From: the human T2T-CHM13v2.0 reference genome, Homo sapiens
DNA: 64,000 nt
Assembly: GCF_009914755.1 (NCBI RefSeq)
Contig: NC_060935.1
Strand: one strand, 5' to 3'
Positions 1-64,000 of the stretch are shown in pieces. Position 1 is the first letter of the stretch. Every line of letters starts with the position of its first letter. The notes under the pieces are model-generated. The model was not told where the DNA came from and made no database searches. It saw nothing but the letters and a program-made list of their open reading frames with translations. Both the position numbers and the translations under genes were made by a program.

Positions 1-340
1 AGAAATTTCTTTTGTTTCAATATTTCATTCATTCTCCTTTTTTATTTTTTGTACATGTGTGATTTATCTCTTTTTGTGATAACATTAACTAGTAGTTTGT
101 GTATTTTTAATGTAATCTATTAATTATATCTTTGTTTTCTCATCTCTATCACTAATTTCTGCTTTTGTATTTATTACTTTCTTCCTTGGGCTTTCTTTTG
201 AGTTTCTTTGTTATTCTTTTTCTAGATTTTATAACCTAGGAATTTAATTCATTCATTCTTAATCTTTCATTTTTATTTATATATGCATTTCCTCAAAATG
301 AGTTCCATTCAGCGAATTCCAATATTCCAAGAAAAATGTT
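1..340 (-). mobile_element. Old LINE-1 (L1M) fragment
   Basis: T-rich sequence resembling antisense L1 ORF2; heavily diverged, recognised by eye. Confidence 0.5.
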
Positions 341-359
341 TTTGAAATTTAAGATGACT

Positions 360-490
360 ATATAATGTATATATAATGTAATAATGTAATGTGTGTATAA
401 TGTATATAGAAGAATTTATATGTATTCATGGAACATATATGTATTATATGTATATATATATATATATATATAATGTATATGTAATGTATA
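360..490. repeat. AT-rich low-complexity / (TA)n microsatellite
   Basis: tataatgta-like units and a pure (TA)n run at about 450-472. Confidence 0.85.
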
Positions 491-589
491 TCAATGTAGC
501 CTGGACACTTACACTAAACCTCCACTCCAGTAACACCCATAGATTGCCTCTCCTAAGACACATGTGACACCTAAAACATAAGGACACTT

Positions 590-2250
590 TATGTTGGATG
601 ACTACAGTCTTAACACCCTGGTCCCATCCGTCACGGCCTCCTTAATATTATGTAAGTTGCTGATTCTATTCAATCAACAAGTGGTAAATACTTTGCTCTT
701 ATATATTTGGCTAACCTTGTCTGTTTAGTGCCTATTCCAACAGCCTCTCAGCTTCTGTTTGCCTCCACTGCTGAGGGGACACAATACACCTTTCCAGGGT
801 ACCCATGGGGGACCTTCACAGCTTTGTCACCACACACAATCTTTGCAGACAAGATCTTAATGACAACTGCCTTCCCCAGGGGCACAGATATGACATTGCA
901 TTGAGGACGTCCTACTCCAAAGAAATGCATTTGATACACACATTGAAGACATTTAACCCCAATATTTCTTAATACTTTTGGGCTCTGGTGGCAACATATT
1001 TCTCATTGACAAATTTTATTGCTAAATTAAAATCAACAGGCACTCCTGTGTGTGATCTCAAAAGGCTCCTTCACTGTAAACCTTTGGCAAGCTCCCGTAA
1101 TGTCTCCTGGAGTCTCTGGATCACTTATGATAGTCATTAGTTGCTTTAGGGCTTCTGATGCAAGATCTTGTCCCTCTTGGCCTCAGGCTATACACCATTA
1201 AAACAGCAAATGACTGGCTACCTATGAACTGTCTTGGACATAGAGGCTCTCACAGACCCTGAGCCTGTGACCCTCCATACCCAGTTGTCCATTATGCTTT
1301 GAGGTATGGAAACATCACCCCACAAGCTCAGCTTGGCTACCAAGGCCTCCCTAAGACAGGATGGAGCCAACTGGGCCCTCTGGGATATTCCATCTGCAGG
1401 AGAGGGTGGCCTCCTCATTCTCTCGGTCCTTTGCCAGATGCCAGGGTGCTGGAAGAGGTCACCCCTCCCCAGGCCCCTTGGCTACCTGGGAAGCCCTTTG
1501 GTGTTAACTGAGTGAACAGGAATGGGAGTTCATGGACTGTAGGAACGGCATCGTTAGCCATCACACGTGATGCAGCTTAGTGGAGAGCTGTTCCTTTCCA
1601 TCCCTTAGCCAGGATGATGAAGGACAGGACCCAAGAAAAAACACACTTGGTCAAACTTCAGGAAGTCATCCTAGCCCTGGCTGTCCTGGCTAACAAATGG
1701 TCTCATCTTCACATTCATTATTAATTATTGGGCCATTACCTAAAAATTGTTCCCATCAAGGTAAAAAGCAAATAAACCCCGGGAATCTCTTATTTCACAG
1801 ACATCAAATTATAAATCAAAATCACATAACTCCATGTTGCAAGGCCTTGCTAGTTCACTGCTTGTTTCTTTCAGAGTTAGAGACATTACTAATAGCTATG
1901 AAGGCACACATTTCACTCCTTAGAATACACCACTATGCTGGGCTTCCAGAGGAGGCATCCAATATAAACTTCATGTCCCTGATAGGTCCCAATGGTTGCT
2001 CTAATGATGTCCTCAAACAACTTCTTTTCAAATTCCAATACAATAAATACACTAAAGATCTTGAGTTTACCCCAGGTCTTAACCTATTCTTTATAAATTT
2101 CAATCTCTCCCCCATCCCTCAAGGGTTAGGGGCCAGATTAAAGATGCATATACTCCTGGGACTCATAACCATAGATTGTTCCTTAGATCAGGCAGCTAGC
2201 TGCCCCTCTGATAGGGGACCCATTTGAACCCAAGCTTCCACGCAAAACAA
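590..2250 (+). mobile_element. Degenerate ERVL-type endogenous retrovirus pol remnant (RT, connection, RNase H, integrase)
   Basis: + strand pieces translate to RT-like LANLVCLVPIPTASQLLFASTAEGTQYTF (ORF 707-904), connection-like SGYTPLKQQ...IEALT...VTLHTQLSIM...SPHKL (about 1180-1330) and integrase-like GTHFTP...WA..GGIQYKLHVP (about 1900-1980); many stops and frameshifts. Confidence 0.7.
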
Positions 2251-3189
2251 ACCCTGTCAGGTGCAGCCGCACACTGTCCTGTTGTTGGTTGGTCTTATCA
2301 CTACTGCCTTGCCTGCTTCACTGGTTACAATCAGAGGCCCAAAACCTTCAGCAGACCACCGTTTTAACCTCAGCAATTATGACAAGTGCTGAGGCCCACG
2401 TTAACTCGAGTAGGTCCCCATGAAAAGGACACACCTGTCCCACATCTCAGATGACATTACCTTTGCCCTATAATTCACCTCTGAAGGTGACATTGCCTCA
2501 GATGACACATCTGAACCCAAGACCTTGATGTTGGAGATAGCTTTGCCCCTGGTGCCACGGACGGCTTCACTTCTTACACTAAACCTCTACTCCAGTGATG
2601 CCCATGGACTGGCTCTGCTAACACACAAATGGACAGTGTGTAGTTTTGCTTTTCTTTCTGTACTGACTGCCTGCTTAGCTCCTGATCTTGGTATACTCCT
2701 TGCTCTCTGCTCAAAGGTACACTGCCACACAGCTCTATACCTCAACAAAACTCTAGCCTGGTGAAAGCCAATCTAGAAGCAATGGCACAACAGATAACAA
2801 GTATTTTATAACCTTACCCGGGTTCACAACAACCTTCCTACTTTGCCCTAGGTGAAGGGTTGCTCTATTCACTTGGCTCAACCCCACACAGTGGAGTGGA
2901 TGCCTGTGAGTGGGGTTTAAGGTCACAGTGGTGCCTCCACATTGTTTGTGTGTTCAGTGATGCTCATCAAATGCCTTGCTCCATGCCTGGCCCACATTTC
3001 TCCAGTAGCCTTCAATGTCTCCACTATTTAAGCAGTAGTCGTCACCAAACACAAGGTCATATGCCCAGGCATCACAGGGTCAGTTGTAACAGGAACACAC
3101 AGAAAAGGTTGCTGTCTAGTCATAGAAATAGACTGGCACACCCAAATGTCTCAAACGGGGGGCCAGAGTTCAGAACTTAGAGGCATCTC

Positions 3190-3820
3190 TCCAGCCCAGC
3201 CCAATGGGCTTTCTGCTTTGCCACTGATTCCTTTAAAGGGACAATTCAGGTATTTGCCTGCAAACTTTAAGTGACTTACACCCCATTCCCTTATATCTAC
3301 CACTAGTTGTGGGGTTTCTCTCTCTCTCTCTCTGCCTGACTTTGCATTCATGACCCCAGGATGGAGCACTGCCTTCGTGACTCACGGCACCCTCCCTGTC
3401 CAGGATTCATAAGTAATAAGTTAGTGAACATATTTTTTATTGTGGGGTGTATTAAATTTGCACCCTCTATCTGAAGAACCAGAGACTACCCCGATGGCTC
3501 CCAGAGTCCAAGTAATGGTCAGGCAGACATAAATTGGACACAGATCTGATAAGAACCATCAGGGCATCTGCCAATGTATTTTCCTTTTCTTTTTAACTTT
3601 TTTTACACAACCTTTTCTGAATCCAGAGCATCTGCCACTATAAACAAGCTTCCTGTGTGAGGGACTCCCTGGTTGTGGGTCGGACAACTAGGCATTAGGC
3701 TGTCCCCCAGGTAAAGGGAGTATCCTATGGAAAACATACTGTAAAACCCCACCCCGCTCAGGCAGTGTTGCTAGCTGCTCCGGTACCGGAACTCTAATTT
3801 AGCTGAGGGCTCTTAAAAAC
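3190..3820 (+). mobile_element. ERVL-class LTR (MER74/MER54-like)
   Basis: Segment ataaacaagcttcctgtgtgagggactccctggttgtgggtcggacaactaggcattaggctgtcc resembles this LTR group; lies downstream of the pol remnant. Confidence 0.5.
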
Positions 3821-4207
3821 AGTGTGGTGCTGGCAGAGATAGATAAGAGGACAAACAGGAGAGAATAAAAGCCCATACACGGACCACGCATCCGTAGAAC
3901 TGTCTCACATGACAGAGGTGGCATAACATATCGTGGGGAACGGAGGGAGTGTTCAACAAAGAGACTGAAAAAAAATGCTTATCCACATGTCAAAAGCTCA
4001 GATTGGAACCTAACTCATACTATCTAAACATCCAGATGAATTAGGACTTACATATAAAAAACAAAACTTCAAAATTTTTAATGAAATGTATAAGTAAGAC
4101 AAGATTTCCTAGATCCAACCAAACAATGTGTATTTTATAAAAGACTGGAAAATATGACATATTGAAAAAATGTTTGTTCATCAAAGGACATCTTAAAAGA
4201 CAAGCTA

Positions 4208-5192
<985 letters not shown>

Positions 5193-6049
5193 TCACATAT
5201 TCATAAACCCAGCAGTTTCTCCTGCTGTGTTGAAATTGTGGAGAGGAGAATGAGGATAGAAAGTAAACGGAGAGGCCAATAAGGAAGACAGAGCCAGTCT
5301 ATAAAAGAGGCTGGCTGTGGAGGTAGACAGCAGCTGTTCAGTTCAAGAGACTGAAATCAACAAAACACTAGAACAAGAAGGTCATAGAAAATGATATCCA
5401 AATGGTCAGTAAGCATATTAAAATGTGCTTATATTTATTAGTTGTTAGGAAAATGCTATAACCACAATGAAGGACCACTACACACCCACCAAAATTCAGA
5501 ACTCGGAATTCTTATATAAGGCTATGGGAGTGTAGATTTGTACAACCACTTTGGAAAACTCTATGGCTATCTACCATGAGACCCATCAATTCTATTTCCA
5601 GGCACATACCCAACAGAAATGTGTATAGATGTGTACTGAAAGACATGTACAGGAATGTTCGTAGCAGCAATATTCATAATAGCCAGAAACAGGTGACAGC
5701 CCAAATGCCTGTCAGCGTCCAAATGGACACTTTGTGGCATATTCACACAATGGAATGCTATACAGCAATGAAAACAAAGGCAATACAGGCACATATGATG
5801 TCTCAAAAGAGTATACACTAAATGATTCAGTTTTCATAAAGTTCAAGAACAGAGATGAGGATGGTGCTGAGCTACAGGGAGGAGAGCAGTGACTGGCAAG
5901 GCCAGAAGGGGTGCTAGGTAAGTTCTGTTTGTCGATCAGAGTGGTGATAACTTTCACTTTGTGAAAAGACATTTCTCTGTCCACTTAGGATTTGTGCATT
6001 TTTCCGTATGTATGGTATACGTCAATTTGAAGTTGACATTTAAAAGGAG

Positions 6050-6790
6050 GGACTTAGAAGAACTGATAGGACATGGTGACTGGTAGAGGTGGATGGAGAA
6101 GAACAGAAGGGATCTAGTGTGACTCAGGTTTTGGCCTGAGCAACTGGGTAAATGGCATTACCCTTTACTGAGATGGGAAAGAGCAGAGGAGGAGTCAGTG
6201 GGGCAGAAGGGAGGTGGGGGAGGGAATCAAGTTCACCTTTAGACATGCTACGATGGAGGTGCCTATCAGGCATTCAAGTGAAGATGTCAAGGAGCCACCT
6301 AGAGATTCAAGTTTAGAGCCCCAGGGAGCAGAGCTGCAGATGCAGATTTGGAAGACTTTGCTGTGTAAATACAATGCAAGGTGTGAGCCTGGATGAGTTC
6401 TCAGAGAGCAGAAACTGGAGAGAAAAGAGAAGTCCCGAGGATGGAGTGGAGGAGGGGGACTCGAACAGCTGGCCTGGTGAAAGACGAGAGGCACAAAGGG
6501 AGCAGCCAGAGAGCTAGGAAGAAAACTGGGAGAGCATAGTGTCCAAAGGCCAAGTGGTTTCAAAGAAACGGGAATGATCAACCATATCTAATGCTGCCAA
6601 TAGGTCAGGATGAGATCTGAGAATTGATTACTGGATTTAACATCATGGAGGTCACTAGGGAACTTGCCAAGGGCAGTTTTGTGGAAGGGTGATACCTGAA
6701 GTGTGGACCACCATTTGTGGTACCACAGATGGGAGGTGAGGACAGGAAGGCATGAAAGATAGCTCTTCCGAGAGTTTGCTGTGTGAGTGA
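6050..6790 (-). mobile_element. L2 fragment
   Basis: Antisense L2-type motifs (tggcctgagcaactggg; tagacatgctacgatggaggtgcct; catggaggtcactagggaacttg). Confidence 0.7.
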
Positions 6791-6989
6791 GCAGAAAAAT
6801 GGGGCAGGAGGTGGAGGACACAGTGTGGGTGGGGATTTTTAGGTGGGAGTTAGTACAGCATATGTGTGGAGGGGGAACAATGGACAGGACAAGGTTATCC
6901 TATCCATTGACCTTGGGGCCAGGTCATTGAATAGGTGGGAAGGGGGTGAGATTGCATATGCTTGGGGCTTCACCTGCCTAGTTATAGGA

Positions 6990-7304
6990 AGGACAAGATT
7001 TAAGCAATTGGGGAAAGGCAGCCATGCAGATAAGGCATTGCCTGAGAAAGTTGATAAAGGCTATACAACCCCTTCTCTTCCTCCTTCCTTAGCCAGGCTC
7101 CAGCAGGTAGATTCAAAGGTTTCTTGTAGGATAGAAGTTCCTGCCTCAGCAGGGGCAAGGAGGCCTTGGGGCTGGGCTGGGCTGGGCTGGGTGTGGCACT
7201 CTCCCTGCCAGCTTCTACAACCTGGGGAGGGAACAAAAACCTGTGGGTGCCTCAGACCACAGCAGAGCTCACAGAACCTGCGGGAGCCAGGCTGACCCGC
7301 CAGC
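6990..7304 (+). promoter_or_regulatory. MOGAT2: MOGAT2 proximal promoter and 5' UTR (non-CpG-island)
   Basis: Immediately upstream of the ATG; GATA motifs at about 7028 (agataa) and 7052 (tgataa); GGGCT repeats 7168-7191; no canonical TATAAA seen. Confidence 0.6.
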
Positions 7305-7395
7305 ATGGTAGAGTTCGCGCCCTTGTTTGTGCCGTGGGAGCGCAGGCTGCAGACACTTGCTGTCCTACAGTTTGTCTTCTCCTTCTTGGCACTGG
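7305..7395 (+). CDS. MOGAT2: MOGAT2 (2-acylglycerol O-acyltransferase 2) coding exon 1
   Basis: agcATGg Kozak context; [30 protein letters not shown]; donor G|gtaagt; 91 nt. Confidence 0.97.
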
Positions 7396-8374
7396 GTAAG
7401 TTGGGCTGCACTGTAAGACGGGAGACCACCGCACTCAGGTGGGGCAGAGCAGCCACACCAGGTGCACACAGCACATTGATGGTGGCAAGACATTTATCCT
7501 AAAGGGGGCTTTGTTGCGCTCAGAGCCCCTGCCCAGAGAGAACTCCTGGGCCTGCCCAGAGGCTTCTTGGGGGTGGAGTGGGGTAGAAGTCACCGTCTGC
7601 TGCTCTGGGCAGGTTACTTACTCTTCCTGGCTTGCACTGTGGGTTCTCCTTTGGCACTTGGATGAAGACCAGTCTGCAGGCTGCCAAGTGGTGTGGGAAA
7701 GCCTCTGGGCGATGATGGGAAAGTTCTGGGCTCTGCAGCCTGCTCAGAGAGGAGAGATTTCCTTCTGTGCGCTCAGGGAGGAGGAAACTGGGGCTGGTAG
7801 TAGGGTAAGTGAGAGAAACAGGGAAAGAACAGAAGGGTGGGGAGAAGGTGCAGACTGAGAGTGGACTGTGGAGTGGGCATGCTGGGTACCAGGAAACCCG
7901 GAGTCAGACTCAGCTGGGCAACTGACTTTAGCCAGCCCATGCCTGACCTCTCCAAGCCTCGACTTCACCATCTGCAGAACGGGGACAACAATGCTGGCCT
8001 TGCAGGGCTATTGTGAAGGAAATGAAGAAATGTGCTGACCTCTGCTTGGCACAGACCTGGCCTGGACCCTGGGCTGGGCTCACACTGGAGGGCATGAGCA
8101 TGGCCCCTTACCCACCCCACCACTGATTTGTGGCCAGAGAGATCACCCTTGCCCAAACAATAGCTCTGCCAAAGGTAACATTTTCTAGGAGGGTCTGGAT
8201 CTGTGGCTTGGGAAGGGAGAATGACTAGGAGTCCGTGGGGTTTTTCCTTTCATCTGCTGGCACCAGACAAGGTAGGAACTGCTGCTTCCAGGGCTGAGGT
8301 TCAGCCTGTACACAGATACCACTCTCCTGGTTGTTAAAATATTGACACACTCTGAACACATTGCTCAGTAGCCA

Positions 8375-8382
8375 TCTCTCTT

Positions 8383-8420
<38 letters not shown>
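8375..8420. repeat. Compound (CT)n(CA)n microsatellite
   Basis: Seen directly in the sequence. Confidence 0.9.
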
Positions 8421-9409
8421 GTACTTCCTCAGAAACTCCCCCACAATTCTGTAGCGAAAAAACTCCCCCTTGGCAAAGCAGGCCCTCCAGGACCCTGCCC
8501 TAGCATCCCTTCTGGTTGAGCTGTGTCTCTGTTCTAAGGGTTTTTAGACATTTTACACATTCCTGTATACCCCCTTTGCACAGATGAGCCAAACAATCAA
8601 GGATTTGCCTCCAGTAAGGGCTGAGAAACCATCAGTCAGAGGGGAATTCCACACTAGGCCTGGTCTTAGCCCTGATGCACCCCTGATTATGGGGCGGCCA
8701 GGGGCTGGCCTCTTCCTCCCTCCCTCCTTTCAACAACAAACGTCACTGGTCACTGAAGGCAAAGGAATCAGAGCTCAGCAGGTTTGGGAACACTGTGTAG
8801 TTCAGAGTGGCCACAGACAAGAGGCAGGAGCGGGAGGGACAGGGCCAGCTCTGGGGCTCCTGGAGGCCAGGCTGAGCTACTTGGACTGTGCCCAAAGTTA
8901 TGGGGAAGTCATGAAGGGCTTGAATAAGGGGAGGCACCTGGCTGGATTTATCTCTGGGAAAATGGGGCAGAGGATGAACAGAAAGAGAGCAGGAAAGGGT
9001 CTCCCTTTGCTCTGAGATCCCAAAAGATGGAAACTAGAACAGTTTATCCAACCAGTTGTCCCCATTGATTGAGCACTTAATGAGTACAAACAACTCTCCT
9101 GGGGAGAAGGAGGACAGGCAGGGGATGGAGTGAATTAGGCGGCCTGGTGCAGTGGGAGAAAGTGAGCTTTGGAGTTAGGCCTACCTAGGCTCAACGCGTG
9201 CTCCCAGTGACACTGGGCTGGCCGTAGTCCCTCTCAGGGACTTTGTCTCCTCTTTGAATGCCCCGGAAGCTGCTGTCTTCCTCCTGGGCCCGAGGATTGG
9301 ACAGGACAGTGCTGCTAGTGCCGGGCCTATGGGCAGAGTTCAGTCTGAGCAATCTCACCTGCCTTCCTCTCAGACCCCTGTCCCTGACAGCTCCTTCTTC
9401 CCTCCCCAG

Positions 9410-9588
9410 CCGAGATCTGCACTGTGGGCTTCATAGCCCTCCTGTTTACAAGATTCTGGCTCCTCACTGTCCTGTATGCGGCCTGGTGGTATCTGGACCG
9501 AGACAAGCCACGGCAGGGGGGCCGGCACATCCAGGCCATCAGGTGCTGGACTATATGGAAGTACATGAAGGACTATTTCCCCATCTCG
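9410..9588 (+). CDS. MOGAT2: MOGAT2 coding exon 2 (hydrophobic segment, YFP motif)
   Basis: Pyrimidine tract then ccccag|; (A)[12 protein letters not shown]...[10 protein letters not shown]; donor |gtgagt; 179 nt, cumulative 270. Confidence 0.97.
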
Positions 9589-10629
9589 GTGAGTATTGAG
9601 GCTGGTTGGGGTTGGGGAGGGAGTTGGCTGGGGTGTGGTCAGGGCCAGAGTGCCGACGTCTCCATGGGAGAATATGGCCCTGCATGCACTGAGGAGGGTA
9701 CTGGGCTGGGAGGCAGGAGCTAGGGCTTCCGCTACTATGTGACCTAGAGAAGAGTCCAGCTTCTCTCCGATCATGGTTTCGCATCTGCAGGGATGCGGGG
9801 CCAATATGTGGATTGATGGATGTCCAGCATTTGAAGGAGTTCTGTGGGTTATATGGTGTGAGGCATGCCTATGTATCTTAAAGGCACAAACCCATCAGCA
9901 GCCCAGGCTTGGGAGTGAAGGTAATAAACTTACAGGTTCTAAGGACCATCTAGCCTCACACTTAACATTCATCAGAAGAGGAGGCTGACACCCAGAGATG
10001 GAGGAAATGTCACCAAGGTCACACAGCAAGTTCTTTTACAGATTTCCAAGTGTGTACACTGACTGTGGGCAAAGGGACAGAGGAGAGAGCCCTGAATTGT
10101 TCTCAGATCCTACCCTGACCCTAACTCTGGCATGTGGTATATCTTTGGGCAAAGCTTTATCCTGTTCTGAGGCTCAGTCTCCCCATGTATCTAGTAAGTA
10201 CACTGATTCCTCCTCCTCTGCATGCCTTCAAATCTCTGGCTTTCCGACTCCTGTCACCTCGTGGTCATTGTGGACGCTGGGCCCTGGACTTGAAGTTGTG
10301 TCCAGAGCAGAGCAGATCCCTGGATTTGAGTGAGCAGATCTTTCGGCTCCTTCAACGGAATCCCAGGCAATTTAAAGCCTTGATCTATGCAGCCAGGCAG
10401 TGATGGTTTATTGGCCAGAAGGGATAGGATGGGGAAGGCAGTGGGGACGCAGAGAAGGGACAGGCAGGGGCAGTTGGCCCTCCTCTGGAAGCAGGAGAGA
10501 AGAAAGGGGTAAGATATGGCCCGTGGAGACAGGCAGACTAGATTCTGATCCCAAGTCTGCCCCATACCATATCAGCTGTATGATCGTAGGTAAGTTGGTC
10601 TCTCTGAGCCTCAGTTTCCTCATATGTAA

Positions 10630-11028
<399 letters not shown>

Positions 11029-12311
11029 TAGCTAGTATTATTTTACCTCGGCAGTGGGACTCTGAGGAAGTGTGGTCGTGACCTCGAGTCTGGGGAGGAC
11101 TCTGAGAGCCCAAGCCCTGCTGCTCTGACCTCCACACCTACGTAACTTCTCCCACCCCGCCTGGGAACCCTACCTCTTCCTGTCCCATCAGAAACAAGGT
11201 CTCCAGCTTGCAAAGGGGGAGGGGTAGAGGAAACAAGCCCACCAAAGTTAAGCAACTTCTCTGAATTATGGGAACACAGGGTGGTTGGGGTTCCTGCCTT
11301 GCTCCCTTCTGAGAGTCCAGGGGCCCAAGAAGGACTAGCAAAGGCTGAGCCACAGCTGGAATGCAGGAGCCTCTAGCACTGCAGTGAGCAGGGCCTCCAG
11401 GGCAAAGGGCAATGGGGGTGCTGGGCAGACAGCGGGCAGCGGCTGGCAGAGACTGCCGTGCTCACGAAGGGTGGTAGATGTGGTAAGGCGGAACATGGTC
11501 TAGCCTGGGGGGCTCAGGATGGGGGCAGTTTCCCCTGCACCTCATATGTGTTTCCTGCAGGGCCCACTCCTGGGTCTTGTCAGCAAAGAAACTTAGGGCT
11601 TGCTGAGTTCTGGGAGCAGTCATGGACGTGTCAGAGGCAGAGTCCTCATCCCCACCCCAGGACCTCTGCACTTTGAGATTCACCTCCCTTTCCTGCCTCT
11701 CCTCTCTCCAGCCTGGGCTTCCTCTTCTGTGCCAGGAAGGTCAGAGTTTCCCTGGGAAAGTGTGCTGTGGCCAGCCTGGGGACGTGTGTGTGACATCAGG
11801 GACCAAGCCAAAGAAAACCTGAAGCAGGCTCTGGCCTCCGGGAGAGCTTCAGAGGTTCTGGCTCTGGTCTCACTTCCCACTCTTGAGCTGAATCCCAAGC
11901 TCACCGGGGGGGAAAGGAAAAGCAGCCTGAAAAGGCAAACACACAAGCACAGGCCCAGACACTTGCCGCAGGGTGAGTTCTGAGCCACAGCCTGACATTC
12001 AGCGCGGCTAAAGCAGAAGGCAGGCCTGCAGAGGAGGCTAGGGAGGCCCTCAGGTCAGAGGGTGGAGGCCATTGGAGGACATTCCGCAGGACTGGGACTG
12101 CTCACCTGAAAGTTCTCCCGGGGTGTCTTCAGCCAGCCCAATGGCCTCAAAGGACAGCATCTGGCCCTCTTTGCACCTGGAGCATTTCCAGTTGCAGGTC
12201 TGGCAGAAATGCTGAGGCAGCTCTGCGCCTACCCTATCAACGTCCGTCCTTCCTGCTCCTTCCCCAGCCAGGTGGCTTTTGAGGAGGATATCTCAACCTT
12301 AGTACTGTTGA

Positions 12312-12668
<357 letters not shown>

Positions 12669-12934
12669 CTGTGCACTGTTTTGTTTTTTGTTTTTTTTTC
12701 CAGGATCCTTCCTCACCGCAGGCCCTTTGCAGCACCATCTGCCGAGGGTGACAATGCCACTGAGTGGCCAGCAGAGGGCGAGATGGTGTTCATTTTGACT
12801 ATGTCCTAAGCTGGGCCTGTGGGGTGGGGCTGTGGCCTGTAGACGCTCTTTCCATAGACCCTCCCACCCTCCCACACGCCTTTACTGCCCAGGCCCCGCA
12901 GGGATCATGGGGTGAAGAGACAGTAGGGATCCTC

Positions 12935-13105
12935 ATTCCTGGGCTCAAGCAATCCTCCTGCCTCAGCCTCCCAAGTAGCTTGGACTACAGACATGCACCA
13001 CCACAACTTTTAAAAAAATGTTTGTAGAGATGGAGTCTCACTGTGTTGCCAGGCTGCTTGGCCTCCCAAAATGCTGAGATTAGAGGTGTGAGCCACCACA
13101 CCTAT
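12935..13105 (-). mobile_element. Partial old Alu (AluJ-like)
   Basis: tcctgggctcaagcaatcctcctgcctcagcc...gtgagccaccacacc. Confidence 0.85.
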
Positions 13106-13920
13106 CCCACACCTTTTAAATATACTGAAACCCTGAATGTCATACTTTAAACGGATGCATTTTATGGTGCATAAATTATATCAACTAAAAGCAATAGCAG
13201 CCCCCAGAGCCTAGTAACCTGGCTGTGCCCTTCTCCAGGCCCCACTGCCTACTGCACACCCAGCCTGCCAGGGCATGCACCCAGGCAGGATTTTCCCCAG
13301 ACAGCCATCTATCTTCGCTTAGTCACACTCCCCTCGCCTAACAGAACTGAGGGAGGGAGACAGACCACAGCACTTCACAAACCTCCCCTCTTCTTTGTTT
13401 ACCCCCCTTGAACCCTGTAGCAACCCTGCCAGGGAGGCGTTATCAGTGTCCTGTGGGACAGAAATAATTGAGCCACAGAGGGGACAGGGGCTTGGCAATG
13501 GTCATGTGATGAGCCAGCGGCAGAACCGGGGTCTCCTGACTCAAGGTTCTTTTTCCCACTAGTGGAACCCTGGTGACATGCCAGGATAGGATTGGGGTCA
13601 GGGAGCCTTCCTTCTGAGGCTGTACCAGCCTCATCCATTGGGCTCATTCCTTCCTTCCTTCATGCTATACCCTTTCCAGAGCATCTCCTCTGTTCCAGGC
13701 CTGCACTGGGGACACAGATGCATCAGATACATGGTCTGTAATCTTCACAGGGATGTTGTGATAGATTTGGGTCCAGGGGACAGATGGAAGAGGTTAGCAC
13801 AGAAAGATACCAATAGAGACCACATCTAGGGAGGTGCAGACCACACCTCAGTATCCAAGTGCCTGCACTGTGGGAGGGCCTGTGTCTAGGTCACTGAGCC
13901 AGTATTAGCACATGCATTTA

Positions 13921-14091
<171 letters not shown>

Positions 14092-14689
14092 TCAAAAACA
14101 GACCAAAGGGTAGGTGTGAAAAGTCCTCATTCCACATCATGTCCCATCTCCCCAGTTCCTGTCCTCAGAGGCAACGATGACTACCAGTGTTTGGTGTATC
14201 CATATAAAGCAAATGTGTTTTTCCCTTCTCTGCACAGTTGCAACACTCTCCACACATTGTCCCCCACCTTGCTTTTCCAGTTAACAAGCTGCCATGGCCC
14301 TTTTTCCCTATCAGGACAGAAAAAGCTGCTGTACTTCTCTATGGTGACACAACGGTCCATTGTGTGGATGTTTCACAAATTGTCTAAATAGGCCCTGCTG
14401 ATGGTCATTTAAGTGGATGACAAATTTTTCATATCACCAAAACCTGATGCTTCTGTGAATAACCTTGTTCAGGTGTCATTTTGCACAAGTGTGAGAAATT
14501 CTGTAGGCTAAATTCCTCAGCAGTGGAGTTGCTGGGTTAAAAGATCAGTTATATTTTTTGGGTTTGGTAGATATTGTCAAATTGTGTTTATGGAGGTGCA
14601 AAATTACCCTCCCACTAGCAGTGAATGAAAATTTATAAGCAAGTGTTTCCATGCATTGAGCTAGATAGGTTTTTAAAGAACCACCACCA

Positions 14690-15048
<359 letters not shown>

Positions 15049-15804
15049 TCAGCCTGGATGGGGCAGACAGGCTCCAGGCCTTACAGATGTCTCCAGTCTG
15101 CTCTGAGAGAGGGCAGCCAGGCCTCTGCTGCTCCCCAACAAGAACCCTCAGGGAGTCACCAGCTGCATCTTGATGACAGGAAGAATTTTTACACTGGCAA
15201 AGCTGTGCCAGAGGGGAAAGGCTGGCCTCTGACCTGAGGGAGTGCACATTGCAGGGCCTGGGCAGTCCTATCAGGGAGCCTCCCGATGGGGTATGTGTGA
15301 TTGGGCCAGAGACCCTGGGGACCCTTGGACTCCGATGGCCGGGGTCTTCCAGACACAAGGCACTGAAAAGGGTGGCCCCCGCAGTTCCTTACAATCACCA
15401 CCCACAGCGATAGTCTTTGTAGATTCAGCTGCTTGGCACAGCCCGTCCGGTATCTGGCCAGGAGCAGCATTTGTTAACTGCATTTCTTCCCCTTTCACCT
15501 TCACCCCACTTCACCTAGAAGCTGCTAATGACAGCAGCTCTCTCTCACTCAATCTACAACGTCCGTTGGATGCTGCTACACTCTCATGCTGCAGGCCTGG
15601 CCAGACCCAGGCAAGCTGCTGCGATGGCTGGGGAAAGAGAGTGGCCAAGGGGCAATGAAGGCCTGGCGAGGGGAAGCAGAGAGCCACAGGGTGCCATGCA
15701 TCATGCATACGGGTAAACAGGGCTAGAGCTTTCCACCCAACAGGACTCGCTCCTCAGATGGCCTACAAAGCCTCATTCCCACATCTGAAGTGCCAATTTT
15801 TTGC

Positions 15805-16516
<712 letters not shown>

Positions 16517-16856
16517 TAATTCTAGGCACCATCATACCTGAGTTTCTCAGTAGCCCTAGGAGGTAGCAGGGACAGGTCCAAATACTCTATTGCCACTTTA
16601 CAAATGAAGAGCCTGTAGGAGAGGGAAGCAATTTGTCCCAAGCCAGCATCAAGTCTGTGGCACAGCCAGCACCATAATATCTCCAGGTGCTGTCACATAC
16701 CATATCTGAATCTTCGTAAGAACCCAGGGTGGTCAGACATATGGATGAAGACCTGGAGGCTCAGAGGGGAGGTTTCCCAAGGTCACACCAGTGAGTGGCA
16801 GAGTCAGGGCTGGTACACAGGCCCCGCCCTGGCTCAGCAGGTTGCCGTCCCTGCAG

Positions 16857-17061
16857 CTGGTCAAGACTGCTGAGCTGGACCCCTCTCGGAACTACATTGC
16901 GGGCTTCCACCCCCATGGAGTCCTGGCAGTCGGAGCCTTTGCCAACCTGTGCACTGAGAGCACAGGCTTCTCTTCGATCTTCCCCGGTATCCGCCCCCAT
17001 CTGATGATGCTGACCTTGTGGTTCCGGGCCCCCTTCTTCAGAGATTACATCATGTCTGCAG
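16857..17061 (+). CDS. MOGAT2: MOGAT2 coding exon 3 (catalytic HPHG motif)
   Basis: ctgcag|[21 protein letters not shown]...DYIMSA; donor G|gtgagt; 205 nt; HPHG at 16908-16919. Confidence 0.97.
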
Positions 17062-17391
17062 GTGAGTCTTTCTACCCCTGAGCAGCTCAGGAAGGTAACA
17101 AATTTTCGGAAGGGTTGCCAATAGTTCTGTACTTCTTCCAAGAGCGTGTGCAGTAGGAGAAGGAGGCTAGGCCCAAAGAAGCACTTCCTACAGCACCATG
17201 CTGGGCGCTGAGTCCATCAGGGGGTTGGGAAGAGGGAGAAGACTCAGGGAGCTCCTAGCTGGAATGGGGTGCAGTGGGGGAAAAACCCCAGGCCTCAGTA
17301 GGCATTGCTGGTGATCTCTTTATGGGCTACATGTACTTTCATAGCCCCTGCTCCCTCACCCCATACCTGACCCACTTTTCTCTTTCCCTAG

Positions 17392-17566
17392 GGTTGGTCA
17401 CATCAGAAAAGGAGAGTGCTGCTCACATTCTGAACAGGAAGGGTGGCGGAAACTTGCTGGGCATCATTGTAGGGGGTGCCCAGGAGGCCCTGGATGCCAG
17501 GCCTGGATCCTTCACGCTGTTACTGCGGAACCGAAAGGGCTTCGTCAGGCTCGCCCTGACACACGG
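17392..17566 (+). CDS. MOGAT2: MOGAT2 coding exon 4
   Basis: tttccctag|; (G)LVTSEKES...IVGGAQEAL...[11 protein letters not shown](G); weak donor GG|gtatca; 175 nt. Confidence 0.96.
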
Positions 17567-18211
17567 GTATCAAGCCTCTGGGAAGAGCACTCTGGGTTCA
17601 GTTGGCAATTGGCAAGGATTTTATTTTGGTGGGAAGATGGCAGAGACGAATGCAGATTCTATTTTGGTAGAGATTTTCAGTCCATTCACAATTAAGATTA
17701 TATTTTGGTGTCTTATGCCCAAATACCTAGAAAAGTTTCCACAACGGAGACTCAGTGATCTAAGAAACTAGGTGGCAATGAACATATTCCACAAAGCTGG
17801 CATTTGATCTGAGATCTGTGGTATCTAGAAGAGTGATATTTGGGGTACATTTCAGAGCTGTTCTCCCTCCTTGGGGTGAAGCATCCTTGAGAAACATGAG
17901 CCAGCTGAGGTGGGAGATATTTTTCTAGGAAAAACAATGCAGATTTTTATATCTGGGAGGACTCTCTGAAGCATTCTGGTCTACCTCTCATGGTGCAACT
18001 GGGAAGTTGTGGCCCTGCAAGGGACCTGCCCAAGGTCAGAGAATGGGGCTGTGAAGGTCTGGGAGATAACCCAGGCCTCCACCTCCAGCCCAGGTGGCTG
18101 ACCTCTGCTCCATTTCTTGGTCACTGAGTCCCTGCAGGAAGCTAAAGGGCCTTTCAGCTCGTGCCTTCTCTGGGGCCTCCCACATGCCCTCTTTCCTCTA
18201 TTTGTCTCCAG

Positions 18212-18411
18212 GGCACCCCTGGTGCCAATCTTCTCCTTCGGGGAGAATGACCTATTTGACCAGATTCCCAACTCTTCTGGCTCCTGGTTACGCTATATCC
18301 AGAATCGGTTGCAGAAGATCATGGGCATCTCCCTCCCACTCTTTCATGGCCGTGGTGTCTTCCAGTACAGCTTTGGTTTAATACCCTACCGCCGGCCCAT
18401 CACCACTGTGG
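18212..18411 (+). CDS. MOGAT2: MOGAT2 coding exon 5
   Basis: tctccag|; [13 protein letters not shown]...RPITTV; donor G|gtaagt; 200 nt. Confidence 0.97.
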
Positions 18412-18621
18412 GTAAGTCCAGGACCAGGCTGGGAGGGAGGAGGCCAAAGGGACAGGGCAGGTTGTGTGCTGCAAGGGGACATGGAGATGAGCCAGATTTA
18501 TTCCTGCCCTAATGGGGCTCACATTCTAGACTGGGAAACATACACACACAAGCAGATAGAATAGAAGACAGTCTGGGATAGGAACTATAGCAGAGGTGCC
18601 AACAGCAATAGTTGTGACTAA

Positions 18622-18996
<375 letters not shown>

Positions 18997-19128
18997 ATAC
19001 CTTCAAGACAGGAGTTACTATCCCCATTTCATTGATGGTAAACTGGGGCTCAGAGAAGTTAAGTAACTTCCAAAATATCACACTGTTTTTGAATAACAAA
19101 GTTGAGGTTTTTACTAAGATCATTCTGA

Positions 19129-19540
<412 letters not shown>

Positions 19541-20051
19541 TAAACCCCTACATCATGAACTCCCCTGTGTTGTGTAGCAATATTTTCATGAATTTTAATA
19601 TTTCTGCTGCCTCCAGAGCTATTGCCAGAAGAGAGGACAGAGGAACTGCCTTCCCAGCCAGGCAGAACCAGAGAAAGGGATGAGTTAGGTCCTTCCTGGT
19701 TCTTCCCTGGGATGAGAGAAGCCACTGCAGGTCAGCGTGGAGGGGTAGAAGGGAAAGAAGAGCTGCCTGGGCTATGAACACACCCCATCTTAGAAATATA
19801 GCCGCTTCCATTCATGGCATCTTGGACTCCCCAAATCATATAGCCTGAAGGTAAAGGGCACATCCCTGGGGTCTAAAACCTGGCAGTGGTTCTTCCTGGC
19901 TATGTGACCTTGAACAAGTCAGGCAACCTCTCTGAGCCTCATTGACTCATCTGTCAAATAGGAATGACAGGTTTTTATACCCATAGGATAAAAGGGAGTA
20001 TTTCATGTAAAGCACCTAGTGCATTGCCTGACACATTGAAATCCAGCCACT

Positions 20052-20523
<472 letters not shown>

Positions 20524-20554
20524 CTAGGCCACTGCACACCTCTATGCCTTGCAG

Positions 20555-20709
20555 TGGGGAAGCCCATCGAGGTACAGAAGACGCTGCATCCCTCGGAGGA
20601 GGAGGTGAACCAGCTGCACCAGCGTTATATCAAAGAGCTGTGCAACCTCTTCGAGGCCCACAAACTTAAGTTCAACATCCCTGCTGACCAGCACTTGGAG
20701 TTCTGCTGA
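20555..20709 (+). CDS. MOGAT2: MOGAT2 coding exon 6 (terminal)
   Basis: ccttgcag|; (V)GKPIEVQKT...QHLEFC then TGA; 155 nt; the six exons sum to 1005 nt = 334 aa plus stop with all phases consistent. Confidence 0.97.
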
Positions 20710-22355
20710 GCCCAAAGGGCAGGGCCAACATTAGGGAGCCCAGCAGGAGGTGCTGTGCTGAGAAGACTTCCTGGAGGTGTTTGTTGAACATATCTGCAGA
20801 GCCTTCCCAGACTCCTGCAAATCCAACCCATATCAGGCTGTAAGTCAGAGCAGGCAATGCAGAAGAGGAGACCAGACCAAGGGGTCAGCTGGGGCTAGGA
20901 CAGTGAGGGCTGCTAGAGGGGCTGGGCCTCTCTTTGCACATGGACACTGGGCCCCTCTCTATATTGAGTGGTCTGTTAACATTCATTGGTGGCTGATTCC
21001 AAAAGATGAGAGCCAAAGCTGCACGGACTCGAGTCCTAGGCTGCACACCTCACAAGCATCTCTTCTACTGCATTCTGTTGGTCGAAGCAAGTCACAACCC
21101 AGCAGATTCAAGGAGTAAGGAATAGGATCCCCCTCTGGATGGGAGGAGCAGCAATGTCATATTACAAAAGGGTGTGGACACATGCAGGGATTCTTACTGC
21201 CGTCTTTGCAAACAATCCACCAAAACTTAAAAACTAAAAGCCTGAAGCACAAGCACTCTCCACCCCAGGCACACACACCCTGGAATTCCCTGTGTGACCA
21301 TGGTACCACCACTGTGTGTCCCGAGGATCCCAGCTCAGCTTTGCATCGCTGCCCTATCTCCCTCTCGCTCTCCCCTGTTGATCCCTCATGCACAGCCACA
21401 GCGAGCTGTCTAAAACACAAAGCTGACCGCGCCATTTCCTACTCAGCATCCTTCCATGACCCTCCATTGCTCCTAGGATAGGGTTTGGACCAGTCTGAAT
21501 CCAGAGGATCAGGATCCAGCAGGAACCAGAGGATAATTTGAGGAGGGTTTAAAAAGGAACCATTTTTTGAGGTGTGTGCACTGTTTCCACCCTGAGGCCT
21601 GGAAGGATGAATGGAAGCAGCAGTTCCTGAACCAGGAAGACTCATGTGTGGGGGCCATTGCTGGTCAAGGGGCACGAACAGGTCTGGTGACCCTGCAAGG
21701 GAGGAGCCAGGAGCAAGCATTCCCACTTCACCTTCCTCCATTCAGTCTGCTGCCAAGTTCCCCACTGCCTGAGCCCAACTAGAAGCTGGAGGGAAGGAGG
21801 GCCTGTGGCTGCAGTCCAGGCATGTAGGCCTCCTGGGAAAGGGAGAATGGCAAAGACAGGCAGAGTGGATCTGGAGGGGTCAACGGAAGACGGAACATGT
21901 CCACTTCCAGGCCCGAGCTTCTCAGCCTGCCGTTTGCCACTCTCCAGCATCTGGCCCAGCCTGTCCATCCTCATCTCTCTTCCTCCCTTACTCCGTGCTC
22001 CCATCACTCGGAACCATTTGCATTTCTTTGTCTCAGCTATATTGTCTCACCTCTGAGTTTTTGCCCATGATGTTGGATGCCATGGAATGCCATATCCTCC
22101 CCATTATCTCCCCCTTGTCTGGATAATTCCTACTCATCCTACAATACTGATTTTATCTGTGCAAAGAAGTCTTCCCCAGTGCCTCTGGTTGACAGGGGTT
22201 TCCTCTGGCTTCTCCAGACTTTCTGTTCCTCCACCACAGCCCTTAGCACCCTGGGGAGGAGGTGTTGCTGTCCAGGTAAATGCTGCGCCAATGCCCCTGC
22301 CTCTAGTGCACTCCCTCCAGCCTACCCACAAACAGGACCTGCATCCTGTCTCACA

Positions 22356-22361
22356 AATAAA
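22356..22361 (+). terminator. MOGAT2: Probable MOGAT2 polyadenylation signal AATAAA (3' UTR about 1.67 kb)
   Basis: First canonical AATAAA I found downstream of the stop codon. Confidence 0.7.
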
Positions 22362-22973
22362 ACTGAACTCTTGAAATGGTGTCCAATGCCTCGGGATAAT
22401 GCCTAAACTCCTCCTCAGCCTGGCATTCAAGGCCTTTATCATCTGCCCTCTAGACCCCACCAGCCTCACCTCTGGACCCTCTCCCCTTGCCACCTGTCAC
22501 TCCCGCCCCCTTCGCTGCTCTCTGAATATACTCTGCTCTTGCACTGGCTTATTTAGGGGCGCACCGTTCCCTTCCTTCTGGAACACTCTTTCTTCTCAGT
22601 CTGGTCAGCGTCACTCACTTCCAAAGGTCGCCTCCTTTGTCAAACCTCATCCTACACTTCTACCCTCAAACTCTGCCCTTTGCCCTGAATCAGCCCTCTT
22701 TTGCACTGTCTTCAGGGATGAAAGGGTCATAGTCATTCATAGGCGAGTGTACTTCTCTGTCTCCCAGTGGACTGGGAACCCCCTTAGGCCCTTATCCATG
22801 GTGGCTTCAGCCCCATTCAACCCAGCTCCACCGCCAGCACAGGACCTCAGCATCCCCAGTGAGTGGGAGTTGGTTGAGTAAATGAATTCTCACATGTGTG
22901 CTTCCTCTCAATCCCACCCACATGAGGCCTGGGGCAGGGATAAGGGGAAGAAGACTCAGGCTTTGCCTCCGAG

Positions 22974-23477
22974 GTGATTAAATTAGTTCTGCATCACTGC
23001 ATGACAGATCACTCCAAAATTTGGCTGCTTTAAACAACAAACCCTCATCGACTCTCGGTTTCCGGGGGTCAGGTGTCTGGGAATGGCTTAGTGGAGTGGT
23101 TCTGGCTCAGGGTTTCTCATGAGGTTGCAGCCAGGCTGGGGCTGGGGCGGGGGCTGTGGTCTCTGAAGGCCTGAGTGTGGCTGCAGGACCTGCTTCCAGG
23201 CCTACTTGTGTGGCTGTTGGCAGGAGGCTTCTGTTGTTTGCTATGTGGGCCTCTCCACAGGGCTGCCAATTACTTGGCTTCTCCCAGAGTGAGTGAGCCA
23301 AGAGAAAGAGAGAGGCCACACTGCCTTTTATGACCTGGTCTCTGAGTTTCACACTATCAATTCCACCTTACTTTCTTGGTTAGATGTGAGTCACTAAGTC
23401 CAGCCTATACTCCATACAAGGGTGTGAATACCCAGGGGTGGAGTCCCTGGGCACCAGCTTGGAGGCTGGCTGCTACA
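22974..23477. mobile_element. MaLR LTR (MLT1-type)
   Basis: ttaaacaacaaa...gggtttctcatgaggttgcag...ccttttatgacctggtc...ggctgctaca, typical of MLT1. Confidence 0.7.
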
Positions 23478-25443
23478 GTGATGGTGGATGAGCTTCAGAG
23501 TCTAGACTGTATCACACTGATGCTGTTTACTTCTGCACAGGGCAGCTTGCCTTGGAGGACAGAGACTGAGCCAGCCATATAAAGGGGACCCAGAGGGGTG
23601 AGAGCAACAGTTTGAGCAAAAGCTGCAGGTAGGAATGATGACTGTGACCCCCCAGCCTGGGCTAGGATGGAGTACAAGGTGGCCATTAGACAGACGGGTG
23701 CCAGGATGGGAGATAAGGGGTAGGGGAGAGGCTTGAGGGGCCAGAGAGGAAAGGTCTCTCCTTCTTTCACAGCAACCTTGGAGGCTTCATGTTGAAGATA
23801 TCAACAGCACAAGATGCAAGGTGTATAGAGCCCTGATCTCAGAGAAGGTCTGCCCAAGAGAGCCACCCAAGCAGGAATATCCATGCTGGACTTCGCATGT
23901 GCAAAAACATGCCCTTTTACTGGCTCAAGCCACTGAGATAGGAGTGTGTTTGTTATGGTAATTGGCCTCCCCAACTAATGTGCCAGGAGCTATCCACGTA
24001 AGGACTCAATTATTAATTTAGCACTTCCTAACAACTCTCAGGGGCCCTCAGAGCCTGCCTCAGAGGCCTCACCCTTATGTGGGGAAGGCAGCCTCCTCCC
24101 CTCCATACATGCACAGATAAAGGCAGCAGAGGATGGCAGGATGTGTCAGGCATGGTAGAGAGGGTCAGAGGCCCTCAAGTAATGGGGACAGCTGGAGTCT
24201 CCTCTGGAAATCAGCCTGCACTTTGACCTGGGGAGAAGTTCTCAGACATTATTTCCCAAGGGGACAAAGGGCCTGCTGAGACGCAGTCCCTCTGATACTG
24301 CTTTATGGTGACTTGGCCAGGGGTTGGCCAGCATAGCACAGCCAGCAGCCACGTGGCAGGGACAAGGCTGCAAGTGCAAGTCGGGTCCACTTGCTGAGTC
24401 TCAGCTCCCAAGGGGACTGTGCTTTGTGAGGGTTCAGAAGCAGGAAGGAGGGAGGAGGGCATCCAGATGGAAGCTGCTGAGTGAGCAAACACAGAGGGGA
24501 GGGAAAATGTGGGGCACAAGTTGGTGACAGCTGCAGGTGTGAGTCACGGTGCAAGGGTGAGTTTCAAAGAAAAGGAGGCTAGAGGTAGGTCTCTTTTTAG
24601 AAAACTTTTATTGAGTCCTTGCTATGTGCCAAGTGCTGGGGACAGAGTGGCAACCAAGCTGGATTGGGTCCCTGGCTTTCCCTTGTCTACTGAATGGTGG
24701 AAGCCAAATGTCCAGTCAAGGAGTCAGGAATTTCTCCCAAAGGTAGGGAGGAGCCCTGGAAAGTCCTTGAGCTGGTGTAGGTCAAGGGCAAGGCCACAAG
24801 GGCAAAAAATGCCTTAGGTTGAACAGGGCATTTGTCTTAATGACCTCACAGAAGGGCAGAGTCAGCACCCTGAGCCATTTACTGAGGACCTACTATGTGC
24901 TAGGATCTGGATGGGATGCTCTACATGTATTATGTCAAACACACCCACAGTGACCTCTTTATAATAGATGAGGTTCATTTGTCAGAAAGGCTAAAGGACT
25001 TTCTGGAATCCTGGCCCCAAGACGTGGACTGCCTGCCCAGACAGCTATCACATGCTCCTCACATTCTGCTGGGTTCTGGCCTCAGACCCAGCCGAATGGC
25101 ACAATGGAAATGGCAGAGGCCGGAGAGCCAGCCTGGCTGCGTGACCCTGTGCAAGTCAGGTCCAGTTGCTGAGTCTCAGTTTCTTCACTTGTAAATGGTC
25201 TTCCCACAAATGGGTGTTCAATAAATGCCAGTTCTTCCTCCCTCTCCCCCTTTATAAATTCCAGGAAATGGTTTTTGAAAGACTTACGAGAGTTTGTGTC
25301 TATCACAAATGAGGTTAGGGCATTTCTAAGACTCTAGAGTCCCTTCAACCCCTGCTGGAAAACCAACCTGTTTCCCTTTTCAACAGTTGAACTGGTGTAC
25401 ATCTGTTCACATCTTTAGTGATAAGGTGAGGAGAAAATTATGA

Positions 25444-25765
<322 letters not shown>

Positions 25766-25843
25766 GTCAGCCCCTTTTAAAGGGGACCTTAAAGAACAAA
25801 AAACAGCCACAAAACTCTGTCCCTATCAATAACATGTCAATGA

Positions 25844-26176
<333 letters not shown>

Positions 26177-26799
26177 TAAAAAAAAAAGTAAAATTGTCAA
26201 AAGCCTGCATTTGGGGATGCCCTAGGTCAATGCTTCTTGAAATGTCTGTGGTAAACGACCAGATTTTTGGTTTTTGCTTTTTTTCCCAATCCTTCATGGA
26301 CCTATCCATTTTATAAGACACAATATAAGTTACTAGAAAAATGAGAAAAGAAAACTAAGACATAGTATAACATTTTATTATTAGTTTCAACAGACATGAA
26401 ATTACTGTGCCATATTGCTCTGAAGTCTCTGAACAGTTCCGCTCCATTTCTGTAATTATTTTGTCAAGAACCAGTAACAAGCTGTTCATGGACGTGCATT
26501 GGTCTCCAGACCACATTGGAGTAACACAGCACTGCCCTGGAACTCTTTGTTGTGACTAAATGCTGGCATTGTAAGGTTGTTGCGAGTTAAGAAACACAAA
26601 ACTAACCGGTGAATTGCAAAGTGCTATACACTAATTGGTTAGGGATGTCATCTTAGCCACTTTCACCCAGATAAGCTGAGAAGGCTCCTAGAAGGGCAGG
26701 GCTTGCCTGAAGTCACATAGCTGGTAAGTGGCAGATGCAGAACTGGCATCCCAGTTCCCACCCAGTGCTCTTTCCACTCTGCCTTGGGCAGTGGATACG

Positions 26800-27130
26800 A
26801 GGATGTGTCCCCAGGCGCATTTTCGGGGAAGAACTCCATTCCCAGCTGCAGGAAGTGTAGTCTGCCCCTTCTGAGATCACCTCCACTGCAGAGAGCTGCC
26901 TCTGCAAGGGCATACAGCCCATGACTGAGCCAGCCAGGGTAGAAAGGCCGGGCCACGTCAGCCCAGATCAATACAACTCTGATGGGACATTTCAGTTTGA
27001 CTTCTCCCTCCATCCAAATTTGCTGCGTTCCCTTCCTTCTTGTGGTATTGACTCCAAAGGTTCTCTAAGAAACATCCTGTAGGCTACACACCATCTCAGA
27101 ATCCACTTCCTGGAGAACCCAATCTGTGAC
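26800..27130 (+). mobile_element. ERVL LTR remnant (LTR16-like)
   Basis: Ends catctcagaatccacttcctggagaacccaatctgtgaca, typical of these LTR 3' ends. Confidence 0.5.
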
Positions 27131-27880
27131 ATCATGCGTATTTAAAGGGGTAAATCTCAGTACGAGGCTCGGAGAGGTTAAAAAATTTGTCTGCAGTCAC
27201 ACTGTTTTTAAGTGGTGGAGCGAGGATTTGAATTCAGATCTGACTGCAAAGGCTGTATTTTTGTCTAATAAAGTGTGACCTGACTACCAGCTTGGGAAAC
27301 AAAAGAAAGGATCAGAATGGTTGGATTTAATCTGTAAAATTAAAAATAACTCTTATTTATTCAAAATGGCACAGCCATTTTAGAAGACAGTTTGGCAGAT
27401 TCTCATAAAGTTAAACATAGACTTACTACACAACTGAGCAACTGTGCTCTTAGGTATTTACTCTACTGATTGGAAAACTAGTCTATATGAAAACCTGTAC
27501 ATGAATGTTTATGGCCACTTTATTCATAATCACCAAAAACTGGAAGCAACCAAGATGTCCTTCAATAGGTGAATGGATGTTTTAAAAACCTGTGGTTCAA
27601 TCCATACAATGGAATCCTATTCAGAAATACAGATAACTGAGCTGTAAATTCACACAATAGCATGGATGAATCTTAAGTGCATTTTGCTAAGCCAAAGAAG
27701 CCAGACCAAAAAGGCTACATACTGTATGATTTCACTCCTATGACATTCTGGAAAAGGATAACATATAGGGACAAAAAAGCATATCAGCTGTAGGGAGCCT
27801 ATGGCTGAGGAAGCACTGGGAGCTTTCTAGGGCAGTAGAACTAATTCCTATGGTATTATAGTGCTGTCTACTTGATACTA

Positions 27881-28243
<363 letters not shown>

Positions 28244-28819
28244 TTAGAATCGCCCAAAAAGTTAAGGTATCCCAGGGTAGAATGCAGACTGTGATGATGA
28301 AAGAATCTCAATTGTCTTATAAATGTATGAGAAAACTTCACTGAAGGGAGTGAGAGAACAAAGGGCTGACCTAAGTAACTTTGGGAAAGAATATTTTGAC
28401 TGGAAACTGCAAGACTGATGTAAAAATACAATGTCCATAAACACTGCACCGTACTTGGTAAAGATGAATTTATCATGGGGGTGCAGGGTAACAAGTCTGA
28501 AACTGCCATACATGTGTTGCAATTGAACACATAAGTAAATAGATGACAGGGGCCACTTTTCTCACTGTTGGAGAAGGAGGATGACTAGAATGATCCATGT
28601 GGTAAGGAATTAGAGGGAGACATCATATGAACTCATATTTAGTTTAATATAGACACAGCTGGATAGATGCAATTATAAATAGGTATGTATACATGGGAAA
28701 TATATGTCTCCTAGCTCTGTCTTCTGAGAGGGACTAGAAACAGTGGCACCCAGTAGCAACTAGCACACCGAGAGCTCAGATCTTGGTTTCTAATACCTTT
28801 CTCTAAAAAAAGAATTCCT

Positions 28820-29140
28820 GGCCAGACACGGTGGCTCATGCCTGTAATCCCAGCACTTGGGAGGCTGAGGTGGGAGAATCATAAGGTCAGGAGTTCAAGA
28901 CCAGCCTGGCTAACATGGTGAAACCCTTTCTCTACTAAAAATACAAAAATTAGTCAGGCGTGGTGGCAGGCACCTGTAATCCTAGCTACTCAGGAAGCTG
29001 AGGTGGGAGAATTGCTTGAATCCAGGAGGCGAAAGTTGTAGAGAGCCAAGATTGCACCACTGCACTCCAGCCTGGGAGACAAGAGTAAAACTCCATCTCA
29101 AAAATAAAATAAAATAAGTAAAAAATAAAAATAAATATAA
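28820..29140 (+). mobile_element. Alu
   Basis: Sense Alu; TSD aaaagaattcct. Confidence 0.95.
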
Positions 29141-30172
29141 AAAGAATTCCTGAGACACTTAAAGAAATGCCTGATTCTAGGGCTGGAGTAGGGAAAATGC
29201 AAGATGAGCCTGAAAAATCTTGTAGTGCCAGAAAGTAAAGAAGTGCTTAAAAAAACAAAATGATGAGGATATCTCAAAAGGACACAGGAGCCAAACAGAA
29301 CAAGCTCCCAATGTCCACAGCTGCAACAATTCAAACAATAAAATAAACAACATAGTACTGGGATTATAATCCAAAGTGTAAAATAAATATCCATGAGTAC
29401 ATACTGATATAAATGATTGAATAATAAATAAATGGGAGAGAAGAGACAAATCTCCCTAAGAGAAGAATCCCAAATAACTTCTGTAGATATTCCCCCTGAG
29501 ATGAAGCTCAGCCCTCTCCCAGTTGAACTGGGTTGTGCTTAGAGACTTGCTTCCAAGGGTAGCACTGAGAAAGAGCTGGGTGTGGAGGGAGGGACAGGGA
29601 GTAACTTTATAGTGAAAGCACCTAGAAAACACTACCTCTGCCAGGTGATCAAGGTTAAAATCACCAGTGATAAGTCATGTTGATAGTAAGTACCCTTGAT
29701 GTATTATGATGAGAATGGCACATCACTCCTGTGGCCTTTCTCCCCAAACGCCATAACCCCAGTTTAATCAGGAGAAAAACATCAGATAAATCCATATTGA
29801 GGAACAGCCCACAGAACACCTGACCTGTACTTCTCAAAACTAAACATCATCAAATACAAGGAAAATCTGAGAAACTGTCACAGACCAGAGGAGGCTAAGA
29901 AGACATGATATCTAAATGAAATATGGTATCCTGGGTGGGATCCTCTAACAGATAGAAGTCACTAGGAAAAACCAGTAAAATTGGAATAAAATAAGGAGTT
30001 TGATAGTAATGTGCCAATCTTGCCTTTTTAGTTGTGACAAATGTGTAATAGTTCTGAACATTTAAGGTGAAGTGTGTATAGGAATTCTCTTTACTATCTG
30101 TGCATCTTTTCTGTAAATCTAAAACTATTCTAAAATTAAAATTTTATTTACATTGAGAACAATTGCTGTGAG

Positions 30173-30697
30173 ATGTCATGTTAGGTTTCTGCAGCTGTTA
30201 TAGCAAATTACCATAAACTTAGTCATTTAAAACAACAGAAATGTATCCTCTTACAGTTCTGAAGGCAAGAAGTCTGAAATCAGTGGCAATGGTGTCAGTT
30301 TGATAAGGTGCCAGCAGGGCCACTTCCCTCCAGAGGCTCTAGGGGGGAATCTGTTTCCTTAACTTGTCCAGCTTCTAGAGCTACTTTCCTTGGCTCATGG
30401 GCCCTTCCTCCATCTCCACAGGTAGCAGCATCTTCAAATCTTTCTCTCTGCTTCCACCATCACATCATCTTCTGCCCTCTGTGTCTCGTAGAATCTCTCT
30501 CTGCTTCCCTCTTATGAACATGTAATGGCATTCAGAGCCTGTCCATATCATCCAGGGTAAGCTCCCATCTCAAGATCCTCAGCATAATCACATCTGCAGA
30601 GCTCCCTCAACCTTTTTTGCCATGTAAGCTAACATCCACAGGTTGTAGAGACTAGGATGTAGATATCTTTTGGGGGGCCACTTTTCAGCCTACCACA
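30173..30697. mobile_element. MaLR LTR (MLT1C/D-like)
   Basis: aaattaccataaacttagtcatttaaaacaacagaaatgtatcctcttacagttctg...cagcctaccaca. Confidence 0.75.
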
Positions 30698-31551
30698 GAT
30701 GCTAGGCAAGTTCTTCACTCTCTCTGAGACTCAGGTTCCTCATCTGGAAGTGATATATGCAAATGTGAAATAAATTAGGAGGGCTGATCTGCCACTGGAC
30801 TGGTAGAAGGGGAAGGCAGGAGCCTGAAGAGCCCCTTGTCTTGGGCAAATGAGACCTGACACTACTCTCTTCCCCATGTGTTCCTCCCATCCACATTGGC
30901 CATGTCCTCATGGTAGTATAAATAAAGAAATGTGGGGTTAGGGATCCTAAGACCTGAGTTCAAGTCCCAGTCCTGTCAGCAACTTGCAGCATGTCCTCGG
31001 GTAAGTCACTTTCTGTATCTGGAGTATATAGTGATTCTACAAAACATATATGTTAATTCTGCCCTGGAAAAGGGCTGGAGAGGGACTACTGAGATCCCTC
31101 TTGCCCTGAGAGGTCATAATTATGGGATGTTTATATTCCTGGCGTCTTTCTTTTGACTAAAGGATCTAGGTCCCTCCTAGTAACTAGAGCCCAGTGGAAG
31201 CAGCAATGCTTAGTAATGGTAGTAATGGCAAAGATTTAGGCACTGTGGCTTGTGGGACGGTAAAGAGGGGAGGGAAGAGCCTCCTGTTTCTTACTCGCTT
31301 CTACCAAGGCCCCATTAGTCTAGACTAAGGGTGAGCAAGCTATAGCCTCTGTTTGAATGACCTGTGGGCTAAGAACGGTTTTTACAGATGAACATTTGAA
31401 ATCAATTTAATGATAGGAAACACGAACTTTGAGCCCCAGTGAACTAAAATGTTATCTTCCAAAAAAGAACTTCATTATTCTTATTACAAGACCTATGTTA
31501 CAAAAAATTATACTCAATTATTTACTTTGGGTTTACAGTTAAAATTTTGTA

Positions 31552-31851
31552 GCCAGGTGTGATGTCATGCACCTTAGTCCCAGCTATTCTGGAGACTGAG
31601 GCAGGAGGATCGCTTGAGCCCAGGAGCTCTGGGCTGTAGTGTGCTATACCAATTGTGTGTTCACACTCAGTTCAGCATCATTATGGTGACTTCCTGGGAG
31701 CAAGGGACCACCAGGTTGCCTAAGGAGGGGTAAACCAGCCCAGGTCAGAAATGGAGCAGGTTAAAACTCCTGTGCTGATTGGTAGTGGGGTCGCACCTGT
31801 GAATAGCCACTGCACTCCAGCCTGGGCAACTTCATGAGACCCCATCTCTTT
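31552..31851 (+). pseudogene. 7SL (SRP RNA) retropseudogene
   Basis: About 300 nt with Alu-like ends plus the 7SL-specific S domain (ggaccaccaggttgcctaaggaggggtaaaccagcccaggtcagaaatggagcagg), many CpG-type decays, A-rich tail. Confidence 0.92.
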
Positions 31852-31872
31852 AAAAAAACAAAAACAAAAACA

Positions 31873-32214
<342 letters not shown>

Positions 32215-32730
32215 TTATATGAATACCTGCATAATATCCTGGACTTTGCCTTTCTGCCTGCAAGCCTCTGTCAGCCCTCAATTAATGAGTTGTCTTATCT
32301 TCCACCTCAAATCTATCTTAAGCTATCCACCCTCCACTTTGCAGCCAGAAGGATCTTTCTAATGTAAGTCTGACCATACCATTCACCTGATTCAAACTTC
32401 CCAGTGGTCTATCTGTCCAGCTCCTTGGCTGGCATACAGCCCGCACAGTCTGGTTTCTGTCTTCCTTCCCAGCCACTCTCTACCCTCCAGCCATATTGAA
32501 CTTCCAGTTCTCTAGGGCACCTTGCTTCCCCCAGGACCAGCATTTTACACAAGCTGTTCCCTCTGCCTAAGATGCTGTTCACTACTCAAATTCAATTCCT
32601 CCTTAGTCTTTTAAGTCATTTTAGACATTAACTCCACCAAAAAGCCATCCCTGATCCAACCTCCCTCCAGGCTGTGAGGTGCCTCCTCTTGGCTTCCGCA
32701 ATTCCCTGCTTCCTTCCAGCCTAGCATTGA

Positions 32731-33054
<324 letters not shown>

Positions 33055-33557
33055 TGATCACACTTTTAAAATGTCTATGGCCTACACCAGACTGGGAGCC
33101 CCTCAGAGCAGAGGTTGGTCTGATTAAGCACTGATGTCCCCACTTCTCAGTGGCAAGGCTCCTGCTAGCTCCTACACTTTGGGGAGGGAGCAGGAGCTGG
33201 GTGTCAGGAGGCCCAGTCCATTTCCTTCCCTGGACTGCAGTCCCTCATCTGTATGTTGGAGACTGAGGGCCCCTGGCTGATCCTCTAAGGACTGGGAGTG
33301 AAATTTTGGGGGTAGGGACAGCAGCTGACCTCCAAGACACCCTTATCAGTCCTCTATAGGCAACCCCAGACGGACATGAGACTGGGCTGTGCAACAGGCG
33401 TGATCTGGGCCATTCCAGCCAAAGGTCAATCCTCAGTAGCCAGCTGCAACTGGCCTGGCCCTGGGCCCTACTTGCCCATCCCCCTACCGTCTCCTCCCCT
33501 GAGAGCCAGGAATAAAAGGGATCTTGGCTGGCCACACTTCTGGCGTGGGCTCAGGAA

Positions 33558-33780
33558 CACGTGTGCAGACATGTATGTATGTCTATGGCTATGCTTCTGC
33601 AAGAACATCTATATGTGTGTATGGGCTTGTGTGAAAGCATGTACACACCTGTGCATGAGTCTGTGGGTGCATGTCTGTGCACTAGCATGTGTGCTTCACA
33701 AGCATAGTCACGCAAGTATGCTCCTGTGCCCCCATGTGTCTGAGGGTGCAAGACTCTGGGTGTGACTCTGTGCATGTTTA
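33558..33780. repeat. Degenerate TG/CA-rich simple repeat
   Basis: Imperfect tgtgtg/gcatgt alternation. Confidence 0.65.
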
Positions 33781-36700
33781 TCAGCAGGCGTTGAGAGGAG
33801 AGAGGAGAGTCAGCCCCCTTCAGCCCTGCCAAACGATGACATCTGGTTCTTTGGGATTCCCCTGACCCTGTTCCCTGCCCTCACACTCCAATGCTCTCGT
33901 TTGAGGGGCCAGATTCTGGCATCCAGTCTAGAGGGACCCTCACCTCTTCTCTCATCAATCCTGTGCTTTGCAGGGAGATCTAGAATCCTGAAATAATCAG
34001 GATGAATCTAAGGGTGGTGAAGGGGACACTGGAATGCCCCACCAGATTCCCTTTTATCATTCTGTGTACACCATTCTATTGGCTTTTCTTGCTAACCACC
34101 TGCCTATGCAACTCTCCTGGCTTGCCTTGTACTACCGAAGACACTTTTCCCTATGTGCAGAGAGTATGGTAAATGTCTGGGAGTTACATTACCCCATTCT
34201 CCCCTCAGGTGACCCTCAGACTAAATGGCGAAAGGCACCTGCCTTGCTTTCCACTGGAACAAACTCTGGAGCAAAAGCCATCCCCTGGAGCTCCCCTGAG
34301 GGATCAGGCTGAGGTTGCACTGAACTTGAGTCACAAGCTTGCTTTGCTTTTCCCCTCCCCTGCCCTGATTCCCCAACCCCCTCTTTAGTTTCTCTCGTGG
34401 GCATTTCCTTCACAAACCAATAATCTCAGGGTTGGCTTCCAGGGAACCAACCTAAGACAGAGAGGATGAGCCTAGAAACCATGAACCCTGACTATCTCCC
34501 TGCACCACCAACGTACAAAGAGGACACTGAGGCTCAGAGAGGGGGTGTCTATCTACAGAGGCCCCCTCTTTGCATGCTGTACTTGCCTCCTTCATCTCCA
34601 TCACCTACCTTACCACCACCTCCCCTGCAGGCCCCAGGTCCTCTCTGAAATGCCCTCAATATCCTTGGGTTAGAAAAGTTTCTTGAGCCTGCTTAGATCT
34701 CCCAATCCTGGGGGTGCCCGCTCATCTCTCCTTGGAGAGTGAAGCACTCAGGATTGAAAAGCAAAACAGAAAAAAAAAAGAGAGAGAGAGAAATAGAGAG
34801 AGAGATCTGAAGATGGGGATCAGCAAGGCAAGAATTCCTCTGCCAATGCCCCCTCACTGTCTCCAAGGGGGGACAACTGGGAGGCAAATGGGGTTCGGGT
34901 GGTAAGATCTCACTTCTCTTTCTCAGATGAGGCCGTGTATGGTAGAAAAGGTACTGTATTGGAGATTGGGAGACCTGGATTCCAACTTCAACTCTCTCAT
35001 CACCTGACTGAATAAAGAAGCCCAACTTCAACTCTCTCCTCAACTGACTAAATAACTTTAAAGAAGTCAACCCTTCAGAGTTGAAACTTCAAGAGTTTCA
35101 AGAGTCAAAATATCTGAGTCAAAGCTCTGAAGAACTCCATTTCCCCATCTGTGGAACGGCAGCAGTGGAAGACAGAGAAGTGTAGCATTTCAGCGACAAG
35201 ATTCCAGCCTCAAATTCACTTCCTAGGCAATCTCTTCGAATACACAAATCAGTTACTAGCCCCATCTGTGCCTTAGTTTCCTCATTTGTCGATGGAGATG
35301 ATTGCAGGACTGACCTCACGGGTTGTTCTGAGGATTAAATGGGATACTGCACGTAGAGCCCTTTGCAGGTCCCCAGCACACAGCGAGCTTTAGATAGCTG
35401 GTGGCTATTTTTGCCCTTGTTATGTATCATTCCAGAGTTGTATAACTGGCTTGGTCCTGTGGCCTCACCAACTTGACACAACTCCTAGGCTCTGTATCAA
35501 AGGACATTGCACAGAGGAGACAATGTCTGGTGGAAGGAGAGTTTAAAGGGCTTCCCTTCTCCCAGTCTCACCTGCCCTGCCTCTAATGCCTTTCCTGGCT
35601 TCAGAAAGAGGAAACAGATTCCCCAGGGGCTCCGGGCACACAGCTGGGCTCCCAGGTGAGCTGATCCGTGTGGGATGAGTGTGCGGCTCTAACCTGATGT
35701 GGTCTGCTGAATAGCACAGTCAAATCCTATTTCCTTTCCATTTAGTGAAGTGGATCGAAATAATGCAGGCGTAACCTTTTCCCACTTTCCGTGCCAGCAT
35801 TCATTCAGAGAGGGTTTTGTCATTGTTACTGATGTTGCTGTTTTTGTTTTATTGTGATTCTTCAGGTTAGAATGTATTTATTTTGTAGTATTTCTTTAAA
35901 ATTTTTGAAATTATGGTGAAATATAAGGAACATAAAATTTACCATTGGAACCATTTTTAAGTGTACAGTTCAATGGTGTTAAGCACGTTCACATTGTTGG
36001 GTAACCATCACCACCACCCATCTCCAGAAAGCTCTTCATCTTGTAAAAGCAAAACTCCATTAAACAGTAACTCCCCACCCCTTTCAATCCCCTTGTCTTT
36101 GCTTTTTTTTGTTGTTGATCTGTGCAAGAATTGGGTTTTGTAGTATGATCTCTTTAATAAATATTCACCAATGGTTCCTGACCTGGCACTCTACTAGGCC
36201 TGGAATGCAGGGGGTACTTGAGGCTTATCATCAGCTCTGAAGGTTTAGGATTCAATAAGACTGAAAAAATGGAAGAAATTTTTTTTCCAAGTATTCATTC
36301 AACAAAATGTTCCTGACCTTATCAGGCACATGGGACCAGGAAATAGCAATGGGAGATAAACCCTTTCCCCACCCTGGAGGTACTCATGTCCAATGCCACA
36401 GTAAAGGAGGTGGTGTGACCAGTGGCTATCTGGGCTTCCCCTCCCCATGCCTCTCTGCTTAGCAAAATCCTAGCCCCACACTAGCAGAGGGAAGCACAAA
36501 CCGCTATGGAAATGCAGGGGTGCAAACAACCCATTGCGTACCCATAGGTGTGCAGGAACTATGGAAGGCTGAGGGTGGAGAAGAGCTGAGAAAGGACTGA
36601 TCAAAATTTAACTTGTATGTTTGAAAGGACACTATCGAGAAATGTTAAAGATAACCCACAGAATGGAATAAAATATTTGCAAAGCATATATCTGATAAGG

Positions 36701-36848
36701 AACTGGTATCTACAATACATTAAGAAATCTTGCAACTCAAAAATAAAAAGACAACCTAATTAAAAAATGGACAAAGGATCTGACTAGACTCTTCTCCAAA
36801 GAAGATACATAAATGCCCAATAAACACATGAAAAAAATGCTAAACATT

Positions 36849-37156
36849 GGCCAGGCACAGTGGCTCACATCTGTAATCCCAGCACTCTGGGAGACTGAGG
36901 TAGGAAGATCACATGAGGCCAGGAGTTTGAGACCACTCTGAGCAACAAAGTGAGACCCGCATCCCTACACACACAAAAAAAGAAAAAAATTAGCCCAGGG
37001 ATGGTAGTGCATACCTGTAGTCCCAGCTACCCAGGAGGCTGAGGTGGGAGGATCACTTGAGCCCAGGAAGTCAAGGCTGCAGTGAGCCATGATTATCTCA
37101 CTGTACTACTTCCTGGATGACAGTGAGACCCTGTCTTTAAAAAAACAAAAAAAAAA
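36849..37156 (+). mobile_element. Alu (AluJ-like)
   Basis: gaggatcacttgagcccaggaagtcaaggctgcagtgagccatgat is J-type. Confidence 0.93.
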
Positions 37157-37373
37157 TTGCCCGATGTCATTAGTCCTCAGAGAAATATGAATCAAAACTA
37201 CAGTGAGACACCACTTCATACCCACTAGGATGGCTACAATAAAAAGTCAGGTAATAACAAGTGTTGTCGAGGATGTGGAGAAATTAGAACCCTCAAACAC
37301 TACTGGTGGGAATGTAAAATGGTGCAAGCAATTTGAAAAATAGTCTGGAAGTTCTTCAAAAATTTAAGCATGT

Positions 37374-37797
<424 letters not shown>

Positions 37798-37868
37798 TTA
37801 TTCATAACAGCCAAAAGGAGGAAACCACCCATATGTCCATCAATTGATGAACAGATAAACAAAAGGCG

Positions 37869-37903
37869 TTAGGTTGGTGCGAAAGTCATTGAGGTTTTTG
37901 CCA
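37869..37903. mobile_element. Half MADE1 (Hsmar1 MITE), single terminal inverted repeat
   Basis: ttaggttggtgcgaaagtcattgaggtttttgcca closely matches the MADE1 TIR as I recall it (TTAGGTTGGTGCAAAAGTAATTGCGGTTTTTGCCA). Confidence 0.8.
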
Positions 37904-38942
37904 ATAGCATCCCTACAATGGACTATTATTTGATCGTAAAAAGTAATGAAATACTGGCCGGGCGCGGTGGCTCATGCCTGTAATCCCAGCACTTTGGGAG
38001 GCCGAGGCGGGTGGATCACAAGGTCAAGAGATGGAGACCGGAGGAGCCAAGATGGCCGAATAGGAACAGCTCCGGTCTACAGCTCCCAGCATGAGCGACA
38101 CAGAAGACGGGTGATTTCTGCATTTCCATCTGAGGTACCGGGTTCATCTCACTAGGGAGTGCCAGACAGTGGGCGCAGGTCAGTGAGTGCGCGCACTGTG
38201 CGCGAGCCGAAGCAGGGCGAGGCATTGCCTCACTTGGGAAGCGCAAGGGGTCAGGGAGTTCCCTTTCCGAGTCAAAGAAAGGGGTGACGGATGCACCTGG
38301 AAAATCAGGTCACTCCCTCCCGAATATTGTGCTTTTCCGACCGGCTTAAAAAACGGCGCACCACGAGATTATATCCTGCACCTGGCTCGGAGGGTCCTAC
38401 GCCCACGGAGTCTCACAGATTGCTAGCACAGCAGTCTGAGATCAAACTGCAAGGCGGCAGCGAGGCTGGGGGAGGGGCGCCCGCCATTGCCCTGGCTTGC
38501 TTAGGTAAACAAAGCAGCCGGGAAGCTCGAACTGGGTGGAGCCCACCACAGCTCAAGGAAGCCTGCCTGCCTCTGTAGGCTCCACCTCTGGGGGCAGGGC
38601 ACAGACAAACAAAAAGACAGCAGTAACCTCTGCAGACTTAAATGTCCCTGTCTGACAGCTTTGAAGAGAGCAGTGGTTCTCCCAGCACGCAGCTGGAGAT
38701 CTGAGAACGGGCAGACTGCCTCCTCAAGTGGGTCCCTGACCCCTGACCCCCGAGCAGCCTAACTGGGAGGCACCCCCCAGCAGGGGCACACTGACACCTC
38801 ACACGGCAGGGTATTCCAACAGACCTGCAGCTGAGGGTCCTGTCTGTTAGAAGGAAAACTAACAAACAGAAAGGACATCCACACCAAAAACCCATCTGTA
38901 CATCACCATCATCAAAGACCAAAAGTAGATAAAACCACAAAG

Positions 38943-39959
38943 ATGGGGAAAAAACAGAACAGAAAAACTGGAAACTCTAAAACGCAGAGCGCCTCTCCTC
39001 CTCCAAAGGAACGCAGTTCCTCACCAGCAACGGAACAAAGCCGGATGGAGAATGACTTTGACGAGCTGAGAGAAGAAGGCTTCAGACGATCAAATTACTC
39101 TGAGCTACGGGAGGACATTCAAACCAAAGGCAAAGAAGTTGAAAACTTTGAAAAAAATTTAGAAGAATGTATAACTAGAATAACCAATACAGAGAAGTGC
39201 TTAAAGGAGCTGATGGAGCTGAAAACCAAGGCTCGAGAACTACGTGAAGAATGCAGAAGCCTCAGGAGCCGATGCGATCAACTGGAAGAAAGGGTATCAG
39301 CAATGGAAGATGAAATGAATGAAATGAAGCGAGAAGGGAAGTTTAGAGAAAAAAGAATAAAAAGAAATGAGCAAAGCCTCCAAGAAGTATGGGACTATGT
39401 GAAAAGACCAAATCTACGTCTCATTGGTGTACCTGAAAGTGATGGGGAGAATGGAACCAAGTTGGAAAACACTCTGCAGGATATTATCCAGGAGAACTTC
39501 CCCAATCTAGCAAGGCAGGCCAACGTTCAGATTCAGGAAATACAGAGAACGCCACAAAGATACTCCTTGAGAAGAGCAACTCCAAGACACATAATTGTCA
39601 GATTCACCAAAGTTGAAATGAAGGAAAAAATGTTAAGGGCAGCCAGAGAGAAAGGTCGGGTTACCCTCAAAGGGAAGCCCATCAGACTAACAGTGGATCT
39701 CTCGGCAGAAACCCTACAAGCCAGAAGAGAGTGGGGGCCAATGTTCAACATTCTTAAAGAAAAGAATTTTCAACCCAGAATTTCATATCCAGCCAAACTA
39801 AGCTTCATAAGTGAAGGAGAAATAAAATACTTTACAGACAAGCAAATGCTGAGAGATTTTGTCACCACCAGGCCTGCCCTAAAAGAGCTTCTGAAGGAAG
39901 TGCTAAACATGGAAAGCAACAACCGGTACCAGCCGCTGCAAAATCATGCCCAAATGTAA
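38943..39959 (+). CDS. L1 ORF1p (RNA-binding chaperone), intact 338 aa
   Basis: MGKKQNRKTGNSK...; REKG, ARR and YPAKLS motifs retained. Confidence 0.95.
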   Translation: MGKKQNRKTGNSKTQSASPPPKERSSSPATEQSRMENDFDELREEGFRRSNYSELREDIQTKGKEVENFEKNLEECITRITNTEKCLKELMELKTKARELREECRSLRSRCDQLEERVSAMEDEMNEMKREGKFREKRIKRNEQSLQEVWDYVKRPNLRLIGVPESDGENGTKLENTLQDIIQENFPNLARQANVQIQEIQRTPQRYSLRRATPRHIIVRFTKVEMKEKMLRAAREKGRVTLKGKPIRLTVDLSAETLQARREWGPMFNILKEKNFQPRISYPAKLSFISEGEIKYFTDKQMLRDFVTTRPALKELLKEVLNMESNNRYQPLQNHAQM

Positions 39960-39995
39960 AGACCATCGAGAATAGGAAGAAACTGCATCAACTAA

Positions 39996-43849
<3,854 letters not shown>

Positions 43850-44057
43850 ACAATGAGATCACATGGACACAGGAAGGGGAATATCACACTCTGGGGACTG
43901 TGGTGGGGTGGGGGGAGGGGGGAGGGGTAGCATTGGGAGATATACCTAATGCTAGATGACGAGTTAGTGGGTGCAGTGCACCAGTATGGCACATGTATAC
44001 ATATGTAACTAACCTGCACAATGTGCACATGTACCCTAAAACTTAAAGTATAATTTA

Positions 44058-44375
<318 letters not shown>

Positions 44376-45003
44376 TCACATTTCATGATTCAGTTTAACC
44401 ATTTCAAAGTGTATAATTCAGTGGCATTAATTACATTTACAATGTTGCACAAATAATACCATCTCATTCCAGAATTTTTTTTAATCCCAACCATAAACCT
44501 CATACCTATTCTCCCTTCTTTCCAGGCCTTGGCAACTACAGAGTTTTTGGTGTGTTTTTGTTTTGCTTTTTTGAGATGATGAAATGTTTTAAAATTGATT
44601 GTGGTGACAGTTGCACAACTCTGTAAACATACTAAAATCCATTGAATTGTGTACTTTAAATTGGTGAATTGTGTGGTATATGCATTAAATCTCAATAAAG
44701 CTGTTACAAAAAAAAGAAAGAAAGAAACATTGAGAAGAATCCTCTGACATTCCAGTCTCTCCCCTCAGCACAAGTTAGCAGGTGTCAACCACTAGAAAAA
44801 TTTGCAAACATGGCAACAGCAAAACCCAAACCTAGCTCAACTCTGACTAGATCAGCTCAAAAACCACAAATATCAATATACATGATATTTGAAATTCCAT
44901 CAAAAAACAGGTGATACTCACACACACAAAAATATCCATTATCAAGAAATAAAACACACAGAAGAACCAGACTGAAAGAAAAAGTGAAACCATAAGATGT
45001 TGG

Positions 45004-45282
<279 letters not shown>

Positions 45283-45289
45283 GATGTTA

Positions 45290-47010
<1,721 letters not shown>

Positions 47011-48101
47011 TGTCCTAACGGAGGCCCTCAGAAACAGCCAAGTCGTTTCTTCCACATCTGTACCTGGTCTAATTGTGACGCTTGGGGCAGCCATGAAGGG
47101 AAGGGCTACACAGTGTTCAAACTGCTGTGGGGATCAAGCCTTCAGCCCTAAGTGGATGGGGTTAGCCTGGCAGAGGCCACACTGTGCTAACTGATAGGGT
47201 TCAAAATCTCAAGTTTATCTCAGGTCTGAGTCTGTTTCTCAACATCAGGTACACAAGAAATGGTGGCCATGGACTTAATTCTGGAGATTGCCCAATGGCA
47301 GTGTTGGAAAACTCCCACATTTAGGCTTTTCTTTTCTGTCCAAGCCACGTTGGACAGCATCTGACACAGGGCTCTCTCTCTATCTCTCTCTCTCTCCTCA
47401 TCACCCCACCACTCCACCCCTTCTTCCATTCAGGCCCAGGTAAATAGAATAAGAACAAGCAAGGGCTTTGATATCGAAATAACCAAGATTCAAGTCCCTG
47501 CTCTTCCTCTAACTAGCTACCACTTCTCTAAGCCTCAGTTTACTCATTTATATTTTAATGTTGTGAACTCACACCTCCAAGATTGCTGTAGAGGTTAAAT
47601 AACAAGATGCAGGTATACTGTTATGAACAAGGTCAAGGCTAAATTGCTATCAGTCTCTGGTCTCTTCCCAACTCCAATGCGGATTACTCCCTCCTCTTAG
47701 TTTGACCTTGAACTTCAGAAGCTCCAGGAAGCCAGGGACTGGGTCTGTTTTCTTCTCACCGTTGTATCTCTAATACCTACACAGGTCTTGCAAGGCAAAG
47801 AGCATGTATATAATAACTGTGTTAAATGAATGAGTGAATGAATAAATGGATGAATGAATGACAACAGTCATTCTAGGTACCATGAGATTTAATACTGGAT
47901 GCCACAATGTATTTTCCAAGTTCCCAGAGTGCACATGATTGCAGAGGCAGGAATGGGCAACAAGATGGATAAGATCCAGTCTTTACCCTTGAGGAACCCA
48001 ATAGTGTTTTCTGGTGACTTCCTTGTGCCAGATCTGCTCAGAATCAGCTTTGTCCCTGCCTACAGTCAGGTGGAGAGGGAGGAATGTAGACAGATACATT
48101 A

Positions 48102-48437
<336 letters not shown>

Positions 48438-50227
48438 CTAGCAGGGAAGGACTCTACTCCCAAATTTCCAGCCCAAACACCAGTGTTAAAGTTTTTGTTT
48501 GTTTGTTTGTTTGTTTTTGTGCAGCAAGCAGCAGAAGTGTTAAAGTTTAAGTGAAAGTTTTAAAAAGGGGTATGTGTGGTTGTAAAGAAGGCTTCTTGGA
48601 GGAAGATGCATCAAGACAGGACAGATGGACAGGGTGTGAAAAAGGGGGAGCTTGGGGAAGGGCTTGAGCTCAAGAGCACAGTGTGGGCAGGGACCCAGAG
48701 GTGGAAAAGCACGTTCAGGGGCAGGGCAAGTGACCTGATGGGCCTAGGGAGCTGGACCCACATTAGAGCATGGCGGTGGGAGAGGAGTGGAGGCGGCTGG
48801 AGAGAGTGGCAGGAGCAGGATGATGTGAGGCCTTGAATGCCAAGTTAAGGAGCTGGGGCCTCATCCTAAGAACTATGGGGAGCCACGAGAAACAATGGTT
48901 GGGTTCTGTGTTCTGAAGCTCATTCTGGGAATCTGGAGACAGGGGACCAGTGAAGAGGATAGTACAGCTGTCTATGCAAGGTGGCATGGCCCAAGGCAGA
49001 AGAGAGAAGGAGAGAACTGTTTCCTGGTTGTTGGGCATAGAGGTATCAGTGTGAATGTTTTTGTATGTGTCCATGAGCACAAGTAATCTTTCTCAGAGAG
49101 TCAGCCTAAAAAAAAAAAAAAACCCAACCCTATTCAGTTTCATGACCCAGCATACCCAGCAGCCTGGGGGAGGCCAAAGTTACCAAAGAAAGAGGCTGAG
49201 AGACATTCAGTTAAAGCCTGACTTTATAGTTCTTCCTCATCAACACCATCCTGCAAATTCACATTCATCTACAGGCTTTCAGGGTGTTTTAATCCCAGTT
49301 ATCTCACCCAAAATATTTGCTTTTCCGCCTTTCTTTGTGTTTCCTGTATGCCTCATGTCAGCATCCTTGTTCAGGTCACTTACTTAAAAAAAAAAAAAAA
49401 TCCATAAGGCCGGGCTGAGGTGGAGCCTGGAGTGACCAGGAAACCACTCTAGAATGAACTCCTACCTGAGGCAGCTCCTCCTCCCTAGCAGAGCCCACAC
49501 TGGCCTGCTGATCACCTCCCTGCTCAGGACTCTGCTGATACCATAGACCTAGTCCTAGGCCAGTTTGGGAATCTAGAGAGGCCATTGAAAAGAAAACTGA
49601 TATATGGATACCACCCCTCCTCGGTGACTCAATCGTAGCTCCTGACAACTCAGGGTTTTGTTTTTTTGTTTGTTTGTTTTTTCTCTTGAGGGTTACAGAG
49701 CATCATTTATAGAATGCAGTTTATACAACTGACCTCAGAATATGGCCAGGATTTTGCAGCTATTATAGAGCATGGTCTCTGGAGCCAGACCATCTCAGCT
49801 TAAATCCTGGCTCTGCCACTTCCTAAGCTGTGTGACCTTGGGCAATTTTTTTTAACCTCTTTGTGTCTCAATTTCTCCATCTGAAAAATGGACTCATATA
49901 GTATCTACTCCAAAGGGTTGTTGTGAGGCTTAACTAAATCCACCCATGTAAGGAACCTAGAATAGTAACTGGCAGACAGTAAATACTCACTGAAGTTTAA
50001 CACCTGTTATATTGCCTGTTATAGTTCATGAAAACTGTTGCTTCTCCTTTTGGAAAAATCAGGATGGCACTAGCCCACCTCCAGTCTCCCAACGCTTCTC
50101 CAGCTGAACAGCATTTCCTAGAGATTACAGATTCTGTAATCTGCAGGTTCTCTGAGATGCAGTTGGAACAATTTAATACAGCAGAGCAGTCCCATGCTCC
50201 ACTGTAGTCTCACTGCAAAACAGTTCA

Positions 50228-50402
50228 GCAGCGGTTCTCAAAATGTGGGCTTCAAACTAGCAGTATCAGCATGTCCTGGGAACTTGTTAGAAATGCACAT
50301 TCTCAGCCTCACTCCAGAACCTACTGAATCAGAAACTCTGGGGGTGGAACCCAGAAAGCTATATTTTAACCAGCCCTCTGCTAATGTTTGAAAACTGCCA
50401 CA
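50228..50402. mobile_element. MER5A-like hAT MITE
   Basis: cagcggttctcaaa...gggaacttgttagaaatgcacattctcag...acctactgaatcagaaactctggggg. Confidence 0.8.
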
Positions 50403-51024
50403 GCATATTATAGCACAGTGGTTTATTTAGGTAGATATGGCGCAGTTCATTGCCCACTCCTCCACAAAGTGTTCCTGATTCCCCCAGAACCCTCTTTTAC
50501 TAACAGCTCTAACTTCCTCCCTGTATTACTGTTGTCCATGCTCAAAAGTGCTCAATCCTCCCTGGATTACAGGTTACCTGAGAGCAGTGTTGGGTCTTAC
50601 ACATCTCTGCACTGGGCAGCCCAGGGGCTGCCACAGGGACCTTTGCTTAGGAAAGACATGCTGAGTCAAGCGTGCAACATTTCCAGTTTCCTCTGACTAA
50701 GGCTACTATTACTGAGCCTCTGCTCCTTCCAGGACCCTTGCTCATACTGCATTTTCCTTTGTGAATTGTGGTCATCTCCTATGCTAAGATGCCTGGTTCT
50801 TTGTCATTTCTAGTATCCTCCAGTTCCACTGCCTTCTCAGGCATTTTACTCTTCTCCCTCCCTTTATGTTTGTTCAAAGCCCTTTGGAGAAGGTGTCAGA
50901 GCTCCAGGCAAACCTGTCACCCTAATCCTTATTTTCAATCATAATACTTCTACTGGTAACAATTTGTCAAGTACTATATGCCAGGCCCTGTCCTGGGCAT
51001 TTTACATTCATTCATTCATTCACT

Positions 51025-51313
51025 TAGAGACAGGGTGTCTCTCTGCTGCCCAGGCTGCAGCGCAGTGACACGATCATAGCTCACTGCGGCCTCTAACTCC
51101 TGGACTCAAGCAATCCTCCCCTCCCCCTACCTTGGCCTCCTACGTAGCTGGGACTACAGACACATGCCACCATGCCTAGGTAATTTTTTTTTTTTGGGTA
51201 GAGATGGGGTCTGTCTGTGTTGCCCAGGCTGGTCTTCAACTCCTGGGCTCAAATGATCCTCATGCCTCAGCATCCCAAAGTACTGAGATTACAGGCATGA
51301 GCCATTGTGCCCA
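51025..51313 (-). mobile_element. Alu (AluJ-like)
   Basis: gatcatagctcactgc...tcctgggctcaaatgatcctc. Confidence 0.92.
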
Positions 51314-51845
51314 TATGGCACTTTACATTTATTATTTTAGTCTTTACAACAACCCTAGGAGGAAGATACCTATTCCCATTTGGATGGAGCACAGGGAAAC
51401 TGAGGCTCAAACACAGTAAGCAACATTAACATGTGGCAAGGTGGGGGCTTATTCAGTCTGGGGCCAAGTCAGGGTCTGGGTGGATGGACCAGGAGAAGGG
51501 CCTTGTCTAGGCATATGTATTCATATAAAAATGATCCACCAACAAACCTGTCCAGTGCCCTTGCTCAGGAAGATGGGTCTGACCAGGTGCCAGCCCACCA
51601 GGGTGCCTTTCCACAGTGTGCAGGGGGCATCCACCTGAATGCCCGTCTTCAGTGCATCCCCTGGCCCTGCACTTGCTATTCTGTGCAGCAGGAGTTTCAA
51701 ACTGTGTTCCACAGAGCCCTGGAGATAGGGTGTGTGGGCTGGGCAAGTGAGAGACAAACCCTGAGGAACTGTGGGACCACCCCAGCAGCCTGTCATCCCT
51801 GTCACTTCTTGGGCTCTCAAGGTTGTATTTGAAGAAATGATTTCA

Positions 51846-52212
<367 letters not shown>

Positions 52213-52837
52213 TTAGGTGTCTGTTTCTTCCCCCAGAATGCCCCTAAGGAGCAAGAACTGTACCCACAGCACCCAGCACAAGGATGGGGGGTCTCAGGAA
52301 AGGTCGGCCAGATAGAAGGGCAGATGAGAAATGAATGTACTGGGAGCTCTCTGTGTAATATCCCCTCCCCCACCCTCACCCCACCCCCCAATTCCTGCAG
52401 GGAAGAGGCCTTGAGAGAGTTGAGTAAGAAATAAGCAGGCAGAATGATGCAAGGGGAGCTGTCTGTACACATTGCAACAGAACTTTCTAAAACAAGCCTG
52501 GGGCTGCTCCCAAGGGTCTCAGTCCTGCCCTATTCCTCTACTGTCATCCAGACCTGTCACACAAGATAGGGCCAAAGGCCATTACCAAGCTCTGCTAAGG
52601 CCTGACCTTAGAGCTGGGAGGTCTGTGCTCTTGGGTTCTGGTTTGAAACCCGGAGCCATCTTCAATCACCCCCTTCCTTCCTTTCAGCCCTACATCCATG
52701 CCATCAAATCCTAGAGACTCTAAAGCTTCAGCATCTCTCAAAATCACCCTCGCTTCTCTTTTGCCTTGCCACCCCTTCAGTTCAGGCTCTGTCGTCATTA
52801 TCTCTCTCCTTCCTCTCATCTGCCTCCCTCCCTTCCA

Positions 52838-53154
52838 TCCAATATCACCCAGGTCCCTCCTGTAGGCCAGGCCCAGTGTTGGGCCCTGGGACACAGAGAG
52901 GACTCTGATTCTACTTGGCCCTCAAGGAGCCTCTCCAGGAAGAATCAGCTGTATAAACACTAAGAGTTTCAGGTGCTCTGAAAGAGGGAAGCTGGAAGTC
53001 TGATGCTAGCACAGAGGTGCTGAAACTCTTAGTGTTTATACAGCTGATTCTTCCTGGAGAGGCTCCTTGAGGGCCAAGTAGAATCAGAGTCCTCTCTGTG
53101 TCCCAGGGCCCAACACTGGGCCTGGCCTACAGGAGGGACCTGGGTGATATTGGA
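52838..53154. repeat. Perfect 135-bp inverted repeat with 47-nt spacer
   Basis: 52838-52972 is the exact reverse complement of 53020-53154, checked base by base. Confidence 0.97.
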
Positions 53155-54507
53155 GACAACCCAGGTCCCTGTGGGTTGTCTGTGCCCCTTCAGCAAAGGC
53201 CACAGCTTCCATGTGGCAGCCCTCTCCGCTCAGCCCCCATTGCACCTGCAGTGTCCTTCTCTTAGTCCTTCAGGCCAGATCCCCTGTGAGGTGACTAGTC
53301 CTGGGCTACTGCACCATCCCTTGAGTTTTCTCTATAGCCTGCTTACATCTTTGCAAACAGTCTTTGTATTAAACTGTCCTCAAATTACCCAGTTTGGGTG
53401 GGCTGTTTCCCATAGGGACACTGACTAATATAAGGTAGAGGTAGTTAGGAAGGGTGCCATGGAGATGACAGTTAAAGATGTTCTTGCCTGGACAATGATC
53501 TTTCTAAAGCATAAAACTCCTGCTAAAAACCTCTATGGCTCCCCATTGCCCTGAGAATAAAGTCCAGACTCTGTAGCCTGCCACCCAAGACTATATACCA
53601 TCAGGCCCCTGACCACAAAGCAGCAGCAGCATGTGGGGAAGCCACCAGGAAGAGGGAGAGTAGGGGGCTTGGACGTGGGAGGCAAAGACTTCCAAGAGGA
53701 GTGCAGCCATGCCACACAGCTGCTCTGGCTGGCAAATTCCTGTGAGTAAGGAGGCGGGTGAGTTTCCAGGCTAGAGGGCCATGCCAGGCTGCCTCTGCTT
53801 GCCAGAACCCTGCCCGCCCACTCTCCAAGTGAGTTGAGCACTGAAAGGAGTTTAACCCCAATGGGCCCTAGCCTTGTGGCATGAGAACTGGTTACATCCC
53901 AACCCCATCTGGTAAGCTATTGGATTCCCTGAGCTTTCATTTTGCCAACTGCAAAATGGGACTAACCTCCCAGGGCTGTGGAGGCGATGGATGGGAATTT
54001 GCTTTCGTCCAGTAGTTCTGCTGTTACAGGTGCTCCCTCTCCCAGCCTTGGGAGGCAGGAAAAGCGTACAGGTTTGAGGCTCTGGAAGACTTGGTGTGAA
54101 TCTCAGCTTTACTACTTACTCCTTGTGTGATCCAGGACAAGTCACTTTACTTCCCTGCACCCCATGTGCAAAGCGGTGGGGGTGATCACCCCTTGTGTGG
54201 TGGCTGTGAGGACTGGGCAAGCTCACACAAGCCAGGGCCTAGCACAGAGCAGGGAGCTTGATACACGTTTGTTTCTGTCTTTCTACCTGTGCCTCTCTTA
54301 GGGCAAGTGTCCTCTCTGCCTTATAGGCTGGCCACTTACCCTCCTCATGTGTGCAATGGAGGAGCTAAGACTGCTATCACTGAAGCATATCTCAGAGGTG
54401 CATGCGTCAAACCTCTCACAAGCTACAAAGCTGCACGTGTAATCCCCAATGGCTGTACAACACTGGTGATTGAAGTGGGTGGAGGATGAGCCATCCTTGT
54501 GGATGCC

Positions 54508-55579
<1,072 letters not shown>

Positions 55580-58500
55580 CTGGCAGGACCCACGAGGCCG
55601 TTCAGATCTGGGCCCTGTCAACCTCTCCAGCCTCATTTCCTACCCCTCTTCTGCCTGTATCTTTCTTTCAGCCACACCAGGGTGCTCACAGGGTTCCTAC
55701 CTCCAGGCCTTTGTCCATGCTGTACCCTCTGCCTGACACCTTTCCCCTTTCCCCCTGCCTCACAGAATCAGACTTCTCATCTTAGGTCTGCAGCAATATC
55801 ACTTCTTCTTGACCTTCCCAATTTACCATTCCCTCTACTTCCTCTATGACTCTACTATACTTTTTCAGGGGGCAATCCACCTTGGACTAAGCGTCTATGC
55901 CGAGCTAGGCCCACACTGGGACATAGAGTGATGAGGTTCCTGCCCTTGGGAAACGCCTGGCTCCGTGGAGAGGCAGGCAGACAGTGACAGCACAGGGGGA
56001 AAGGCCAAACTTGGCATAGCCTTCCATGTTACCCTGTGCCACAGGCTGGCTGTCTTGGGATCATTGGCTTTAGGACACCATCTCTCGATTGGGTCTCCTC
56101 AAAGCCAAGGACTAAGTCCGATTACTCTCTGTGTCCTAACCAAGGCCGGGCCCAGAGAAGGTGCATAGCAAAAATGTGCTGAAGTAGATGAACTTGGGAT
56201 CTGAATGTTTCAAATAGGCCTTGGTAACCCCAAATCTTGCCATTTAAGACAATGATCTCTTACATTACAGCACAGTGATAACACTCTTTTACATGCTGTG
56301 ATTTCACTTCATCCTCAAATACTCAAGTGAAGTCAGCAAAACAGAAACTGTCACCTCCATTTCATAATGCAGAAAAGGAAACCTAGACAAGATAGCGATA
56401 CTGACTTGCCCAGGGTGAGTGGGTGGGCCATGAGTTCCAGCCCAGGCCTCCTCCACAGGAGACCCTTCTGGAGCAGGCACGAGCCACAGACTGACCTGGG
56501 ATCTTCCAGGCCAGCAGGAGTCTTGCCTCCAAGAGCACCCTCTCTGAGGAGAGGATGCCAGGATTTACTGGCACCTTCAGTATCCTCCTGGCTTCACTCC
56601 TCTTTGCCCAAAAACAAACCACACCTGTTTCTACCTCCCAGCCTTTGCACTTACCAGTCCCCATGTCTCCCCCCATCCCCCACATGTGGCATGCCACTAG
56701 CCTACCCTCAGTTTCCTAAAAGGCACTAAGATCTTTCCAGCCTCATGGCCTCACCACATGCTGGGAGCTCTGCCTGGAATGCTTTTCTTTCTACTCTTGG
56801 CCAATTCGGGCCTTGGGGCCCAGTAACACGGTTGAGAGATTTACTCCTGTGGCCTTGAGAGGGCTGAACAAATGGAAGCATCTCTAGGTTGCACCAGAGG
56901 CATCTATTACCTGCTGCCCTGTGCCTGTAACTTCTGTCATTCTCCTCTCCCCCTGTGAGAACATGATAAAGACCACAAAGGCAGGGAATTCCTCTCCTCT
57001 TATGCTGTGACCCCACAGCTATCTCGCTCCAGCTATGCCTAAGAAATCTGTCTTATCACTGACATGCTTGTTGTCCCCACTCGTTCCCTGAGCCTCCATC
57101 CAACAAGTCGCTCCACCACATGCTGGTGGATCTCGCTTCCTATGCTCTTCCCTAGATCAGGCCTTCCCTCCATTCCCTCTACCACTGCCGTGCCTTGAGG
57201 CTCATCCTCTCTCACATGGATCCCCCGCCCCTACAGCCTCCCCACTGCCCTCCTGACCTACAGCCTCTCCTGTCCATTTCCCATACCATGGCTAAGGACA
57301 CTTAAAACCCACCTGACCAGCCATTTCCCTACTAAAGCTCTCCCAAGACCCGGCTCCCCCCCAATATCTCAAGAGTGGCACTCCCAAACCTCTCTCAGTT
57401 CAAGCACCCGCGCCTCTCACTTCAGCCTCATTTTCCACAGTTGCCTGGGCTCCAGCCACTCCAGGGCCCCCAGCCCTGCCCCAAACATGCTGGCTTTTCT
57501 AACACTTTATGCCTATCTTTCTGCTTTGCCCTCACACCTTCCATCTGCAAAATTCCTATTCATTAATGGGCAAACCATTCTGGAATGCTTTCTATGTGCC
57601 AGACACTACCTAGGCTCTTTTTATACCTTATCTCATTTACTTCTCAAAGTACCTCACAAAAATAATAATTATTATTCCCATTTTACAGATATGGAAACTG
57701 AGGCTCAAGAGAGGCAGGGCAAGAACTGGACTCCTAGTCTATCTGATTCCAAACCTGCTGTGCACCAACCTCTCTGGGAAGTGCACCAGCGCCCCCACTC
57801 CCCCAGCCCAGGGCAGAGTCTTCTCTACTCTGTGGTTCCATAGCCCCCTGGTTTCTCGCTTGTCCCGGCCGTTGTCACCAGTGACTGTGTGCGGCTGTCT
57901 CTGCTGCCCCCCAGCGTGAGCATCCCAAGGGCAGAACCTGGGCTGATCTGGCTGGGTCCCCAGCACCCAGCAGGGTATAGGTGCTCTGTGAGGTTTCTTA
58001 ATAAAGAGATGGAAAGCCAGAAGCAGTTTGGGTGGTTGAGATACCCAGCCCTAACCTAACTAATCCTGATACCAGTGACCAAAAGCGGGACCTTCGCATC
58101 TTTGCTGCCAAAAGACAGCCCCTCCTAAAGAGTAAAGGCCCGACCCCCTGCACGCCCTCTGCCTGCACCGCACGTGCTTGGTTTTCCCCGCCCGGGTACT
58201 GGCCGCCGGGCCGTACCAATCTCCGCGGGGGAGCGCCCGGGGTCGGACTGAGGGAGCGAGGGGAATAACCGGGCGCGCCCCTTGGAAGCAGGGCTCAGAG
58301 CTGCTCTCCTCTCACGCATTCCCCGGATCCGCGCGGAGCAGGCTGCTGGCCAGCCCCGGGCCCGCGCCAAGCAGAGCCTCAGGTGCGGTTCCCCCACAAG
58401 CAAGTGGCGCGGGCGGCGGCTTAGAACGGCCCGCCCCGCCCGCCGCGTCGGCGCCTGCCCCGTTGTGAGGTGATAAAGTGTTGCGCTCCGGGACGCCAGC

Positions 58501-58652
58501 GCCGCGGCTGCCGCCTCTGCTGGGGTCTAGGCTGTTTCTCTCGCGCCACCACTGGCCGCCGGCCGCAGCTCCAGGTGTCCTAGCCGCCCAGCCTCGACGC
58601 CGTCCCGGGACCCCTGTGCTCTGCGCGAAGCCCTGGCCCCGGGGGCCGGGGC

Positions 58653-58697
58653 ATGGGCCAGGGGCGCGGGGTGAAGCGGCTTCCCGCGGGGCCGTGA
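58653..58697 (+). other. Upstream ORF in the DGAT2 5' UTR (MGQGRGVKRLPAGP*)
   Basis: ggcATGg strong context, 14 codons plus TGA, ending 17 nt before the main ATG; translation not demonstrated. Confidence 0.6.
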
Positions 58698-58714
58698 CTG
58701 GGCGGGCTTCAGCC

Positions 58715-58835
58715 ATGAAGACCCTCATAGCCGCCTACTCCGGGGTCCTGCGCGGCGAGCGTCAGGCCGAGGCTGACCGGAGCCAGCGCTCTCACGGAGG
58801 ACCTGCGCTGTCGCGCGAGGGGTCTGGGAGATGGG
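58715..58835 (+). CDS. DGAT2: DGAT2 (diacylglycerol O-acyltransferase 2) coding exon 1; gene continues beyond the window
   Basis: gccATG; MKTLIAAYSGVLRGERQAEADRSQRSHGGPALSREGSGRW matches the DGAT2 N-terminus; donor G|gtgagt; 121 nt. Confidence 0.96.
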
Positions 58836-61800
58836 GTGAGTGCCACGGCGCAGGGGTTATGGACCTGCGAGAAGATTTTCTGGAAAGGGCCCTGTGGCAG
58901 GCTGGTGGGTACTGATGAGTCCACGTTCATTCTCCACTGTGGCACTCATCAATTTTTACGACCTCTGTTACATCGCTTTCCACCCGCCCCCCAGCTTGTT
59001 TCCCTCATCCGTGAGGTGGGAGCGGTACCACCCACCATTCTTAGTTATTAGGGATATTCGAGAACTCCTCCCCAGCCCCCACTGCGGCTGGTGACCCCTG
59101 GCACTTCCCTCCCCTCTCCCTTCACCAGGTAGAGCGAGCTTTGGCAGTGATAGACTGGATGGGCAGGATGGTATGGGTTTTGCCGTCTCCTGAGACAGCC
59201 ACCAGACGGGGAACATGCCCGACTGGAACAGGTGTGTCTGCCCTGTCCTCTGTCCCACATCCATCCTCTCGCCCAGGCTCTGGAGCCCACATAGCAGCAA
59301 CTCTTGAGCCTGGCATGCTTAGAAGGCAGCGGAGAGGACCCTGCATGTCCTCCAAGGTAGAACTGAGGTCCTCAGTGAATCGCGCAGAGTTGAAATCAAC
59401 CCCCGCCCCGCACCCCCCGCAGCTTTTCCCAAGCGAGGAATAGCAACTCTTCCAACCCCCACCTCCCTTACCTAGAGCTGGAGAAACTGAAGTGGGAGGA
59501 AGCATGCCTAAGTTTTCCTTAGCTGATGCCTTGACCCCTGGATTCAAGTACAAATCCGGTAGACCCTGGGAAGTCATCACAGCTGTCCTGGTCTGCGTGT
59601 GTGTCTTGCATGAAGCCCCTCTCCCTCTTTCTAAGTCTGTATTCTGTTTGCTGAGCCTCTCTGACATGGATTTTTCTTTAGTAACTAACGGTCGCCTACA
59701 CCGCCCACCTTTGTTACAAAAATAAAGCTTGCTAATTATGGAATTTTTGAAAATATAGACAAATGAAAAAAATTTCTGGTAAATCGACTATCCAAAGATA
59801 CCTTCCTATTAGCATTTTAGTATATCTCTTGATCATTTTCTTTATACACATTGCATAGATACAATTGAGGACATGCTGTAGATATAGTTATGAATCTTGT
59901 TTTCTCCCCCTTAATGTAACATCGAGGTTTCCCTTCTGTTAATCAGAATCACTTACAATGTCCTAGTGGTTGCAATAACCCACCCTGCAGCTGTACCACA
60001 CTTTAACTGTGACCTAGGCATTGGCATTGCTTCTTGTGTGATTATCGCTGTGGTTATCTGCCCCTCTTGGTGTGGGTGCTGCTCGTAGCCCTTGAAGAGG
60101 AACCCAGCTGCTGCCCTGTCTCGGGGGCGAGCAGCTTGAGCTGCCCCATGTATCCAGCCAGTAGCCTCTGACAGCCCCTTCTCTCACTTGAGTCCTTTTC
60201 TGTTCCCTGTGTCCTTTGATGTCCTTAGGGACATCAATGGATGAATGGACTTGCCCTTGTTCATGCTGTTAAAAATGTTTTTGCACTGGGCAGTGGGATA
60301 GGGATGTTCTCTGTGGTAGTGCTTCCTGGAGACCCCATTCCGTCGGCTCTGCCATCCACAGGCTGGGAGCTGTGTCTTCCAGGAGGCAGTGACCCTGGCT
60401 GTCATGTTTTTGACTTAGAGTTTGTTCCTTAGGAGAACTTGTACTCTAGCGAATGGTTTTAACCAAGCCACTTAATATCATGTCAGGAACATTTCCCCAT
60501 GTTGTTATCAGATCTTGAAAACTTTTTTTTTTTTAAACTGGGTGCAAGGATTTACATCATGGAATGTAGGAAGGGCTGGTATGAAATGCAAACCAGTCAG
60601 TTCAGCTTTCTGGGATCTACTTTGGTGAAAGATTGGGTGGAGTAGGGGAGGGCACTGAAGCACATTTTGTTATCTGGGCATCTCCATTAGACCTGCCTTC
60701 TAGATCCTTGGTCCTTGAAGATACTCCCCAGTGGCCTAGTTTGCCTCTGTGGGTAAGGTCCCACTGTTGTGAGCTGGTGAACAGCCCGTCAGTGACAGTA
60801 TTCAAGTAGAGACCATGGATTCTGTGAAGGGAAGTCCTGTGACGGGTGAGAGATTGAAATAGATACCTTGGCATCTGGTTTCTTGGCCAAAAAAAAAGGC
60901 CAGCTGTGGGAGTATGGGTAGGTGGGTGCATGCTGGGGGAAGCGGGAGTCTGTGTTGATATTTCCTAATCCTTGGAGGGCTGTCCTGTGCCAGACGTGGA
61001 GTTTGCAGAGTTCATCAGGACAGGAGGGATATATATCCTATTCTTTATCCTTGCCTTTGGATTGGGGGCTCTTCGTTCAGAAGAGCCCTCTGACACCTGC
61101 CTGTGTCCTCAGGGTTCAGCACAGGACCTAGCATGAGATGTTGGTGGTCCCAGTAAAATTTTGAGCTGATTTGTTGTGTGCGGCTCCAAAGAGTGAGGCC
61201 AGGAATAGGAGTGGGATGATGGGTGCAAGTTTTGATGTAGCAGAGGAGTCCTTTCTGACAGCTGTTGAGGACTGCAACAGGCTGGGGTGGGTGAGGATGG
61301 AGTTCCACATCACTGTGGATCTGCTTGAAACTAAGTGGCTAGATTGTTGGGGGTAACTGGGAACTGAGGGTTGACAGTCACCTAACCTAGTCCTAAGTCA
61401 GAATGAGAACATTACTCTCATGCTTCCCTCTCCAATTCCGTGTGGCTTCCCCCCTCACCTACATCACTTCCCCAGCTGAATAGAGGCCACTTTGGGGCTG
61501 CGTCACCAAGGGCTCATCTAGGCTGAGAAAGGAGGGCCAAGAGTAATGTTGTATTAACAGGCTCAGTGACTCAATGGTCAGTGTTGAAATCCTGCCCCAC
61601 CTCCACCCTCCTGCCCTCAAATTCAACAGCAAGTACTTGAGTTGTAAAAATTAGTGCTGGATCGGGCCCAACCCTCATGTTACAGATGGGATCACTGGAG
61701 TCTCCAGAAAGAAGGGACTTTCCCAGGGTTATCAAAGCCAGGCTAGAACTCAGATCCATCTCCCAGTCTGTGGCCTGACTCCTTAAGCCAAGAGAAGGGT

Positions 61801-62281
61801 TGCAAGGCCGTGAAGGGCTGAGTGCAGGGCTCTGTGCATTGTAGGTGCTCAGTGGTTTGCTGAATGAGTGAAGGTTGTCTCCATGGTGCGGGTGGCAGCT
61901 CATCCCTTCTCAAACTTTTTGAGGAAGCTCCCCAAGCCTGCCCTAGTGGATTAGAGCACTAAGATCCCCCAGAGCTTTGGCTGCCAGGTGAATGCCAGTT
62001 GCCCCCTACCCACACTCAGTCACACTTCAGACTTTCCAAACTCTTCCTCCTGGCCTATGAAGTAAGCCCCAGGTGAACAGCCTCCACTGCCATCACGACT
62101 TCCTCTCCTAGTATGTCACCCACCATGCTGCAGACGCATGGTGGTCTTCCTGTTCCTGCAGCATTACTCCCAATTCAGTCTTACCTCAGCGCCTTTGCAT
62201 ATGCTGCCTGTCTGCCCAGGTCTTCGCATGGCTGGCTTTACAACAGTCAATCTCCTCTCAGAGGTCTTCCCTGGCCACCCT

Positions 62282-62783
<502 letters not shown>

Positions 62784-64000
62784 TCAGTGCTGTGACATCT
62801 AGCACAGTGCCTGGCACTGGTAATAGGTACTTAGTAAGTATCTGTTAAACGAAGGAATCATTAGTGGGACTGCCCCATTCCTCTTGGAGGAAGCCCTGCT
62901 TTTAGCTTCAGTGTGATTCCTCGAGCCTTCCTTGGGCCTCCTCTGTCCCTGTAACCACCTGTGCTAGGGACTGGGTGCTGGGGTTGTAGCTGTTCCCTGC
63001 CCTGGAGGTACCCACAGTCTGGCAAGGAGCTGGCTCCAAGGCTGAGTGGCAAGTGGGCAGAGCCAGTCTCAATGGTCACCCTTACTGCTTCCCAGGGCTT
63101 ATTAGAAGCCCGAGAGCTGGGGTTCCAGGCCTGACATTTTTCTGGGATGTGGCTGGGGGCTTCACTTCCTCTCTGGGGATCTCACTCCTTCTATCTGGAA
63201 AATAGGGTCAGAATTCTCAGATTCTCAAGGATGGAGGGTTTGAGTTAACCTGAGTGTGAGTGTTTGTGAACTTGTGACATTCATGTTAGTCCTTGTCATT
63301 TGTCCTGTGTTACACATTCAGCAGGCCCCCAACACTGTAGAGAGTGGCAGACCCTGCTCTAGGGCATCCAGGAAGGCTTCACTGAGGAAGGGACTTGGGG
63401 TGTGGACCCTTCATTTTATTGATTGAGCACCTTCTGTGTGTCAGCTGCAGTCCCTGCGTTTGAGGAAGTGAGACCAGGGGGATGTACACAAGATGACTGT
63501 GCAGAGTGATCTGAGCAATGACAGGAAAGACTGCCAAGAGGTGAGACCGGGGAGCTTGATCACCCTGAGGTCAGGGAAGTCTTCCTGGAAGAGGTGACAT
63601 TCAGTCCGGATCTGGAAAGATGAATAGACATCAGCAAGACAGGCAAGAACATTCAGGTACAGGAAATAGCATAAATAGAGGCATGAGATTTGGATGGGAG
63701 AGGCAGACTGACTGCAGGGCCTCTGAGTGACCAACTGAGGCTGAGGTCTTGGTGTACTGAGAGCCAGAGACAAGAGAGACAGAGAGGATGCTGGATCCAG
63801 GCCTGTGGTGGCTCACCTGTGTCTGCAGCAGGAGGAAGACTTGAGAGCTCATGGGAAAGGAGCCTGGTGCAGTTAGTTTATTGGCCTCCAGCACTTTGAG
63901 GGCCTCCTGGTATGGAGCTGCTGGCTGATTTGAGGGCCTCATGGGCAGGGCCCAGGGGTAGGAGTCAGGCCTGGGCTCTGTCCAGCTCCTGCTTGGCCAC

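What the first reader, a model, noticed from the sequence alone, without database searches (positions are those of the whole stretch)
52838..53154. Perfect 135-bp inverted repeat (long hairpin) upstream of DGAT2
Seen: 52838-52972 and 53020-53154 are exact reverse complements, with no mismatch or indel, around a 47-nt spacer. After a 3x3 internal loop the stem pairs 5 more bp (ctctg 52976-52980 with cagag 53012-53016), leaving a 31-nt loop. It is not an Alu pair and I do not recognise it as a MITE. Inference: arm 1 looks like a decayed antisense L2 3' end, and independent L2 copies are far more diverged than this. So 100% identity implies a very recent fold-back duplication or continuing arm-to-arm homogenisation. 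If transcribed from either strand it gives about 140 bp of essentially perfect dsRNA, a candidate substrate for ADAR, Drosha/Dicer or PKR. Established precedent: opposed L2 ends gave rise to miR-28 and miR-151. It could also be a fragile or invertible DNA hairpin.
Basis: partly seen in the sequence, partly recalled or inferred. Interest (0 to 1): 0.85.

Follow-up and report, generated by a model that had tools for sequence, protein, structure and literature searches.

The report
Long perfect fold-back duplication upstream of DGAT2
A 135-base stretch of unique human DNA sits next to an exact inverted copy of itself inside an intron of a non-coding RNA gene upstream of DGAT2, most likely a fairly young replication copying error with no shown function.

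Summary
Bases 52838-52972 and 53020-53154 are exact reverse complements. Pairing extends to 143 nt across one 3-nt GTG/GTG bubble, leaving a 31-nt loop. The predicted hairpin is extreme: RNA about -313 to -315 kcal/mol, z -26 to -31.

Arms, spacer and left flank are single copy in T2T-CHM13. That excludes an Alu pair or a multicopy MITE. I found no support for the L2 claim. No Rfam microRNA family matches.

The symmetry stops abruptly at both outer ends. The left end abuts an 89% pyrimidine tract. The right end carries the only two perfect short inverted repeats (12 and 10 bp) found in the 64-kb window. It lies 8 nt from the truncated start of an old dispersed repeat.

Best reading: a fold-back, template-switch inverted duplication. 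It is unusually long for that class but within its reported range. Perfect identity only bounds its age to under about 18-28 Myr.

It lies in a GT-AG intron of DGAT2-DT, so it could form nuclear dsRNA. No function is shown. Presence in other humans or apes could not be tested.

The parts
52792..52840 (+). Polypyrimidine tract (40 of 45 bases C/T in 52792-52836) that runs up to and 3 nt into the outer end of arm 1. Candidate replication-stalling sequence.
   Evidence: pyrimidine fraction 0.889. Only 7 tracts this skewed occur in the 64-kb window (0.18% of 45-nt windows).
52838..52972 (.). Arm 1 of the perfect inverted repeat (135 nt, GC 0.53, no CpG).
   Evidence: Single copy apart from arm 2 in CHM13.
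52847..52858 (+). 12-mer ACCCAGGTCCCT inside arm 1, identical to 53159-53170 just beyond arm 2.
   Evidence: 12-nt match; the 11-nt core has 3 matches against 0.13 expected. With a 3-nt gap the similarity runs on for 7 more bases, 6 of them matching.
52973..53019 (.). 47-nt spacer: GTG bubble (52973-75), inner 5-bp stem CTCTG (52976-80), 31-nt loop (52981-53011), inner stem CAGAG (53012-16), GTG bubble (53017-19).
53020..53154 (.). Arm 2, the exact reverse complement of arm 1.
53134..53170 (.). Nested perfect 12-bp inverted repeat AGGGACCTGGGT / ACCCAGGTCCCT (13-nt loop). It joins the outer end of arm 2 to the first bases of the right flank.
   Evidence: It is one of only two perfect inverted repeats with arms of 10 bp or more and spacers of 3-30 nt in the whole window.
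53154..53181 (.). Second nested perfect inverted repeat, 10 bp: AGACAACCCA / TGGGTTGTCT (8-nt loop). It starts on the last base of arm 2.
   Evidence: and the DNA fold.
53162..53435 (+). 3' part (about 270 nt) of an old dispersed repeat of about 475 nt. This copy lacks the family's first ~200 positions, and the break lies 8 nt from the end of arm 2.
   Evidence: Profile of 16 other copies: E 9.2e-51, profile positions 508-802. Iterated profile: E 7.3e-42. Copies start at profile 304-312 in 5 hits and end at 776-787 in 8 hits, of 21.
51958..53966 (-). Intron 2 of DGAT2-DT (NR_046090.1), 2,009 nt, containing the hairpin. The hairpin lies 812 nt from the donor and 880 nt from the acceptor.
   Evidence: Hub annotation. 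Donor GGAG|GTTAGT at 53967/53966 and acceptor TTTTTAG|AG at 51958/51957 on the - strand.

Best explanation
The structure is the product of a local replication or repair error of the template-switch (fold-back) type. A growing DNA strand left its template, copied about 135-143 nt of the neighbouring sequence in reverse-complement orientation, and then returned. In the four-point model this is the '3-2-1-4' type or its mirror '1-4-3-2'. The result is a unique-sequence inverted duplication with a 31-47-nt spacer.

The event probably began at a stalled fork. One outer junction abuts a polypyrimidine tract. The other carries two nested short perfect hairpins, which look like traces of additional short switches. 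The 3-nt GTG/GTG bubble is best read as a later or concomitant in-place 3-nt inversion (AG[CAC]CT to AG[GTG]CT).

I weakly favour (about 60:40) arm 2 as the original and arm 1 as the copy. The 12-mer that arm 2 pairs with, 13 nt away in the right flank, belongs to the old dispersed repeat.

The duplication is young relative to the surrounding ancient repeats, under about 20-30 Myr, and possibly much younger or polymorphic. It is most likely selectively neutral.

Consequences are inferred, not shown. As DNA it can extrude a hairpin or cruciform and may be deletion-prone. As part of the DGAT2-DT primary transcript it would form about 140 bp of nuclear intronic dsRNA, a plausible ADAR substrate that is degraded with the intron.
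For: Shown:
- Exact 135-nt arms, 143 nt with one 3-nt cluster of mismatches.
- Symmetry ends abruptly: 7 of 30 matches in the outer flanks.
- Arms, spacer and left flank are single copy in CHM13, so the copy was templated locally.
- No poly(A), no target-site duplication and no multicopy family.
- The only two perfect inverted repeats of 10 bp or more with short spacers in 64 kb both sit on the right junction. About 1.3 are expected in the whole window by my own arithmetic.
- A 12-mer is shared between the arm and the right flank.
- The old dispersed repeat is broken 8 nt from the junction.
- An 89% pyrimidine tract lies at the left junction.

From the literature (passages read):
- Template switching creates perfect inverted repeats in one event, and type 3-2-1-4 makes up 31% of human-chimp events (PMC5453318).
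- Event lengths average 11.6 bp, but the per-individual maximum is 97-180 bp in unmasked sequence and 318 bp overall. Chained events occur (bioRxiv 10.1101/2021.11.26.470150).
- Such events create RNA hairpins, are enriched in introns, and can hit a locus twice (PMC10710096).
Against: No ancestral or alternative allele could be examined, so the event, its polarity and its age are inferred from one haplotype.

A simple snap-back primed on the inner 5-bp stem would give CAC, not the observed GTG. A second step is therefore needed.

The arm length lies in the extreme tail of reported template-switch events.

The support for arm 2 as the older arm is thin. Only 2 of the 7 hit rows printed (L022, L010) align over the shared 12-mer. 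By my own count after shifting that output's columns by 8, they match 6 of 8 and 5 of 8 bases. The 5' half of the dispersed repeat shows no detectable similarity to arm 2 plus spacer in either orientation (+ 156, - 165; mononucleotide-shuffle null 136 +/- 7).

The polypyrimidine and short-hairpin associations were noticed post hoc.
Confidence: 0.7

Rival explanations
1. An older inverted repeat, tens of Myr or more, whose arms are kept identical by arm-to-arm gene conversion or by repeated template switching.
For: Perfect identity with one clustered 3-nt difference is what a recent homogenisation would leave. Template switching has been reported to maintain hairpin stems (PMC8794818, search listing and start of the abstract only). 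The nested short repeats suggest more than one event at this site.
Against: The arms are only 135 nt, which is short for efficient mammalian gene conversion (recalled knowledge). Nothing requires it: zero differences is unremarkable up to about 10-20 Myr. Long perfect inverted repeats are described as depleted and unstable in the human genome (PMC12019632 introduction).
Confidence: 0.1
2. A functional hairpin-RNA locus. The intronic 143-bp stem would be processed into small RNAs (microRNA-like or endo-siRNA), or act as an ADAR- or PKR-binding dsRNA that affects DGAT2-DT or DGAT2.
For: It lies in a canonical GT-AG intron of an annotated lncRNA, 5.3 kb upstream of the DGAT2 start (hub table). 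The predicted RNA stability is extreme on both strands. Hairpins made by template switching have become microRNA genes, preferentially in introns (PMC10710096).
Against: No Rfam microRNA family matches the hairpin at E <= 10. The locus is not among the entries of Dataset S1 of PMC10710096 (no occurrence of 'DGAT2' or 'chr11'; its coordinates carry no 'chr' prefix, so that term was uninformative). The stem is about four times longer than a Drosha substrate, and human somatic Dicer handles long dsRNA poorly (recalled). Searches on DGAT2-DT found no paper on it: one search found 0; one search found 2, each with one occurrence of LOC100506127, a name I recalled and did not verify. No expression, small-RNA or editing data were available here.
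Confidence: 0.07
3. An assembly artefact, or a mutation private to the CHM13 cell line.
For: Only one assembly could be examined. Palindromes are hard to sequence and clone (PMC4057610 background).
Against: Both arms are embedded in continuous unique flanks, with an asymmetric spacer and complex junctions. Chimeric fold-back reads do not give this pattern in a high-coverage consensus (inference). A scan for independent copies in other collections found nothing either way.
Confidence: 0.05
4. A palindromic MITE or foldback transposon, or two opposed old repeat copies.
For: General shape only. The palindrome includes TA dinucleotides near both ends.
Against: The arm has only its own two copies in 3.1 Gb. 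No family was found with nhmmer in 150 kb. There is no target-site duplication. Independent copies of families that old could not be 100% identical (inference; the Alu pairs in the window are 71-89%).
Confidence: 0.02

Closest known systems
Template-switch mutations (four-point model, type 3-2-1-4 / 1-4-3-2; Loytynoja and Goldman 2017, PMC5453318) and the hairpins and de novo microRNA loci they create (PMC10710096)
   Same: An adjacent reverse-complement copy of local unique sequence that is perfect at birth. It has a short spacer, sits in an intron, and shows traces of chained switches at the junction.
   Different: The arm is 135-143 nt against a mean event length of 11.6 bp (per-individual maximum 97-180 bp in unmasked sequence). 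No ancestral allele was seen. No small RNA or microRNA annotation is known.
Palindromic AT-rich repeats (PATRR11, PATRR22, PATRR17) (review PMC7999016)
   Same: A constitutional near-perfect palindrome of several hundred bp, single locus, able to form hairpins or cruciforms. PATRR17 is also intronic.
   Different: PATRRs are over 90% AT and are described without a spacer. This one is 53% GC with a 31-47-nt spacer. No translocation or breakage is known here.
Inverted Alu pairs (dsRNA substrates of ADAR; replication-stalling inverted repeats)
   Same: Intronic inverted repeats that give long dsRNA. Closely spaced pairs stall forks: a 12-bp spacer does so in primate cells and a 52-bp spacer does not (PMC7999016).
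   Different: Alu pairs come from independent insertions. In this window they are 71-89% complementary with 584-1820 nt between arms. Here there is one duplication event, 100% identity, unique sequence and a spacer of intermediate length.
L2-derived microRNAs miR-28 / miR-151, and MITE-derived microRNAs such as mir-548 (recalled)
   Same: A hairpin formed from repeat-derived inverted sequence.
   Different: No Rfam hit of these or any other microRNA family falls in the hairpin. The arms belong to no detectable family. The stem is far longer than a pri-microRNA.

Membership tests
Template-switch (fold-back) inverted duplication | The reverse-complement copy lies next to its template, with a short spacer | tested here: met
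   Arms 52838-52972 / 53020-53154, spacer 47 nt (31 nt after the inner stem).
Template-switch (fold-back) inverted duplication | The copy is templated locally, not from a dispersed family | tested here: met
   The arm has only its two own matches in CHM13. The flanks are single copy apart from the old repeat at 53162-53435.
Template-switch (fold-back) inverted duplication | An ancestral or alternative allele lacks the inverted copy and differs only as the four switch points predict | not testable with these tools
   No other human haplotype or ape genome was reachable. Collection scans for stray copies found 0.
Template-switch (fold-back) inverted duplication | No transposition hallmarks (target-site duplication, poly(A), terminal repeats of a family) | tested here: met
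   The flanks CCCTTCCA| and |GACAACCC share no duplication and there is no A-tail.
MITE / foldback transposon | Multiple dispersed copies in the genome | tested here: not met
   (E <= 10) and 17: no other copy.
MITE / foldback transposon | Target-site duplication flanking the terminal inverted repeats | tested here: not met
   the bases outside the arms differ (A at 52837 against G at 53155; 7 of 30 symmetric matches). No direct repeat lies at the ends.
microRNA / Drosha-Dicer hairpin gene | Match to a curated microRNA family | tested here: not met
   33 hits at E <= 10 in 50000-56000. None is a microRNA family inside 52838-53154. The only overlap is MIAT_exon5_3 at 14.7 bits against a gathering score of 90.
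microRNA / Drosha-Dicer hairpin gene | Stem of about 35 bp with defined basal and apical junctions; discrete small-RNA reads | tested here: not met
   The stem is 143 bp. The small-RNA reads part is not testable here.
PATRR-type palindrome | AT-rich (over 90% AT) near-perfect palindrome without a spacer | tested here: not met
   GC 0.53 and a 47-nt spacer. The definition comes from PMC7999016.
   No similarity of the arms to any other locus. No L2 consensus or Dfam library is held, so a direct comparison was impossible.

The most novel reading that the evidence does not exclude
The palindrome is a human- or hominid-specific, possibly polymorphic, structure with two effects. It would be a naturally occurring long-hairpin RNA locus: intronic dsRNA of about 140 bp from DGAT2-DT, hyper-edited or diced into endo-siRNAs. 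It would also be a fragile or invertible DNA element 5.3 kb upstream of DGAT2. Carriers and non-carriers would then differ in DGAT2-DT or DGAT2 regulation or in local genome stability.
Probability: 0.06. Interest if true: 0.7.

Novelty: new member of a known kind. Interest (0 to 1): 0.3.

Why it matters
Template switching is now recognised as a source of perfect hairpins and of new microRNA genes, but reported events are mostly around 10 bp. A 135-143-nt, GC-balanced, unique-sequence example with informative junctions is a clean natural specimen from the long tail of the process. Its junctions show a polypyrimidine tract on one side and nested short hairpins plus a broken old repeat on the other.

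Three things would make it useful. If it is polymorphic, it could serve as a natural test of how long perfect inverted repeats with spacers of intermediate length behave in human cells. If it is transcribed, it offers non-Alu dsRNA of defined length next to a lipid-metabolism gene. As it stands it is a curiosity, not a functional element.

Tried and rejected
- Rfam scan of 50000-56000 at E <= 10: no microRNA or other family in the hairpin.
- Own-genome BLAST of the arm, arm plus spacer, and both flanks: no other copies. The only family found is at 53162-53435.
- nhmmer of 52400-53500 against the rest of the window plus 24 loci, and the reverse searches. Weak extensions into arm 2 (starts at 53104-53138 in several loci) had low posterior support. 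The profiles did not confirm them: one search's alignment starts at 53162 and one search's at 53198.
- Test of whether arm 2 plus spacer, or flank A, is the missing 5' half of that repeat (14 copies, local alignment, both orientations). Sums were 156, 165, 166 and 174.5 against a shuffle null of 136 +/- 7. No orientation signal, so the result is uninformative.
- hmmalign gave nothing useful.
- My own recollection of L2 and LTR consensus sequences gave contradictory assignments. I dropped it and use no family name as evidence.
- Snap-back priming on the inner 5-bp stem, or on GTGCT/AGCAC. Neither reproduces the observed GTG bubble, so both are rejected as a complete single-step model.
- Scans of genome contigs and viral contigs for a stray independent copy of the right flank: 0 hits.
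- Literature on DGAT2-DT: one search found 0 papers. One search found 2 papers, each with one occurrence of LOC100506127, a name I recalled and did not verify as an alias; I did not open them.
- Supplementary locus lists of PMC9435742 are PDFs and could not be read. They may list this site if it is polymorphic.
- I did not sample other genome regions to estimate how rare such repeats are. At most 2 Mb could be fetched, which is too little to be informative.

Full report
**1. Observation**

The sequence is as described. Bases 52838-52972 and 53020-53154 are exact reverse complements: 135 nt with no mismatch or indel, around a 47-nt spacer. The repeat finder extends the arms to 52838-52980 / 53012-53154, 143 nt at 98% complementarity with 31 nt between them. 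The three mismatches are contiguous, at 52973-52975, where GTG faces GTG.

Outside the arms the symmetry stops at once, with 7 of 30 matches.

Predicted folding:

| Molecule | Energy (kcal/mol) | Shuffle mean | z | Shuffles folding as well |
|---|---|---|---|---|
| RNA, + strand | -315.1 | -133 | -25.9 | 0 of 100 |
| RNA, - strand | -312.8 | -135 | -30.6 | 0 of 100 |
| Single-stranded DNA | -195.1 | -55.6 | -32.4 | 0 of 100 |

The window holds 18 inverted-repeat pairs of 40 nt or more within 2 kb. Sixteen of the other 17 are 71-89% complementary with 584-1820 nt between their arms. They look like Alu pairs, and one printed pair shows typical Alu sequence. The remaining one is an AT-rich low-complexity palindrome at 423-490.

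**2. What the arms are not**

- **Not a dispersed element.** In the 3.1-Gb T2T-CHM13 assembly the arm matches only itself and its partner. Arm plus spacer likewise matches only the two arms. The 438 nt to the left match only themselves. The 146 nt to the right match themselves plus one 47-nt, 87% hit on another chromosome.
- **Not a detectable repeat family.** nhmmer of 52400-53500 against the rest of the window and 24 fetched loci gave 29 hits, all between 53104 and 53492. None fell in flank A, arm 1, the spacer or the inner part of arm 2; several low-confidence alignments extended into the outer end of arm 2, from 53104.
- **Not a known microRNA family.** A permissive Rfam scan (E <= 10) of 50000-56000 gave 33 hits. 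None is a microRNA family inside the hairpin. The only overlap is a noise-level lncRNA model (14.7 bits, gathering score 90). The Alu/SRP-type hits lie outside.

So this is not an Alu pair, not a multicopy MITE and not a known microRNA family.

It could not be tested directly, because no repeat library is held. My own attempts to place the region on remembered consensus sequences contradicted each other, so I discarded them.

**3. Surroundings**

*Right flank.* Bases 53162-53435 are the 3' part of an old dispersed repeat.
- BLAST found 23 other loci at 71-82% identity over 53291-53419 (query 732-860).
- Those loci are homologous to each other for 200-400 nt further upstream than to the window.
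- A profile made from 16 of them, without the window, hits 53162-53435 at E 9.2e-51, over profile positions 508-802.
- In an iterated profile, 5 of 21 hits start at positions 304-312 and 8 of 21 end at 776-787. The element is therefore about 475 nt, and the window copy lacks its first ~200 positions.
- The break lies 8 nt from the end of arm 2.
- I tested whether arm 2 plus spacer (189 nt, about the right length) or flank A is the missing 5' half. There was no orientation-specific signal: sums 156, 165, 166 and 174.5 against a shuffle null of 136 +/- 7.

*Right junction.* Two nested perfect short inverted repeats sit here:
- 53134-53145 / 53159-53170, 12 bp with a 13-nt loop;
- 53154-53163 / 53172-53181, 10 bp with an 8-nt loop.

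A scan of the whole window for perfect inverted repeats with arms of 10 bp or more and spacers of 3-30 nt found exactly these two and no others. By my own arithmetic, about 1.3 are expected by chance in 64 kb.

Because the arms are mirror images, the 12-mer ACCCAGGTCCCT also occurs in arm 1 at 52847-52858. Its 11-nt core has 3 matches against 0.13 expected. With a 3-nt gap the similarity continues for 7 more bases, 6 of them matching.

The flank copy of the 12-mer lies where homology to the old repeat begins. Only 2 of the 7 hit rows printed (L022 and L010) align that far. By my own count, after shifting that output's columns by 8, they match 6 of 8 and 5 of 8 bases. The profile alignment starts at 53162.

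*Left junction.* Arm 1 abuts a tract that is 89% pyrimidine over 45 nt (52792-52836). Only 7 tracts this skewed occur in the window.

*Gene context.* The hairpin lies in the 2,009-nt intron 2 of the lncRNA DGAT2-DT on the - strand. Its GT donor (53966) and AG acceptor (51958) are canonical. The hairpin sits 812 nt from the donor and 880 nt from the acceptor, and 5.3 kb upstream of the DGAT2 start (hub table).

**4. Mechanism**

The anatomy is what a template-switch or fold-back error produces:
- a perfect inverted copy of adjacent single-copy sequence;
- sharp ends;
- no transposition hallmarks;
- complex micro-repeats at one junction;
- a structure-prone tract at the other.

In the four-point model of Loytynoja and Goldman, event type 3-2-1-4 (mirror 1-4-3-2) creates exactly such a repeat and makes up 31% of human-chimp events. 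Type 1-3-2-4 inverts a short fragment in place and makes up 45% (PMC5453318, passages).

The GTG/GTG bubble equals an in-place inversion of CAC within AG..CT. A single snap-back primed on the inner CTCTG/CAGAG stem would have produced CAC. At least two steps are therefore needed, either chained in one event or separate in time. This is inference.

The 10-bp hairpin can be written as a 7-nt fold-back copy primed on a 3-bp CCA/TGG homology. This is also inference.

Chained events and repeated hits at one locus are documented. Reported events average 11.6 bp. The longest per individual are 97-180 bp in unmasked sequence and 318 bp overall (bioRxiv 10.1101/2021.11.26.470150, passages). This example is therefore in the tail but within range.

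Polarity is unresolved. I weakly favour arm 2 as the template. Its outer 12-mer pairs with repeat-derived flank sequence only 13 nt away, which is a typical short-range product. The alternative needs a direct 12-20-nt duplication across 170 nt or more.

**5. Age**

The arms contain no CpG and are 53% GC. I assume 0.4-0.6e-9 substitutions per bp per year (established human rate, recalled). The probability of no difference across 2 x 135 nt is then:
- 0.85-0.90 at 1 Myr;
- 0.35-0.50 at 6.5 Myr;
- 0.09-0.20 at 15 Myr.

The 95% upper bound is 18-28 Myr. The duplication is young compared with the surrounding ancient repeat, but 'very recent' does not follow. It could be private to CHM13, polymorphic, human-specific or shared by great apes. 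None of this could be tested.

**6. Consequences (inferred)**

*DNA.* Long perfect inverted repeats are described as depleted and unstable in the human genome (PMC12019632 introduction). Inverted Alus with a 12-bp spacer stall forks in primate cells, whereas a 52-bp spacer does not (review PMC7999016). The 31-47-nt spacer here is intermediate.

*RNA.* The DGAT2-DT primary transcript would carry a 143-bp stem. From recalled knowledge, this is ample for ADAR and PKR binding and too long for Drosha. As an intronic segment it should stay nuclear and be degraded.

No function is shown. The locus is not in Dataset S1 of the template-switch microRNA study by the terms I searched (0 occurrences of 'DGAT2' and 'chr11'; the file writes coordinates without 'chr'). 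My searches found no paper on DGAT2-DT: one search found 0, and one search found 2 papers that each mention LOC100506127 once, a recalled name I did not verify.

**7. Verdict**

The structure is a real, statistically overwhelming perfect inverted duplication. It is best explained as a long template-switch (fold-back) mutation at a structure-prone site inside a lncRNA intron. It is a new member of a known kind.

The fold-back inference is supported by the anatomy. The L2 origin is unsupported, the recency is overstated, and the RNA roles are untested. Interest is modest (0.3). It would rise if the site proves polymorphic or lineage-specific and is expressed as dsRNA.

Supplementary locus lists of PMC9435742, which might include this site if it is polymorphic, are PDFs and could not be read.

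Noticed in passing
window 53162-53435; loci L005-L028: A truncated copy (3' ~270 nt) of a dispersed repeat of about 475 nt with discrete ends (profile positions ~305 to ~780). At least 23 other copies exist in CHM13 at 71-82% identity. Its 3' end resembles a retroviral-type LTR terminus from recollection only; no library was available to name it.
   Followed up: partly
window 51945-51985 (- strand) and 51846-52158: The acceptor of DGAT2-DT exon 3 (TTTTTAG|AGACGAGG at 51958/51957) lies inside an Alu in antisense orientation. SRP/Alu-type Rfam hits fall at 51846-51934 and 51981-52128. The exon therefore looks like an Alu exonisation.
   Followed up: partly
window 51979-52030 (+), 55300-55351 (-), 51047-51106 (+), 55225-55283 (+): Sub-threshold Rfam hits to mir-1268 (63.5 and 53.3 bits; gathering 83) and mir-3135 (46.3 and 39 bits; gathering 80). 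They fall within or next to Alu/SRP-like matches and are probably Alu-derived look-alikes, not genes.
   Followed up: no
window 52792-52840: A polypyrimidine tract (89% C/T over 45 nt) containing the perfect mirror CTCTCCT|TCCTCTC. It is a possible weak triplex-forming motif directly at the palindrome's left edge.
   Followed up: partly
loci L015, L016, L017 (C22, C14, C3) and L021, L022, L023, L025 (C20, C19 twice, C2): Two sets of loci carrying the dispersed repeat are near-identical to each other over about 2 kb (E = 0 in all-against-all nhmmer). They are recent segmental duplications rather than independent insertions. L021-L023 and L025 also carry a second copy of the repeat about 1.1-1.3 kb away in inverted orientation.
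   Followed up: no
locus L026 1501-1546 (G000:C17:48485747-48485792): A 47-nt, 87% identical match to window 53161-53207, the first bases of the right flank including most of the shared 12-mer region. nhmmer extends it to about 53265. It is probably another copy of the same dispersed repeat.
   Followed up: no
window 423-490: An AT-rich low-complexity palindromic microsatellite (overlapping arms, 73% complementary).
   Followed up: no
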